The translations under genes were made by a program, and so were the position numbers. From contig OZ241981.1 of assembly GCA_965204345.1 (NCBI GenBank), positions 704,001 to 768,000 of the forward strand: a stretch of 64,000 nucleotides of DNA, given 5' to 3'. The notes under the pieces were generated by a model. The model was not told where the DNA came from and did not search any database. It saw only the letters and a program-made list of their open reading frames with translations. Below are positions 1-64,000 of the stretch, piece after piece (the first letter of the stretch is position 1; each line of letters begins with the position of its first letter). Source of the DNA: Nitrosopumilus sp. (GTDB lineage Archaea > Thermoproteota > Nitrososphaeria > Nitrososphaerales > Nitrosopumilaceae).

Positions 1-566
1 GTAGTTGATGCGGTAAAGAACCCGTCATTGGATGCTACAGTTACTGTATAATGAATTCCGGATTTGAATCCGCGTTCATCTATTATGAGCAGCTCGGTAG
101 GATACTGGGAGTATTTTTTGCTAAACATTGCAAATATTGGCTCGTCAAGAAACTTTTTCAGATGTGCTGGAATCTCCTCTGGAATGTTGCATATTGGAAA
201 TGGCTCATCACCTTTTGGAATCTTGATTTCAGAAGAGTCTCTGAACGGAAAATTACGACTTTCAATGCCGGTCTTTGGATCAGAGAGGTCAACTATCACT
301 TTTGCGACATTCATATTCAGTGAATCAGATGCAATCTGTCCTATCTTTTCTTCCATCAATGTGGTTTGCTCACGGAATTTTTCCTCATTGCCGCTATTTT
401 TTTGGATTGCAGCCTGCATGTTGATTTCATTTAGGAGCTCTGCATCATTTTTTATTATTTTTGTGTCATTTGCAGAAAATGTGTTACTGCTCTCAAGAAG
501 CAATACTGTAGAAAATACCACAGCTACTATTGCAATTGCACATATTATCAAAAGCTTGGCATTCAT
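1..566 (-). CDS. Secreted/membrane-anchored hypothetical protein, partial (runs off the left edge)
   Basis: Manual translation from ATG at 566 (MNAKLLIICAIAIVAVVFSTVLLL...) stays open to position 1 and has an N-terminal hydrophobic segment; the + strand ORFs here are its antisense shadows. Confidence 0.7.
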   Translation of the reverse strand, partial: MNAKLLIICAIAIVAVVFSTVLLLESSNTFSANDTKIIKNDAELLNEINMQAAIQKNSGNEEKFREQTTLMEEKIGQIASDSLNMNVAKVIVDLSDPKTGIESRNFPFRDSSEIKIPKGDEPFPICNIPEEIPAHLKKFLDEPIFAMFSKKYSQYPTELLIIDERGFKSGIHYTVTVASNDGFFTAST

Positions 567-821
567 TTTTTATTCCAGCAGTTCATACATAATGTCACTT
601 GTAAATAGTTAAGTCTTTTCCAATCAATCATGCTATACATACAGGAATCCGTTTTCGTCTGTGTACAGGCCAAATGCAGAGTATGTTTTTCCAATAGCAT
701 AATTGAGAATACTTGTAACTACTCATATCATTTGATATTCCTAATCTAACTTTCTTTCTAATGACATAGAGTGCACAGAACCAACATTACTATTCTTATA
801 TGCTGAAGTCTTTTCAGTATA

Positions 822-1019
822 GTGATGGCTACAAAATACAGTATACGCGTCAAAAAAGACGGAAGATTTTATGTGGGATACTCTCTAGGGATTCCTCAGG
901 CCCGAGGGCAAGGAAACATCAAAAAAGAAGCAATAGAGGACACAAAAAAAGCCATCAAACTGTGCAAAGGCTTTTTGAGAGAAGAAAAGATAAAGTACGC
1001 CAAGCTAGTCAACGTTTAG
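822..1019 (+). CDS. HicB-like (UPF0150) antitoxin-domain protein
   Basis: 65 aa with the pattern KYSIRVKKDGRFYVG...QG...EAIEDTKKAIKL of HicB N-terminal domains; no hicA seen nearby. Confidence 0.65.
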   Translation: MMATKYSIRVKKDGRFYVGYSLGIPQARGQGNIKKEAIEDTKKAIKLCKGFLREEKIKYAKLVNV

Positions 1020-1200
1020 GTTTGAGCCTTCCAACAAGGATGAAAGGGGTTGCAAATGCCTTGGCAACAAGTTCTTCTCATTGCCAGCCAAAAAAATTGG
1101 CAAATATGTCTATAGGACAATTTAGAAGACATATGGTTCTAGTTCTTAACACATGCCCGAGTCAAGTTTTTACGTATATTCTTTGTATAGATTGTGACAT

Positions 1201-2046
1201 ATGGATATCACAAAGGATACAGAAAATATACGCAAGGGGCTCTCAAATAGGGAAGCTGCGATATTAAGCATACTTGCCAAGGATGGCAAATCAATCATAG
1301 GATACAAGGACATCTCAAATGCCATAGACATGTCTTATCAAAATGCCAGAAAGACTGTAGAGAGATTATCCAAGAAAAAGTGGCTGATACCAGTAGCAAA
1401 TGGAAAGTACCTTATCTCGCCATTAAGTGCAGGAATGGAATCTGAATACACAGAACATGAATTTGTCATGGCATCCAATCTTGCAACAGGCAAGCAACAT
1501 TACATTGCATATTGGACTGCCTTGAACCACTATGGATATACGGAGCAGACTCCATTTACTGTCTTTGTTGCAACTACTTCGAGAATAACAGACACTAGTG
1601 TTCACGGGGTAAACTATAAGTTTATCACGATAAATAAAACAAAATTCTTTGGTACAAGGAATCACTTTATTGGAAATAAGAAAGTTATAGTTTCAGACAA
1701 AAACAAGACAATGGCAGATGCCTTGGATCATCCAGAGCATTGCGGCGGAATAGAAGAGGTTGCAAAATGCCTGTGGAATGCAAAAGACGACATATCATTT
1801 GAAAAGATTGTCAGTTACTCAAAAAAAATACAAAACAGCACAGCAATCAAAAGACTCGGATACCTGATTGACGTACTTGAGATAGATGTGCCTTTTTCTT
1901 TGTATGATCAGATGCGTGAGTCAATTGGTTCCGGATATTCCTTGCTGAATCCTAATTCAACAAAAAATAAAGGATCCAATTCAAAGTGGAGGCTGTTTGT
2001 AAACACGTCATCAGATGCCATACTTGAGGCAAAATCTACGACATAG
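1201..2046 (+). CDS. Type IV TA antitoxin AbiEi-like transcriptional regulator (COG5340-like)
   Basis: N-terminal wHTH (RLSKKKWL...GKY), YIAYWTALNHYGYTEQ, SDKNKTMADALDHPEHCGGIEEV and KRLGYL motifs. Confidence 0.85.
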   Translation: MDITKDTENIRKGLSNREAAILSILAKDGKSIIGYKDISNAIDMSYQNARKTVERLSKKKWLIPVANGKYLISPLSAGMESEYTEHEFVMASNLATGKQHYIAYWTALNHYGYTEQTPFTVFVATTSRITDTSVHGVNYKFITINKTKFFGTRNHFIGNKKVIVSDKNKTMADALDHPEHCGGIEEVAKCLWNAKDDISFEKIVSYSKKIQNSTAIKRLGYLIDVLEIDVPFSLYDQMRESIGSGYSLLNPNSTKNKGSNSKWRLFVNTSSDAILEAKSTT

Positions 2047-2085
2047 GTATTTGAAATTCTTGCCAGTAAACAGATACGGTAAGAA

Positions 2086-2520
2086 TTAAGTTTTTGTAAA
2101 GTTTTCTGCAGGGAAAGACATGTTTTTTGCTATTTCTAAATTGAGTGCACTGGCAATTTCTTTTATTCTAGCAATATTTGCAGTTTCATAATCAGTTGAT
2201 TCATATCGTTGAATTTGTTGTTCTGCTAATCCAATTAATTCTCCTAATTTTTTTTGGCTTAAACCAAGAGAGATCCTTGCCTTGATCAAAGTTTTTGGTA
2301 GTTGATCAATAGAGTTTAATTCAAAAACTGGAACCATTCCAGATTTTAAATCATCGTATTCATCAATTTCTTGTTTAAGATCAGTCATTTGACTTTGTAT
2401 TGCACTTTTTTCTAGTTCAGTTAAGGGAGTAGTATCCTTCTTTTCTAGATTCAAGAGGGTTTCTTTAAATTTGTCCAAATGAGATTTGGTTATTTTGTAT
2501 TGTCTTTCATTTTTTATCAT
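2086..2520 (-). CDS. XRE-family HTH protein, probably C-terminally truncated
   Basis: MIKNERQY N-terminus and LIKARISLGLSQKKLGELIGLAEQQIQRYE HTH; start overlaps the stop of the upstream DUF6932-like remnant (ATGA). Confidence 0.8.
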   Translation of the reverse strand: MIKNERQYKITKSHLDKFKETLLNLEKKDTTPLTELEKSAIQSQMTDLKQEIDEYDDLKSGMVPVFELNSIDQLPKTLIKARISLGLSQKKLGELIGLAEQQIQRYESTDYETANIARIKEIASALNLEIAKNMSFPAENFTKT

Positions 2521-2721
2521 GATAATTCCTCCAAATCAATTGATATGATTCCCTTAGGATCACCGGATTCTTTGTCTTGTTGAAAAAAATCCATCATAGT
2601 TCCAGACCCTCAAGATTTGATTTTGGTAATAATCGGTTCCAAACCGTTCTGAAATCTCTTCCCAAGTTGCAGTATGTATTCTGTGAGGTGAATTTTCTTG
2701 TCTGTTGAATTCTGCAATCAT
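2517..2721 (-). pseudogene. Internally deleted DUF6932-like gene
   Basis: N-terminus MIAEFNRQENSPHRIHTATWEEISERFG joined out of frame to C-terminus MDFFQQDKESGDPKGIISIDLEELS*; both resemble the ends of DUF6932 proteins and the core is missing. Confidence 0.65.
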
Positions 2722-2722
2722 T

Positions 2723-2748
2723 ATAACACAACATTATTGTTGTGTTAT
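2723..2748. promoter_or_regulatory. Perfect inverted repeat, candidate operator
   Basis: ATAACACAACA-TTAT-TGTTGTGTTAT lies between a TATA-like AT run (2751-2760) and the ATG at 2721. Confidence 0.6.
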
Positions 2749-3765
2749 TAAAATATAAAAAAATTTTGAACTGTCAGGCGTAAAAAACAGGGTTTGTCAA
2801 TTTCATTGTTATTAATAGAATATTAACAATATATGAAAAATTTGTGTAACTTTAATTTTTGAAACTAGATCTCAATCTTTGATACATGTAAGACTAGAAA
2901 GAATTTTCCACATTGTTCAATCTTAGGGGCTTTTCAAGTGTAATAATCTAGAAACCACACTATGAGATTTTTTGATAATTGTGGTTTGGTAATTTTTAAG
3001 AAAATCATCTCTTGCAATTTGCCGTTAGATTTCAGTAATTAATTTATCAAAATTTATCAAACCCAAAGTACAGAAACAAGAAGACAAGATTATATCATTT
3101 AACTAAATTTGCAAAACATCATAAACAAAATCAATTGATTCTATTCTGAATATTGAAAATGCTAAACTAAGAAAGAATCAAAGCGACGGAGTTTAGGCGT
3201 AAAATCACTGATTTTGATAAATAAAATAGGGCAAAACACACAAAGAAACTGATGATTACTGTACTTTTGTTCATTAGATCTAGTGTTTGGTCATTGGGTT
3301 TGCCTTCAAGATGAAAAATTCAGAAAAGAAATCAGACTTGCAAATAAGATGATATTATCAAATCTTTACCGCGTATCTGGCTGGTATGTTTGTTTGACAA
3401 AAGATAAGCACTTGTAACATAGTCTATTAGATCACATATAGGTCAACACTCAAAGTTCTCTTTAATATAACATCTTAATTGCTGACAAGAAATGAAATTC
3501 ATCATACGCTGCACAATAAAGCGACAATTATGATAGATTCAATGTATATTTACAAACTTCAAAACCATGTCACGTATTCTTAAGTGTCCATAGACAGTAT
3601 TAATGATCATGTGTTTGTAAAGATCATCCCGACCATTGGTGGATGTTCGACTCGGCGCAAAACGTTGAAATTCATGTAAAATACGTCGTTGGTTTGTATC
3701 TGTAGATTCTACCCCAAATACAATTAATCCAACAGAATATAAGATCTTATGAATTGTTTTATCTA

Positions 3766-4116
3766 TTAGAACCCAAATATTATTGAATAAACTAATGTGG
3801 TAGTAGTTATGAGTAATGCTCCAATTGGAACAAGAATCTGAACTGCATCTTTAAACCTTTTAAATCGAATATTGTTAAGAATTGTTTCTCCAAAATCTGT
3901 AAGTATCAAATTATCATTTTCACCTGCGGTTATCATTTTTTTATTTCTGTACACATCTTCATGATCTTCTCCTTCCATTTCAAAGCCATAGGACATTTTA
4001 TCTACATATTTTTGAAATAGTTCTGGAGTAGGTTTGTTGTTTTTCACATATTTCAAAACAATAGAAACATGTAATTCATCCCATTCATTCATCTCTCTTT
4101 TTTTGTCATTAATCAA
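3766..4116 (-). CDS. Hypothetical protein with a C-terminal TM helix
   Basis: 116-aa ORF with a wHTH-like LILTDFGE motif and a hydrophobic C-terminus. Confidence 0.55.
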   Translation of the reverse strand: MINDKKREMNEWDELHVSIVLKYVKNNKPTPELFQKYVDKMSYGFEMEGEDHEDVYRNKKMITAGENDNLILTDFGETILNNIRFKRFKDAVQILVPIGALLITTTTLVYSIIFGF

Positions 4117-4171
4117 TAATTAATCTATAATGTTGATTCTTTTTACACATATTGTTCTACTTTACAATTAG

Positions 4172-4885
4172 ATGAACAAGATAATCATTATTACTGATAT
4201 TCATAATAATTACATGACAGCAGAAAAAAAATTATTTCCAAAGAAAATCCTAACAAAATCATATTCTTAGGAGACTATTTTGATGATTTTGACGATACCA
4301 TGCAAGATGCAATAAACACTGCAAAATGGCTCAAAAAATCATTAAAACAAGAAAATAGAACACATCTGATTGGAAATCATGATTTGAGCTACATGACAAA
4401 TATCCAAATCTCAAGTGTTCATGATATAAAACATACAAACATAAAACAATTAAAGAGATCGATATTAAATGGAATAAATTATTGATACATTACTGGATTG
4501 ATGATAAATGGTTGTGCACTCATGCAGGATTCTCAAATGATTTTTTTTCAAGCAACAATGAAACAAAAAATATGATTCTATCCAAAAAATATTAGATTCT
4601 TCAAAAAAGGATTTAGAAAAAATTGATGATGAAGATTATATTCATTCATTTTTTCAGGTAGGATTTTCTCGTGAGGGCTCAAATGTAGTTGGAGGACCGT
4701 TGTGGTGTGATTATAACGAATTTGTAGATGTTCCTAGAATAAATCAGATTTTTGGGCATACTCCAAATCAATTTGTACGACACAATGAAAATAAGAATTC
4801 TGAACACCATTGTATAGATACCAAACTAAATCATTATGCTATATATCAAAAAGATACTGTGCAAATCAAATCCATATCCAGTTAA
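4172..4885 (+). pseudogene. Calcineurin-like metallophosphoesterase, multiply frameshifted
   Basis: Motifs TDIH, FLGDYFD, IGNHD, THAG, GPLW and IFGHTP occur in order but across different frames. Confidence 0.8.
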
Positions 4886-5063
4886 CAATTAGCATGGAAG
4901 AACAGCATGGAAAATATTTTAACCGATGATTGATTATTGCATTTAGAGCAAATCTTTGTTCTTGGTGGATGTTGAGGTGTCAATCGCTTTGCAGATTACA
5001 TTCCAGTCCAAAACTTGAGTTGCTTTGCAACTCAGGCTCTTATTATTTGGGAATTTCCAAATT

Positions 5064-6602
5064 TTACATGTAATACATGTACTTGTTTTTTGGTGTAGAT
5101 TCAGAAGGCATCTCTCTTAAAATTTTTCCAACCTGTCTTGAAAAATGTAAAGTAATAGGTAAATTACTTGCAAAATTTGCATTATTCCAATTTAGTTTAG
5201 TCAGAGCTAAAATTTCTGCACTAATTTTTTCAGGTAATGTATCTCCTATATGTTGAATTATTTCTAAAGGTCGTGGAACATGAGGTCCAGGATAAAGTTT
5301 CATGAATGGGATGTAGCCATTGGTATACAATAACCAACTTTTATCCGGCAATGTAATCATGGTTCCTCTTAATACTGCATGATATCCTTCTCTAAACAAT
5401 CGAATATTCCTTGATCTATTTAGTATTGCAACAAGATCAAATCTTGGAATATCTCCAATTGCTTTTTTGAAACCACTTATTTCTGCATCTTCAAATTTTG
5501 ATGATTTGTGAATTACAACTCGTGTGGGAGATCTACCGCCTGTTTGTTTTGTAAACAAATCGATTGCTGCTTTGATTAATTTTTCAGCTGCCTCTTCTTT
5601 CAAATGAGGTGCATGTCCTCTAGTCCAAGGAAATCTTTCGCCTCGAATAACTAAGCCTTCGCCTTCAGGTGTAAACACTTGAGCCAAACTAGTGCCCATA
5701 CCTCCACCATAAATTTCCTTAGCTTTGAAAAAAGATATTCCAACAAAACAGGTATCTGTTGTAAATAAAGTAGGTCTCCATAATCGTCCTCCAGATTTAT
5801 ACAAAAGTGCAATTGCTAAATTCCATGCAAATGTGGCATCATCCTGTAGTCCTTTTTGTCCTATTTTTCTCTCTTTTGCAGTAATCACATCTAGCGTGTC
5901 TGGAAGAATAAATTGTGTTAAAAGATCGAATTTCATTGCTTGAGCTTTTAGTAAATGATGAAAATTATCTGCACTAATGCTGATGAGATATCTTTCTCTT
6001 TCTTTTTTGTATTCTTCTGGCATAAAATCAAACATAGTACTTTGATCTACACTTACAAGAAGATGTTTTTTTTCAGCGTTTGATTTTTTTCGTCTGCCTC
6101 TAGTTCTTACATCTTTATCTGAAATACATAACCTCATCAATTCTTTTGGAGGTGCACAAATAACAATATTTGGAACTTCCTCTCGTTCTGCAATGTTAGA
6201 AAGATACGCAATGAAAATTTCAACACCTGTAGCAATTCGTTCTTCAACTTTTGGGATATTTTCCAGTGCTTCTATCTCTTTTGTAGTAATTGTTTGATAC
6301 CATTTTTCATTTGTGATTATTTCACATTTGAATGGATGTGATGATGAAAATCCCGGAAAATCAGGAGTCCATGTAGGATTTTTGTCAGGTCCTTCAATCG
6401 GTGTTTGTATTCTTTCAATAATTGCTTTAGTTTGTTCTATTGTTGTTTTATCACCAATTATTCCTACACGAATAGAATTTTTTGTTATTGAATATGGACC
6501 ATACAATGAAATTCCTGTTTTAGGATCAATTGATGGGAATGAGCCTCCAAAAAGAAGTTCAGGTTCTGAGACAATAGTAGTTTTAACTTCACTAAACGTC
6601 AT
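5064..6602 (-). CDS. Short prokaryotic Argonaute (MID-PIWI), catalytically inactive
   Basis: EPELLFG, DPKTGISLYGPY, NFHHLLKA, AWNLAIALLYKSGG, ALTKLNWNN, LPITL and a C-terminal YMYYM; catalytic positions read VGISF and IHKSS instead of GID and RDG. ATG at 6602 overlaps the end of the upstream gene. Confidence 0.93.
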   Translation of the reverse strand: MTFSEVKTTIVSEPELLFGGSFPSIDPKTGISLYGPYSITKNSIRVGIIGDKTTIEQTKAIIERIQTPIEGPDKNPTWTPDFPGFSSSHPFKCEIITNEKWYQTITTKEIEALENIPKVEERIATGVEIFIAYLSNIAEREEVPNIVICAPPKELMRLCISDKDVRTRGRRKKSNAEKKHLLVSVDQSTMFDFMPEEYKKERERYLISISADNFHHLLKAQAMKFDLLTQFILPDTLDVITAKERKIGQKGLQDDATFAWNLAIALLYKSGGRLWRPTLFTTDTCFVGISFFKAKEIYGGGMGTSLAQVFTPEGEGLVIRGERFPWTRGHAPHLKEEAAEKLIKAAIDLFTKQTGGRSPTRVVIHKSSKFEDAEISGFKKAIGDIPRFDLVAILNRSRNIRLFREGYHAVLRGTMITLPDKSWLLYTNGYIPFMKLYPGPHVPRPLEIIQHIGDTLPEKISAEILALTKLNWNNANFASNLPITLHFSRQVGKILREMPSESTPKNKYMYYM

Positions 6603-8016
6603 TGTACTCAACTCCTTTGACATCTTCGTCCAAGTCTTCATCAGTAATTATTATTTCTGAATCATCTTCTTCTTCAATTAGCGGTGGAGGTTCTTCAATT
6701 ACGTCCGGAAGTGGTTTATGATCCCCAAAAACACCATATGACGTTTTGAAAGATAAAGGTCTGAAATTAATTTCAATAGGAGTATCCACAGATCCCATTG
6801 TTATTTTTGTTCCATCTGACAAAACCCACGCCCAGAATCTCATCTCATCGAATTCAATATCATTTTTTAAACGTGATTGCAGTCGGGTACTCAATACTGA
6901 ACGTCTTTTACCCTTAATCAAAACAGAACCATCTATTGAAAATTCCCATCCTGATTCAATTTGTAAAAATAACTCATTTCCTAAAATTTGAAATCGTAAT
7001 CCAGCTGCTCTATGTCTATAAAAATAAGTTGTTAACTCACCTGTTTCTTCATTTTTCTTGGAATATGGAATAATTAATCCACGTTTCCCTTTTCTGACAT
7101 GTGCAGTCCAAGAAAGTTTTTCATTCGTAATGATTTTTTTGTCTCCATAGAACTGTTTACTAGTTTTGTCAAAATACAATCCAATCTTTCGAGTAAATCT
7201 TTTTGTTTCACTAGACAAAAGATCAATAAGCCATCTTGATTTATCATCATGACTGAACCATTCTTTTACATTGACAGATTTTATTTCATGTGTATCAACA
7301 GCTAACCGTAATTTATTTACGCCTTCATTTAAATTTGAAAAAGTATACAAATATTTTTCTCGTAACACAAATGGTTCAATATCATTTCCAAGTTGTCTAT
7401 ACACTGCACTTTTTTCCCAAAATATTGTTGGTGCAGCCCAAATTACTGAAGGTAACTTTGTTACAGCAAATAAATTTGTGTGAATCACCTCATCTATTTT
7501 GTCTGGTAATGATGTTGTATTTTCTAAAAGTAGTGAAGGGCCAGATTCTGTAACTATCTTACTGCCAGGTGTTTTTCCACCTCTAGGTAATGGTTCACCT
7601 CTTATTGTACTTAGTAATCGTTGCATTTCTGTTTTGAATTTAGATTTTTCTCGCAAATCAATTCTATTTCGTATTGCAAGTAATGGTGGAACTTTACATG
7701 GTTTTACAAGTATGGGTATTACCCGCCCTAATCTACCAGAAGGATCAGCAAGTAATGATGCAGCTCTTTCAGCAATAGGCCATTCAGCATTTAGTGCTTC
7801 AGGGGACAATATCAAAGCAAAGAATTTTGCTTTTTTCAAACCTTCATCAACACTATTGATAAAATTATCTCCAGGAACAATATCCCATGGAGCAAAGAAA
7901 ACACGAATATTCCTATCATCTATTTTTTCATTTTCCAGATATTCTCCTATCTTTTTAGCAATTTCTTTATCTGCTTGATTATATGAAATGAATATGTCTT
8001 TTTCTCTTAAATTCAT
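6592..8016 (-). CDS. TIR-APAZ effector protein
   Basis: N-terminal TIR (DIFISY, DIVPGD, ILSP, EWPIAE with the putative catalytic Glu, IPIL, IDLR); C-terminal APAZ-like region (TNLF..LP, YRHRA, LFLQI..GW.F..DG, FW); coupled to the short pAgo. Confidence 0.9.
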   Translation of the reverse strand: MNLREKDIFISYNQADKEIAKKIGEYLENEKIDDRNIRVFFAPWDIVPGDNFINSVDEGLKKAKFFALILSPEALNAEWPIAERAASLLADPSGRLGRVIPILVKPCKVPPLLAIRNRIDLREKSKFKTEMQRLLSTIRGEPLPRGGKTPGSKIVTESGPSLLLENTTSLPDKIDEVIHTNLFAVTKLPSVIWAAPTIFWEKSAVYRQLGNDIEPFVLREKYLYTFSNLNEGVNKLRLAVDTHEIKSVNVKEWFSHDDKSRWLIDLLSSETKRFTRKIGLYFDKTSKQFYGDKKIITNEKLSWTAHVRKGKRGLIIPYSKKNEETGELTTYFYRHRAAGLRFQILGNELFLQIESGWEFSIDGSVLIKGKRRSVLSTRLQSRLKNDIEFDEMRFWAWVLSDGTKITMGSVDTPIEINFRPLSFKTSYGVFGDHKPLPDVIEEPPPLIEEEDDSEIIITDEDLDEDVKGVEYNDV

Positions 8017-8232
8017 AAAATTATACCTCGTATATGCTTTTTATGAGATTTGTATTCATTTAGGAGTGTTATGACCATGAGATCACTTATTCTATTTTAG
8101 ATCCTCAAGTATTGGATCGATCAATTCTGTTAACAATGTAGTGAGATCATTTGATCCAACATTCATCGTACTGTTACAATAAATTTCGTAAGGCATCAAA
8201 TCAAGGTAATTGTGTAATTACCTAAATCCAAA

Positions 8233-9312
8233 TTAAGAACCTTCATTATACAGCCTCAATTTTTCTTTAATGCTTCTGGCGTCTGCCTTTATCTCTTTTG
8301 TCCTCATGGCCTCAAGCAGTCTTATTGGCTCATCTATTGTCTTTGTTTTATGTGCAACTATGCTGCGTAATATGCGCAGTATGCCAAGTATCTTGCCGCC
8401 AAACTTGTACTTTCGTGCAAGAAACAGCAACACATCATAGTTTATTTTTGGATTCTTTGCGATAATTATTGGGATGGCCTCCATTCTTCTTGCATTACCA
8501 TGAAACATTATTGATGATATTACATACTCTATGCAAAACAGTTTTCCTTGTTTGACTGTGGGACCTATCTCAGTATATCCAAACCTTGCAAGATTGAACA
8601 CAATGTCTTCCTCAGGTATTTTGGCAGGGTTTATCTCGTGTAAAATTGCAGATATCTTGATTCCTTTCTCTGTTATGCTTTTTACTTCCAGCCAAAAGCC
8701 CTGGGGATGCAGTATTGCAATTTTGTTGTGTAGCATCTCCCTAATCGTGTTGTGCTCATTTGATTTGAGCAAGTCAGCAAACATTTTATTTTCCAGTGTA
8801 AGGTAATCTATCCTTATGTTATGCATTTGTTGTAAGGTTTCCATTATTGTATGAATTCCAATCTTTGTCTCTTCAACTGCCTTTTTGTTGTCGGATTTTT
8901 TTAGATGAATCAGTACTTCTGCTTTGTTTAGCCTTGTGTTTTTTTCAGGATATATTAATAGTACGTGGGATATCAGAGCAACATTACGCAGATGCATGTC
9001 AATTTTTAGCATGAGCATCTGCATCTCTTGTTTTCCTTTCAGAAAATCATGCTTGCGCTTGAGCTCCATCTCTGCAAGCATACCAATTATCATATAGTTA
9101 TCAAAGTTAGGCGATACCAGCAATGACCTGCCAGCCTTTGTGAGCATCAGAATTTCTTCTTCTCTGTCAAGTTCCTTGATCTTTTCATGTATGTTGGCAT
9201 AATATGCTCTACCATGTATTTGATCTATACTTTTTGTAATCTCATTGATAGACATGGGGATGCCCAATCTTCTTGACAATATATCCAGTATTCTGTATGT
9301 TGCTTCATCCAT
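8233..9312 (-). CDS. wHTH plus degenerate nucleotidyltransferase-like and C-terminal helical domains
   Basis: N-terminal wHTH (MSINEITK...YYANIHEKIKEL); the middle (RIDYLTL..F.DLLKS...REMLHNKIAI) resembles archaeal wHTH-MNT proteins but lacks GS..DxD. Confidence 0.5.
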   Translation of the reverse strand: MDEATYRILDILSRRLGIPMSINEITKSIDQIHGRAYYANIHEKIKELDREEEILMLTKAGRSLLVSPNFDNYMIIGMLAEMELKRKHDFLKGKQEMQMLMLKIDMHLRNVALISHVLLIYPEKNTRLNKAEVLIHLKKSDNKKAVEETKIGIHTIMETLQQMHNIRIDYLTLENKMFADLLKSNEHNTIREMLHNKIAILHPQGFWLEVKSITEKGIKISAILHEINPAKIPEEDIVFNLARFGYTEIGPTVKQGKLFCIEYVISSIMFHGNARRMEAIPIIIAKNPKINYDVLLFLARKYKFGGKILGILRILRSIVAHKTKTIDEPIRLLEAMRTKEIKADARSIKEKLRLYNEGS

Positions 9313-9334
9313 TGTTCTTACTATTATAATAATC

Positions 9335-9352
9335 AACTATAATATTATAGTT
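9335..9352. promoter_or_regulatory. Perfect 18-bp palindrome, candidate operator
   Basis: AACTATAATATTATAGTT about 22 bp upstream of the ATG at 9312. Confidence 0.5.
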
Positions 9353-9562
9353 TTTACTATATATATCAAATTCTTCTGACCAGACTCGAACCAACATACA
9401 CATCATTCCTGTCATCACCGCGGAGCTCTAAATAACAAGACGTCGACGCATGTCTCATTATAGTTGATGGCAAAAATAAATGGATCTATTGTACGAAAAT
9501 TATGTCCGCCTAAGCTCAGGCTTCAGACAAGGAATTATTACCATATATACCGATCACGAATA

Positions 9563-9775
9563 ATGAAGAAAACCAGACTAAAAGAAGATCAGATCAGATA
9601 CATCATACGGCAGCGTCAGAAGGGCACATGTGCAACAGTTCTGGCTCGAACCATGCAGTCAGCGCAAGGCACGTCAGACGCATATGGGCAGCCTACCGCA
9701 AGATCGGAACAATACATCCCCCCCACAGAAATGCAGGAAGATCCAGAAAAACAATATCACCTGAGGTTACTCTAA
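9563..9775 (+). mobile_element. IS481-like transposase 5' remnant (frameshifted)
   Basis: RLKEDQIRYIIRQRQKG, then in shifted frames VSARHVRRIWAAYRKIG and AGRSRK, matching the archaeal IS481-type N-terminal HTH; no DDE core. Confidence 0.6.
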
Positions 9776-9798
9776 TGGTTTTTTGTAAATTTTGATGG

Positions 9799-10149
9799 TT
9801 ATTTCATGTTCTGATCATTCACTATGTGTTTAATCAGTTTGACAATATATGAAACCTGCATTGATTTTCCAATGCCTCCTTTTCTCTTGGGATACGGCTC
9901 TAATCGTCTGTTCTTGTTTACAAGTCGAGTTTCCTTTGAATAACGTTTTACGTTATCCCAGACACCATTAAATTCATAACGTGATATTCCTCGAATCTTT
10001 CCTTCATCTGTCATTATTTTCAACATTAATTCCCCTTTTTTATTAGATTCAAAATATGCCTTGAATCTCCGGTCATATGTTAAAGTCTTGAAATCTTTTG
10101 ATCGTGTTAACTCATCTTGTAATTTATGCCAAAATTCTTGAAAATCCAT
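9799..10149 (-). CDS. Hypothetical protein
   Basis: 116-aa intact ORF; no recognised motif. Confidence 0.6.
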   Translation of the reverse strand: MDFQEFWHKLQDELTRSKDFKTLTYDRRFKAYFESNKKGELMLKIMTDEGKIRGISRYEFNGVWDNVKRYSKETRLVNKNRRLEPYPKRKGGIGKSMQVSYIVKLIKHIVNDQNMK

Positions 10150-10558
10150 AATGAATTTGTAATTTTATCTTATTCAAACTTTTCGTGTATTTTACACTGT
10201 TCAATCTTAGTATCATTTGCTTGTTTTAAACAGACTGTTCAATTCGAGTGATGGGTGTTAAGTTAGGGTGATGACAGATTCAAAAAAATTCACACTTTTC
10301 AAAACTCTGGACATTTGCCCCTAGTATCCAATTCGGGACATGGAATCTAGCATAATTTAGAACGTTGACTTACATTCGAGGGCTGGTGTGTTAGTTAGAG
10401 AACTACATAAATTCCAGTATGTTCTCTCTAATTGTATGAATAATGCAACACAAAGAGGTCTGAAGTTAGTAGGAGGCCACAAACGAGAAGACGGTTCAGT
10501 ACAAGATATTATTGCACCAAATCACGACAGAACCTTTCGATGATCACTTAAAATAAAA

Positions 10559-11257
10559 TCACGAGATCAATTTCAACCAACAACTATCCTTGCCGTTTGA
10601 TAGCCAGCTAAACTCATGCAGTCTTAGAATATCATTAATCTCACGCCAGATGTGTTTATCGATCCAGCGTTTTGGTGTTATTTTTATGGAATCACCCTCA
10701 TTGACTATGGATACCTTCTTGATTCTCTTTCCCAGATTGTTTACAAAGTTCACTTTGATTCCAGCCTGTTTTATCAAATCCAGATATTTGTCTTGACCTA
10801 AATTCAAGTCAATATTTGCAGCTTGAGCAGGTGTCCTGCCATCTAATCCCTGATGGGGCTTTACAAAGTTATGATTGATTTTGAGCAGATCTGCAAAGTT
10901 TTGTACTGATTCGTCATTGCCCAGCCCACGTCTAGCCTTGAGTCTTTCTCTTATCTCATTATGATAACGCTCAATGGGTCGATTCACAAAACCATCCTTA
11001 ATTGATCTAGTTTTGATATGGGCTACTCTGTCTTGAAATTCTTTTCTTATTGCCTCTTGATATGAGTTTAAAGAGTCAGTTAACACATAGTTTGGGTTCT
11101 TGGCAACTACCTTCTTGCCGCTTGCAATAATCTTTCTTGCATCTGCAATCTCTCTTTTCTTTGAGACCACAGTAGCTATCAGAAATCGAGTCTTTGAATC
11201 AATTATGCTCCAAAGCCAATCATGGAACCCCTTTATAACATCGATCTCTAGCGACAT
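10559..11257 (-). pseudogene. IS6-family DDE transposase, 5'-truncated
   Basis: WLWSIIDSKTRF, VLTDSL.SY, NRPIERYHNEIRER, HNFVKPH..L.G.TPA; the N-terminal region and first catalytic Asp are missing. Confidence 0.85.
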
Positions 11258-11328
11258 TGTAATTTTGAGTTTTATAAGGCAAAGTATGACTCTACGTAAT
11301 TAAAATAAGGCTAAGGTAAAGCATACCT

Positions 11329-11541
11329 ATGCTTAATGCAATTTTAATTGGATTAGGGATTCTTTTTCTCATACTGTCAATAGCTGCATTGGGTGTTGGA
11401 TTAAGTCCTGATGAGGGTACTGGTGCCGCCGGGTCATTGGGTTATCTTATTGGAAGTTTGATTATTGCAGCTCCATTTTTCATACTTGGTTGTGTTCTTT
11501 TATCGGTAGGACTTCTAAGAAGGCCAAAATCAAAAGAATAG
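11329..11541 (+). CDS. Small two-TM membrane protein
   Basis: 70 aa, two hydrophobic helices and a basic C-terminal tail. Confidence 0.6.
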   Translation: MLNAILIGLGILFLILSIAALGVGLSPDEGTGAAGSLGYLIGSLIIAAPFFILGCVLLSVGLLRRPKSKE

Positions 11542-11575
11542 CATTTCTAATAGCGTGTTTCTTTTCTGTCTGAAT

Positions 11576-11653
11576 CTTTGTAAACTATTGCATTAGAATC
11601 AGAATCAAACTTTGTAAACTATTGCATTAGAATCAGAACCAAACTTTGTAAAC
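11576..11653. repeat. 34-bp tandem duplication (2.3 copies)
   Basis: CTTTGTAAACTATTGCATTAGAATCAGAA(T/C)CAAA at 11576 and 11610, partial at 11644. Confidence 0.85.
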
Positions 11654-11836
11654 AATCTGGGAAAGAGAATCAAGAAGGTATCCATAGTCAATGAGGGTGA
11701 TTCCATAAAAATAACGCCAAAACGCTGGATCGATAAACACATCTGGCGTGAGATTAATGATATTCTAAGACTGCATGAGTTTAGCTGGTTATCAAACGGC
11801 AAAGACAGCTGCTGGCTCAAGATGATTAACGTTTAA
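11641..11836 (+). pseudogene. Inverted second copy of the IS6 transposase C-terminus
   Basis: Encodes NFVNNLGKRIKKV...SCWLKMINV*, near-identical to the end of 10559-11257. Confidence 0.85.
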
Positions 11837-11951
11837 TTTTTTTTTTTTTTTTTTTTTTTTGAATCTGTCATCACCCTAACTTAACACCCATCACTCGAAT
11901 TGAACAGTCTGTTTAAAACAGGCAAATGATACTAAGATTGAACAGTGTAGT

Positions 11952-12878
11952 TTGGTAGTTGGATTTTTAAATACCTCATTTTGTAATCATTTATTGAATA
12001 AACTGGTAATTCTGCTATTATCCGTTATTGTTGTTCTTGGGGTTGATTCTGCACTAAAGGAAGTTAGTGCTAATGATTCAATCCTTCCTGAATGGCTTAA
12101 GAACGTGGCATTATACTGGGGTCAAGGTCAGATTACTGATCAGGAATATATCAATGGGATTCAATGGATGGTTGATAATGGAATTTTGAAATTAAATTCA
12201 GATTCGGGGAATATTATAACTAATGATAGTTTGAATACAGATTCAAGAAATACCTCAGATAATGATAGTTATAGTGTAAAATCTAGTTCTATTAAAACTG
12301 AGAAAAAAGATAACTTGAATCCTGAACTGAGATTAGCTTATGATAGTTGGTCTCCTGAAATTAAAGCCTATTTTGATGTATGGTATCTTAAATTTACTGG
12401 TTTTTGGGGTACTTATGAAGATTGGGTACATTTTGATAAATGGTTTCCTGAATTTATAGAGGATTATGAGAGTTGGTCTCCTGAGGCTCAAAAAGCATTT
12501 GAGAGACTACATGAATATGACAGAAAAGAGATTATATTAAATCCTGAACTTAGAGCAGGTTTTGCTAATTGGTCTCCTGAATTTATGAAGGAATTAAAAG
12601 CTCAATTCGCATTTACTACTAAAATTGAGAGTTGTGTTCCTACTGGGGATGGATTAGTTAAGGTTGGTTATTATGTATACAACGCTAATCGAGATTCGTA
12701 TAATTTAGATTATGATATTTTAGGAGTAGATAGTAACGGTAATACCGTAACATTCGGTTTTTTATCTATTGATAATATTGGTCGGAATGATGAAATTTAT
12801 GAAATTATAATGATTGATGATCATCCTATGTTTGATAGTTGTCAAATTGAATTAGTTAGTTTTGAAAAAATTGATTAA
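11952..12878 (+). CDS. Thaumarchaeal exported surface protein with WSPE repeats (paralog 1)
   Basis: Signal-like N-terminus, LPEWLKNVALYWGQGQITDQEY..GIQWM motif, repeated NPELR/WSPE. Confidence 0.75.
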   Translation: MVVGFLNTSFCNHLLNKLVILLLSVIVVLGVDSALKEVSANDSILPEWLKNVALYWGQGQITDQEYINGIQWMVDNGILKLNSDSGNIITNDSLNTDSRNTSDNDSYSVKSSSIKTEKKDNLNPELRLAYDSWSPEIKAYFDVWYLKFTGFWGTYEDWVHFDKWFPEFIEDYESWSPEAQKAFERLHEYDRKEIILNPELRAGFANWSPEFMKELKAQFAFTTKIESCVPTGDGLVKVGYYVYNANRDSYNLDYDILGVDSNGNTVTFGFLSIDNIGRNDEIYEIIMIDDHPMFDSCQIELVSFEKID

Positions 12879-12926
12879 GATTCAAAGTGATTTAGACGTT
12901 TTTTAGTGTAAAATCCTAGTTATTGG

Positions 12927-13946
12927 ATGGCTGGTTTTATTAATACCTCATTTTGTAAATCATTATTGAATAAAGTATTGTTTTTGGTATTATTTGCTAT
13001 TATGATGATAGGTGTTGAGCCTGCACTAAAGGAAGTTAGTGCTACTGAACAAGATTTACCAGCATGGTTAAAGCATATTGCTCAATTATGGGCTAATGAT
13101 GGAGTTACTAATAGTGAGTATATCGAGACTATTCAATGGCTTGTTGATAATAGGCATGTAATTGTTAACAATACTAACACCGATTCAGGTCAAGTAAACC
13201 CTGGAACGGATGGCAATACTAACACCGATTCAGGTCAAGTAAACCCTGGAACGGATGGCAATACTAACACCGATTCAGGTCAAGTAAACCCTGGAACGGA
13301 TGGCAATACTAACACCGATTCAGGATCAGGTATTACTAATGTTAATGTAGTTCCACAATACAAGCGTGTTAACTGGTCTCCAGAACTTGTATTAGCTTAT
13401 GAGAGTTGGAATCCTCTAATTAAAGTCGATTTTATTGAGTTTTATCCTAATATTGATATTGTTTTTGAAAATGAATTTGAAGTTCATCTCTTAGATTTTG
13501 ATAGTTGGTATCCTTCATTTAAAGAAGATTATGATAGTTGGTCTCCTGAGGCTCAAAAATCATTTGATGAAATAAGTCCATTTAATGAGGCTAAAAGAGA
13601 TCTTTATCTGAATCCTGAGTTAAGAACAGGTTTTACCAATTGGTCTCCTGAATTTTTTGAGGTATTTTTAATTCCTTATTATTTCAATATAGATATACGA
13701 GATTGTAGTGTTCTTTTAGATGATACTGTTAGAGTTGAGTATCGTGTAATTAATGATAATGATGATAACTATAATTTGGATTTTGATGTTTTAGGTGTTG
13801 ATACTGATGGTAATACTGTAACCGTTGGATTTTCGTCTGTTAAAGTTCTTAGAGATAGTCGTGTGTCAGAAGTTGTTATAATTGATGATCACCCTAATTT
13901 TGATAAGTGTGAGTTAGAACTGGTTCATTTTGAAAAATTTGGTTAA
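12927..13946 (+). CDS. Thaumarchaeal exported surface protein with WSPE repeats (paralog 2)
   Basis: Collinear with 11952-12878; contains an NTNTDSGQVNPGTDG x3 linker. Confidence 0.8.
   Translation: MAGFINTSFCKSLLNKVLFLVLFAIMMIGVEPALKEVSATEQDLPAWLKHIAQLWANDGVTNSEYIETIQWLVDNRHVIVNNTNTDSGQVNPGTDGNTNTDSGQVNPGTDGNTNTDSGQVNPGTDGNTNTDSGSGITNVNVVPQYKRVNWSPELVLAYESWNPLIKVDFIEFYPNIDIVFENEFEVHLLDFDSWYPSFKEDYDSWSPEAQKSFDEISPFNEAKRDLYLNPELRTGFTNWSPEFFEVFLIPYYFNIDIRDCSVLLDDTVRVEYRVINDNDDNYNLDFDVLGVDTDGNTVTVGFSSVKVLRDSRVSEVVIIDDHPNFDKCELELVHFEKFG
13170..13324 (+). repeat. Perfect in-frame 45-bp tandem repeat (~3.4 copies)
   Basis: AATACTAACACCGATTCAGGTCAAGTAAACCCTGGAACGGATGGC x3 plus a partial copy. Confidence 0.95.
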
Positions 13947-14059
13947 TATCCAAAAGTGATTTAGAAGTTTATGATCATAAATCTAGGATTTAGGACTTCA
14001 TGCAATATAGGAAGTTGGGGCTAATAGCTAGGTTATGGCAATGCAACTAGGGGGATAAA

Positions 14060-14198
14060 TCTTACTTCCTGGTGTTAATCCTAAGTCTTACTTCCTAGTC
14101 TTGCTGCTGCTGCTGCTGCTGCTGCTGGTCGTGTCTTACTTCCTGGTGTTAATCCCAAGTCTTACTTCCTGGTGTTAATCCTAAGTCTTACTTCCTGG
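14060..14198. repeat. 26-bp direct repeats interrupted by a (GCT)n microsatellite
   Basis: TCTTACTTCCTGGTGTTAATCC(T/C)AAG at 14060, 14134 and 14160; partial copies at 14086 and 14186; about 8 GCT units at 14103-14126. Confidence 0.9.
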
Positions 14199-14263
14199 CG
14201 TTAGAATTTGGACCTTTTTTCATAATACCGGATTTTTCTAAAAATAGGTTTTTGACCTTCCAT

Positions 14264-14426
14264 TTTACAAGAAGGCTCAAAAACGGTTTTGAGTGCAAAT
14301 ATCCTAAGTCAAAAATGGTATTTAGTTTTTGATATTTTGAGCCTAATCCAGTTCGGGCCAGAATATACTAAGAATTAGGTTTTGATACTTTCATTTACAA
14401 GAAGGCTCAAAAACGGTTTTGAGTGC
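14264..14426. repeat. 33-bp direct repeat pair, each copy with an internal inverted repeat
   Basis: TTTACAAGAAGGCTCAAAAACGGTTTTGAGTGC at 14264 and 14394 (CTCAAAA-ACGG-TTTTGAG). Confidence 0.9.
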
Positions 14427-14465
14427 TCATAACTTAACTATGATATTGATTATATCCTATGGTAA

Positions 14466-14564
14466 ATGCCTGAAAAATTAGAGTTTAAGAAGTGTCCTGC
14501 ATGTAAGAAGATCAATGTTAGTGATTTTCCAAGATGTGGATATTGTGGGATTTACGTATTTTAG
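14466..14564 (+). CDS. 32-aa CxxC...CxxC zinc-ribbon microprotein
   Basis: MPEKLEFKKCPACKKINVSDFPRCGYCGIYVF*. Confidence 0.5.
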   Translation: MPEKLEFKKCPACKKINVSDFPRCGYCGIYVF

Positions 14565-14599
14565 AGGTTATTAAGATTCCAATTGCATTTTTAATAATT

Positions 14600-15302
14600 C
14601 TAAGTTTGGCGACATATCCAGCCTATTCCACTGATTAAATCTTTTATTGGTTTGCCATGATTGTTTTCATTCTCAAATTCTTTAATGGTTATCATAAGTA
14701 ATGGTATGGCTTGTTTGAAAAAATAGAAGGGCAAAAAATAACGATATATCGAAATTAGGCAATCATAAGTAATGGTATGGCTTGTTTGAAAAAATAGTCT
14801 CTATTTTGAAATAATTTTTTACAATCTTCTGCAGCTTTCTCTATTGCAGGCTTTTGTATTTCCTCTTTGGATTGGCAAGCTTTACATTTACTGTCTGAAC
14901 AAGTGTCTTTAATTTCTCTCATGTGGTCAATAGATTTTTGAATTGAATTTTTTCATCTTTTAATTCTTGATTTTCTTTTGATAATTGATAATTCTGATTT
15001 TCTAAATTGGTGTTTTTTGTTTCCTGATGTTGGGAACCAGAGTTATCAAGATATTCTTTTTTCATTTGATGTAATGCACATTTACAATCTGGCTTGTTAT
15101 TTAGATGATTTATGATCTTATCATTATTTTCTTCACTGACAATATCTAAATTTAATAGATATTCAATTGGAGCTGTTACACCATTTAGAATGTCATTTAC
15201 TGCATTTTGTAAAAGTTCACTAACAGTAGTATGGTTTTCCTCAACAAATTTCTCTAATCTAAATATTAGTCTAGAAGAAGAAAATACAGAACTAAGAGAC
15301 AT
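14600..15302 (-). pseudogene. Hypothetical Cys-containing coiled-coil protein, disrupted
   Basis: The ORF ending at 14919 continues after a frameshift (IDHMREIKDTCSDSKCKAC...YFFKQAIPLLMI); a ~35-bp segment encoding YFFKQAIPLLM is duplicated (~14693 and ~14764). Confidence 0.45.
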
Positions 15303-15583
15303 GTTAAGTGGGATCAAAAAGCACAGACGTGACCTTGAGCCAACCATTATGGAGCAGTTGTTTTTATATATCTCAGAGAGGATAACCAAATATGAGTCCA
15401 GAACATGAAAAAATCACAGATGAACTCATCAAGAAATACTCTAAAATATTAGATGATCTTGCCACAGACGACTAGTTTGTAAAATCCCACATTTCATTTC
15501 CACACCGAAAGAATTGGCACATAATTTATTACCGCTATTACCCCATATGCAATCAAACCCCCTTGTTCCAAATTTTATAACAA

Positions 15584-16936
15584 TTACAATAAACTAAACC
15601 TATTATCCTCAGTGATTGCATGATTTTTAGATTTGTGTTCTCTGAGTTTTTCTTTGTATTTTTTATTTCTGGGTTTTTGTCTTACTCTATAATTACAACA
15701 GTTGCAAAACCAGCCGCTAGAACCCGGCTTTGCAGAAGAACCATCTTTAAGATGAACATGGTTATGATCAAGCCAAACATCACATCGTTGACACCTTCCC
15801 TGTCCTTGCGCGTATCTTCCTCTGCCTGTAGGCTTTGTAACTTTGAATTTTTTACATAATCCATTACAAATTCTTTTATCTGTTGGCGTATCTTTATGAT
15901 CAGGCTGTCTGCCTTTTTTTGGTTCTCTAAGAACATCATGAACAGTCTGGTTGTTTGGATTCAGACTGTGAACAGTATTTCCAATGTGTGTGTCCTTAAA
16001 ATCATCGTTATGACTTGATTTTATCTTACTGTCTTGCAATGCTAGGCTTTTCTCATTTACCATTATTTTTTCCATGTTGCATGTATTGCACACCAGCTTC
16101 AAGTCCCAAATATCGTCTTGCTCAACATTCTCAAATGGCAGGGCATGCTCCACATGCGTGTTTTTTCCATCAGATAGCTGCTTTTTGCAGTAAAAGCATT
16201 TATTAAAAAATGGATCCAGTAGATGCTTGTATTTTGTAATGATTCCCCTTGCTCTAATCTTATCTTCCGTCCTTGAAAATGTTTTAGGGATCTTGACATT
16301 AACCCTTTGAAGAAATCTTGCCCATTCCAAAATGGTTATTTTCAGATAGATTTTATTGTACTGTCTAAGAAATTTTATGGCTTGCGGATTCAAGTCCAAG
16401 CCATATTCCAAATCAACATATTTGCTGTTGTGATTATTGGTTTTTTTTATCTTGTAATCAAAAAACAGTTTGACCTCTGTAGGACTGTCCACTTTGATTC
16501 GCTGAAACCTCCAGACTACATGGTGAAAGCACGACTTTGTGATTTCATCTACGCATCTCTGAATTCTCGCTGGTTCTTTTTCACATATCTCATCAAATGT
16601 TTGGGCATAGTATTTCTTTACAAACTCTTTTTCTATTATTTTTACAATTAAGGGCTTTTGGTCAGCATTAATGGAATGCTGCATTTCCAGCTTGCATACC
16701 TGATTCCAGTAATATTTCAAAAAATACCTTGCAATGACTGGAAAATCGACATGTGTTTTGTCGTTGTAATGGCTATATTCCAGCAAAAACCGTGCTAGGG
16801 CAAGCTTGTAGGTATTGTTTTTTGCGGTGTTGCCAATTATATTGGATAGTGCAAATTCAAATTCCTCGTCAGTGATAATGTCAAATCCGGATATGTCAGT
16901 CATGATCCTCCAATTCTCCGGCAATAGGCCTATCAT
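15584..16936 (-). CDS. HNH endonuclease-family protein with a C-terminal thaumarchaeal Zn-binding domain
   Basis: NNTYKLALARFL N-terminal motif; CFYC...HVEHALP...CNTCN HNH; C-terminal CNGLC...GRY..GQ.RCQ.C...CNCC..RVR.KPR. Confidence 0.8.
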   Translation of the reverse strand: MIGLLPENWRIMTDISGFDIITDEEFEFALSNIIGNTAKNNTYKLALARFLLEYSHYNDKTHVDFPVIARYFLKYYWNQVCKLEMQHSINADQKPLIVKIIEKEFVKKYYAQTFDEICEKEPARIQRCVDEITKSCFHHVVWRFQRIKVDSPTEVKLFFDYKIKKTNNHNSKYVDLEYGLDLNPQAIKFLRQYNKIYLKITILEWARFLQRVNVKIPKTFSRTEDKIRARGIITKYKHLLDPFFNKCFYCKKQLSDGKNTHVEHALPFENVEQDDIWDLKLVCNTCNMEKIMVNEKSLALQDSKIKSSHNDDFKDTHIGNTVHSLNPNNQTVHDVLREPKKGRQPDHKDTPTDKRICNGLCKKFKVTKPTGRGRYAQGQGRCQRCDVWLDHNHVHLKDGSSAKPGSSGWFCNCCNYRVRQKPRNKKYKEKLREHKSKNHAITEDNRFSLL

Positions 16937-17317
16937 CAGTCATATGTTATTGCTTTAATGACATTCAATATAAAATTAAATTATTTCGTGCTAAATTTTG
17001 TTTAACTCACAGTTGTAGATATGCCTTATCGAATCATATTTTGATGGAATCATCAAAGCCAGTTTGTCTGTTTACGATCAGATGCCCAGTAATTTTTTCA
17101 TATGGAATTTGCGTTATTGCAGCATCCGTATATTTTTCTGAAGATGCGGCTCTGGACGTTTTAGACCTTCGCCTTTTGGATAAAAATGAATAACAATTTT
17201 CCATCAGTTTTTTTGATATGATACGGCCATTCACAAATTTATCTCTCATAAAAATTAAAAAAAGCGATTCTAGGTAATCTTCGAACGCTGAAATACAGTT
17301 CTCATGCAAATTGAGAT

Positions 17318-17331
17318 TTTATGCCCATAAT
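17318..17331. repeat. 14-bp direct repeat at the left border of the RM cassette
   Basis: TTTATGCCCATAAT, identical at 19187-19200. Confidence 0.6.
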
Positions 17332-17341
17332 ACAATTGATT

Positions 17342-17620
17342 CTATACTTCAATTATCAATTCATTATTTTTGATTTGAATTGTAACAAGTTCAAATGGTT
17401 TAAACTGCTTCATAGCTCTTTTCCCTACTGAAATTTTACGCTTTCCTATCTTCCTATTTTTTGAAATATACATTCCTATTTTCACTGTAAAGTTTTCAGG
17501 CAGTTGTGAATAAAAATCCCTTTTTTCATGCTGTCCAACACTTATCATATTCCATGTGATTTCAGCTTGAGTTATTCTGTGTTGTATGCTTTTTAAAATA
17601 AAACACCTCAAGAATTGCAT
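17342..17620 (-). CDS. Small basic beta-rich hypothetical protein, last gene of the RM operon
   Basis: 92 aa, overlaps the endonuclease stop; exact start uncertain. Confidence 0.55.
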   Translation of the reverse strand: MQFLRCFILKSIQHRITQAEITWNMISVGQHEKRDFYSQLPENFTVKIGMYISKNRKIGKRKISVGKRAMKQFKPFELVTIQIKNNELIIEV

Positions 17621-18159
17621 AGTATGGGTAATTCGTTAAGATCTTTGTAACTTGCGTTATATTCTGATTTAAGACCTATTTTCAAAGAGAAGAGATCACT
17701 TATTCTCCATTTCTTGAATATGTATGAGTTGGGATTGTTTGGAGATGGTTTTAAGAACAGTTGGATTAACAAGTGATACCCATCAGCACTTATTTTATTG
17801 CCATTGGTATAATAAAAAACTCTTTGAGTAGATTTAAAATTATCATCCTTTGAAGATGTTTTTATCTCAATAAACACTATATCGTTTTGTATTTTTAATC
17901 TTAAATCTGGATAACCTACATGTTGACTGTATGGCAATAATTCAACATCCTTGTGATTTTTGATTATATCTTTGATTTCTTGCTCTAATGCTCTGCCTAA
18001 GTCATTAATACGCTTATCTTCATACCTAGTGTATTTAGACTTACTAAGAATAGTATTAAGACCTTGAGAAAGTATTTCCAAAATAGGATGATTCTTTTTT
18101 ATCTCCACTACAGATTTGCCACATGATGTACTTACCAATTCTGAAAATATCATTGACAC
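17608..18159 (-). CDS. PD-(D/E)xK type II restriction endonuclease-like protein
   Basis: GRALE...GYPDL...FIEIKT motif; start overlaps the MTase stop. Confidence 0.8.
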   Translation of the reverse strand: MSMIFSELVSTSCGKSVVEIKKNHPILEILSQGLNTILSKSKYTRYEDKRINDLGRALEQEIKDIIKNHKDVELLPYSQHVGYPDLRLKIQNDIVFIEIKTSSKDDNFKSTQRVFYYTNGNKISADGYHLLIQLFLKPSPNNPNSYIFKKWRISDLFSLKIGLKSEYNASYKDLNELPILCNS

Positions 18160-18940
18160 AATAAAACCTCATTTTTTAATCTTTGATTTGCAATGCGGAC
18201 ATATTCTTTATCAATTTCTGTTCCAACACAATTCACACCCAATCTTTTACAGGCCAATGCAGTCGAACCAATTCCCATAAATGGGTCATACACAAGCATA
18301 TTTTTTGAGATGCCGTGTAACATGATGCACATTTGGGGCAGTTTTGTTGGAAATTCGCATGGATGTTTTATATTTCCGTTTTTGGTCTCATAAGGAATAA
18401 ACCAAACATTGCCTCTGTCACGTTTTGTATTCCCATGCTTCCATCTTGTCAGGTTTGTCTTGTCTGCATATGGAACACCCACAGAAAGTTTGTCCAGCTT
18501 CACGCTGCCTTTTTTTGTAAAATGAAAGACATACTCATGGCATTGATTCACAAAACGAGGCGTGTTTATAGGTTTGAAATGACCTGCTACAAAGTCAGAT
18601 TCAGGGATCGATATGGACTTTATCCAATGAATGACATTTTGTGTCTCAAAAATTTCGGATAGGGCATGGTGAACGTCAAAAGGTATGTTAGGATTTTTTG
18701 CAGTATAGCCAATATTGAGAAAGAATGAACCGTCAACATCAAGTAAATTGTAGATCCCCCCCCCCATATTTTCACCCATTCTAGGTATTCGTCATAACCT
18801 AGATTGTCAGAATAGCTATTGTATTTTTTTCCTAGATTGTATGGGGGTGAGGTAACAACAACATCAAGTTTTTTACCAGAATAATTTTTCATAAAATTTA
18901 AACAATCATCATGAGTGATTTGCTGTGTGGGTCGTGTCAA
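18150..18940 (-). pseudogene. Beta-class N4-C/N6-A DNA methyltransferase split by a frameshift in a G10 tract
   Basis: 5' frame has DC...VVTSPPYN (motif IV); 3' frame has GNVW, HPCEFP and DPFMGIGST (motif I); the frames switch at C10 (+ strand 18756-18765). Confidence 0.88.
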
Positions 18941-18944
18941 TTTA

Positions 18945-19154
18945 TCATCCAATTTGTTTTTTAATAATTTGTAATCTTTGAACAATAGATTTGTGTTGTT
19001 TGGTAAGTTCTTCTCTTTCACAGTGTAAAATTTTTTTATCTATTTTAGGATTTGATGTAAGACCACAATAAACCTCTTTTCTTTGTCTATCTTCATAATA
19101 TACATAATAAACATATTTTTTATTTCCACGTTGACGTATAATTTTAGAACCCAT
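18945..19154 (-). CDS. Small basic protein resembling the SSV1 ORF D-335/integrase N-terminal DNA-binding domain
   Basis: [16 protein letters not shown]...RKEVYCG followed by a helix; first gene of the RM operon. Confidence 0.55.
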
Positions 19155-19186
19155 TAATGTAAAGAAATTATATCACTATATTAACA

Positions 19187-19200
19187 TTTATGCCCATAAT
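19187..19200. repeat. 14-bp direct repeat at the right border of the RM cassette
   Basis: TTTATGCCCATAAT, identical at 17318-17331. Confidence 0.6.
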
Positions 19201-19397
19201 TTATTGGTATAAATTTATATTGTATCCAATTAAATATTGATACGAATCAAAGAACGAGAAAACAAATGATGAAAATAAGAGATGAGAGATCGATATACTA
19301 GTTTACGGAATCAAATGCTATAATTGGATTCAATAAAGATCAGATTAGTTAATTACACAATAAGACTTCAAAATCAATTATCTAGCATGAAAAAGAT

Positions 19398-22300
19398 TTA
19401 GAGAAGTTCCTTGTATTCATTATAGTTTAATTCTCCCAAATAATGAATTAGAGACTTTGTTTTATCTACTACGTCTTTCTTGTTACTTTTAATGAGAATA
19501 CCTAGGATTTTTTTAGAATTTCTACCTAATATGTAAGGAGCCTCTACATCTTTTGTATCCTGTTTTATCAACAACTCCAAACAGCTAACAGTCTGTAATG
19601 GATGAGATTTGGCATATGGTTCTAGATTATCAACTAGATCAAATGGGAGACTGAGAGAAGCATCAAACTTTTTCAGTGAATTGAGAACTAGTTTTATAGT
19701 TTCATCTTTTTCAAATGGAGTATATTCTAACCATCGACCAATGTCCTCATTAGCAGATAATTTACTTTCCTTCCATATCTTTCTCATCACTTCAGTATCA
19801 AAAGACTTGCTTGGATCTTCTTTTTGTTCTTGTAATATCCATCCAATGAACGAAGCACAATGAGATGATACTTTTTTATTATCATATCTTAGCAACTCAT
19901 TGAACAGTGTTTCACTTCCTTTTATACTACGGAAATATGCCAATGTCACATGTTGAATTAATCTTTCATCAAATTCCCACAATACTCCTTCTTGCTTTAG
20001 TTGAAGATCATTGAATGTTTGAATATGTTTGTAATAGTTGTCATAGACTACATCAAATAGATGCGGATATACACTATTCAAAAGATAAGCATCCCATGCA
20101 GCTATGTTTAGTTTTTCTTGTTTGTGTTTAAACAAATTTGAAAGATTTTTTATTGTCCATTTTTTATCAAAAAAGAACAAAGTAGGAAGTTGAAATCCCA
20201 ATACTGCATGTACAGATATTGAGTTAGAAATTTTATTGGCAAAATAATTTGATAATACCTTTTTTACTTCTGTAACAAATACTGGGTTTTTGTTCTTTTT
20301 TAGGTGTTCATGACACCATATAGCATATTCAATAATGGCATGAAATGTATTTCCAGTTAAAGTGTTTATAGATATTCCATAAGAGTCCCACTGTTCGTCA
20401 GGATATCTTTCATCCCAAGAGCTTTTGTCCTCAAATATTGCCAGCAATTCTAGCAATTCCCAGACAGTTTTTCTTAAATCAAAACCAATAGAATTTTCCT
20501 GAAGACCTAACTGCAAAACACCAGCTATGTAGTCTAATATCTCAAAATCTCTTGTTTTGGAATATTTGTTCTTCTTTGTTGATTCAATAATGGATTTGCA
20601 CAAAGATAACACGGGATTCCATTCAATTTTCTTGTCATTTTTCTTTATGACTTCCTCTAACCCACGAAACAGACTACGAGAAAACACAGGGTTTACAGTT
20701 TGTAAATCAAGAGATCGTCTAGAAAATTCCGCAGGATAACTTTCGACATATTCTTGGAATTTGGATGCAGTGCCATCATGATAACCAAAGGTTTTCTCGT
20801 CAGGAATATAGGATTTTATGAACAAAAATACTTGCTCTGTATCTAAACCATCTATTAAATCAGTTAACGGTTCACTTCTTTTTACTCGAGAGGATCTAAA
20901 ACGAAAGTCTGGGATGGATGGATGACCTACCTCTCTGACTAGTTCATCGAATTGATGTTTTCGTTTTTCTGTAAGATGTTCTGAAATGGGTTCTAACTTG
21001 GCTACCTTCCATCTTTTGAGACGCTTTTTTGCATAATCTTTCTGTTGGAATTTCTCATATTCTTTCCAAGCATCTAGTAATTCTTTTTTGGGTCCTTTTT
21101 CCACTAGCTCAAAGTATTTCTGTCTAGTATTCTTGGATACTTTTAGAAAATTCTCTTTTAATAAATGAAAATATTCGTGAATGAGATTCGAGTTGTCAAA
21201 GTCTTGAATAATGGCCTGCTCAATCTCTTTTTTGAAATGTTTGAAAAATTTTCTGTAGATGTGAAGTTCCAGTCTTCTAAAAATTGGATATGTCTTTTTA
21301 CCAAGTAGTGCAAGCTCTTTTTTAATCACAGGCATTGATCTGTGATCCTCACTAACAAGAAATTTTCCAAGGAGTCCTACTAACAATGACTTGAAATCGA
21401 GATCAAAGTTTTGTTCATGATCATCTATTGAGGATCTCCATGTAACAGATGTGTCATCTTTTGATTCCTTTTCATTTCGTCCAACATTGTCTAGATAGAT
21501 TATTTTGTTAAGTAACGTAATTAAAAGATCAATAACAGATAAAGGAAATTTCTCAAACAGGAATGGAATGTCACTTTTGAGTATTGTTTTATAGTCACGA
21601 TAATTCAAAACAGGTTTTACGTCTCGTTCTATTTTATGTTTATTTGGAATATATCTTCCTTGATATACAGGATTCCCTAACGTTACATCAAGTAAGATTC
21701 TGCACAATTCAAGTGATTCTTTTTCGTAACCATCATGCGCCAGCTTCATCATCAACTCGGCCATAGTTTGTCCAAGCAAAGTATAGTATGGAATATCAAT
21801 CCAGTTCTCTTTTACGATCTTAGGTACAAGCATCTTGCCATATTTTGTAGGCATGTTAATTGTAGCATTTGTAAGATCGTCCAAAATCCAAGGATTTCTT
21901 TTTGCTTTCTCTTTAGGAAAACTAATGTTTTGAATTATTTTTACTATTTGCTGTGGTTTCTTATTAGATATTCTTGCAAGATATTTTCCAGGTTTCCAAA
22001 CAGGAAATCCGATTCCATTTGAATCCATTATGATGTGTTCTGGATTCTCAAAGTGTTTTTCCCTTACTAGAAACGGTAGCCAATCACCAGACGCTCTTTG
22101 AAAGAAATAGTCGTATGATGAACGATTACGTGCAAGGAGAGGTCTTAGCTTTTTAAAATTATTTTTAGTGGGTTTTTCTTTATCTAGAATTGTATCTATA
22201 TCTTGTATGACTTCAAAATGTGGTTTTATAATGTGTCCTAAAAGAGATTCTAGATCTCCAAGTTTTTCCCTATATTGCATTTCTGTTGGATATAGACCAT

Positions 22301-22643
22301 GGTGAGAAACACGTACAAACCAATCATTATGAATCTTAAGTAGGTCATCATATAGATAATGCACAACCTCAGGTGTTCCACCTAGAGGATCCATGCTGTC
22401 CATTAGTCTCTTTTTGTGGTTGCCTTTCTGCTTTGGAACCTTAGAAAGAATACCAGATTCTTTAATTTCTTTAACTCTTGACAATAAAATAACCAATTCT
22501 CTAATGGAGTGAGCAGATTGCGCAATTTTTTCGGAATAATCTTGCTCTAGAACGGTAATTGCTCCCCAATAGGATTCAGCAATTTTTGAATCAATATTAT
22601 GCAGATCTTCTAAAAGTTTCTCTTGTTTTTGTGATATTGCCAC
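19398..22643 (-). CDS. Large putative defence protein: HEPN-like N-terminus plus long alpha-helical solenoid
   Basis: 1081 aa; SAHSIREL...VRVSHHG in the first ~140 aa; remainder helical and Trp-rich; no Walker A motif seen. Confidence 0.6.
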   Translation of the reverse strand: MAISQKQEKLLEDLHNIDSKIAESYWGAITVLEQDYSEKIAQSAHSIRELVILLSRVKEIKESGILSKVPKQKGNHKKRLMDSMDPLGGTPEVVHYLYDDLLKIHNDWFVRVSHHGLYPTEMQYREKLGDLESLLGHIIKPHFEVIQDIDTILDKEKPTKNNFKKLRPLLARNRSSYDYFFQRASGDWLPFLVREKHFENPEHIIMDSNGIGFPVWKPGKYLARISNKKPQQIVKIIQNISFPKEKAKRNPWILDDLTNATINMPTKYGKMLVPKIVKENWIDIPYYTLLGQTMAELMMKLAHDGYEKESLELCRILLDVTLGNPVYQGRYIPNKHKIERDVKPVLNYRDYKTILKSDIPFLFEKFPLSVIDLLITLLNKIIYLDNVGRNEKESKDDTSVTWRSSIDDHEQNFDLDFKSLLVGLLGKFLVSEDHRSMPVIKKELALLGKKTYPIFRRLELHIYRKFFKHFKKEIEQAIIQDFDNSNLIHEYFHLLKENFLKVSKNTRQKYFELVEKGPKKELLDAWKEYEKFQQKDYAKKRLKRWKVAKLEPISEHLTEKRKHQFDELVREVGHPSIPDFRFRSSRVKRSEPLTDLIDGLDTEQVFLFIKSYIPDEKTFGYHDGTASKFQEYVESYPAEFSRRSLDLQTVNPVFSRSLFRGLEEVIKKNDKKIEWNPVLSLCKSIIESTKKNKYSKTRDFEILDYIAGVLQLGLQENSIGFDLRKTVWELLELLAIFEDKSSWDERYPDEQWDSYGISINTLTGNTFHAIIEYAIWCHEHLKKNKNPVFVTEVKKVLSNYFANKISNSISVHAVLGFQLPTLFFFDKKWTIKNLSNLFKHKQEKLNIAAWDAYLLNSVYPHLFDVVYDNYYKHIQTFNDLQLKQEGVLWEFDERLIQHVTLAYFRSIKGSETLFNELLRYDNKKVSSHCASFIGWILQEQKEDPSKSFDTEVMRKIWKESKLSANEDIGRWLEYTPFEKDETIKLVLNSLKKFDASLSLPFDLVDNLEPYAKSHPLQTVSCLELLIKQDTKDVEAPYILGRNSKKILGILIKSNKKDVVDKTKSLIHYLGELNYNEYKELL

Positions 22644-22942
22644 ATTGTATGATTATCTAAGATACATTTAATGATAAAGATCAAAATTTGCCAGTCCTGT
22701 TTTGACACATTTCTAATAATTTCACGATTATGAAATTTAGAGTCAGTTACTCTACCATTTTTTCTTATAAAAGACATATAGAATAGATACAATCGTTTGA
22801 TACCAAAATTTCGTCACAAAGGTGAGAAATTTTAAAATATTTTTCAAAATTATTGCTATCCAATAATAACAACAACATACACAATCAAACTAAAGAAAAT
22901 TGTATTTAGATCAGATAAATCCGTGCAATTTATTCAGAACTA

Positions 22943-23629
22943 CTATGTCTGAATTTCAGATTTTCGCTGAATCTCAAACTTTCTCTTAAACAAAAACCCA
23001 ACTACAATGGTTCCAACATAGGGGGCAGTCCAATAAAGCCACAGATGCTCAAGGGTCCCAGACAGCAATGCGGGGGCCAGTGCCCGAGCAGGATTCATGG
23101 ATGCATCAGAGATAAAGGCCAAAAACAGGATATCGAGCCCCACAATTCCGCCAATGGCCACGCCGCTAAACCCCTTCAAACCTTTAGTATACACAACATA
23201 AAAAATCACGCCCATCAGCATTGCAGAAGCTAGGACTTCAACTGGAAAAATCACAAGTATCGAAAAGTCAGGATTTGGGGCATTTGCCCCAAGATTTGCA
23301 TCATCTCCAACAAACATCAAAACAAAAAGAGAGCCCAAAAATGCACCAGTTATCTCTGCTGCAAAATAGTAGACAGCCTGAATCTTTGATATGTGACCCG
23401 TAATGTAGTATCCAACAGTTACTGCAGGATTAAAATGGGCAAGGGATATCCTGCCAAAGGAATACACGCCAATTAATAATGCCAAGAATGGAGCCAAAGC
23501 CGCAAAAGGAATTCCAAGCGTGCCATCAAAGACTTTTGCATCATACACTATGAAACCAGTCGCAAAGGCTACAAGAATAAAAGTACCAGCTAGTTCAACT
23601 GTAAAGATTTGCAGGTTTGACCAAGCCAT
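22943..23629 (-). CDS. MIP/aquaporin family channel
   Basis: Two NPA motifs (HFNPAVT, SMNPARAL) and six TM segments; coupled to arsC. Confidence 0.92.
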   Translation of the reverse strand: MAWSNLQIFTVELAGTFILVAFATGFIVYDAKVFDGTLGIPFAALAPFLALLIGVYSFGRISLAHFNPAVTVGYYITGHISKIQAVYYFAAEITGAFLGSLFVLMFVGDDANLGANAPNPDFSILVIFPVEVLASAMLMGVIFYVVYTKGLKGFSGVAIGGIVGLDILFLAFISDASMNPARALAPALLSGTLEHLWLYWTAPYVGTIVVGFLFKRKFEIQRKSEIQT

Positions 23630-24027
23630 TATTTGCTCTCTAAATTTTTTATCAGGTTCATCACCTCATCTTTTATTTGATCACGAATATCCCTGATTTG
23701 ATCAAGTTCTTCTTGTACTTTGGGATCAGTAATATTCCAATCAATTACGTCACTTGCAAACAATGCAGGACAGGATTTGCTATCCATACACCCCATGTTT
23801 ATCGTAATAGACTGGGATATCATCTCATCAGTAAGTTCTTTTGGCTTTTGACGTGTAATGTCAATTCCAATTTCATGCATCACCTTTACTACTTTTGGAT
23901 CAAGTTCGGATTGTGGCCGGGTGCCTGCACTTGTGACATCCAATCCGGGGGCATATTTTCGCAAAAATCCCTCAGCCATTTGGCTTCGCCTGGCATTCTC
24001 AACACAGACAAAAAGAATCTTTTTCAT
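23629..24027 (-). CDS. arsC: Arsenate reductase (LMW-PTP family)
   Basis: CVENARRSQMAE (CX5R), SAGT, MGC....CP, DW.I.DP. Confidence 0.88.
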   Translation of the reverse strand: MKKILFVCVENARRSQMAEGFLRKYAPGLDVTSAGTRPQSELDPKVVKVMHEIGIDITRQKPKELTDEMISQSITINMGCMDSKSCPALFASDVIDWNITDPKVQEELDQIRDIRDQIKDEVMNLIKNLESK

Positions 24028-24043
24028 ATCTCAAAAAAAAAAA

Positions 24044-24415
24044 TCATGTTATGTTACTGCCTTTACTAAGACTGGAAATTCTTCTGCCATTAACTTTTGC
24101 ATCATTTAAACATGCTCTATCTTCTGATACCTCGATTTTCTCAAATTCTGCTTGTATAATGTGTGATACATAACCCACTTTTGCAAGTATCTCGTTTGGA
24201 CTGACACGATTAATTGGAACATCACGCCTGATATCCAAAATTGCCTCTTGTGGGATTAATTGAAAATTATTTTGATTATGACACATCAGTTCTGTTGCAT
24301 CAATTAAAAGGCCTTCACTGTGAGGTTCTTCAGGCATATAATAGCAATCAGCATTTTCAGCTGCCACCATCTCAGAATACTCTTTTTTAATATCGCCTTT
24401 AACTGAATCTTTCAC
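24044..24415 (-). pseudogene. arsM: Arsenite methyltransferase remnant (internal deletion)
   Basis: N-terminus (IKKEY...DCYYMP...LIPQEAIL) and C-terminus (F.KIEV.E...KVNGRRISSL) resemble thaumarchaeal ArsM; no SAM-binding core; lies in the ars operon. Confidence 0.55.
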
Positions 24416-24450
24416 GTTATGGTTTACTAGGTAAACTATTAAAGTTCTAA

Positions 24451-24855
24451 GTGCAAGACATTACAGCTAGTGCAATTATGGAAACCAATAAAAAAAGACT
24501 GCCTGTCATTAAAAACAGATGTGAGTTTACAGGATACGATGCAACAAAACTTTTGAGGGAGACCTCAAAGATTAGAAAGCTAATTACAAAAAGGGCAACA
24601 CTAGAGATTTTGTTTCCACTGTGCTGCACTGTCAAACCCGTAAGACACAAGCAGTTCAAAGAGTCACTCAAGGGAATAAGCAGCAAAACGTTATCTACCA
24701 GGCTATCAGAGCTTGTCTCAGAAGGAATACTGGAACGGCAGACATTTGCAGAGGTGCCCCCACGTGTGGAATACAGATTAACTAGCAAGGGCCAGGAACT
24801 AGTCGAGTCAATCTCCAACCTGCTTGATTGGATGCAAAAATGGTCCAAAAAATAA
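24451..24855 (+). CDS. HxlR-family wHTH regulator
   Basis: ISSKTLSTRLSEL...EVPPRVEYRLT.KG; divergent from the ars genes. Confidence 0.9.
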   Translation: MQDITASAIMETNKKRLPVIKNRCEFTGYDATKLLRETSKIRKLITKRATLEILFPLCCTVKPVRHKQFKESLKGISSKTLSTRLSELVSEGILERQTFAEVPPRVEYRLTSKGQELVESISNLLDWMQKWSKK

Positions 24856-24873
24856 CTATTACTAATCAGGCGC

Positions 24874-25179
24874 TCACTCAAATTTCTCAGTACGCACTAC
24901 GCCAACATCACTGACATACAGAACTATTGCAAAGTTTGCAAACAATGTTCTTGAGATCTCCTCCACAATGTCTTGCAGTTTCTCCTCACGCATGATCACC
25001 TCGACTTTGACGTTTTTTTCAGTCTCCAGTCCCTGTCCGCGAATACCGCGTGCGCCATTTCCGTCAACCTGATATGTTGTATATCCGGTAATCTTGTGCT
25101 TTTTGAGAATCTCAATGATATTGTCTTGTGCCAAGATTTCACAGGTTATCGTAAGCAGCTTGACGTTGTACAGCTTCAC
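24874..25179 (-). CDS. sbtB: P-II family protein SbtB
   Basis: KLLTITCE, ITGYT, G.GARG, NVKVEV, VR.EKF; coupled to sbtA. Confidence 0.8.
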   Translation of the reverse strand: MKLYNVKLLTITCEILAQDNIIEILKKHKITGYTTYQVDGNGARGIRGQGLETEKNVKVEVIMREEKLQDIVEEISRTLFANFAIVLYVSDVGVVRTEKFE

Positions 25180-26267
25180 AGAAATCCTCCCGTAACATAG
25201 TTGATAAAGTCTACCGTTTCCACGCCTCCTCCTCCTGCATGAACAAGTGTAGATATTGTAAACAGAATTGGCAGCGTAACAATAATGTTAAACGGAAAGG
25301 TTATTCCCAAGGCAGACGTGATGTACAGGCTGGGCTTTGCCTGAGGGATTGCATGGCGCAGTACGGCAGGAGCTGCAATAAATGAGGCACTAGCCATCAG
25401 CAGCCCAAACATTACTGCGCCCCCAACGCTTAGTCCCAGTGCAGTTGCAACTAGTACACCTACGGTACCATTAAACAGTGGCACAAGTATTGCAAATGCA
25501 GTAAGAAAGACACCAACCTTTTTGATGTCATCTAGTCTCTGGCCTGCAATTATGCCCATCTCAATCATGAAAATTACGATTGCCCCGGTAAACATATCAT
25601 CAAATACTATCCTGATTGACTCAAAGCCCTCCTTGCCAATTATGTAGCCTATTACGATGCTGCCAAGAAGAATTACGATTGCCTTTCCGGTGATGGACTC
25701 GCGCAGGACCTTGGATAAGTTAGTCTTTGTCTGTCCCAAACTGACATCAATATCAGAACCTGAATCTGCAAAAGACTGCTTTTTTGTCTTGATCTGCTTT
25801 GATACTGCCATGTTTGTCATAAATATTGCCAGGATAAATGCAAGGGGCTCTAGTACTGCAAGGATTGCAGCAATGTATCCTTCTGATGTCACCCCCTGGT
25901 TTTTCAAAAATGACAGGCCCACAGAAAAGTGGACGGCACCTACTGCGCCATAAGTTGATGCAAGGGCATAAGAGTCAAAGAGATTAAACTTGCCAAGTCT
26001 TTTGAGAATTTGATAGTGGTTTAGCGTAAATAACAATGAGAGGCCTATTGCAGCTAGCATTGGAATCAGCATGTTTTCAAATCCGGTGTTTCTCATCTCT
26101 ACTCCTCCATGAAGCCCTATTGCGGCAAGAAGATAGATTGGCAGAAATTCCGAGATTGCCTCTGGTATCCTCAGGTCAGACTTTATCCGGGCAGCAATAA
26201 TTCCAAAGAGAAAGAACAGGATTATCGGAGTAAGCAGGTTTGCCTGAATTAGCTGTAATATGTCCAT
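25176..26267 (-). CDS. sbtA: Sodium-dependent bicarbonate transporter SbtA
   Basis: KSDLRIP, IGLHGG, SASFIAAPA, LGITFPFNI motifs. Confidence 0.9.
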   Translation of the reverse strand: MDILQLIQANLLTPIILFFLFGIIAARIKSDLRIPEAISEFLPIYLLAAIGLHGGVEMRNTGFENMLIPMLAAIGLSLLFTLNHYQILKRLGKFNLFDSYALASTYGAVGAVHFSVGLSFLKNQGVTSEGYIAAILAVLEPLAFILAIFMTNMAVSKQIKTKKQSFADSGSDIDVSLGQTKTNLSKVLRESITGKAIVILLGSIVIGYIIGKEGFESIRIVFDDMFTGAIVIFMIEMGIIAGQRLDDIKKVGVFLTAFAILVPLFNGTVGVLVATALGLSVGGAVMFGLLMASASFIAAPAVLRHAIPQAKPSLYITSALGITFPFNIIVTLPILFTISTLVHAGGGGVETVDFINYVTGGFL

Positions 26268-26303
26268 CTAATGTATATCAAAAAATTTCAGCTAGAATAA
26301 AAA

Positions 26304-26972
26304 TCAAGGCATCCCCAACTGCTTTGTATGTGAGGCTATTCGGGCATCGCTGGGCCTGTGCTTTCCGGTTACGATATAATTAATTGCATCACTCATAAAG
26401 ACGGCATGATCACCTATTCGCTCCAGGTACCTCAAAAGCAGGGCCTCAGCCAATGCACACTTTGTGTTCTTTGACTCTATTAGTTTTGGAAGCCTCTCCT
26501 TGTAGATTCTGTCAATGACCTTTTCATCCTCACGAATCTTGATTGCCTTTCTTACGTCAAGCTCGGCAAATGACATGACTGCCTCTTTTATCATGTGCTT
26601 GACCTTTTTGGTTGACTCTACAAGGGATGCGTTGGTGCACTCTGAGACATCGCCAAACAGGTCGCGGACCTGTGTAATATCGTATGCATACCTCCCAAAT
26701 CTGGAGAACGCATACGATATTTCAGTAGAGGAGCGGATAAACCTAAAGTCATCTGCGACTGGCTGATACTTTAAGAGCATGTCAAATGTCAGGTCTTCGA
26801 CCTCGTAATACTTTGTACGAATAGAGTCAGAGAGTGCAAGGACCTTATCCATGGTATTTGTGCCATCAAGATACGAGTGAATTGCAAGGGATATTGACTC
26901 GATAACCATATCGCCCATCTCTGCCATGATAAATGAGAGCTTTTGCAGTGATGGGTCTATCAGGCGGGCCAT
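26304..26972 (-). CDS. phoU: Phosphate transport regulator PhoU
   Basis: QPVADDFR, LERIGDHA. Confidence 0.92.
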   Translation of the reverse strand: MARLIDPSLQKLSFIMAEMGDMVIESISLAIHSYLDGTNTMDKVLALSDSIRTKYYEVEDLTFDMLLKYQPVADDFRFIRSSTEISYAFSRFGRYAYDITQVRDLFGDVSECTNASLVESTKKVKHMIKEAVMSFAELDVRKAIKIREDEKVIDRIYKERLPKLIESKNTKCALAEALLLRYLERIGDHAVFMSDAINYIVTGKHRPSDARIASHTKQLGMP

Positions 26973-27811
26973 TAGCCAAACTGTCCCTGAACGTACTTTG
27001 CAGTCAGATCGTTTTTGGGATCAGTAAACAGCTTCTTGGTCTCTCGAAACTCAATCAAATCTCCAAGGTACATAAAGCCAGTATAGTCTGATACCCTGAC
27101 TGCCTGCTGCATGTTGTGTGTTACAATAATTATGGTGTATTCCTTTTTTAGCTCAGTTATAGTCTCCTCTATCTTCTGAGTCGCAATGGGGTCAAGTGCA
27201 GATGCAGGCTCGTCCATCAGCAGGACCTCAGGCTGGATGGCAAGTGCACGTGCAATGCAGAGGCGCTGCTGCTGGCCTCCTGACAGCTCAATGGCGGATT
27301 TTTTCAGGTCGTGCTTTACCTCGTCCCACAGATATGCCATCCTCAGCGAATCCTCAACGATCTCATTTAGGATTTTTTTGTCTCGGACTCCGTTAAGCTT
27401 TAGGCCAGCTGTTACATTGTCATAGATTGACATTGTCGGAAAGGGGTTTGGCTTTTGAAAGACCATGCCGACTTTTCTTCTGTGATATATTGGATCAATG
27501 GACTTGTCATAAAGATCAATGTTGTCAATCATAACCTTGCCATCAACGCGGGCATTCTTTGTCATGTCATGCATGCGGTTAAGGCACCGAAGAAAGGTGG
27601 TCTTGCCACATCCGGACGGGCCAATCAGTGCAGTGACTGACTTTTCCTTGAACTTCATCGTAATGTCTTTCACAGCTTTTATGCCATCATAGCTGATTGT
27701 GACATTTTCTGCAATCATCTTGTATTTTATAGAGTCAGCCGCAGGTGATGGGGGAGGATCAAGTGGGATATGGGATTCCATGTCACTGGTTTTAACACTC
27801 AACGCTGTCAA
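26972..27811 (-). CDS. pstB: Phosphate ABC transporter ATPase
   Basis: [39 protein letters not shown]. Confidence 0.97.
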
Positions 27812-28740
27812 TTTTTAGCATGCATCCCTTTTTTAACTAATTGTCCCAATAGCCCGTTTTTGCGGTTTCTGCCTGCAAAAAAGTAGCGAACGCCAAGGTT
27901 GATTGCCAGAATAATTATTATTAGCACTAGTGCTGAGCCCCATCCCTGCAGCTGGGCACTGTCATAAGGCAAAAGGGACAGCCGCCATATTCTTAGTGGC
28001 AGGGCATCCATTGGGACATCCATGCCGCTAAAGAACTGGCTGCTGCCAAGTATGGTCATAATTAACGGGGCAGTCTCTCCGCCTATCCTAGAGACAGAGA
28101 GCAGGATTCCAGTTATCATCCCGTTTTTGGCAGCAGAGACTATAATTCTAAAGGTAATTACCCATTTTTTTAGGCCCAAAGCGGTTCCTGCCTCACGGTA
28201 TGTGGTGGGCACCATCTTTAGGGACTCTTCGGTGGTCCTAGCTACAATTGGAAACATAATCAGGGACAGTGCAAATGCTCCTGCCCATACAGAGAAATGC
28301 CCAAGAATCAAAACAATAACCAGGAATGCAAAGATTCCAATGACAATGGATGGAAACTCCATAAAGACATCATTGAAGAACCTTATGGTTCTTGCAAGTC
28401 TGTTATCGCCATACTCTGAAAGATAAATGCCTGACATTACCCCGATTGGAACGCCAATCAGGCTTGAGAGACCGATTATTATCAGGGTACCCTGAATGGC
28501 AGGCCCGATTCCTCCTTCACCCGAGCCGATGGCACCAGGGGTCTCTGTCAAAAATTCGTAGCTTATTGCAGCGGCACCATTTTTGAAGACCTCTACTAGT
28601 ATTCCGCCAAGCGGAATAATTGCAATTATCACACAGGAAAAAACAATGATTCTAACAATCTTGTCCACCAAGAGTCGCTTCTCTACATTGTGCTTGAAGA
28701 GGTTGCGATATTCCTGTCTGCGCTGTATGGTAGTGGTCAA
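27808..28740 (-). CDS. pstA: Phosphate ABC transporter permease
   Basis: [18 protein letters not shown]. Confidence 0.95.
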
Positions 28741-29714
28741 TTATTAATTGCCCCCTCTTTGACCTTGAGCATCCTGGTAACCAAAAGATGGGCAACCACG
28801 TTTATTGCCATTGCAATGAGCAGCAAAACCAGCGCAGTGGCAATTAGCGCAGGAAGGTGCAGTGATGCAGGGGAGGCCTCTACAAACTCATTTGCAATTA
28901 TGCTTGGCATCGTCTGGCTGGGCTCAAAGAAGGAGTTTGGAATGGCTGCAATGCCGGTTGCATTTCCAATCAGCATGGTTACTGCCATGGTCTCCCCAAC
29001 TGCCCTGCCCAGCCCAAGGATGGATGCGCCAATCAGTCCGGTCTTTGAATAAGGAAACACTGCAAGCTTGAACATCTCCCACTTTGTTGCACCCAGCATG
29101 TATGCTGCCTCCTTTTGCTGCTGGGGCACTGCCTTCATCACTTCACGGGATACGGCAGAGACGGTGGGAATAATCATGATGGCAAGAATCACGCTTGCAG
29201 TAAGAATATCAAGTCCAAAGGGGGTTGCAGAGAACAGCCAGATTGATTCCCCAAACAGGTCATGCAGTGGCTGCTCTACCCAGTCCTTAAAATAAATTCT
29301 AAAGACAAACAGGCCCCACAGGCCATAAATTACACTTGGAACAGCAGCCAAAAGCTCGACTATAAATCCCAGCGGGCCGCCAATCTTTGCAGGGGCATCT
29401 GAGATAAACATTGCAATTCCAATGCTTAGTGGAACGCCAATTAGCATTGCAAGCGATGCAGTAACTAGCGTACCCAGAATGTATGGCAGGACGCCAAAGG
29501 ATTCCCTGCCCTCAACTGCATTCCAGTCAGTCTTTGTAATAAAGGACAATCCGTCTTCCTCCCAGATGGGATAGGACTCAACTACCAGCTGAAAGACCAG
29601 CAAGACAATCATCACCAGGACATAGACGCCTGCAACTGTGGCACCGACCTTGAACATTTTATCAGAGACGGATCTTCTCTTGGGCTTTTTAGACTTTAGA
29701 TTGACTTTGCCCAT
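28737..29714 (-). CDS. pstC: Phosphate ABC transporter permease
   Basis: ELLAAVPSVIYGLWG, LGRAVGETMAV. Confidence 0.95.
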   Translation of the reverse strand: MGKVNLKSKKPKRRSVSDKMFKVGATVAGVYVLVMIVLLVFQLVVESYPIWEEDGLSFITKTDWNAVEGRESFGVLPYILGTLVTASLAMLIGVPLSIGIAMFISDAPAKIGGPLGFIVELLAAVPSVIYGLWGLFVFRIYFKDWVEQPLHDLFGESIWLFSATPFGLDILTASVILAIMIIPTVSAVSREVMKAVPQQQKEAAYMLGATKWEMFKLAVFPYSKTGLIGASILGLGRAVGETMAVTMLIGNATGIAAIPNSFFEPSQTMPSIIANEFVEASPASLHLPALIATALVLLLIAMAINVVAHLLVTRMLKVKEGAINN

Positions 29715-29831
29715 ACAGTTAGGCTCAAAAATAGGAATATCTAAGGGATCATTATATTATATGTGAAAAATATAGTTCAATATAGATTTGGAAATACTCA
29801 CATAGTTAATAAAAATAAAGAGGGATTTGGA

Positions 29832-31394
29832 TTAAAAAGAACTAGTTCTTTTTCTGGTTTTGCTTACTATTCCATAAAACAGCATGGCAGGTGCTACAAA
29901 ATACATTCCAATGTTCATCAGGATTACGCCAATGCCATACCCCAGAACTTCTGAATCAGACTCTGCATGTTCCATTACAGACAGAGATAACAGTAACGGA
30001 GTGATTCCAATCTTTACCATCTCCTGAAATGCCGGATTCTCTCTTTGCATATCAGCAACGTATGGTGAGAATGAGTAATACAGCTGGTTAAATCCTGTCA
30101 TAAAGGACATGCCAGATGCGGTATTCATTAGCTGGTTATCCCTTATCTCTCTTAGCTGCTGAACCTGTGGTGCCATCTCTGAGCCATATGCTGCAGTTGC
30201 AATTAGACATCCTCCGGTTTCATCATCAGTATCTTTTTGTGTCATTGCATCCTGAGATTTTTCACCCATGCTTGCAGAATCCTCAGAGTTCCATAGATCT
30301 TCACCGTCATAGGTTACCTGTTTTAGTCCTGCCTGCCCGAGTTTTGTTACGTTCTCATCAAGGGGGACATAAAGCAGGCTTGATGAGAATTTCTGGCCAT
30401 CAGTAATCATCCAGTTAATCAGGTGGATTACAGCTTTTGCCTGAGACTTGCTTTCAGTGACTGATTTTAGATCATCATACACAAGAAGGTATGTAAAGCT
30501 GGCTATTGGATATGAATCAGGACCTGGTGCATTTATCAGCGATACCCCAACCCAGCTATCCTCAGCTGCAGGCAGGGTATTTGCAACTCCGCCAGAGGCA
30601 GCAGATATGCTCTCCAGGGAGGGTTCTACAAAGGCACTCTTCTCGGCGTTCTGAATTGATGCATAGCTCATTCCGGTCTGAAATGCATATGCTAGTTCAA
30701 TGTATCCAATTGCATATTCAGTAGACTTTACAATGCCTGCAACTCCCTCGTTTCCTGCGGCTGCAAGACCTGAGGGCCATGGAACAGATTTTCCTTTGCC
30801 TATCTGCTCATCCCATGTGGGACTGACTACGGAGAGGTAGTCAGTGAATATGAAGGTGGTTCCAGAGCCGTCTGATCTGTGTGCAGTTACAATATCCTTG
30901 TCAGGCAGATTCAGATCTGGATTTTCTGCTGCAATTGCAGGATCATTCCATTTTGTGATATCGCCTAAAAATATTGCAGCAACGGTGTCGCCAGTCAGTT
31001 TTAGTCCCTTCTCTGGCACCTCAGGAACGTTGTAAACTAGGACCACACCCCCAAGTGATTCAGGTATGTGCAGTGTTCCGGCAGCCAGTTCCCTTTCTGC
31101 CTGGCTCATGGGCTTGTCTGATGCTGCAAAGTTGACTGTCTTTTCAATATGCTGCTTTATGCCGCCTCCGCTTCCAATGGACTGGTAGTTGAGGTTTACA
31201 TTAGGATACTCGTTGTTGTATTCAACCCTCCACAGATCAATTAACGGAAATGGGAATGTTGCACCAGCTCCTGTCAGATTATACTCTGCATTGGGATCAG
31301 GTGCCTTAGGCACAGACTCGGCGACAGCCTCCAATGGTGGCACCATCGCAATCAGTGTTGCGATCATCAGTATAGATGTCATTTGTTTTATCAT
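29832..31394 (-). CDS. pstS: Phosphate-binding protein PstS with a C-terminal CFI-box-CTERM domain
   Basis: GAGATFP, GSGGG, HRSDGSGTT; C-terminal GGCLIATAAYGSE...YYSFSP plus a TM helix. Confidence 0.95.
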   Translation of the reverse strand: MIKQMTSILMIATLIAMVPPLEAVAESVPKAPDPNAEYNLTGAGATFPFPLIDLWRVEYNNEYPNVNLNYQSIGSGGGIKQHIEKTVNFAASDKPMSQAERELAAGTLHIPESLGGVVLVYNVPEVPEKGLKLTGDTVAAIFLGDITKWNDPAIAAENPDLNLPDKDIVTAHRSDGSGTTFIFTDYLSVVSPTWDEQIGKGKSVPWPSGLAAAGNEGVAGIVKSTEYAIGYIELAYAFQTGMSYASIQNAEKSAFVEPSLESISAASGGVANTLPAAEDSWVGVSLINAPGPDSYPIASFTYLLVYDDLKSVTESKSQAKAVIHLINWMITDGQKFSSSLLYVPLDENVTKLGQAGLKQVTYDGEDLWNSEDSASMGEKSQDAMTQKDTDDETGGCLIATAAYGSEMAPQVQQLREIRDNQLMNTASGMSFMTGFNQLYYSFSPYVADMQRENPAFQEMVKIGITPLLLSLSVMEHAESDSEVLGYGIGVILMNIGMYFVAPAMLFYGIVSKTRKRTSSF

Positions 31395-31678
31395 TGGATA
31401 ACCATAGATTCGACTTTATTTACAAATAACAAGTATAGACTATAGGAAAACAAGGTATCTATATTCACCATATAGAAATTAAGAAGATATAGAATTTGAT
31501 CGGCATTCAGATAAAGGCAATTTTTAAAATATAGTGGGATTTACTCATAGTAAACAGAATTTGCTTGGATGAGTCCTGACATTCAAAGCAAGGATGTTTT
31601 CTGATGCAAACTCATTTTTGATATGACTTTGTCTGTATCAGTTAGCAACACTCAGACTAGTTCCATACAGTAAACTAG

Positions 31679-33256
31679 TTAGTTACAGTTTACCAAAAGA
31701 TCGTTTTTAGAGTCAGCTGGGAAATAGCATCGATCAGTGCCATCACCGCCATCTAACACATCAGCACCAGAATCAGAGTATAATAGATCAGTTCCAAGAT
31801 GTCCCTTTAGAATATCGTTGCCTGAATTTCCTCGAATCATATCGTCTCCATCATTGCCATAGATGACATCATCGCCATCGCCGCCAAATATGCAGTCATT
31901 TCCCAGTCCGCCAGAGATAAGATCGTTTCCTGCCAGACCAAAGATCAGATCATCGCCATCAGTTCCAGTAAGGACATCATCGCCCAAAGTTCCCTCTATC
32001 ATGTTATAGTCAGAGTAATCATTTCCGCAGGTCTTGACTGTGACTGTATGCGTATCACTAGAAGTGTATCCGGTATAGTCAAAGGCTATCCAGATTACTG
32101 TGCTTACGCCGGGAGCAAAAGCATCAGGGGCATTGTTTATCAGGGCCTTGATTCCGCCCTCATCAGTTGCAACGGCAGTTCCAATGGATACCAATGTCAG
32201 CTTGTCTACTGCCTCAACAGTTAGTGAGGGAGGTGCAGAAATTACGGGTCTTGCATCAATGACTGGGACCACTTCTTTGGCGGCTTTGGGAATTCCAAGA
32301 TCAGTAATTACGGGTGGCTCATAAAAGGGAGTCTTGAAGGATTTAATTTTATGCGTTGCAGAATCCACAACTAGCAGCTCACCGTTGAGCCCGACTGCAA
32401 TGTCAGTTATGTGATTAAACTGGTCAGGATAAGGCCCCCTTTGTTTGATGAGGCTCAGGTTCGAATCAGAGTCCTGGGACAGGTATAAAATTCTATTATT
32501 TTCAGAATTTACAATAAACATATCGCCTGAGATATCGACTGCTATTGATTCAGGAGAGAACGCATGGTTTGATGAATGAAACACAAATGATCTTATGAAA
32601 TTTCCGCCTGCGTCAAATTTTTCTATTTTGCCATTTCCCTTATCAGTAACGTAGACATTGCCATCACTGTCAATATCAATTCCAACAGCAGTCAGAAATT
32701 CTCCCTTGCCAAATCCGCTAGAGCCAAACGAGGATATAAAGTCGCCATCAGTGGTAAACATTTGGACTCGCTGGTTGCCAGTATCAACAACATAGACGGT
32801 TCCATTATTTACTGCAATGCCGTTAGGAAAAAAGAATTGCCCATCATAGACCCCCTTTTTACCCCACTCAGATACAAATTGGCCATCAGTGGTAAATTTT
32901 TGAATTCTGTTTAAATCACGGTCTGCAACAAAGACAGAGTCGCCAGATACTGCTATCCCAGACGGATATCGAAACTCTCCGGGCAACTTGCCGCTGCTTC
33001 CCCAGTCAGTGACATACTGCCCATCACTTGATAACTTTTGCACCCTCTTGTTTCCCAAGTCACTTACAAAGACACTGCCGTCATCTCCCACTGCAATGAA
33101 CTGCGGATGGGAAAAATGTCCGGGGTCTACGATTCCAAATGTTCCCCACTCAGTCAGGTAATCATAGTCACTGAGCAGTCCAAAAGAGGCCTGAGTAAAA
33201 GAACCGGCTAATAGCAAAACAGAGAAGGCCAGAATGGCAGGTATGATTTTCAACAA
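31679..33256 (-). CDS. Secreted NHL-repeat beta-propeller with RTX/hemolysin Ca-binding repeats
   Basis: Repeated F..P.GIAV...V.D.GN.R.QKF; C-terminal GG.G.D.L nonapeptides. Confidence 0.9.
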   Translation of the reverse strand: MLKIIPAILAFSVLLLAGSFTQASFGLLSDYDYLTEWGTFGIVDPGHFSHPQFIAVGDDGSVFVSDLGNKRVQKLSSDGQYVTDWGSSGKLPGEFRYPSGIAVSGDSVFVADRDLNRIQKFTTDGQFVSEWGKKGVYDGQFFFPNGIAVNNGTVYVVDTGNQRVQMFTTDGDFISSFGSSGFGKGEFLTAVGIDIDSDGNVYVTDKGNGKIEKFDAGGNFIRSFVFHSSNHAFSPESIAVDISGDMFIVNSENNRILYLSQDSDSNLSLIKQRGPYPDQFNHITDIAVGLNGELLVVDSATHKIKSFKTPFYEPPVITDLGIPKAAKEVVPVIDARPVISAPPSLTVEAVDKLTLVSIGTAVATDEGGIKALINNAPDAFAPGVSTVIWIAFDYTGYTSSDTHTVTVKTCGNDYSDYNMIEGTLGDDVLTGTDGDDLIFGLAGNDLISGGLGNDCIFGGDGDDVIYGNDGDDMIRGNSGNDILKGHLGTDLLYSDSGADVLDGGDGTDRCYFPADSKNDLLVNCN

Positions 33257-33324
33257 ACATTCATGACAAAATTAAAGAAACATAACAAGAGTTAACTAAT
33301 GTTGCAGTTGTTGTCAACTTTATC

Positions 33325-34110
33325 TCAAAACGGCTTGTTTACTTCACGCGTAAAGACATAGCTTGCAAGCCCTACCATGACAAAGACAAAGGCAATCAGG
33401 ATGCCCAGGCTCAAAATAATTGGAATTCCGCCCTCAGATACCCCGGTCATTAGTTCCCTTACAAGCAAGACAGTGTAGGTGACAGGATTGAGTTTTGCAA
33501 TTACTGCAAGCCAGGAGGGAAGCAGTTCCAAGGGGAACAGTGCAGGGCTGAGCATGAACAAAGGCATGCCAAGAAAATTAATCATTCCCCAAAACGTCTC
33601 TTGGGATTTTGCAGTAGCCGCTATCATTACAGAGATTCCAGAAAAGCCCAATGAGAACAGGATGACTATTGCCATGATTGGCGCAATCATTACGGGATTG
33701 GGAAAACTAACGCCGATTGCAAGTGCAATTCCCAGGATCAGGCTAGCCTGCAATGCGGCAATCAGAGAGATGGCAGCCATCTTTCCCAAAGCAATTGCAG
33801 ACCTAGAGATGGGAGAAGACAAAGCCTTGTTCATAAAGCCGTACCGCCTGTCCCACAGGGTATTGACACCGCCAAATATACTGGTAAAAATTGCAGTAAG
33901 AATGATTACGCCTGGTGCCATAAATTCAATGTACTCGCCCTCAAACCCAACAGACTCAATTAGTGGCTGGGTTCCAGAAAAGGTATTTCCAATTACAATA
34001 ATCCAGATTGCAGGCTGGATTAACCTGATTAGGACGCCGCTCCGGGATTTTTTGTATCTCTTGAGCTCTCGCCAAAAAATTGTATAGGTATCATACAACA
34101 AATGATTCAT
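33325..34110 (-). CDS. ABC-2 type exporter permease
   Basis: FMAPG, DRRYGF, NPVTY motifs. Confidence 0.92.
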   Translation of the reverse strand: MNHLLYDTYTIFWRELKRYKKSRSGVLIRLIQPAIWIIVIGNTFSGTQPLIESVGFEGEYIEFMAPGVIILTAIFTSIFGGVNTLWDRRYGFMNKALSSPISRSAIALGKMAAISLIAALQASLILGIALAIGVSFPNPVMIAPIMAIVILFSLGFSGISVMIAATAKSQETFWGMINFLGMPLFMLSPALFPLELLPSWLAVIAKLNPVTYTVLLVRELMTGVSEGGIPIILSLGILIAFVFVMVGLASYVFTREVNKPF

Positions 34111-35129
34111 GCACGCAGCCTCTTCATCTTTGCATGCTCGCGTCTCCTATCAAATCCAGAGTCGCCATCCTTGATTTCGTGTCCTGTATATGAGATAAAG
34201 ACATCATCAAGTGTTGGCTGGGTCAAAGAGATTGATTTTATCTCAATGCCAAGCTCAGATGAAATCTGGAAGATTTGTGGAATTACTTTGGTTCCATTTG
34301 ATGCAAACAGGGTCAGTTTTGAGCCGTCCTCATTAATCTTATTTACAGACCCAATTTTTTTGATTTCAGACAAAAACGAGCCGTCATTGCCTGTCTCATT
34401 GGCAACCACAAGAGAGATCACCTCATTGCCCATGGCATTTTTCATGTTTTCAGGGGAGTCAATTACCTGAATCTTTCCGCCGTCAATGATTCCCACCCTG
34501 TCACAGAGCTGGTCTGCCTCCTCCATATAGTGCGTGGATACAAAGATGGTCATCTCAAACTCTGTGTGGATTTTTTTGATATATTCCCAGATCTTTCTGC
34601 GGGTCTGAATGTCCAATCCCACGGTAGGCTCATCTAGAAACAAGACCTTTGGCCTGTGCAGCAGGCCGCCTGCAATATCCAATCTCTTTCTCATGCCTCC
34701 AGAGTAAGTTACGACTGCCTGGTCCTGCTTGTCCACAAGCTCAATTAGCTCCAAAATATCATCAATTCTTGTGCTGATTTGATTTTTTGGAATATGGTTT
34801 AGTTTTGCCTGCAGTAGCAGATTTTCACGTCCCGTCAAATATTCATCAACTGTGGATTCCTGTTGGACATATCCAATGTTTTCTCGAACCTGCTTTGGAT
34901 TTGCAGTAACGTCAAATTCAGAGATTAGTGCCTGGCCAGAGGTGGGCTTTAGCAGAGTCGTCAAGATCATCATGGTGGTACTCTTGCCGGCACCATTGGG
35001 TCCCAAAAAGCCAAATATTTCGCCCTTTTTGACTTCAAATGAAATGTCATTTACAGCAGTTACATCGCCAAAGGATTTGGTAAGGGATTTTGTCTTGATG
35101 GAATGCAATACATTGATCGCAGTTCCCAA
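34107..35129 (-). CDS. ABC exporter ATP-binding protein (DrrA-like)
   Basis: GPNGAGKST, YSGGM, LDEPTVGLD, PTLDDVF. Confidence 0.95.
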   Translation of the reverse strand: MGTAINVLHSIKTKSLTKSFGDVTAVNDISFEVKKGEIFGFLGPNGAGKSTTMMILTTLLKPTSGQALISEFDVTANPKQVRENIGYVQQESTVDEYLTGRENLLLQAKLNHIPKNQISTRIDDILELIELVDKQDQAVVTYSGGMRKRLDIAGGLLHRPKVLFLDEPTVGLDIQTRRKIWEYIKKIHTEFEMTIFVSTHYMEEADQLCDRVGIIDGGKIQVIDSPENMKNAMGNEVISLVVANETGNDGSFLSEIKKIGSVNKINEDGSKLTLFASNGTKVIPQIFQISSELGIEIKSISLTQPTLDDVFISYTGHEIKDGDSGFDRRREHAKMKRLRA

Positions 35130-35199
35130 TTATAAATTGCTAAGGATTTACATTCGATCTTTGTAAAAAAATTTAAAGGCCAAATAAGGAATTCAGATT

Positions 35200-35301
35200 A
35201 TGCAAGGATTATGTCAAAAATGTCACTCATCAAATGTGGAAATAACAATACCAGAAGGGATTCCAATTTGTGAGGCCTGTCGTCTAAAGAAAACAAAGTA
35301 G
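35200..35301 (+). CDS. 33-aa zinc-ribbon microprotein
   Basis: MQGLCQKCHSSNVEITIPEGIPICEACRLKKTK*; TATA-like TTTAAA about 25 bp upstream. Confidence 0.6.
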   Translation: MQGLCQKCHSSNVEITIPEGIPICEACRLKKTK

Positions 35302-35336
35302 GCAAAAAATTCTTTTGAAAAAAAAATTAAAAGAAG

Positions 35337-35789
35337 CTATTGAAGATTCTTGAATTCTTCTCTAGTCATTCTTAAAATTACCTTTTCTCCTACTCCCCAA
35401 ATTTCAGATTTGGACAGAGTTTTAGAGTGCCTCAGGCCATGACTAATCTCGATTGTTTCCAATTCGTTAGTTTCAGAATTTTTATGCAGTTTTTTGATCT
35501 TGCCAACTTTGTGCATGTCAATATCAGTTACTGGAATTCCAATTCGGACAGGGGGCCTGCTAAGAAGCAGTGTCTTCTCAGAGAACTTGTCAATGTAATC
35601 CTCAGAGAGAAAGTAATCCCTACGGAATCCCTGATGAACAGTTACACCGTTGACGGCCAAAGTATCTTGGTTGATGTGGATATGTTTGACCCTGCCGTAT
35701 TTGATTCCCTCCCTATCTATGACTGTCTTTCCAGTAAAGGTATCTGCTGTAGCAAGATTGCTAGGCATTCCTTCTAGTTTTACGGACAT
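35337..35789 (-). CDS. Tandem PRC-barrel protein
   Basis: GKTVIDREG..YGRV and G.PV.D....VGKI repeats. Confidence 0.85.
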   Translation of the reverse strand: MSVKLEGMPSNLATADTFTGKTVIDREGIKYGRVKHIHINQDTLAVNGVTVHQGFRRDYFLSEDYIDKFSEKTLLLSRPPVRIGIPVTDIDMHKVGKIKKLHKNSETNELETIEISHGLRHSKTLSKSEIWGVGEKVILRMTREEFKNLQ

Positions 35790-35877
35790 GGTTCCAAATC
35801 AACAGATTTGCTTATGACAAGGAATATCAGAAATTTCTATCAATGGGGTTAAATTACTTGACAGGAGAGAATCACGC

Positions 35878-36195
35878 ATGAAAATCAAGGAAAAACTGTT
35901 CAGGCCCATACTGATCACGCAGGGAAGAAGGACAGGCAATGAGCATGCAGTGATGCTCAGGGCAGTGAATCATGACGGAAAGATCTATTTTTCCAGGCAC
36001 AGGCCAGACGGTGATTGGTTCAAAAATGCCATAGTTAATCCGGATGTAAAAATCAGATACAATGATGAAATTTTTACAGGCAAGGCCAAACTGGTGCAAG
36101 ACGAGCAATTAGATAGGCAAATTTCAATGCTGAAATATCCAGGAGAGGAGAGGGCCAAGGAAAAAAGAGTTACAATTGAAGTAAGCCTAGACTAG
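35878..36195 (+). CDS. Split beta-barrel (deazaflavin-dependent nitroreductase-like) protein
   Basis: T.GRRTG, DWFKN...NP.V. Confidence 0.8.
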   Translation: MKIKEKLFRPILITQGRRTGNEHAVMLRAVNHDGKIYFSRHRPDGDWFKNAIVNPDVKIRYNDEIFTGKAKLVQDEQLDRQISMLKYPGEERAKEKRVTIEVSLD

Positions 36196-37067
36196 GATTT
36201 TTTAAAAAATTTGTACAGATAATAGATAGTCATTCCACCTAAAATCAGAGTAATAATCACAAATGGGGCAAATAGATCAGAGGTGAGTGCAGCTAGTTCG
36301 TTTGAAGAGTTTGCAATATCAGCAGCCGGCTCCAAGGGTTCTTTGACAGGTATTTCAGAAGTATCCAAGTTTGATGGAGATTCAGATTCAGTAGACACGG
36401 AAGGTGATGCGCTAATGGATTCTGCTGATTCAGTAGACACGGAAGGTGATGCGCTAATGGATTCTGCTGATTCAGTAGACACGGAAGGTGATGCGCTAAT
36501 GGATTCTGCTGATTCGTCCAAATAAATCTCATCTGACTGAAAACTTTCTTCAGGTTCTCGTACAGAAGAGGGGGCACTTTTGGAGGAAATTGAATCAGAA
36601 ACAAAAGTTCGTGGTCCTTGTTGTATTTGAAATAATGAAAACAGGCCAGAAAGTCCGGTTGCAATTCCCAGTCCGACAACTTTGTAAATATGCCTAAAGG
36701 AACGAACAAGAAGTTTGCTTTCTTTGGTTTTTTCAGATAGTTTTGGCGGGACTATTACTATGCTAAACTTGGCAGCAGTGTAGATTTTCATGTCCTGAGA
36801 CTTGGAATTTTTTTCAATCTTGGAGATTTTTACAATGCCAAGAGCCTGAAGTTTGTTGATATGATATTTTACCAATTGAAGAGAAACATTGCTTTTTTGA
36901 GCAATCTGTGTTGCCGTTAGTTCTTCATTGAACAATAATTGAAGGATTTCACGACTAGAATCATTGGTAAATATCTCGCCAAACAGCTTTATCTTTTCAT
37001 CATCAGTTGCAAGAATTTTGATATCTTCAACCAAATCCTCATCAGGCAATTTATCAGATGACAACAA
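36192..37067 (-). CDS. Membrane-anchored ArsR-type HTH protein with a Ser-rich repeat loop
   Basis: SREIL..L...ATQIA....SLQLV.YHI.KL; two TM helices. Confidence 0.85.
   Translation of the reverse strand: MLSSDKLPDEDLVEDIKILATDDEKIKLFGEIFTNDSSREILQLLFNEELTATQIAQKSNVSLQLVKYHINKLQALGIVKISKIEKNSKSQDMKIYTAAKFSIVIVPPKLSEKTKESKLLVRSFRHIYKVVGLGIATGLSGLFSLFQIQQGPRTFVSDSISSKSAPSSVREPEESFQSDEIYLDESAESISASPSVSTESAESISASPSVSTESAESISASPSVSTESESPSNLDTSEIPVKEPLEPAADIANSSNELAALTSDLFAPFVIITLILGGMTIYYLYKFFKKS
36385..36515. repeat. Perfect in-frame 42-bp tandem repeat (3 copies)
   Basis: GATTCAGTAGACACGGAAGGTGATGCGCTAATGGATTCTGCT x3 (encodes AESISASPSVSTES on the - strand). Confidence 0.95.
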
Positions 37068-37218
37068 AGAGAGTAATGAAAATCTAGTATATGTAAATTG
37101 TTTGGTGAAATCTCAATTTCACTAAACCTTTTATCCCAAACTACAAAATAATAGTAATCGCTAAATGGCAGGTCTTAAAAAAGGAATATCTGCCAAGAAG
37201 TGAAGAGAGAGAAAAAAA

Positions 37219-39432
37219 ATGAATCCAAAAATAACAATACCAGCAGTGATAGCCATTTCGGTGATAGTTACAGCAGGAATAATATTTTCATCAGGATTGA
37301 ATAATCAAGCCGAGATTGTACGATCTACTGCGCCTGAAATTATTTATGTTGATAAATCACCTTCAGGATTTTTTGAAGGGACAAATGATATTAAAAAAAT
37401 ATCATCAGATGAAGAACTAAGTCGTATTCTCGAAATATCATCATCAATAGACGGATTTTTCTATAATGACAGAATGCCTCGAGTAAATATGGCACCAGGA
37501 GTCATCATGCTAGATGAATGGTCGGCAGGTGAGAGTGTTATTATTACCGAATCCTCATCACCTATAACACCAAATTCAAAGGTAGAACCAAGGGGATCAG
37601 AGCATTCAACTACAAATGTTCAAGTTGAAAATGTGGATGAGCCAGACTATCTCAAAAATGATTCAAAATATGTCTACATTGTATCACAAAATACGCTTTC
37701 AATAATTGATGCATATCCAGCAGAGTCTGCAAAGTTAATTTTAAAAATTGCATTAGATATTGAATCACAATACCTTGAGAACATGTTCCTAAATGGCGAC
37801 AGGCTAGTAATATTTTACAATGGAGAAAGCGAGGATGAAATTATTCCACAGTACGACTTTATTCCCAGGCGATCACACAGTCCAGTCACACACGCATTAA
37901 TTGTGGATGTGTCAGATAAAGAAAATCCTGCAATCCTAAAAGATTATTCCATTGATGGGCATTTTATGGATGCACGAATGATCGGAGATTATGCATACTT
38001 TGTAACAAGCAGTAATGTGGACTACCAGTACCCAGAACTTCCAGTCATAATGGAGGACTCTGCTAGAATCATGACGCCAGATGCATTTTACTTTGATAAT
38101 GCCGAACAGTTTTCAAATTTTAACACGCTAACTGCAATTGACGTCTTTGGGGATAAGATAAATTCCGAATCATTCCTAATGGGCCATACCGGAGCGTTTT
38201 ATGTATCTGAGGATAACTTTTATTTGACATACCAGCAAAACACGCCATTTGGATTTTATGAAAAGTCATCAAAAGAGAGATTCTTTGATGTAATAGTTCC
38301 ATTATTATCAAGTGACATACAAAAACAGATCAAAGTAATTCAAAACGACTCCTCCATAAACCCATCAACACAATGGATAAAAATTTCAGAATTAATGCAA
38401 AAATTCTATAATAAACTAGATAAAAATGACAGAGAGGAATTATTTGATGAGATCACCGATGCATTAGACAAATATGATGCCAAAATTCAAGAAGACACAT
38501 TAAAAACAGTAATTCACAAAATTTCAATTGATGAGGATAAGATAGAATATGTTGCCAAAGGTTCTGTTCCAGGCAGATTGTTAAACCAGTTTTCCATGGA
38601 TGAGAACAAGGACAGGTTCAGAGTTGCAACAACCACAGAACAATATATTCAACACCAAGGAACAGTTAGGGCAAATGCCGTCTATGTTTTAGATGAAGAA
38701 CTAAACATTGTAGGAGAACTAGATGAGATAGCCCCAAATGAGAGTATCTTCTCAGCACGATTCATGGGAGACAGGCTGTACTTGGTCACATTCGAACAGA
38801 TTGATCCTTTCTTTGTAATTGACTTGTCTACGGATACGCCAAAGATACTAGGGGAACTAAAAATTCCAGGATTTTCAAACTATTTGCACCCATACGATAA
38901 AGAACATATCATCGGGATAGGCAGAGATACAAAGGTTACAGGCAATGGATGGGTTGAGCAGTTAGGAGTCAAAATAGCATTGTTTAATGTCAAGGATGTG
39001 AATAATCCCAAGGTATCAGATGAGATCATAATAGGAGATAAAACAACGCATTCAGACGCACAGTACGAACACAAGGCATTCTTTTTTGATAAAAAGAGCA
39101 GAGTTTTATCAATCCCAATTAGCGGAGATGCCGAAGAACTCAACGGGTTATCATCGAAGATAGGGATTGCATCAGAGCATGAAAGATGGAATGGATTTTA
39201 CATATTTGATTTAGATAGTTTGAGCGGATTCAGCTTTAAGGGAACAGTCACCCATTCATCAGATGATCCGCATTATTATAACATGGATAATGCAAGAACA
39301 TTCTATATTGATGATGTATTGTATACTGCTTCAGAAGGATATTTGAAGATGAATGCATTAAACAACTTGGAAGAAATCAATTCAATAAAACTTCAAAACA
39401 CCGGAGTTTTCATCGATTACTTTGATGAATAA
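37219..39432 (+). CDS. Secreted beta-propeller domain protein (COG4880-like)
   Basis: STTNVQV..VDE.D..K, LLNQFSMDE, FRVATT, LGELKIPGFS.YLHP. Confidence 0.9.
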   Translation: MNPKITIPAVIAISVIVTAGIIFSSGLNNQAEIVRSTAPEIIYVDKSPSGFFEGTNDIKKISSDEELSRILEISSSIDGFFYNDRMPRVNMAPGVIMLDEWSAGESVIITESSSPITPNSKVEPRGSEHSTTNVQVENVDEPDYLKNDSKYVYIVSQNTLSIIDAYPAESAKLILKIALDIESQYLENMFLNGDRLVIFYNGESEDEIIPQYDFIPRRSHSPVTHALIVDVSDKENPAILKDYSIDGHFMDARMIGDYAYFVTSSNVDYQYPELPVIMEDSARIMTPDAFYFDNAEQFSNFNTLTAIDVFGDKINSESFLMGHTGAFYVSEDNFYLTYQQNTPFGFYEKSSKERFFDVIVPLLSSDIQKQIKVIQNDSSINPSTQWIKISELMQKFYNKLDKNDREELFDEITDALDKYDAKIQEDTLKTVIHKISIDEDKIEYVAKGSVPGRLLNQFSMDENKDRFRVATTTEQYIQHQGTVRANAVYVLDEELNIVGELDEIAPNESIFSARFMGDRLYLVTFEQIDPFFVIDLSTDTPKILGELKIPGFSNYLHPYDKEHIIGIGRDTKVTGNGWVEQLGVKIALFNVKDVNNPKVSDEIIIGDKTTHSDAQYEHKAFFFDKKSRVLSIPISGDAEELNGLSSKIGIASEHERWNGFYIFDLDSLSGFSFKGTVTHSSDDPHYYNMDNARTFYIDDVLYTASEGYLKMNALNNLEEINSIKLQNTGVFIDYFDE

Positions 39433-39445
39433 ACAATGTTTGAAT

Positions 39446-40090
39446 CTATATCAGATGGACAATAGTTGAAACGCCACGCCTGTCAATTTCAACATCATTT
39501 TCGATTTCACTTAGGGTCACAGTAAAAGAGATCACATCGCGGGATTTGGCATCTTCGGCATGAAGCTTTAGGTGAATGTCCAACATCTCTGATTCCTGTG
39601 AGGACAAGTTCTCCCCATCCAAATATGCATTACATGTAGACTCGATTCTGAACCTGTCGTCCTTAAAGTGGAATCCAAGCTTTATTTTTCTTCCTTTTCT
39701 GCCTGCGCCCTTTACGTTCACATCAATAATGCCCGGAGCAGCCTCAGTATATCCAGACTTTTTATTTACAAAGACCCCAATAGAAAGGGGCTTTCCGGCA
39801 GTGGATTCGGCCATCTTTTGTATACCGTCATTCATTACAACATCGACTGCCTGAATGGACTGTGCAACCTTTGCTATCCATTGGTTTGTTCGCGTAATGG
39901 TAGCACAGATTCCTGCACGTCTTCTTTTGTCCTCATCCTCTGGCAGTTTGTAATAATCAACCCATGCCTCATAGTCATGGGAAATATCTTCGATAAAATC
40001 AATGCAGGTTCTCTTATAGTCATCAACGTTATCAGTCCGTAATGAGGCATCATCTGTTCTCATTCCGTCATAATCCATAGGCATTGCCAT
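39446..40090 (-). CDS. Hypothetical protein
   Basis: 214-aa ORF with core-like composition. Confidence 0.75.
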   Translation of the reverse strand: MAMPMDYDGMRTDDASLRTDNVDDYKRTCIDFIEDISHDYEAWVDYYKLPEDEDKRRRAGICATITRTNQWIAKVAQSIQAVDVVMNDGIQKMAESTAGKPLSIGVFVNKKSGYTEAAPGIIDVNVKGAGRKGRKIKLGFHFKDDRFRIESTCNAYLDGENLSSQESEMLDIHLKLHAEDAKSRDVISFTVTLSEIENDVEIDRRGVSTIVHLI

Positions 40091-40138
40091 ACTCTGGATT
40101 GATCAGAGTTCTAAAAAAACCAATCTTGGGCAGAATTA

Positions 40139-40651
40139 ATGGTTATAATAGGAATTTTTCAAAGGAAACTCATGATATTCTCAGAACTAATTGAGGATCT
40201 GCAAAGTCAGTTGAAAAAAGATCTTGCACAGATTAGATTTCTCTTGGGTAAAAATCCAGCAATGGCATATACTAGAATTGTAGAAATTGGCAAGGAGGTA
40301 GGAAAAAAATACAATATCAAGCTGATTGTAAATTTTCCAAAACAGGGAAAGATTGAGGAATTTGAAATGTATGGAAAAAGGGATCTGAGCTTGATTATAG
40401 ACTATGATAAGAAAAGATTTCCAATAGATAGGGAGATTATCAAGCAAAAGGCAGCAGAGATGCTAGGAGATGTCAAGACAGAAGACGCATACATGTATGA
40501 AAACAAGGAGGGAGTAAGGGTCTTTACAAACGACTGGAAGATAGACATCCTGCCTCACTCTGTGCACATTTGGACTGACTTTGATGAGAAGGTTACAGAG
40601 TTTTCCAACTGGCTTTTGGAGAATGCATATGAGATGAAAAAGAAGGAATAG
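40139..40651 (+). CDS. Hypothetical protein
   Basis: 170-aa ORF; likely start at MIFSEL (40172). Confidence 0.75.
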   Translation: MVIIGIFQRKLMIFSELIEDLQSQLKKDLAQIRFLLGKNPAMAYTRIVEIGKEVGKKYNIKLIVNFPKQGKIEEFEMYGKRDLSLIIDYDKKRFPIDREIIKQKAAEMLGDVKTEDAYMYENKEGVRVFTNDWKIDILPHSVHIWTDFDEKVTEFSNWLLENAYEMKKKE

Positions 40652-40660
40652 TTTTAAGGA

Positions 40661-41023
40661 TTAAAGACTCTCAAGTTCTGCAAGCAGTTCTTGGGCTTCG
40701 GAATTTTTTGGATCAAGTCTTACAATACGGTTACAGCAGTCAATTGCCTCATCTTTTTGTTCCAAAGCTAGATGAACATTGGTCTTTAGAGTCAGTGTCT
40801 CAATGTCATCATTGTCTAACTCAAACGCCTTTTGAAAGTAAGGCAGCGCTCTTTTTGCATCATCTACAATAAAAAAAGCACTGCCCAAAATAAACATAAA
40901 ATCATGATCGTCTGAGTATTTGGATTCCAAACCAGTTCCAAATCTTATGGCCTCGTCATACTCTCCATCTTTGAGTAGTTTTTTGATGCGCCGTTTGGGA
41001 TGATTGAAGAGACCTACCATCAT
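40661..41023 (-). CDS. TPR-repeat protein
   Basis: A..YF.KA.ELD and EA..C....LDP.N.EA TPR signatures. Confidence 0.85.
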   Translation of the reverse strand: MMVGLFNHPKRRIKKLLKDGEYDEAIRFGTGLESKYSDDHDFMFILGSAFFIVDDAKRALPYFQKAFELDNDDIETLTLKTNVHLALEQKDEAIDCCNRIVRLDPKNSEAQELLAELESL

Positions 41024-41139
41024 TGTATCACAGTCACAGTATCAAATTACAACAATTTGAATGTAAAACAATTAGAATAAAACCATCATTTGTGTCAGGC
41101 ACCAGGTTTAGAATTACTAGTAATAAAAATGCCAATAGA

Positions 41140-42588
41140 CTATGGAACACTAATGATTCCTTCTTTTATGAGGAATTGGATTCCTTGGACAAAGTCAGTG
41201 TCACCTATTGTGCCATCTGCCCACCACCCTGCATTGGTCTTAACCCAACCAGGAATAGTGCCAGAACCAGATGAGGAGCCCTGTGCAGTTGGAGGAATTT
41301 CTATTATTCCTTTTTCTATGAGGAACTGGATTCCTTGGACAAAGTCAGTGTCACCTATTGTGCCATCTGCCCACCACCCTGCATTGGTCTTGATCCAGCC
41401 AGGGATTTTTTGGACTGAGACATTGCGATCAGGAGCAAAGATAGGGACAGTGAATTGCAAGAAATCAGGCTGGGATGGAACTATTCCTTGAGGAGCCAAG
41501 CCATAAACCCAAACTGCGTAATTTGCCATGCCAGGCTCTTCTTCTACAATCAAATCAAGAATAGCTTGTCCAGACGGTGAGTAAAGATAGTCACGGCCTT
41601 CTTCTGCTGCAACAGATCTTAGGGGCTTTAGATTATCATCAACAGTTAGAAAATCATATTGAACCTGGTTAAGAAATTCAGTATCATCAAATTTGCTAAT
41701 GAATTTAATTAAAAACTGTATTTCACATCCTTGGACAGGATCTTCAGGACCATAAAAGATATGAATTTGATATTCAAAATTGGTTGTTGGTTTTTTTATG
41801 CTGACTTCTTTTTCAAAATCAACATCACATCCTTTGGCAACTAGTGCATTTACTGTGGGAATGACATCATCAAATGGACTTTGTGAGACGTTCTCTTGGT
41901 AATCTAATAATGTAAATATGTACTCTGCTGGAGGTATGCCTTCTGAAACATGTGTGAAAGTGCGAGCTTTGATTGGAAATGGGAAATCATCAACAATCCA
42001 AACTTTACTTGCATATCCTCCAGTCTTCCAACCTACTTGAACAGTTTCCCAAGTTCCAGCAGGAACAGTGATTGTTTCAATTGCAACCGGAATAATTTGT
42101 TGTCCGCCAATGTTTCCAATTTTCCCCCATGATGCTGCTGAAAATTCTTTTGGACCTTTACCGCCGGAGCTGCCATCAGCAGTTGCAAATGCAGATAACC
42201 AAGCAATAGAGGATTTGAAAGCACTCCTATAGACGCCCAGGTTTTCAGTACCGCCAGTTGGTTCAGGAGCAATTTTTCCCAACTCTATTTCGCCCTTGAC
42301 AACTTTGTTACCATCATAAACAACAACTTCAGCTAGCCACTTTGTTTCACTGCCAACTTGTTTCTCACCCTTTATCCAAAAATCCATACCAAACTCAATA
42401 CATTCTTTATAATCTACATGACACATTGAATAGGAAAAAAAGTCATTCTTTTTGAGACCTTCACCGGCATACCAAGAACCTTCTTTATCAACACCGCCTG
42501 CTTCAATTTGTCCAAATGCAAGTAAAGGCAAAGACAGCCCTAAAACAAGTAGTGGAATAAGGGATAACAGTAATAGTTGTTGCTTCAA
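41140..42588 (-). CDS. Thaumarchaeal exported surface protein (tandem copy 1)
   Basis: Signal peptide, E.ITVPAGT motif, two C-terminal IPGW.KTNAGWWADG repeats. Confidence 0.85.
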   Translation of the reverse strand: MKQQLLLLSLIPLLVLGLSLPLLAFGQIEAGGVDKEGSWYAGEGLKKNDFFSYSMCHVDYKECIEFGMDFWIKGEKQVGSETKWLAEVVVYDGNKVVKGEIELGKIAPEPTGGTENLGVYRSAFKSSIAWLSAFATADGSSGGKGPKEFSAASWGKIGNIGGQQIIPVAIETITVPAGTWETVQVGWKTGGYASKVWIVDDFPFPIKARTFTHVSEGIPPAEYIFTLLDYQENVSQSPFDDVIPTVNALVAKGCDVDFEKEVSIKKPTTNFEYQIHIFYGPEDPVQGCEIQFLIKFISKFDDTEFLNQVQYDFLTVDDNLKPLRSVAAEEGRDYLYSPSGQAILDLIVEEEPGMANYAVWVYGLAPQGIVPSQPDFLQFTVPIFAPDRNVSVQKIPGWIKTNAGWWADGTIGDTDFVQGIQFLIEKGIIEIPPTAQGSSSGSGTIPGWVKTNAGWWADGTIGDTDFVQGIQFLIKEGIISVP

Positions 42589-42757
42589 ATCTAAAAAAAA
42601 TAGGCAAGACAGATAGTTAAACGTTTTTCAAAGATATAAAAAATGAGAAAAGTCACAGTATCAAATTACAACAATTTGAATGTAAAACAATTAGAATAAA
42701 ACCATCATTTGTGCAGGCACCAGGTTTAGAATTACTAGTAATAAAAATGCCAATAGA

Positions 42758-44212
42758 CTATGGAACACTAATGATTCCTTCTTTTATGAGGAATTGGATT
42801 CCTTGGACAAAGTCAGTGTCACCTATTGTGCCATCTGCCCACCATCCTGCGTTAGCCTTAACCCAACTAGGAATAGTGCCAGAACCAGATGAGGAGCCCT
42901 GTGCAGTTGGAGGAATTTGTATTATTCCTTCTGTTATCAGAAATTGGATTCCTTGGACAAAGTCAGTGTCACCTATTGTGCCATCTGCCCACCACCCCGC
43001 ATTGGTCTTGACCCAGCCAGGGATTTTTTGGACTGAGACATTGCCATCAGGAGCAAAGATAGGGACAGTGAATTGCAAGAAATCAGGCTGGGATGGAACT
43101 ATTCCTTTAGGAGCCAAGCCATAAACCCAAACTGCGTAATTTGCCATGTCGGGCTCTTCTTCTACGATCAAATCAAGAATAGCTTGTCCAGACGGTGAGT
43201 AAAGATAGTCACGACCTTCTTCTTGTGCAATAGATCTTAGGGGCTTTAGATTATCATCAACAGTTAGAAAATCATATTGAACTTGGGTAAGAAATTCAGT
43301 ATCATCAGATTTTTTGATGAACTTAATTAAAAATTGCATTTCACATCCTTGTACAGGATCTTCAGGACCATAAAAGATATGAATTTGATATTTAGAATAT
43401 TTTGTTAGTTTTTTAATGCCAACTTCTTTTTCAAAATCAACATCACACCCCTTGTCAATTAATACATTCTCTGTGGAAATGACATCATCAAATGGACTTT
43501 GTGAGACGTTCTCTTTATAATCTAATAATGTAAATATGTATTCTGGTGGAGGTATGCCTTCTGAAACATGTGTGAAAGTGTGAGCTTTAATTGGAAATGG
43601 GAAATCATCAAGAATCCAGACTTTACTTGCCTCTCCCCCAGTCTTCCAACCTATTTGAACAGTTTCCCAAGTTCCAGCAGGAACAGTGATTGTTTCAATC
43701 GCAGTCGGAATAATTTGTTCTCCACCAATGTTTGCAATTTTCCCCCATGATACTGCTTTGAATTCTTTTGGTCCTTTACCGCCAGGGCCATCATAAGAAG
43801 TTGCAAATGCAGATAACCAACCAATGGAGGATTTGAAAGCACCCCTATAGACGCCCAAGTTTTCAGTACCGCCAGTTGGCTCAGTAATAATTTTTCCCAA
43901 CTCCATTTCACCCTTGACAACTTTGTAACCATCATAAACAACAACTTCAACTATCCACTTTGCTTTATTCCCAACTTGTTTCTCATCTTTTATCCAAAAA
44001 TCCATACCAAACTCAACACATTCTTTATGATCTACATGACACATCGAATAGGAAAAATAGTCATTCTTTTTGAGACCTTCACCTACATACCAAGAACCAT
44101 CTTTAGGAACACCGCCTGATTGGAATTGTCCAAATGCAAGTGAAGGCAAAGACAGCCCTAAAACAAGTAGTGGAATAAGGGATAACAATAATAGCTGTTG
44201 TTGGTGCTTCAA
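42758..44212 (-). CDS. Thaumarchaeal exported surface protein (tandem copy 2)
   Basis: Collinear paralog of 41140-42588. Confidence 0.85.
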   Translation of the reverse strand: MKHQQQLLLLSLIPLLVLGLSLPSLAFGQFQSGGVPKDGSWYVGEGLKKNDYFSYSMCHVDHKECVEFGMDFWIKDEKQVGNKAKWIVEVVVYDGYKVVKGEMELGKIITEPTGGTENLGVYRGAFKSSIGWLSAFATSYDGPGGKGPKEFKAVSWGKIANIGGEQIIPTAIETITVPAGTWETVQIGWKTGGEASKVWILDDFPFPIKAHTFTHVSEGIPPPEYIFTLLDYKENVSQSPFDDVISTENVLIDKGCDVDFEKEVGIKKLTKYSKYQIHIFYGPEDPVQGCEMQFLIKFIKKSDDTEFLTQVQYDFLTVDDNLKPLRSIAQEEGRDYLYSPSGQAILDLIVEEEPDMANYAVWVYGLAPKGIVPSQPDFLQFTVPIFAPDGNVSVQKIPGWVKTNAGWWADGTIGDTDFVQGIQFLITEGIIQIPPTAQGSSSGSGTIPSWVKANAGWWADGTIGDTDFVQGIQFLIKEGIISVP

Positions 44213-44337
44213 ATCTAAAAAAAATAGGCAAAACAGATAGTTAAACGTTTTTTAAAGATGTAAAAAATGAGAAAAATAGGTACAAAGTACCTTTTCAAAT
44301 AAGCAAATATAGAGGAATAAGTGGAGAAATTCCAGAA

Positions 44338-44505
44338 ATGTGCGAATGTTCAAAAGTTCACTTGTTTGAAGTAGAATTCAAATTAGATGGAATGACAGTA
44401 GTTCCTACTCATAAAAATTGCGGATTTGCACTAGATGAAAAACAGGCAGAAAAGTTCCAAAAGGAGCTAGTAAAATCATGGGGCTTTGAAGAGGAAGAGG
44501 AATAA
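44338..44505 (+). CDS. 55-aa Cys/His microprotein
   Basis: MCECSKVHLFEVEFKLDGMTVVPTHKNCGFALDEKQAEKFQKELVKSWGFEEEEE*. Confidence 0.7.
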   Translation: MCECSKVHLFEVEFKLDGMTVVPTHKNCGFALDEKQAEKFQKELVKSWGFEEEEE

Positions 44506-44552
44506 TAATAATAATTAAAAAATAAAAAGTAAGTTATTGGAATTTTATCCAA

Positions 44553-44696
44553 TTACATATCTTTAGTTGCTTCTTTACAAACGTCGGTATTACATTTGCA
44601 ATCAGAGCTGCAAATACAATGACCTTGCATTGCACAATCACATGAATAATCTGGATCGCCGCTGTCAGCTTCGCATCCACATGCTTGATCTACCAT
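44553..44696 (-). CDS. Metallothionein-like 47-aa protein
   Basis: MVDQACGCEADSGDPDYSCDCAMQGHCICSSDCKCNTDVCKEATKDM*, 9 Cys with four CxC pairs. Confidence 0.7.
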   Translation of the reverse strand: MVDQACGCEADSGDPDYSCDCAMQGHCICSSDCKCNTDVCKEATKDM

Positions 44697-44748
44697 GGTA
44701 GTCAATGATTTTACTTGTTTTAAAAGGTTAGCACAGATACGTCAAATA

Positions 44749-45633
44749 TTACGCACTTGAAAGAATCCCAAGAATATCACTGCAGGACTGCTGTATGAGA
44801 TCAGAGTGTTCTAAAAGAAGGTTAGAGTCAGCCTCAACATCAAATGCGATTTTTAGAATATGAAAGAGATCCTCCTCCCCATGTAGGGTATCCCTAATTT
44901 TTATAAAATTTTCCTTGTTGAGATATCCCAAGTAAAAATAACAGTCAGAGATCATGGAGTTTTTTACAAAATAGTCATGCTGCAATTCAATGATTTCAGA
45001 GCGGTTATTTTTTTCCACCAAATCTGAGAAACCAACGGTGGATTTTAGCATGCGCTCAAGCAGCGTTGGGGTGGCACGTTCAATTCCAACGACCTGAGTT
45101 ATGGTGGAAATATGCTCATTGACTGGATTTTTATCAAATCTGCGTAATAAATCCAGCATGTGTGAAGAACTAGAACGCCTGAGATTAATCGAGGAAATGG
45201 CATCAGCCAAATAAAAAATCGCACATTTTTGCCAGCAGGGCGCAAATACATTGGAGCATTCAAGGGCATCCCTAGTTTTTTGACAGCAGAATTGGGATTC
45301 TATTAAACAGTTTTTTGCAAAATCGGCAAATAACGAGGATTGTCTTTCATTAATTTTAGAAAGCAGCATCTTCAAATCCCAAGACTCATCCTCAATGACT
45401 TGCATGTTATGAAATTGCAAAAGCTTCTCAGAACTAGTTTCAGACAAGGAGGCATGATGAACCCTTACAAAGTCGTTACCGGATTTGAAAATTGTGTCAG
45501 ATTCTTTTTTCTCATCAAATACGAATAGATCATAGTCACACGAGCTAAAAAACGAATCAGAGGCTCTGCACCCACCCAAACCGACAGGAAAGGAACAAAA
45601 GTCATTTTCTTTGATGAAATTTTTGATATCCAC
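44749..45633 (-). CDS. Hypothetical protein with a nucleotidyltransferase-like N-terminus
   Basis: GLGGC.....CDYDLFVF motif followed by a helical domain. Confidence 0.65.
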   Translation of the reverse strand: MDIKNFIKENDFCSFPVGLGGCRASDSFFSSCDYDLFVFDEKKESDTIFKSGNDFVRVHHASLSETSSEKLLQFHNMQVIEDESWDLKMLLSKINERQSSLFADFAKNCLIESQFCCQKTRDALECSNVFAPCWQKCAIFYLADAISSINLRRSSSSHMLDLLRRFDKNPVNEHISTITQVVGIERATPTLLERMLKSTVGFSDLVEKNNRSEIIELQHDYFVKNSMISDCYFYLGYLNKENFIKIRDTLHGEEDLFHILKIAFDVEADSNLLLEHSDLIQQSCSDILGILSSA

Positions 45634-45742
45634 ACATCACATGCCAAGGGTTTTTCTATAAAGGAACAAAGTCATAAAAATTTACAAGTTCATAAAGTCA
45701 AAGCATTTCCTTTAAATTAAGATTACATTTATTTTTCATCAA

Positions 45743-45817
45743 GCTCCTATAGTGTAGTCCGGTTAAGCATTTTGGCTTCTCAAGCCAAAGACTCGGGTTC
45801 AAATCCCGATGGGAGCA
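45743..45817 (+). tRNA. tRNA-Glu (CTC)
   Basis: Acceptor GCTCCTA/TGGGAGC, anticodon arm TTGGC-TTCTCAA-GCCAA, T-arm GGGTTCAAATCCC. Confidence 0.96.
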
Positions 45818-46045
45818 TTGCATATTTGATCTAATGCTAGGCATTGCCACATTTTAAAACAGCAAACTTTAGGCAAGAGACAAGGCAAAACCAAACCATG
45901 GCATCATTTCAAAAAGATATGGCCTAAAACCCCGAGCTAATCTGAATCACACATGTTTTTAAGATAACTGATAAAACCATGATTGCCCTTGTTTTTCAAA
46001 ACGGCACAGTTGTTTCTTTAAATAACAAAATTATGACGGGTTATT

Positions 46046-46702
46046 ATGAACCTAAGAGAAATCCAATTAAAAGAAGAGTACCGCTCAGACAGGGACGATA
46101 TTGTAACAGAGTTCTTTTTTCCTTGTTTGAGTAACTGTATAGAATATGACAGATGTGTGGATTTTTTATCGATTCAGACACTGGCCACAATATCCATAGC
46201 GTTTGAGAACTTTACAGAAGGCAAGGCAAAACTACGAATGATTACGGGACACCGATTCAAGACCGGCGATCTGGACTTGCTTACAAAATTATTTTCTGAG
46301 AAATTTACAGGGTCATTGGAGGGCAAGCTGATCAAGGATGCCAAAATTCAAAAGCTCCAGAGAATTGTAAATAACGGGCAGATAGAATTAAAGATTGCAA
46401 TCCCAAATTCAGAGCAGGTTGCAGATTCATTTTCAGAAAGAATTGGAATATTCAGGGATGGCAATGATCAAATAGTGGCATTTACAGGAACGTCAAGGGA
46501 ATCGTTTTCGACTCAGACCAGGGACTTTGAATCCGTGGATGTGTTTACATCATGGAATGACAAATCAAGAGTGGATAGAAAAATGAAGGATTTTGAGGAC
46601 CTGTGGGAGAACAAAACAAAGTACGTTCAGGTATATGATTTTATGGAGGCAGAAAAAAACAGCCTCTTAAAGTATTCATCAGAGTGGATTCTGCAAGACT
46701 AG
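46046..46702 (+). CDS. Stand-alone PLD-like domain related to the N-terminus of SF2 helicases; HKD motif degenerate
   Basis: Y.S...DIV.EFF.P.L, IELKIA, FSERIGIF.D (cf. FHEKIGIF), NFES-like DFES.DVF.SW, FEDLW. Confidence 0.75.
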   Translation: MNLREIQLKEEYRSDRDDIVTEFFFPCLSNCIEYDRCVDFLSIQTLATISIAFENFTEGKAKLRMITGHRFKTGDLDLLTKLFSEKFTGSLEGKLIKDAKIQKLQRIVNNGQIELKIAIPNSEQVADSFSERIGIFRDGNDQIVAFTGTSRESFSTQTRDFESVDVFTSWNDKSRVDRKMKDFEDLWENKTKYVQVYDFMEAEKNSLLKYSSEWILQD

Positions 46703-47262
46703 AACTGAAACGATTCTTCTACTCTAGACTTGTTTTCATAAAAGTTCATTCGGTTAATTTTATAATAAATTACTTCGCCACGGCGCTCTATTACTGCAAT
46801 TATGGATTCCTTGCCCATTTGAGTAATTTCTTCAATCTTTTTTTGAAGGGTTCCCATTTTTTCCTGCTTGCCCTCATTTAGGCCAAAAATGAGGAACTTG
46901 GCACCCTTTTCTCCATAGTGTCCTCGCTCATAAACTCGAAAATCAGATCCAAATCCAAATCCGTCCTTTACAACATAGCCCCTATTGCGCAAGTCACGGT
47001 ATATCAGAAATTTGGCAAGTATTTCAGAATCAGACTTTTGACAGAATCCGATAAAAAAATCAAAATCAATCTGTCTTTTGTTCTTTTTTAGGATTAATCT
47101 CCCAGTGTATAGCAGATAGAGGGTCTCAAAAGATTTTAAAAATAATTTCTCATTTTCAATCTCCCCAAATCCCTTTTGATCAAGCTCGTGAATCATCGTC
47201 CTATCAGATATGCAGGCTTGATCTGAGATCAGCTCGCCTCTCACAATGGGGGTTTCTTCCAT
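46699..47262 (-). CDS. endA: tRNA-intron endonuclease subunit
   Basis: IYRDLRNRGYVVKDGFGFGSDFRVY. Confidence 0.9.
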   Translation of the reverse strand: MEETPIVRGELISDQACISDRTMIHELDQKGFGEIENEKLFLKSFETLYLLYTGRLILKKNKRQIDFDFFIGFCQKSDSEILAKFLIYRDLRNRGYVVKDGFGFGSDFRVYERGHYGEKGAKFLIFGLNEGKQEKMGTLQKKIEEITQMGKESIIAVIERRGEVIYYKINRMNFYENKSRVEESFQF

Positions 47263-47352
47263 AACAAGAGGGGATTTGATGAATTTCAATATAAGCATTG
47301 GAGAGACATGGATGGCTAACCGTTAAAATATGGGCATTCCTGCTTGAAGATT

Positions 47353-47862
47353 ATGCACGGTGCAAATTATAGGGATGGAACAGGCCAGGTATTCACACGA
47401 AAAGAGTACATCAAAGGCAAGCCGCAAATCAAGATTGCAAAATTTCAAGGCGGCAAAAGGGGGACATACCAGCACTGTGTCCAGCTGTTGCTAAATGAAA
47501 AAATACAGATTAGACACATGGCAATTGAATCAACTAGGCTCGCAGCAAACAAGACACTGGAAAAAACAACGGGGGAAACGGGCTATTATTCAAGATTACG
47601 GATTTATCCGCACAATCTTCTCAGGGAAAACAAGCAGATTGCTACTGCAGGTGCAGACAGGGTCTCAGAAGGAATGAGAAGATCATGGGGAAAGGCAGTC
47701 AGTCTGGCTGCCAGGGTAAGACAGGGCCAGTGCATAATGGAATTATACGTCAATGGCGATGCCCACTTGGAGGCAGCAAAGAAGGCACTGCAGGGCGCAT
47801 GTGTAAAACTGCCAGGCACCCCGTTGATCAAAGTAATAGAGTGGAACAAATTATCACCATAG
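47353..47862 (+). CDS. rpl10e: 50S ribosomal protein L10e/uL16
   Basis: QIRHMAIES.R.AAN, YPH..LRENK, AGADR.SEGMR.SWGK. Confidence 0.96.
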   Translation: MHGANYRDGTGQVFTRKEYIKGKPQIKIAKFQGGKRGTYQHCVQLLLNEKIQIRHMAIESTRLAANKTLEKTTGETGYYSRLRIYPHNLLRENKQIATAGADRVSEGMRRSWGKAVSLAARVRQGQCIMELYVNGDAHLEAAKKALQGACVKLPGTPLIKVIEWNKLSP

Positions 47863-48117
47863 AGAGTCCAAGTCAGGTTTTTTGTTTTGGATAAACTCTA
47901 AAAATTCTTCAAACTCTGATAAAGTAGGTTCCCGGTCTAGAATTCTTTTGGACTGGTAGTAAAATGCATTGTAGACTCTTCCCACGACAATTCCCAGAGC
48001 AAAGGATTTTGAACTATCAACGCTTGAGAGAAGCTGCACTAGCTCTTTAATCTCGTCTTTGTTGGAGATGATATCTTGGATTTTTTGGTCTAGTTTTTTT
48101 AGAAGGATTTCATCCAT
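47854..48117 (-). CDS. Small hypothetical protein
   Basis: 87 aa; GRVYNAFYYQSKRIL.R.PT..EF.EF motif of a thaumarchaeal-type family. Confidence 0.75.
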   Translation of the reverse strand: MDEILLKKLDQKIQDIISNKDEIKELVQLLSSVDSSKSFALGIVVGRVYNAFYYQSKRILDREPTLSEFEEFLEFIQNKKPDLDSLW

Positions 48118-48180
48118 AGGATATCTTGACGGAAATAGTTAAAAACAGTTTAATATCCAAATCCATCCCTTAGGATTGTT

Positions 48181-48257
48181 GCAGTTATAGTATAGTCTGG
48201 TTAGTACTCGTGCTTGCCAAGTACGTGACCCGGGTTCAAATCCCGGTAACTGCACCA
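48181..48257 (+). tRNA. tRNA-Gly (GCC), CCA encoded
   Basis: Acceptor GCAGTTA/TAACTGC, anticodon arm CGTGC-TTGCCAA-GTACG, T-arm CCGGGTTCAAATCCCGG, 3' ACCA. Confidence 0.96.
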
Positions 48258-48258
48258 C

Positions 48259-48684
48259 CTAGTTCTTGGGATCTAGTGCATCCTGAATTATTTCCAAGGC
48301 ATCATGAGCTTTTTCCGGACGCGGTAACTGAATCATAAATACGTTATCCTTGCCATAGTTGGACTTTGGGGAGGCAAGTGCAAGCATGGATGTTTTTGCA
48401 AGGGACTCAAAGAATGCAAGATCAGTCCTTGCATTAACTAGGAACTTTTCAACAATGTCACACTTTGAGAAAGTCAAAACTATCTCAACAAAAGCATTTC
48501 CCAGGCCGTCCTGCAAGATATTCAAGTCAGTGCTAATTGATGAGGCCTGCCCTGCAAGCTTTGATAGTATTTGATCATATGCCTTCTCATCTAGCTCTAT
48601 GCAGGGAGTCTCTTTTCCATCAAAATCAAAAGTAGTAATCCCGCCATGCACTTTGTCTAATAATTTCTGGAGCTCATCAGACAT
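48259..48684 (-). CDS. Hypothetical protein
   Basis: 141-aa ORF coupled to the antiporter. Confidence 0.75.
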   Translation of the reverse strand: MSDELQKLLDKVHGGITTFDFDGKETPCIELDEKAYDQILSKLAGQASSISTDLNILQDGLGNAFVEIVLTFSKCDIVEKFLVNARTDLAFFESLAKTSMLALASPKSNYGKDNVFMIQLPRPEKAHDALEIIQDALDPKN

Positions 48685-50005
48685 TTTCTTTATCTTCCAA
48701 GGCAGGTATGATTTTGTCGCCTGCCTTTAGCAAAAATGGAGAGATAAACGCAGTAATGATTGAGATTATTCCTATCAGGGGGAACAGGAAGGCACTGACT
48801 GCGCCAATATCGACACCGACCTTTACAATAACAATGGAGAATTCGCCTCTTGGTGCGGCCAAAGTAAACGCAGAGCGCAGTGCCTTGCCACGTCGCTGTC
48901 TAAAGATCAGATTCCCAATCATGTTACCGCCAAATTTCATTCCGGTAGCAACGGCAATCAGAGCTAGGGCAACAAGAATATAGTTTTCAAGCTGGGAGAC
49001 ATCCATTAGCGCGCCAACTGAGATAAAGAAGATGGCTACAAACATGTCTTTGATGGGGCTGGAGAGCAGTTTTGCTACCTCAGCGGATTTGGATTCTGCT
49101 ACAAGTACGCCGGCTAAAAACGCGCCTATTGCAACTGAGAGTCCAACGATATTTGCCAGTAGCGAGTAGCCAAAACAGACGCCAAGAACACTGAGTAGCA
49201 AAATTTCACGGTTCTCAGCAGATGCAACCCTGTCAATGAGGGGGGGAATTACGCGGGTCCCCACAGTAAATGTTCCGACAATAAGGCCGGTTGCAACCAG
49301 CACGACTACAATGATTGATTCAACAGATACGGTTCCAACTAGGGCAATAGACTGTAACGAGGAGATCAGGATAACGGCAATTACGTCTTCTACAATCAGG
49401 ATACCAAGAACCAAAATGGAGGATTCCTTTTTGATCCTTCCCATCTCTTCTAAGAGTTTGACAATTATTGCAGTACTGGATATAGACAATGCCGCAGAAA
49501 TAAATAATGCGTCCATAAACTCTAACCCAAGCGCACTAGATGCATAGAACAAGACGCCCAAGCTGGAAAACAGGCCAATGGTTCCTACCCCAATTGCCAC
49601 ACGCCCAATACTCTTAATTTTTGCGTATGGAAACTCTATTCCGATTACAAAGAGAAGTAAAATAACACCAATCTCTGCAAAAAGATTCAATGCAGAAATG
49701 TCAGACAAGATTCCAACGCCTTCCAAGACGTCTATGGATGGGCCGCCGCTAGGCAAAACCCAGGACCAAAGAGGGGAAAGAGGCCCTATTAGCATTCCGG
49801 CAAAGAGGTAGCCTATGATCAGCGGCTGTTTTATCTTAAAGAAAGCAAGGGTGACAACTGCACCAATAATCATAATAAATGCCAGATCAGTAATAAAGCT
49901 AGTATGGGGCAGCTCAGGGGTAATTTGCTCAATCAGACTGCTCACAGTGCTGTTAAGAGAACTCTGAATTCCGCTTGAATCCAGCTGAAGTGAAATGTTT
50001 TGCAT
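48677..50005 (-). CDS. CPA2 cation:proton antiporter (KefB-like TM domain)
   Basis: KQPLIIGY, AEIGVILLLF.IGIE, SSTAII, EDVI, GAFLAG, PRGEFS. Confidence 0.93.
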   Translation of the reverse strand: MQNISLQLDSSGIQSSLNSTVSSLIEQITPELPHTSFITDLAFIMIIGAVVTLAFFKIKQPLIIGYLFAGMLIGPLSPLWSWVLPSGGPSIDVLEGVGILSDISALNLFAEIGVILLLFVIGIEFPYAKIKSIGRVAIGVGTIGLFSSLGVLFYASSALGLEFMDALFISAALSISSTAIIVKLLEEMGRIKKESSILVLGILIVEDVIAVILISSLQSIALVGTVSVESIIVVVLVATGLIVGTFTVGTRVIPPLIDRVASAENREILLLSVLGVCFGYSLLANIVGLSVAIGAFLAGVLVAESKSAEVAKLLSSPIKDMFVAIFFISVGALMDVSQLENYILVALALIAVATGMKFGGNMIGNLIFRQRRGKALRSAFTLAAPRGEFSIVIVKVGVDIGAVSAFLFPLIGIISIITAFISPFLLKAGDKIIPALEDKENV

Positions 50006-50129
50006 GCTATCACTTAGTAAATTTGTTTAAAAACGATATGCATGATAAATTTCAAAGAAAAGCAACAAATTGCAGCAAGCCCAAGGATTTTTAAAATCTT
50101 TAACCCCCTTGTGCCTAAACAAGTAGTCC

Positions 50130-50198
50130 ATGTGTAGAATGATGAGGAGGTCATCTGAACATAATGAGGAGATATGACCTGGGGTATCTGACTGCATA
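50130..50198 (+). ncRNA. C/D-box-like small RNA
   Basis: Box C ATGATGA 50139, D' CTGA 50155, C' ATGAGGA 50164, D CTGA 50188; terminal stem ATGTGTAG/CTGCATAT. Confidence 0.7.
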
Positions 50199-50227
50199 TT
50201 GGTTAGTTTGTAATCACCTAATTATTA

Positions 50228-50252
50228 ATAGTACGGTACCATACCGTACTAT
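50228..50252. promoter_or_regulatory. Perfect inverted repeat, candidate operator
   Basis: ATAGTACGGTA-CCA-TACCGTACTAT directly abutting the ATG at 50253. Confidence 0.65.
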
Positions 50253-50360
50253 ATGATTCAATGCGAATACTGTCCACGAGGGTTTATTGAAACAGCAAAC
50301 GGTTTGGCCGAAAAGACTTTTCATGAGTTGCTTCACGAACCAGAAGTTGTAAACAAGTAA
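50253..50360 (+). CDS. 35-aa C2H2-like zinc-finger microprotein
   Basis: MIQCEYCPRGFIETANGLAEKTFHELLHEPEVVNK*. Confidence 0.65.
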   Translation: MIQCEYCPRGFIETANGLAEKTFHELLHEPEVVNK

Positions 50361-50421
50361 CTCTTTACATTTTTTATTTTACACCCAACTTTTTTATTTC
50401 CAAATTTTTCACTAGATTTAC

Positions 50422-52002
50422 ATGGCTGCCAAAACTAGAAAAAAAACGCCGGCAAAAAGGATTGTAAAAAAAGCATCGAGTCTTCCTCGACATCTGCCCC
50501 ATAGGATTGCAAAAAAAGAGCCGGCAAAAAGGATTGTAAAAAAAGAGCCATCACCATCAGTATTACTAAAAAAGGTTGCATCAGTTTCAGATTCCAACAA
50601 GGCACTACAAAAAGAGATCAAGGTAATGTCAAAAATTTTTGGCGAAAATCAAAAGGTATTGCTCTCAATGAAGGGCATGATTGATACCCTGACATTGGCA
50701 TTAGAGCACATTCAAAAGCAGTCAAAACAGATCAACATCATAGAAGATGATACCCAAAAACTGTATGCAGGATTAAACCAGGTCAGGACACAGTCAAACC
50801 TAGTTGATAAAATCAACGGACAGACTGCAAGACTAGAAAAAGAGATCACCAGGATTTCAGAATCCCAAAAGGCATCAAAGTCAAAGGAATTGTCCGAGCA
50901 GGTAGAGGACAGCATGAACTCAATTAAAAACAATTCCCAGATGATTATTAAAATTGCACAGAGAATTGACGAGGTAAGAGATGATCTGCGAAAAGTGTCA
51001 GGCAAGACAGAGTCATTTTTGGAGATCGGCTCTGAGATTGACAATCTAAAAAATAACATAGAAGAGATTTCAGGCAAGACTGACAAGATAGAGACAGGCT
51101 CTCAGATCATTAAGAGTCTCAAAGAAGAGTTTGGCAGAATTATAGACGGGGTATCAGACACCTCAAATATTAATGCGGAACTGGATTCGATCAAAATTAC
51201 AATTGATTCAATATCTGCAAAGGCATCAAAGATAGACTCGCTAGGAGGAATAATTGAGGGCCTAAAGCAGCAGTTTAACACCATAGCATCAAGGGCAGGT
51301 TCAGCAGATAATTTGAGCCTAGAATCAATCAAGGAATTGGGAGGCAAGATTGACAAGATAGAGACAGAGATTAGAGTCCTCTCACAAAGGGCAGACTCTA
51401 CAGCATTTGTAGGGGAGGGACTCAAATCAGTCCAGGAAGAATTTTCTAATTTCAAGCAAAATGTATTTGATAAGACAGACAGCATTGAGCAAAAGATATC
51501 CTCAGTCTCAGACACGCTAAAAAGACAGGACGAGTCAGCAGGGGAATTTCATAAAAAATCCGAAAAGTTGTTTGATGAACTGCAGTCAGTCAAGAATTTT
51601 ACAAGCAAGGCATCTAGTGACTCATCAAAAGAGATGATGGCCCTGCTAAAACTTTCAGAATACCAGTCAAACATCAGAATGAGCACAGAATCAAAATACG
51701 GAACCACAAAGGATATTGAAAAGATGGCATCACAGACAGCAGACATTGTCAATCTGTTTGATAGAATTTCCATTGAATCAGGAGAAAAGATGCCACTGCC
51801 CCATGAAGTAAGACAGTGGGCAGTAAGCAAGATTCTTGATTGTGCAGACAGGTGGGAGGTCAGGTTCAGCGAGGTTTATTCGGTTTTGGAGAGTGCCATA
51901 GGAAGAGACATGCTAAAAGAATCAGTTAGAATTCAGCAAGTAAGAGACATTTATGGAATCAGGGCAGTAGACGAAATTAGAAAAGACTTGAACATCCCCT
52001 AG
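50422..52002 (+). CDS. Long coiled-coil protein with a Lys-rich N-terminus
   Basis: 526 aa, heptad-rich; duplicated PAKRIVKK. Confidence 0.8.
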   Translation: MAAKTRKKTPAKRIVKKASSLPRHLPHRIAKKEPAKRIVKKEPSPSVLLKKVASVSDSNKALQKEIKVMSKIFGENQKVLLSMKGMIDTLTLALEHIQKQSKQINIIEDDTQKLYAGLNQVRTQSNLVDKINGQTARLEKEITRISESQKASKSKELSEQVEDSMNSIKNNSQMIIKIAQRIDEVRDDLRKVSGKTESFLEIGSEIDNLKNNIEEISGKTDKIETGSQIIKSLKEEFGRIIDGVSDTSNINAELDSIKITIDSISAKASKIDSLGGIIEGLKQQFNTIASRAGSADNLSLESIKELGGKIDKIETEIRVLSQRADSTAFVGEGLKSVQEEFSNFKQNVFDKTDSIEQKISSVSDTLKRQDESAGEFHKKSEKLFDELQSVKNFTSKASSDSSKEMMALLKLSEYQSNIRMSTESKYGTTKDIEKMASQTADIVNLFDRISIESGEKMPLPHEVRQWAVSKILDCADRWEVRFSEVYSVLESAIGRDMLKESVRIQQVRDIYGIRAVDEIRKDLNIP

Positions 52003-52694
52003 ATTCCCAACTCGTCTTCCTTTTGCAGCTGCTCCTTCTTTCGTTTTAATATAATGAAGATTCCAATGACTGCGCCAATCCAGATAACACTGAACATCAT
52101 GTTTGCAGGACTGACATACATGTAGGGAGTCGCATCCATGATGTTAGTCTTTAGCAGCGATGCGCGGTTGTTCATATCAAGCATTCCGGTATGATATGCA
52201 GAGTTGTCTTTTGAGATAGAGGAGATCTCATCTAGACCGGCAAACATGGCATCTATATTATTTTGAATTCTAAGAAAATTTGTAGACTCTGTGCTAAATA
52301 TCCAAACGGGGTTTTTAGAGATGACCTTGCCATCATCAAGGGTTTCAGGAAGGTTTGCCATTACCAGGTCCAAGTCGGCCTGGATTGCCACTAGGTGCTC
52401 ACGAATAACGGCCGGGTCAGAGGAGGATACAATCCCGTCAAGATTTCCCCGAATTCTATCCAAGGGATAGATATCCGTATTGTAGCCTGAGATTGCCATA
52501 TAGCCGCCAAAGATAACTATAGATACAATCCCGACTATTGCAAGCTTGTAAACATTCTCAGACATTGTTGTTTTACCACCAACGTCATTAGTTGCATTAT
52601 TTGAAGCTAGTCTTGATTTTGCAGTCACTGCAATAATACCAACTATTGCAATAGCCAATACTGCCATTGCAATTGTACCAAATTCAGGCATCAA
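51999..52694 (-). CDS. Chimeric membrane protein: N-terminal PEFG-CTERM-like segment fused to a duplicate of the GT2 C-terminal domain
   Basis: Starts MMPEFGTIAMAVLAIAIVGIIAVTAKSRL; the remainder (VYKLA...LKRKKE) is collinear with the last ~190 aa of 52755-54839. Confidence 0.75.
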   Translation of the reverse strand: MMPEFGTIAMAVLAIAIVGIIAVTAKSRLASNNATNDVGGKTTMSENVYKLAIVGIVSIVIFGGYMAISGYNTDIYPLDRIRGNLDGIVSSSDPAVIREHLVAIQADLDLVMANLPETLDDGKVISKNPVWIFSTESTNFLRIQNNIDAMFAGLDEISSISKDNSAYHTGMLDMNNRASLLKTNIMDATPYMYVSPANMMFSVIWIGAVIGIFIILKRKKEQLQKEDELGI

Positions 52695-52754
52695 AGAAGA
52701 TACCCACTAGATACATAAAAATTCAGTGGAATTTCTAAAAAATATAATCTGCCA

Positions 52755-54839
52755 CTAGTTTGCCCGTAAGGAAACACTGTCAGTCATGTCGATTTTTTTG
52801 AGATTTTCTTTCTTTCGCTTTAGCACTGCAAATATCCCAATGATTGTAGCAACCCAGATAACACTGGATGCCATGTTTGCCGGACTGATATACATGTGAG
52901 GAGTTGCATCCATGATGTTAGTCTGTATCAAAAATGCCCTGCCTTTAATATCGAGCATTCCCGTATGATGTGCAGGATTATCACTGGGTATTGATGAGAC
53001 ATAATCAACATCTGCAAACAGTGCATCAATGTTGTTGTGAATTCGAAGCAGATTGGTAGACTCTGTCCCAAATAACCAGACGGGATTTTTGGCAACAACA
53101 TTGCCGCCTTTATCAAAAGTTTCAGGAAGGTTTGCCATTACCAGGTCCAAGTCGGCCTGGATTGCCACTAGGTGCTCACGAATAACGGCCGGGTCAGAGG
53201 AGGCCCTAACACCATCCAGGTTTCCCCGAATTCTATCCAGGGGATAGATATCCGTATTGTAGCCTGAGACTGCCATATAGCCGCCAAAGATAACTATAGA
53301 TATAATCCCAAATACTGCAAGCTTGTAAACTTTGTTTGCAGTTTTCTCTTTTTTTGTGAGGGGTATGGTATTTTTTGATCTGTTTCTTTTAAATCTCGTA
53401 TGAGACAAGCTCATGTAGGCAATATAAAAAAATCCAAGAGTTTGTAAAAAGATTATTGGTACAAAGACCGGATTGTTTGAGAATATGGAAATAAAAATAC
53501 CTACAATTCCATAGACGCCAAAAAAGATTTCCAAGAGAGTGGTTTGGGTAAAGGGCAAATTGTATGCCTTGTTTCTCCAGTCATCACTTTTTGTTATAAT
53601 TCCATACTTTGGAGTCCTAAGAAACTCATTTTTCTTGCCAAGAACGGCATCAAAGACTGCCACGGTATTGTTAACTGACATGCCAGCATTGTACACCAGC
53701 AATGCAGGAAGCAGCTTGGCCTTTGACTTCCAGGACTTTCCATACATGCTTTGGATGATTAGCATGTAAGCGCCAGGTCCCATTGCAAGGTATGTTGCAA
53801 TGGTTAGTGCGGGAAGAAAGCTCACCACGTACAGGTTGATTTGTCCTGCCAGCAAAACAGGCAATGCCAGAAACTGAATTAGCATCAAAGGATAAACAAT
53901 GTGGCGGGTAAGCTGTATAAACGCCTGAATTTTAGCCTCAATTGCAACCCTTTTTTTCAGGACAACGTCTGAGAGCAGTTTTACGGCGCACTGAATGGAG
54001 CCCTTGGCCCAGCGAAATTGCTGCCTTTTGGCCGCGTTCATTTGCGCAGGCAGTTCTGCATCAACTACAATGTCAGGCAAAAACACGCATTTCCATCCCT
54101 TCATTTGTGCCCGATAGCTCAAGTCAAGATCCTCCACAAGGGTGGCAGTGTGCCATCCCCCGGAACTTTCAATGCAGTTGCGCCTCCAAATTCCGGCAGT
54201 GCCATTAAAGTTCATAAACAGATGAGAGTTGCTTTTTGCCTTTTGCTCTACAAGAAAATGAAAGTCAAGGCTGAGTGCCTGCACCTGGGTGATGGCAGAA
54301 TAGTTTTCATTTACATGTCCCCAGCGGCATTGGACCAGCCCAATATCTGATCTTGAAAAGTGCGGTATTGCCCGCTTGAGAAACCAGGCAGGAGGGATAA
54401 AGTCAGCATCAAATATTGCAACAAGGTCCGTATCAGTGGTCTTCATTGCGTGTTTTAGCGCACCTGCCTTGTATCCTTTTCTTGTCCCGCGCCTTACATG
54501 CTCAATTTGAAATCCCTGAGCTTTGTAATCATCAACGACATTTTGGAGCACCTCAACAGTATCATCATCAGAATCATCACAGACCATTATTCGCATCTTG
54601 TCCTTGGGATAGTCCAAGTTACAGACGGCATCCACGAGTCTCTTTGCGACATATTTTTCATTGTATATTGGCAGCTGAATGGTAACTGACGGCGTGCCCC
54701 AATCAACAGCATCAGGTGTGGGTCTTCTTACTCTAGAAAGAAATGCAAGGTAGTAAAAATTGCAAGTATAGGCAGTAATTATGATTGCCGATAAAATAAA
54801 TATATCAAATACGACTGAGGTGAAAGGATTAATTGCCAT
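52755..54839 (-). CDS. GT2 processive glycosyltransferase (cellulose synthase-like)
   Basis: QLPIYNE, DDSDD, KAGAL, FDADF, VEDLD, QQFRW. Confidence 0.93.
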   Translation of the reverse strand: MAINPFTSVVFDIFILSAIIITAYTCNFYYLAFLSRVRRPTPDAVDWGTPSVTIQLPIYNEKYVAKRLVDAVCNLDYPKDKMRIMVCDDSDDDTVEVLQNVVDDYKAQGFQIEHVRRGTRKGYKAGALKHAMKTTDTDLVAIFDADFIPPAWFLKRAIPHFSRSDIGLVQCRWGHVNENYSAITQVQALSLDFHFLVEQKAKSNSHLFMNFNGTAGIWRRNCIESSGGWHTATLVEDLDLSYRAQMKGWKCVFLPDIVVDAELPAQMNAAKRQQFRWAKGSIQCAVKLLSDVVLKKRVAIEAKIQAFIQLTRHIVYPLMLIQFLALPVLLAGQINLYVVSFLPALTIATYLAMGPGAYMLIIQSMYGKSWKSKAKLLPALLVYNAGMSVNNTVAVFDAVLGKKNEFLRTPKYGIITKSDDWRNKAYNLPFTQTTLLEIFFGVYGIVGIFISIFSNNPVFVPIIFLQTLGFFYIAYMSLSHTRFKRNRSKNTIPLTKKEKTANKVYKLAVFGIISIVIFGGYMAVSGYNTDIYPLDRIRGNLDGVRASSDPAVIREHLVAIQADLDLVMANLPETFDKGGNVVAKNPVWLFGTESTNLLRIHNNIDALFADVDYVSSIPSDNPAHHTGMLDIKGRAFLIQTNIMDATPHMYISPANMASSVIWVATIIGIFAVLKRKKENLKKIDMTDSVSLRAN

Positions 54840-54891
54840 CCCTAATTTCAGAGAATCACTAGTCGGTATTTATACTTGTAAAGCATGGAGG

Positions 54892-55842
54892 CTATTTCTG
54901 TTCATAAATCTTGATTGCCTGTGGAGGGCAGACGCCTTCGCATGCAAGACAGAAGATACAGTCAGGTTCTTTTGACATTAGCGGTTTCTTTTCAGACGCG
55001 GGATTGCCAGGACTCTCAAACCACTCGTATACGCCCACAGGACAGGCCTCAAGACATCCGCCATCTGCAACACAGATATCATAATCTACTGAAACAAACT
55101 CACCCCATACGCCCATGATGTGATTGCTCGTGCCTTTTCTGCCCCAGGTCTTGATGGTATGTTCTGGCGCATCATAGGGGGATGACGGTTTTAGTTTTGA
55201 CTTGTATTCAACGTCAATGGGGCCAGGTTTTGCGCCATCAGGAATTTCAATGGAGCCATCATCTTCCTCTTCGGCATCATCGTCTGCTGCCTCAACGGGC
55301 TTTGGCTTTGCGCCAAGAACAATCTTTGCAAGTGGAGTTAATTCTTCTAATTTTTGAATGGCTGCAATTTCAGATATTTTTTCAGCTTTGGCAAAATAAG
55401 AGATCATTTTATCGGCCAAGATGGTGTTTCGCAGGATTGTATCAATAACCATTTTGGCAAAATGGTCTGCCTTTTTTCTATAGTCTTTAACCCAGTTTGG
55501 ATCACCGAATTTTTCAATTGGAAAGATTTGATAGATAATATCTACAACTTCGCCTGTAACAATTTCTACTGTGACAGAGAGGTCGACCTCCTCATATCCC
55601 TTTGCATCAGGATCATCCATGTTTTGCTCCTTCCAGCGATATGTTGCAAAAATTCTATCGGCATACATGTCCATCTCAAAGGCTTTTTTGAGGCCATCGT
55701 GTACGGATTTGAGCTCGACTGCCTCCTCTAGCTTGATTGGCAATCTGTAAAGCCCAAGCTTGAACCCATGCAATGGATAGACGCCGCGCTTTGCTGTTGG
55801 GGCCTCCATTGACCATACCCGATCTTTGAGAAGTAATGACAT
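54892..55842 (-). CDS. 4Fe-4S dicluster ferredoxin-domain protein
   Basis: CVADGGCLEACP and CIFCLACEGVCP at the C-terminus. Confidence 0.9.
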   Translation of the reverse strand: MSLLLKDRVWSMEAPTAKRGVYPLHGFKLGLYRLPIKLEEAVELKSVHDGLKKAFEMDMYADRIFATYRWKEQNMDDPDAKGYEEVDLSVTVEIVTGEVVDIIYQIFPIEKFGDPNWVKDYRKKADHFAKMVIDTILRNTILADKMISYFAKAEKISEIAAIQKLEELTPLAKIVLGAKPKPVEAADDDAEEEDDGSIEIPDGAKPGPIDVEYKSKLKPSSPYDAPEHTIKTWGRKGTSNHIMGVWGEFVSVDYDICVADGGCLEACPVGVYEWFESPGNPASEKKPLMSKEPDCIFCLACEGVCPPQAIKIYEQK

Positions 55843-55878
55843 CTGGTCTTTCTAATTTTATTTTATTTAAAAAGGTTA

Positions 55879-56190
55879 TCAGTCATCATCATCAGGGCAG
55901 GTCAGCTCTCGCAGTTTGACGTATCTTTTTTCCATTGCCTCAGCATGAGCCAGTACCTGGGATAATTCGTAGGATTCCTTGGGAAAATACCAGCGAATGG
56001 GAACCCAATGACCTATGCCATCCATGTCATGGATCATGCCCTTGTCAGCCTTGACGTTAATTTTTTCATCAACTGATGTCTCTTTGACTGCAAGACCGCG
56101 TTTTGTTTTGTCCTCCATTATGATCTCAGCGCCCCCATCCTTGAGGAAATAAAAAGATCCTTTCTGAAGAACGGGAAGATCCAAGAGCAA
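55879..56190 (-). CDS. Hypothetical protein coupled to the sulfurtransferase
   Basis: 103 aa, 1 bp downstream of the rhodanese gene. Confidence 0.75.
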   Translation of the reverse strand: MLLDLPVLQKGSFYFLKDGGAEIIMEDKTKRGLAVKETSVDEKINVKADKGMIHDMDGIGHWVPIRWYFPKESYELSQVLAHAEAMEKRYVKLRELTCPDDDD

Positions 56191-56191
56191 T

Positions 56192-57037
56192 TTATTTTTC
56201 CACAGGATTTCCTATCATATTTCCCCACTCAGTCCAGGACCCGTCATAGTTTCGAACCCTTGGATATCCAAGCAAATATTTTAGTACAAACCAACTGTGT
56301 GAGGAGCGCTCTCCAATCCTGCAATAACAGATTACGTCCTTGTCAGGGGTAACGCCCTTTGGCTCATAGTTTTGTTTTAGTTCCTCAACAGCCTTGAATG
56401 TTCCATCTGCATCATTGACGGCAGTAGCCCAGGGAATATTGTTTGCATCAGGAATGTGCCCGCCCCTTTGTGCGTGCTCCATTGGATATTCTGGAGGTGC
56501 AGTAATTTGACCAGTAAACTCCCCAGGGGACCTTACATCAACCATTACAGTGTCTTCCTTGCCTATCCCCCTACTGACATCAAACAGATACGCACGCAGT
56601 CCCTCATCTGGAGGCTGTGCAACATAGACAGTGGAGGATACCTGTGGCTCGTCAGTGGTATAGTCCTTGTTTTCCAGCTCCCATTTTTTTCTACCACCGT
56701 TCATAATCTTTAGATTTTCATGGCCGTAAATTTTAAAGACCCAAAAAACAAAGGCGGCAAACCAATTGTTAAAATCGCCATAAAGGATGACCTCAGTATC
56801 TGCCGTAATTCCGTTTTTTGACATTAGGGCCTCAAATTCCTTTTTGCTAATGATGTCCCTTCTAACAGGGTCATTGATGTCACGCTTCCACCAGATTAGG
56901 CTGGCGCCATTGATGTGGCCCTTTTGATATCCGTTGACAGGATCATAGTCAACCTCAACTAATCTTCTGTTCTCATTGGGAGGATTTTCAGATACCCATT
57001 GAGTATCAACTAATACCTCGGGATGTGCGTAACTCAT
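56192..57037 (-). CDS. Thiosulfate sulfurtransferase (tandem rhodanese)
   Basis: GHI.GA, DVRS..EF.G, YCRIGERS, YDGSWTEW. Confidence 0.95.
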   Translation of the reverse strand: MSYAHPEVLVDTQWVSENPPNENRRLVEVDYDPVNGYQKGHINGASLIWWKRDINDPVRRDIISKKEFEALMSKNGITADTEVILYGDFNNWFAAFVFWVFKIYGHENLKIMNGGRKKWELENKDYTTDEPQVSSTVYVAQPPDEGLRAYLFDVSRGIGKEDTVMVDVRSPGEFTGQITAPPEYPMEHAQRGGHIPDANNIPWATAVNDADGTFKAVEELKQNYEPKGVTPDKDVICYCRIGERSSHSWFVLKYLLGYPRVRNYDGSWTEWGNMIGNPVEK

Positions 57038-57128
57038 GTCTTTTACGGATTTGTTTTCATACTTAATTGTTTTTCCAACGAACCTGAAAAATATCATTTT
57101 TATGTATATAGCATTTCAGAAGAACTGC

Positions 57129-57944
57129 TTGAAATTACAAAAAGTGGCAGTGGTAAGCAAGGTAGGGTCCAAGGACTCAGAGCAAGTTGCAAAGGAGGTC
57201 ACAAAAAAGCTTCTGGCAAAAAAATCAACGGTTTTTACAATTTCTCCGATTCAGGTTGAGGGTGCAACAGAGATAGACACCTTGGAGGAACTAAAGAAGG
57301 AAAGACTGGATCTGGTAATTACGCTGGGAGGAGACGGAACGACACTCAGAGTTTTTAGGAACCTAGAAAATGAAACCCCGATTCTGACTATAAACGTGGG
57401 AGGAAACAGGGGCATCCTAGCGGAAATTACAATTGAGGAGATTGATGATGCAATTGAGCAGATTTTAAAGGATAATTTCTTTTTGGATAAGAGAACAAGG
57501 GTAGTTGCATCCTGCGAGGGAAGAGAGTTTCCTCCGGCACTAAATGAAATTTACATTTCAAGGACAAACCTGACCAAGACTGCCGAGATTAAGATCAAGT
57601 TTCAGGACGATACTGTAAAACAGAAAATGGACGGAGTGATAATTGCAACCCCCAGCGGTTCCACGGGCCACTCTTTCTCACTGGGCGGGCCAATTTTGCA
57701 TGAGAGCTTAGACGTGCTAATTATCACGCCAGTTGCGCCAGTCTACAGATTGGCGTCACTGATTGTTCCAGATGAAAAAATTGAGATTGTCTGCTCGCAT
57801 GATTGCAACATTGCAATGGATGCCCAAGTTGTAAAAACAGTGGGATATGAAGAGCCAGTTACCATTAAGAAATACAAAAAACCGGCAGTCTTTCTGAGAT
57901 TAAAGAAGAGAGGGCTAAGGCAAATGAGCAAGCTTGGATTTTAG
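57129..57944 (+). CDS. nadK: NAD kinase
   Basis: GGDGT, ALNE, DG.I.ATP.GST..S.S.GG; likely TTG start at 57129. Confidence 0.93.
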   Translation: MKLQKVAVVSKVGSKDSEQVAKEVTKKLLAKKSTVFTISPIQVEGATEIDTLEELKKERLDLVITLGGDGTTLRVFRNLENETPILTINVGGNRGILAEITIEEIDDAIEQILKDNFFLDKRTRVVASCEGREFPPALNEIYISRTNLTKTAEIKIKFQDDTVKQKMDGVIIATPSGSTGHSFSLGGPILHESLDVLIITPVAPVYRLASLIVPDEKIEIVCSHDCNIAMDAQVVKTVGYEEPVTIKKYKKPAVFLRLKKRGLRQMSKLGF

Positions 57945-58413
57945 GATTTTAGATGCTAGTGCATTTTATGCAGGGGTTCCATTTAGATCATCAGAGGACT
58001 GTTATACAACGTCGTTAGTTTATGACGAGATAAAGCACATTAAAAAAAATCATGATGCCTTGGGAACACTGCTTGAGACAAACAGGCTAAAAATCAGAGA
58101 GCCGGACTTGGAGTCAACAAAAAATGCAATAAAGGCATCCAAAGACACGGGGGACTATCCACAACTCTCAAAGCAGGACATTTCAATTATTGCACTGTGC
58201 ATAGAACTCAAGGGCCAGATAATCAGTGATGATTTTGCAATCTCAAATGTTGCCAAAAACTTGGGTCTGAAGATCTTGCCAATTATGACCAGGGGTATCA
58301 GAGATGTTGGAAGATGGATTCACTACTGTCCAGGGTGCAAAACCAGCCACAAAATAGGAAAAGAGTGTCCAATGTGCGGAACACCACTGAAAAGAAAACT
58401 GCTCCTCAAGTGA
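57934..58413 (+). CDS. nob1: Nob1-family PIN endonuclease
   Basis: ILDASAF, LS..D, SDDF, C-terminal CPGC/CPMCG. Confidence 0.9.
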   Translation: MDFRILDASAFYAGVPFRSSEDCYTTSLVYDEIKHIKKNHDALGTLLETNRLKIREPDLESTKNAIKASKDTGDYPQLSKQDISIIALCIELKGQIISDDFAISNVAKNLGLKILPIMTRGIRDVGRWIHYCPGCKTSHKIGKECPMCGTPLKRKLLLK

Positions 58414-58443
58414 GAATTATTCTTAAATTACCAATGTGGATTT

Positions 58444-59130
58444 TTATGAATCATGCAAGGTTTTTTGGTTTGAGGCCTTGAGAAACTTGCTTCTGGTATC
58501 CAGGGCTTTTTTAATTTTTTTGGCACGGGCATCACCTAATCCCTCAACCTTTGATAGCTCAGCAGCAGTGGCACTGAAAACACTCAGTGGAGTTCCAAAC
58601 TTTGTTAGCATGCGGACTGCAAATTTTTCCCCAACTCCAGGCAGGCTGCAAAGAATTGAGAGCTGCTGCTTTTGTAGATCGGAGGATTTTTTGATCTTTT
58701 TTAGAAACGGCCCCTTTGCAGTATTCTTTCTAGAACACATTGACACCAAAAGCTTGGCAGTATGAGCTGCACTAGGAGTCGGGATTACAGGAATTTTAAA
58801 GTCAAGCACGACAGTTGATATGGCACCATAAAAAACCAGGGGATTTTCAGTTATTTCCTCAATTTCATCAACGTTGCCTTCCATCAGTACGACTGGGTGC
58901 TCAAAATGCTCCCTGAGCCTAGAGCACTGATCAAAAAGCCTACCGTCAAAAACAGAAGCCATAAGATCACGGATGCTTTTTCTCTCAACAACAGTTTCAG
59001 GCGCAACAATATAGTCACCGATGGGAAGTGTTTTCATCTCAATGTTCATTCCAATGGACTTGAGCAGTCCTGGAATTCCGCTTTTTTGTTCCCGTTCATC
59101 TACAACAATTCGAAGATTTTTTAGTGTCAT
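58444..59130 (-). CDS. xpf: XPF/ERCC4 structure-specific nuclease
   Basis: VDERE, GDY, VERKS..D; HhH motifs LPGVG and VEGLG. Confidence 0.92.
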   Translation of the reverse strand: MTLKNLRIVVDEREQKSGIPGLLKSIGMNIEMKTLPIGDYIVAPETVVERKSIRDLMASVFDGRLFDQCSRLREHFEHPVVLMEGNVDEIEEITENPLVFYGAISTVVLDFKIPVIPTPSAAHTAKLLVSMCSRKNTAKGPFLKKIKKSSDLQKQQLSILCSLPGVGEKFAVRMLTKFGTPLSVFSATAAELSKVEGLGDARAKKIKKALDTRSKFLKASNQKTLHDS

Positions 59131-59180
59131 AGTATCACCTGGAATGAATTGTTAATATCTTGTATGAAGCAAGCGTAGGA

Positions 59181-59588
59181 TTATTTTCGGGGATTGTCTT
59201 GCACAGAAGGAGTTGAACTTGGAGGGGGGGCATTTGCAGAACCGCCCTTCATCATTTCAGTAATCTTGGTCTCTTGTTCTTTGAGGGTCTCTTTAAGACG
59301 TGTCTCTTGTTTTTGAAGAACGACTGCGCGCGTCTTTGTCATCTCTATTCTCTCCTCTAACTCGTCAATCAGGTCCTGTTTTTTGGACTTGATTAAGACA
59401 ATGCCGGATTGCTTGAATACGGCATCACCGTCGGCGACTTTTCTTAACTCCTCAAGGGCTTTCTCAGTCTCTGCCTTTTCAACGTCAAGATGCTGCTTCT
59501 GAGTCATGACAGACTGGAGATTCTGCTGGGATTGCTGCAGTTTCATTATCTGCTCCTGAAGCCATGGCGGCATCTGTCCTGTTGACAT
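59181..59588 (-). CDS. pfdB: Prefoldin subunit beta
   Basis: Coiled coil with the VFKQSG.VLI hairpin; exosome superoperon context. Confidence 0.92.
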   Translation of the reverse strand: MSTGQMPPWLQEQIMKLQQSQQNLQSVMTQKQHLDVEKAETEKALEELRKVADGDAVFKQSGIVLIKSKKQDLIDELEERIEMTKTRAVVLQKQETRLKETLKEQETKITEMMKGGSANAPPPSSTPSVQDNPRK

Positions 59589-59611
59589 GTTTTATCAAAA
59601 GGTTTGTTTCA

Positions 59612-59857
59612 TTATATCTTTACCGATTCAATGGAATCATAGCTGGCCTGGACTAATCGAAGAGTGGAATTCAAGTTTGCCCTTAGGTGTGGCAGCTGTT
59701 CAGTCTCTACATGAATGGTAATTTTTTCCTTGAGTCTTATCCGGGTTTTTACAGGATTTTCCGGATAAAATTTATTGTCAATGCTTAGAGAATCATAGAT
59801 TGCAAGGGTCTTGTCTTTTGCATCAACTGTAATTTTTGCGCTAAAGCTTAATGTCAT
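59612..59857 (-). CDS. pcc1: KEOPS subunit Pcc1
   Basis: LRA.LNS.LRL motif; between rpl37ae and pfdB. Confidence 0.85.
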   Translation of the reverse strand: MTLSFSAKITVDAKDKTLAIYDSLSIDNKFYPENPVKTRIRLKEKITIHVETEQLPHLRANLNSTLRLVQASYDSIESVKI

Positions 59858-60053
59858 ATGCTGTTCCAGCAACTTTATAGGCGCATTTTTTGCAAGACCA
59901 GATTCCTACTGCATCGCGGCCAAAGGTTTGGGAGCCGCACTGGGGGCATGTTCTCTTTTCTTTTAGCTGAAGGTGAATCTTTGTATATTGCTTTCTAAGC
60001 TTGATTCCATAACGAGCGCCCAGTCCCTTGAGTGATTTTTTTGCTTTTGCCAT
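59841..60053 (-). CDS. rpl37ae: 50S ribosomal protein L37ae
   Basis: GARYG..LRK, CPQC, GIWSCKKC. Confidence 0.95.
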   Translation of the reverse strand: MAKAKKSLKGLGARYGIKLRKQYTKIHLQLKEKRTCPQCGSQTFGRDAVGIWSCKKCAYKVAGTAYDIKL

Positions 60054-60054
60054 T

Positions 60055-60876
60055 TTACTGACTTTGCTGCTGCTGTGCCTCTTTTAATTTTTCCCTTATT
60101 TTTGCGCCTACTTTGACAGAAATTTCCGCACACTGGTTAATTTCATCCTGTGTAAATCCGTCACTGCCACCCTTTTGCAGGGCGCAGATATTTCCATCAG
60201 AGTCACTTGTAATTGTAACACGGGCATCCATACTTGCCCACTCATCCCCGTTTGGATCAACGATAATGTGACTGCCAATTTTTCCCAGGGTAACTGAGAC
60301 AGGAATCGTTGATATTGGCAAAGGAGTCTCCTCGCCTTCAACTAGCGTTGGTTTATCATCAACCCAGTTCCATTTTGGAGTCGTAGACGTAAGCAATGCA
60401 GCAGTAGCAGCATAGGAACATGCATCAAACAGATTGCCATCATAGTCAACTACCACGTTATCAGCAAAGACACCAATTACAGACTTGTCCTTCTCAATGA
60501 CCAGCTGAGACACGTCAACCATGTGACTTTCCCGGATTCCCCTATCAACGACTCTAGCTAATTCAATTACAGGAGGTTGTGGGGGTCCGGTCTCAACGGT
60601 TGGATGAGAGAGGGGCAGCAGTTCTGCCGTACAGATAAAGAGACCCCTGTCGCCAGTATCTGGAAAAGGCCTGTCAGGTTGTATCTTTACTCCACAAATG
60701 ACCTCAGTCTCGCCAAGATAGACCCTTGCCGAGCCGTTAGCCTTTGGAATGGCGTTGGTTTGAATTTTAATTTCACGTGATTCATCAAATGCACGCCCAT
60801 CAACACGCTTTCCCTGTTCTAATAACTCAAGAATCTGGGCCTTTTTTAATTCATCAAGAACAGAGACAGATGTCAA
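60055..60876 (-). CDS. rrp42: Exosome subunit Rrp42
   Basis: GKRVDGR, A.GSA.V.LG.T, ELARVVDRGIRES. Confidence 0.96.
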   Translation of the reverse strand: MTSVSVLDELKKAQILELLEQGKRVDGRAFDESREIKIQTNAIPKANGSARVYLGETEVICGVKIQPDRPFPDTGDRGLFICTAELLPLSHPTVETGPPQPPVIELARVVDRGIRESHMVDVSQLVIEKDKSVIGVFADNVVVDYDGNLFDACSYAATAALLTSTTPKWNWVDDKPTLVEGEETPLPISTIPVSVTLGKIGSHIIVDPNGDEWASMDARVTITSDSDGNICALQKGGSDGFTQDEINQCAEISVKVGAKIREKLKEAQQQQSQ

Positions 60877-60878
60877 CT

Positions 60879-61613
60879 CTAGTTTCCTCCGTTTCCAAAG
60901 TATTTGTCTTGTAGTGCCTTTTTTTGCAGCTCATAAACAACCTTGCAGCCCTGCACTCCAACCTCAACACATTTCTTGTATTCCTCAAGGGTGAGAACCC
61001 CGTCTAATTGCAACAGTGTAATCTTATCAAGACTTGGCATGTAGCCTATTGGCATGTCAGCCTGGCCTGCTTGGTCCTCTTCGTTGTTGACATCAAGAAT
61101 TACAGTATCTGCAACTTTTCCTGCTGCAACTGCTGCAACCATATCCTTCATGGGAATGCCAGCATCAGCTAGTGCAACGGATGCTGCAGTAAGTGCGGCA
61201 CAGCGGGTTCCGCCATCTGCCTGTAAGACTTCAATGAACACATCAACTGCCGTCCTTGGGAATTTTTCTAGCATTACAGCGGGTTCCAATGCCTCTTTGA
61301 TTACCTTGGATATTTCAATCTCCCTTCTTGAAGGCGCGGGATTTTTTCTTTCGCCAACAGAGAATGGCTCCATATGATATCTGACCCTTAAAATTCCAGT
61401 GTCAGTATTTGACATGTGTTTTGGGTGCACATCTCTTGGCCCAAAGACCCCAACCAAAATTTTGTTATCACCAAACTCAATGTAGGCAGAGCCGTCAGCA
61501 TTTTTTAGTCCGCCTGCCTTTATCATGATACGTCGCGTTTCGTCGACTTTGCGTCCATCACAGCGAATGCCGTTCTCGTCCAATAGGACCATTGTTGCGT
61601 CTCTTCCGCCCAT
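60879..61613 (-). CDS. rrp41: Exosome subunit Rrp41
   Basis: ADGSAY, PSRREIEISKVI, QADGGTR. Confidence 0.97.
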   Translation of the reverse strand: MGGRDATMVLLDENGIRCDGRKVDETRRIMIKAGGLKNADGSAYIEFGDNKILVGVFGPRDVHPKHMSNTDTGILRVRYHMEPFSVGERKNPAPSRREIEISKVIKEALEPAVMLEKFPRTAVDVFIEVLQADGGTRCAALTAASVALADAGIPMKDMVAAVAAGKVADTVILDVNNEEDQAGQADMPIGYMPSLDKITLLQLDGVLTLEEYKKCVEVGVQGCKVVYELQKKALQDKYFGNGGN

Positions 61614-62296
61614 TATGATTCATCATCCTTTATTTCTAACATTTCTTTTACCTGATCAGTCAAATTAGCAACATGTGCTTTTTCGTTAATCATTTGAATT
61701 GCCTTTTTAGCCTTTAATAATCCCTCAGTAGTATCACATGAGACGACTACCCAGCCGTTTTGGCCAATAGTTACTATAGCATTAGTTCCCATCTCAATCA
61801 TCTGAATCATGCTTCCACGTTTTCCAATCAGGCGTGGAATCTTACTAGGAGAGATCTTGACCAAGTCGCCAGAGTCAATTGTGCCCAAGTCCCTATCAGA
61901 GATAGTCACCAACGGATCCCTTGTTCTATCAAAATTAGCTATTCTTGCTGCCACCAAGTCGCCAGTCTTTAGTTTGGATGAGAGTTCATCAGCATGGGCA
62001 GAAAAATCCCGTCCAAAGACGTCTTGGGCAGGCAGAAATCCAACATAGCATGAGTTGATATCAAGTTCCCAGGAAAGAGAGGTGTGAGAAATCACTTTGC
62101 CAATCACAAGATCATCAATTTTAGGAATGTATTTGCCAGTTAGCGGGATGACTTTGACTGAATCATCATAAATTTCAGAAATTCCAATAGTAGTAGAGAT
62201 TATCCTGTTGCCCTCAAGTATTACGTTTTGTTCGGGTCTAAACGGGCCAGTTGTCACTACATCCCCAGGAATGACGTATTTTCTCTTATTATCCAT
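61613..62296 (-). CDS. rrp4: Exosome RNA-binding subunit Rrp4
   Basis: S1 and KH domains (PRLIGKRGSMI, GQNG). Confidence 0.95.
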   Translation of the reverse strand: MDNKRKYVIPGDVVTTGPFRPEQNVILEGNRIISTTIGISEIYDDSVKVIPLTGKYIPKIDDLVIGKVISHTSLSWELDINSCYVGFLPAQDVFGRDFSAHADELSSKLKTGDLVAARIANFDRTRDPLVTISDRDLGTIDSGDLVKISPSKIPRLIGKRGSMIQMIEMGTNAIVTIGQNGWVVVSCDTTEGLLKAKKAIQMINEKAHVANLTDQVKEMLEIKDDES

Positions 62297-62982
62297 TATG
62301 AAACTACCTCTACTGTGGCAGAGCCCTTTGTTATAGAGCCTAGTCTATCTATCACGTTTGACCTTGCCCCTGCGGGTATTTCAAGTATTGCTTTTAGGGA
62401 ACCGTTATTTTGCCATTCGGTTTTTTTTAATGATCCGGCAGACTTTAGCACGGCATAGGATTGGGATGCAAACTGGGCAGGAATGGCAATCTCTAATTGT
62501 AAGCTTTCGGACTTTAGGGCAATTATTGAACGCAGTTTTTCAACGACATCTTTTACCTGCTCATCAGCGTTCTTTTGAGGGTCAACTGACACTCTGCCAT
62601 CTTTCATGGCCTGTTCAATTCTTAGCGGAGGGTGTGGAAGGTGGGTCTTTGGATCCACATAGGTCTTGGCAATAAATGTCACAATCTGTTTTTTCTTGTC
62701 TTCTACCATTTTACGTCTTTGATCAGTGGTAAGGTTGAGATCACCTTTTTCCATAATTATCTGGGCAATTTCAGCTTGGTCCTCAGTTTTGAATGCCTTT
62801 AAGAGCTTCTCAGAAGAAGGCCTAGTACCCTTTCCAGAATCTGTATAAATTTCATCTGAAATCAGGACAGCAGAAATATCTTTCTTCTTGCCTAGCTTGT
62901 AATCAAGTGCGGGATCTGGCTTTACCATAATTTCAAATTTTTCTCCTTCAAAGGAATATCTTACCAAGGAGACATCAGCCAT
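62296..62982 (-). CDS. Ribosome assembly factor SBDS/Sdo1
   Basis: FEI.V.P, LT..QR, PHPP.RIE.A. Confidence 0.95.
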   Translation of the reverse strand: MADVSLVRYSFEGEKFEIMVKPDPALDYKLGKKKDISAVLISDEIYTDSGKGTRPSSEKLLKAFKTEDQAEIAQIIMEKGDLNLTTDQRRKMVEDKKKQIVTFIAKTYVDPKTHLPHPPLRIEQAMKDGRVSVDPQKNADEQVKDVVEKLRSIIALKSESLQLEIAIPAQFASQSYAVLKSAGSLKKTEWQNNGSLKAILEIPAGARSNVIDRLGSITKGSATVEVVS

Positions 62983-63043
62983 ATCTAAAGATGGTTAGAA
63001 GTGTTTGGTATTTATCTATACGTAAAACCAGTTAGATTTTTAT

Positions 63044-63709
63044 GTGGACTTTGAAGATTTTGTTCAAGATTTGTCATCCTTAGAGGTAGTTAGTAAAGAT
63101 AGCCAAAAGATAGCTATAAAGCTAAAAGGAATTCCATTACAATATGCAAACGCACTTCGAAGAGTTTGTTTAAACGGAGTTTTGGTTTTTGCAATAGATA
63201 CAGTGGATATTATTGAAAATTCATCAGTCTTGCCAGATGAGGGCTTGGCACACAGGTTAGGTTTAATTCCAATAAGCACGGATTTGAGCAGGTTTAACGA
63301 GCCATCAAAATGTGAATGTCAAAGCGAGACGGGATGCTCAAACTGCAAGGTCATGCTGGTGCTAGACTCTGGAGATTCAGATGTCACAAGGACTGTTCTC
63401 TCAAATGAGTTATCCTCAGAAGATGATTCCATAAAGCCAGTCTCAGGCAGTGTCCCAATAGTTGAACTAGCACCTGGCCAGAGAATCAAGGTAGAGTGCT
63501 ATGCAAGACTAGGGCGGGGCACAGAGCATGCCAAATGGAACTCTGCAAACATTTCAATGCTGACTGATACTGACAAGGAGGATGTCAAGCTTTTAACAGT
63601 AGAATCAACGGGAGCGTTAAATCCTGAGCAAATAATTGTTTCAGGAGTAGAGGAAGTAAGCAACAGGGTAGGTCAGTTCAAAGAGATGATTGACCAAGTT
63701 CAAGCATAA
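63044..63709 (+). CDS. rpo3: RNA polymerase subunit Rpo3 (D)
   Basis: ANALRR, DE.LAHRLGLIP, G.G.EHAKW, VES.G.L. Confidence 0.95.
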   Translation: MDFEDFVQDLSSLEVVSKDSQKIAIKLKGIPLQYANALRRVCLNGVLVFAIDTVDIIENSSVLPDEGLAHRLGLIPISTDLSRFNEPSKCECQSETGCSNCKVMLVLDSGDSDVTRTVLSNELSSEDDSIKPVSGSVPIVELAPGQRIKVECYARLGRGTEHAKWNSANISMLTDTDKEDVKLLTVESTGALNPEQIIVSGVEEVSNRVGQFKEMIDQVQA

Positions 63710-63754
63710 TCCAAGCATAGACATTATATTTGGGTTTCAAACCGAATTATTCAC

Positions 63755-64000
63755 ATGACTAGCCAAGTGGTTATACGTATGGCCAAAGATCTAAAAAAGG
63801 CATCAATTAAAAACGATGCACCAATTTGGGGCAGGATTGCAGAATATGCATTAAAGCCATCCATTGCAAGAAGGGATCTTAATTTAAACAGGATTGGACA
63901 GCTGACAAGAGAAAATGACACGGTGGTATTTCCAGGCAAGGTTCTTGGAACAGGCAGTATTTCTCACAAAATCACATTGTTCTCATTCTCAATTTCAAAT
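63755..64000 (+). CDS. rpl18e: 50S ribosomal protein L18e, partial
   Basis: MTSQVV...APIW...RR.LNL.RI...VVFPGKVLGTG; open to the window end. Confidence 0.93.
   Translation, partial: MTSQVVIRMAKDLKKASIKNDAPIWGRIAEYALKPSIARRDLNLNRIGQLTRENDTVVFPGKVLGTGSISHKITLFSFSISN

Follow-up and report, generated by a model that had tools for sequence, protein, structure and literature searches.

Short prokaryotic Argonaute (pAgo) systems, among them SPARTA, SPARSA, SPARDA and SPARHA, have been well studied in bacteria. Koopal et al. report that no protein other than APAZ shows a specific association with short pAgos, and that DEDX is absent from all short pAgos that they identified. In SPARTA the products of the TIR domain are ADPR and nicotinamide (Koopal et al.), and a preprint describes autoinhibition by the tail and activation as a tetramer, reporting an autoinhibitory acidic tail for both S2A and S2B APAZ proteins (bioRxiv 10.1101/2023.09.23.559129). 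For SPARDA and SPARHA, published work describes filaments and a beta-relay. Moreover, "a subgroup of TIR effectors" within S2B was described by Prostova et al. (2023; bioRxiv 10.1101/2023.06.08.544223), who also suggest that effectors have been exchanged between clades. In the literature searched we found no biochemical or genetic experiment on TIR lineages outside S2A.

An operon with these elements is present in the window analyzed here, which is the whole stretch of 64,000 nucleotides from a Nitrosopumilus sp. genome (contig OZ241981.1, positions 704,001 to 768,000). It consists of a TIR-APAZ gene located directly upstream of a short pAgo gene on the same strand (Table 1). A sequence-only reading of this DNA had proposed two intact overlapping genes, and both ORFs indeed run full length without stops at confirmed coordinates. 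Every motif it had quoted (EWPIAE; QDDATFAWNL...LLYKSGG; TCFVGISFF; TSLAQVF..EGEGLVIRG; PHL) is present in the translations, and the identity of the pair as a TIR-APAZ plus short pAgo operon is borne out by Pfam, PADLOC, PDB profile and fold. The two ORFs overlap by 50 nt. However, the Ago probably starts at M14 (6602), which would shorten it to 512 aa and the overlap to 11 nt; this start is preferred because homologue matches begin at query residues 17-25. Taken together with its relatives, the operon quite likely encodes a defence system of SPARTA architecture built on an Ago/APAZ lineage that pairs with DREN, HNH, SMEK and Schlafen effectors, and it would act as an RNA-guided, DNA-triggered NADase causing abortive infection.

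Table 1. Position within the window of the two genes, of their predicted domains and sites, and of the upstream region.
Feature	Coordinates	Strand	Length	Basis
TIR-APAZ effector gene (P0001)	6592..8016	-	474 aa	ORF and translation; Pfam TIR_2; PADLOC APAZ/PNTD models; 43 homologues
Short prokaryotic Argonaute gene, MID-PIWI only	5064..6641	-	525 aa from first ATG	ORF and translation; PADLOC pAgo_I; Pfam Piwi; best solved relatives are SPARHA/SPARDA Agos
Intergenic stretch ahead of the TIR-APAZ gene (putative promoter and 5' leader)	8017..8232	-		Partly matched in the G213 remnant
TIR domain (residues 1-140)	7597..8016	-		AlphaFold2 pLDDT mostly 78-92
Codon of putative catalytic Glu E83	7768-7770	-		Invariant in family; aligned with SPARTA Glu
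Disordered TIR-APAZ linker (residues 141-170) with conserved GEPLPRG motif	7507..7596	-		AlphaFold2 and family alignment
APAZ domain (residues 171-445)	6682..7506	-		AlphaFold2 pLDDT mostly 85-96
Acidic disordered C-terminal tail (residues 446-474) after invariant PP	6595..6681	-		Family alignment and AlphaFold2
MID 5'-end binding pocket region (H228, K232, Q243, K282)	5796..5960	-		Alignment of 109 short pAgos

The Pfam and PADLOC domain scores of both predicted proteins are far above chance. In the effector protein, Pfam TIR_2 matches residues 8-135 (E 1.7e-24) and the PADLOC APAZ ('PNTD') models match residues 177-404 (E 1.5e-33), and a Pfam TIR match was obtained for 42 of the 43 homologues of the same length. 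The catalytic-type residues D7, S71, W79 and E83 are unchanged in all of the aligned family members (28/28), and E83 was aligned by hhalign with the conserved Glu of SPARTA TIR-APAZ. The predicted fusion to APAZ of a TIR domain with a putative catalytic Glu is a character shared with SPARTA. The modelled APAZ domain is structurally similar to the HNH-APAZ protein of SPARHA (9om4_A; Foldseek TMt 0.76), and it carries the negatively charged C-terminal extension that S2B shares with S2A; this tail is rich in Asp and Glu, is acidic throughout the family, and follows the invariant P443 and P444. The sequence-only reading had pointed to a long linker and to the acidic tail as distinguishing features. 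Both exist, with AlphaFold2 pLDDT values below 50 at residues 145-170 and 450-474, respectively, but their distinctiveness did not hold up, as the linker, whose GEPLPRG motif is kept across the family alignment, was aligned by hhalign with the SPARTA linker region without a large insertion, and an acidic tail is, according to published work, generic for S2 APAZ proteins.

[quoted passage not shown] The match to the PADLOC pAgo_I model spans positions 2-455 of 455 (E 1.8e-143), and Pfam Piwi matches residues 223-510 (E 1.5e-7). Two further characters of short pAgo systems were found, namely an APAZ-domain protein encoded in the operon of the Ago (PADLOC, PDB profile and fold) and a predicted MID pocket for the guide 5' end. 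K232, Q243 and K282 of this pocket are invariant in nearly all of the 109 aligned short pAgos, with one row gapped at two positions, and position 228 is occupied by H, R, W or Y. At the presumed sites of DEDX, the Ago holds S303, S380/S381 and R502. Prediction of the Ago/TIR-APAZ pair as a complex, a check suggested by the sequence-only reading, gave a modelled heterodimer with a score of 0.81 versus 0.02 for the best control, a mark that was attained by 58 of 80 solved complexes and by 2 of 110 mismatched pairs. The runs share at least 80% of contacts, partner pLDDT is at least 76, and the predicted interface is formed by PIWI residues 411-455 with APAZ. Since similar complexes have already been solved, this result may merely mirror likeness to them.

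Comparison with the solved systems places both proteins nearer to SPARHA and SPARDA than to SPARTA. The Ago scored 260.7 bits against the SPARHA Ago (9om4_B) and 222.7-232.8 bits against SPARDA Agos, versus 164.6-183.2 bits against those of SPARTA. Likewise, the APAZ family profile found the SPARHA HNH-APAZ chain 9om4_A at 1.8e-44 and SPARDA (DUF4365/DREN-APAZ) at about 1e-15, and there was no SPARTA chain among the best 60 of its 69 matches. Our careful rooted Ago tree contained 46 rows and included five S2A references, all from Pseudomonadota, two of which were checked by comparison with solved SPARTA Agos and scored 372-420 bits. In this tree the five S2A Agos formed a clade (100/100) with the query outside, an arrangement found in 100% of 200 bootstrap trees. 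The query fell together with all S2B-type references into a 37-row clade (92/97) whose partners comprise DUF4365, SMEK, HNH, SIR2 and Schlafen, and within it belonged to a 4-row archaeal TIR clade (99/100). Support for the order of the deep branches is weak, with just 92% in the ultrafast bootstrap for the clade on the S2B side. SPARTA APAZ formed a separate clade (99*) in the APAZ tree. In a quick Ago tree of 103 rows, the 4 SPARTA references were split from the other 99 rows (SH-aLRT 100); because this tree had no outgroup, the root was not based on it. Overall, with moderate support, the Ago and the APAZ group with the DUF4365, SMEK and HNH references, as expected of S2B, and the sequence-only reading was largely right in relating them to SPARDA and SPARHA.

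The sequence-only reading had also considered that the Ago might nest within canonical S2A, but the phylogeny of the MID-PIWI placed it elsewhere. If the operon were simply another canonical SPARTA system of clade S2A, with just its archaeal host being of note, it would be expected to show the shared two-gene architecture and the collinear TIR-APAZ protein that we observed. Neither placement of the Ago in the S2A clade nor an S2A-type APAZ was found, although in AU tests (40-row and 46-row sets, LG+G4) a position sister to the S2A references was not rejected for the query alone (p 0.127) or for the 4-row clade (p 0.337), and these tests therefore give no support for exclusion of the query from beside S2A. 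Set against the position of the query outside the S2A clade, the lower Ago scores with SPARTA, the APAZ profile matches and the separate clade of SPARTA APAZ, membership of S2A is disfavoured and appears extremely improbable. By its sequence the operon instead falls among widespread TIR-bearing lineages that, in the tree of S2 short pAgos, lie on the side of S2B.

How a TIR domain came to be combined with an S2B-type APAZ bears on a further proposal of the sequence-only reading, independent recruitment of the TIR, in which the domain would have been captured separately from that of SPARTA and would have reached a SPARTA-like function by convergence. In a BLAST comparison of the TIR (residues 1-145) with four SPARTA TIR-APAZ proteins no match was significant (E at least 0.19), whereas 44% identity (E 8e-39) was found with the TIR of P0047, a TIR/TPR protein of 796 aa that is not associated with an Ago. 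The TIR studied here may therefore differ from that of SPARTA in its regulation or product. The TIR-APAZ family profile, which lacks SPARTA chains among its best 60 matches as described above, hits PdTIR, AbTIR, TcpB and MAL at 1e-10 to 1e-12 (PdTIR and AbTIR at about 1e-11). Moreover, the TIR label changes 9 times on the 103-row quick Ago tree, with at least 5 changes forced by starred branches, and the effector exchange between clades suggested by Prostova et al. would fit such a capture. However, TIR, linker and APAZ are all collinear with SPARTA TIR-APAZ (hhalign probability 98.8%, E 1e-16, 391 collinear columns), and TIR occurs on both sides of S2 in the rooted tree, where the TIR lineages of the S2B side branch early in an order that the tree leaves open. 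The APAZ tree is compatible with a single origin, the TIR-APAZ type needing 3 changes, at least 1 of them forced. In addition, S2A lies on a long branch (1.41), and the TIR of SPARTA may therefore simply have diverged. In view of the collinearity, the early TIR lineages and the unrejected AU constraints, independent recruitment is not established, and we regard it as rather doubtful. An old TIR-APAZ in S2, with later swaps to Schlafen or nucleases, would need fewer changes and is the simpler reading when compared with a capture that was both recent and separate.

With TIR-APAZ as the effector of an S2B-type sensor, a mechanism can be proposed in which each step is modeled on the relatives of the operon, as are the nature of guide and target, the product and the oligomeric state. 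The MID-PIWI Ago, presumably without catalytic activity, would form a heterodimer with the APAZ half of the effector protein that rebuilds a nucleic-acid cleft like that of long Agos. In the resting state the acidic C-terminal tail would fill this cleft and the TIR would be kept apart. A 5'-phosphorylated small guide, most likely RNA, would be bound in the H-K-Q-K pocket of MID, and its pairing with complementary invader DNA would displace the tail and lead to Ago-mediated oligomerisation. The TIR domains would thereby be brought together for hydrolysis of NAD(P)+ by E83, and growth of the infected or plasmid-bearing cell would stop, as in abortive infection. Whether an S2B-type Ago/APAZ sensor is coupled to the TIR NADase through target-induced filaments similar to those of SPARHA and SPARDA, as opposed to the closed tetramer of SPARTA, is a matter on which we can offer the filament arrangement only as a tentative and, on balance, unlikely suggestion. 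If it were true, nuclease and Schlafen systems would have been derived by domain swaps from TIR-APAZ as the ancestral effector of S2, and ammonia-oxidising archaea would have in this operon their first demonstrated case of abortive infection by NAD depletion.

A different outcome of TIR activity would be the formation of a signalling nucleotide, such as a cyclic ADPR isomer, that acts on a separate effector, in place of killing by NAD+ depletion. The nearest solved TIRs are bacterial ones such as AbTIR and PdTIR, and some TIRs of this type make cADPR isomers. TIR signalling systems are also common in bacteria. However, the related TIR of SPARTA gives ADPR and nicotinamide, the APAZ protein is the sole specific associate of short pAgos (Koopal et al.), and at the loci examined no conserved receptor or effector gene lies beside the operon, the adjacent P0003 being shared with genome G181 only, in a shifted position. 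We therefore consider a signalling product improbable and favor direct NAD(P)+ depletion. P0003, the upstream ORF (8233-9336), has no Pfam or PADLOC match, and in the Atlas it falls into unnamed archaeal clusters only, with a sub-threshold nucleotidyltransferase lead at 0.88. As its homologue was absent from the other pAgo loci searched, it was rejected as a conserved third gene.

The flanks of the operon resemble defence and mobile elements and include AbiEi (264.6 bits), an IS240-type DDE transposase and a PtuB-like HNH protein. These surroundings fit a defence system. A tRNA integration site was rejected, with no tRNA found in window positions 1-25000. A decaying relic whose function has been lost might be suspected, as the same-genus genome G213 retains just a deletion scar of the same operon (the remnant being 74% identical to window positions 7922-8223), the Ago is split in G181, and the operon studied here adjoins the transposase gene. 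In contrast to what would be expected of a relic, both of its ORFs are full length without stops, every family-invariant residue is kept, the AlphaFold2 fold is confident, and the complex prediction beats the controls, so that loss of function seems very improbable and an intact defence system remains the preferred reading.

Operons of this kind are frequent. In a search for related loci that was seeded with a 13-row Ago alignment, this TIR type accounted for 45 of the 94 classified partner proteins, in many bacterial and archaeal phyla, and for 38 of the 80 nearest genome loci, and the Schlafen/AlbA_2-APAZ type accounted for 22 of the 94, including 5 genomes of the host's class. Within this class, a short-pAgo match was found in 17 of 401 sampled genomes, and 7 of these 17 carry the TIR type. 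The rarity implied by the sequence-only reading was thus not borne out, and its attribution of the DNA to an ammonia-oxidising archaeon agrees with the archaeal AmoA encoded in the host genome (386 bits). The operon is another representative of a widespread sister lineage of SPARTA, an already known kind of system; by description it corresponds to the S2B TIR subgroup of Prostova et al., with which it is presumably identical. TIR lineages outside S2A are frequent, also in archaea that are important for the nitrogen cycle, and a member like this one could show whether a TIR on an S2B-type sensor is activated by filaments or tetramers, and whether TIR-APAZ is the ancestral S2 effector. In ammonia-oxidising archaea it would provide an initial way to study immunity by abortive infection, and it represents a useful comparative case rather than a new principle.

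In summary, the operon is similar to the S2A systems MapSPARTA, CrtSPARTA and BabSPARTA in the position of TIR-APAZ upstream of a MID-PIWI Ago within a two-gene operon, in the collinear order of TIR, linker, APAZ and acidic tail, in the aligned Glu and in the predicted PIWI-APAZ interface, and the same RNA-guided, DNA-triggered NADase activity would be expected by analogy. In line with this, the top Foldseek matches of the TIR-APAZ model are SPARTA TIR-APAZ chains (E 5e-20, about 470 columns). It differs from SPARTA in that these solved chains are just 14-17% identical to the query, in its Ago score and clade, in a TIR without BLAST likeness, and in its archaeal host. In sequence, the closest solved Ago and APAZ proteins are those of SPARHA (HNH-APAZ; PDB 9om4) and SPARDA (DREN/DUF4365-APAZ; PDB 9qbl, 9qbp, 9jsb), with which the operon shares the side of the rooted Ago tree and the acidic C-terminal tail. 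However, their effector is a nuclease, whereas a TIR NADase is predicted here, and activation by filaments is established for them, whereas it would be a candidate mode for our operon. Finally, the nearest non-TIR relatives of the Ago are found in the Schlafen/AlbA_2-APAZ plus short pAgo operons of archaea, which differ from the present operon in the N-terminal effector domain.

The operon is real, intact and SPARTA-like and comes from an already known TIR subgroup. Pfam recognised a TIR_2 domain in the TIR-APAZ effector P0001 (residues 8-135, E 1.7e-24) and a Piwi domain in the short Ago P0002 (residues 223-510, E 1.5e-7), the PADLOC pAgo_I model covered P0002 end to end (E 1.8e-143), and residues 177-404 of P0001 matched the 'PNTD' (APAZ) portion of PADLOC models for SIR2-APAZ and REase-APAZ (E 1.5e-33 to 2.4e-12). 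Counted from the first ATG of P0002, the two genes overlap by 50 nt; since homologue alignments start at query residues 17-25, M14 (6602) is the likelier start, which gives a protein of 512 aa and an overlap of 11 nt. The sequence-only reading, which had described two intact genes in an ammonia oxidiser, was borne out on both points, and every motif it cited was found in the translations. The host genome (2.12 Mb, completeness 99.7%) encodes an archaeal AmoA (386 bits), and the host is therefore an ammonia oxidiser.

Features of the operon, its surroundings and the P0001 protein (window positions unless residues are named)
Feature	Position	Strand	Basis
P0001, TIR-APAZ, 474 aa	6592-8016	-	ORF scan and translation
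P0002, short Ago, 525 aa from first ATG, after P0001 in operon order	5064-6641	-	ORF scan and translation
AbiEi antitoxin homologue	1201-2046	+	PADLOC 264.6 bits; Pfam AbiEi_1
HTH protein	near operon
IS240-type DDE transposase gene	10559-11257	-
PtuB-like HNH protein, 450 aa	15584-16936	-	weak HNH/PtuB-like match
TIR fold	P0001 residues ~1-140		AlphaFold2 model
Disordered linker	P0001 residues 145-170		AlphaFold2 model
APAZ, well modelled	P0001 residues 171-445		AlphaFold2 pLDDT mostly 85-96
Disordered tail	P0001 residues 450-474		AlphaFold2 model

The transposase and HNH/PtuB-like genes suggest, from gene content, a mobile or defence island; no AbiEii partner of the AbiEi homologue was recognised among the scanned ORFs, and no tRNA was found in window 1-25000. 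A genome of the same genus, G213, keeps a scar of the operon (L136, G213:C1 ~9837-10298), in which window 5064-5232 (86% nucleotide identity) is directly joined to window 7922-8223 (74%), leaving ~56 last Ago codons and ~30 first TIR-APAZ codons with the upstream region after a deletion of ~2.7 kb that removed most of both genes. In another such genome, G181, the Ago lies in two ORFs of 208 and 320 aa (L015/L018, G181:C1), and a homologue (E 4e-77) of the upstream ORF P0003 (window 8233-9336) adjoins it, but on the opposite side of the Ago. P0003 had no match in Pfam or PADLOC, and the Atlas returned only archaeal clusters without a name, plus a lead to a nucleotidyltransferase that fell below the threshold.

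Among solved structures, P0002 scored highest against SPARHA 9om4_B (260.7 bits), followed by the SPARDA Agos (222.7-232.8), the SPARTA Agos (164.6-183.2) and the SIR2-type partner Ago 8in8_C (90.2). Likewise, P0001 as a single sequence matched SPARHA HNH-APAZ (E 8e-18) and DUF4365/DREN-APAZ (E about 1e-4), SPARTA chains being absent at E ≤ 1e-3, and its family profile matched SPARHA (E 1.8e-44), SPARDA (E about 1e-15) and the TIR structures PdTIR, AbTIR, TcpB and MAL (E 1e-10 to 1e-12), with no SPARTA chain among the best 60 of 69 matches.

Besides 18 more loci from the class of the host and 12 plasmid loci, the trees took in S1 and additional S2A loci drawn from 401 Pseudomonadota genomes, and 80 genome loci, namely the best of 568 relatives confirmed in species-representative genomes. 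These 80 were picked by similarity to the query, so that the share of near relatives is inflated; all S2A references are proteobacterial. Two plasmid Agos with TIR partners were accepted as true S2A references because their scores against solved SPARTA Agos (372-420 bits) far exceed those against SPARDA/SPARHA Agos (127-173). In the careful rooted tree (46 rows, 518 columns, LG+C20+F+G4, S1 outgroup), S2A comprised 5 rows (support 100/100; monophyletic in all 200 bootstrap trees) and excluded the query, which is thus not nested within it. The sister of S2A (37 rows, 92/97) takes in every DUF4365, SMEK, HNH, SIR2, Schlafen and TIR-type row, including the query, which falls in a 4-row archaeal TIR clade (99/100) with one Bathyarchaeia and two Thermoplasmatota MAGs. 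A quick 103-row tree gave the same picture, and in the APAZ tree SPARTA formed a separate clade (99*). The proposal that this Ago is nearer to the nuclease-APAZ type than to canonical SPARTA is therefore favoured by bit scores and the 37-row clade; however, AU tests (LG+G4) rejected neither the query alone (ΔlnL 25.3, p 0.127) nor its 4-row clade (ΔlnL 5.8, p 0.337) joined to S2A, so that the deep branching order of S2 is not settled.

The 94 partner proteins, clustered by N-terminal domain, comprised 45 of the P0001 TIR type, 22 Schlafen/AlbA_2, 10 DUF4365, 4 HNH, 4 SPARTA TIR, 2 SMEK, 1 SIR2, and two types without Pfam match (5 and 1). Within the host's class, short pAgos were matched in 17 of 401 sampled genomes (E ≤ 1e-10), with a P0001-type TIR partner in 7 (host counted), Schlafen-APAZ in 5, an unnamed domain in 1 and fragments in 4; the remaining TIR-partnered members belong to other Ago clades than the query. 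A protein search with P0001 returned 43 proteins (410-486 aa, 33-82% identity), 42 of them with a TIR Pfam match.

Among partners other than TIR, these archaeal short pAgos most often have Schlafen/AlbA_2-APAZ (L008-L012, L036, L049, L064, L068, L079, L093 and others), which is at times fused with the Ago (L079, L093). Five archaeal APAZ partners encoded upstream of the Ago (L007, L023, L039, L040, L057) share an N-terminal domain without Pfam match, 'UNK1', fused to the Ago in L040, and the L084 partner carries yet another N-terminus without assigned domain. In a Phycisphaerales locus (L035 2351-3891) the TIR-APAZ gene seems divided, TIR and APAZ end occupying two overlapping ORFs, probably a frameshift or pseudogene. 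On two rhizobial plasmids (L102 4124-6560, L103 5484-6548) a canonical SPARTA operon has as neighbours other genes with TIR domains and genes for a 7-cyano-7-deazaguanine synthase and a DNA glycosylase/lyase, which may form a second defence module.

As to the MID pocket of P0002, nearly all of 109 aligned short pAgos have K232, Q243 and K282 unchanged (one row is gapped at two of them), with H, R, W or Y at position 228, so that the pocket for the guide 5' end is intact. The DEDX site positions are presumably occupied by S303, S380/S381 and R502. Structure prediction of the Ago/APAZ complex, proposed with the sequence-only reading, scored 0.81 for the Ago against APAZ plus tail versus 0.02 for the best control, the mark used being one that solved complexes attained in 58 of 80 cases and mismatched pairs in 2 of 110. 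Runs shared at least 80% of contacts, with partner pLDDT at least 76, and placed APAZ against PIWI residues 411-455; since like complexes are already solved, the score indicates likeness more than proof.

The AlphaFold2 model of P0001 (28 family sequences as input) had a mean pLDDT of 78.9. Invariant in the family alignment are D7, S71, W79, the putative catalytic E83, the DPSG-R motif, C107, P110-P111 and P443-P444, and the C-terminal tail is acidic throughout. The linker and tail pointed out earlier do exist, but the tail is nothing special, because Finocchio et al. (bioRxiv 10.1101/2023.09.23.559129) ascribe acidic C-terminal extensions to all S2A and S2B APAZ proteins and show the tail plugging the nucleic-acid cleft of apo SPARTA. 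An independent capture of this TIR, as had been suggested, would fit the lack of a significant BLAST match between residues 1-145 and four SPARTA TIR-APAZ proteins, the 9 changes that the TIR label requires on the 103-row tree, and the likeness to P0047, a 796-aa metagenome TIR/TPR protein whose TIR is 44% identical (E 8e-39). However, hhalign aligned the P0001 family with five SPARTA-clade TIR-APAZ proteins over 391 collinear columns (probability 98.8%, E 1e-16), E83 lying opposite the conserved SPARTA Glu; TIR occurs on either side of the S2 split, its S2B-side lineages branching early without resolved order in the 46-row tree, and the APAZ tree is compatible with a single origin. An old TIR-APAZ with later effector swaps thus seems somewhat more likely than independent capture. 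P0047 itself is of the TIR/TPR/NB-ARC type, and its TIR is as near to P0001 as the best TIR-APAZ relatives, which may point to an exchange of TIR domains among defence systems of different architecture.

A TIR subgroup within S2B, whose description this operon fits, is already known (Prostova et al., bioRxiv 10.1101/2023.06.08.544223), and the operon adds one more SPARTA-like member. In the literature searched, we found neither an experimental test of a TIR system outside S2A nor work joining Argonaute, Nitrosopumil* and TIR. S2A was defined as the TIR-APAZ clade (Koopal et al. 2022, PMC9097488), and SPARHA (PMC12738770) and SPARDA (bioRxiv 10.1101/2025.04.08.647717) are activated by filaments. 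The SPARTA TIR-APAZ chains, the top Foldseek matches to whole-length P0001 (E 5e-20), are collinear with it along the whole length yet only 14-17% identical, whereas the likeness to SPARHA (9om4_A, TMt 0.76, 22% identity) and SPARDA chains is restricted to the APAZ part.
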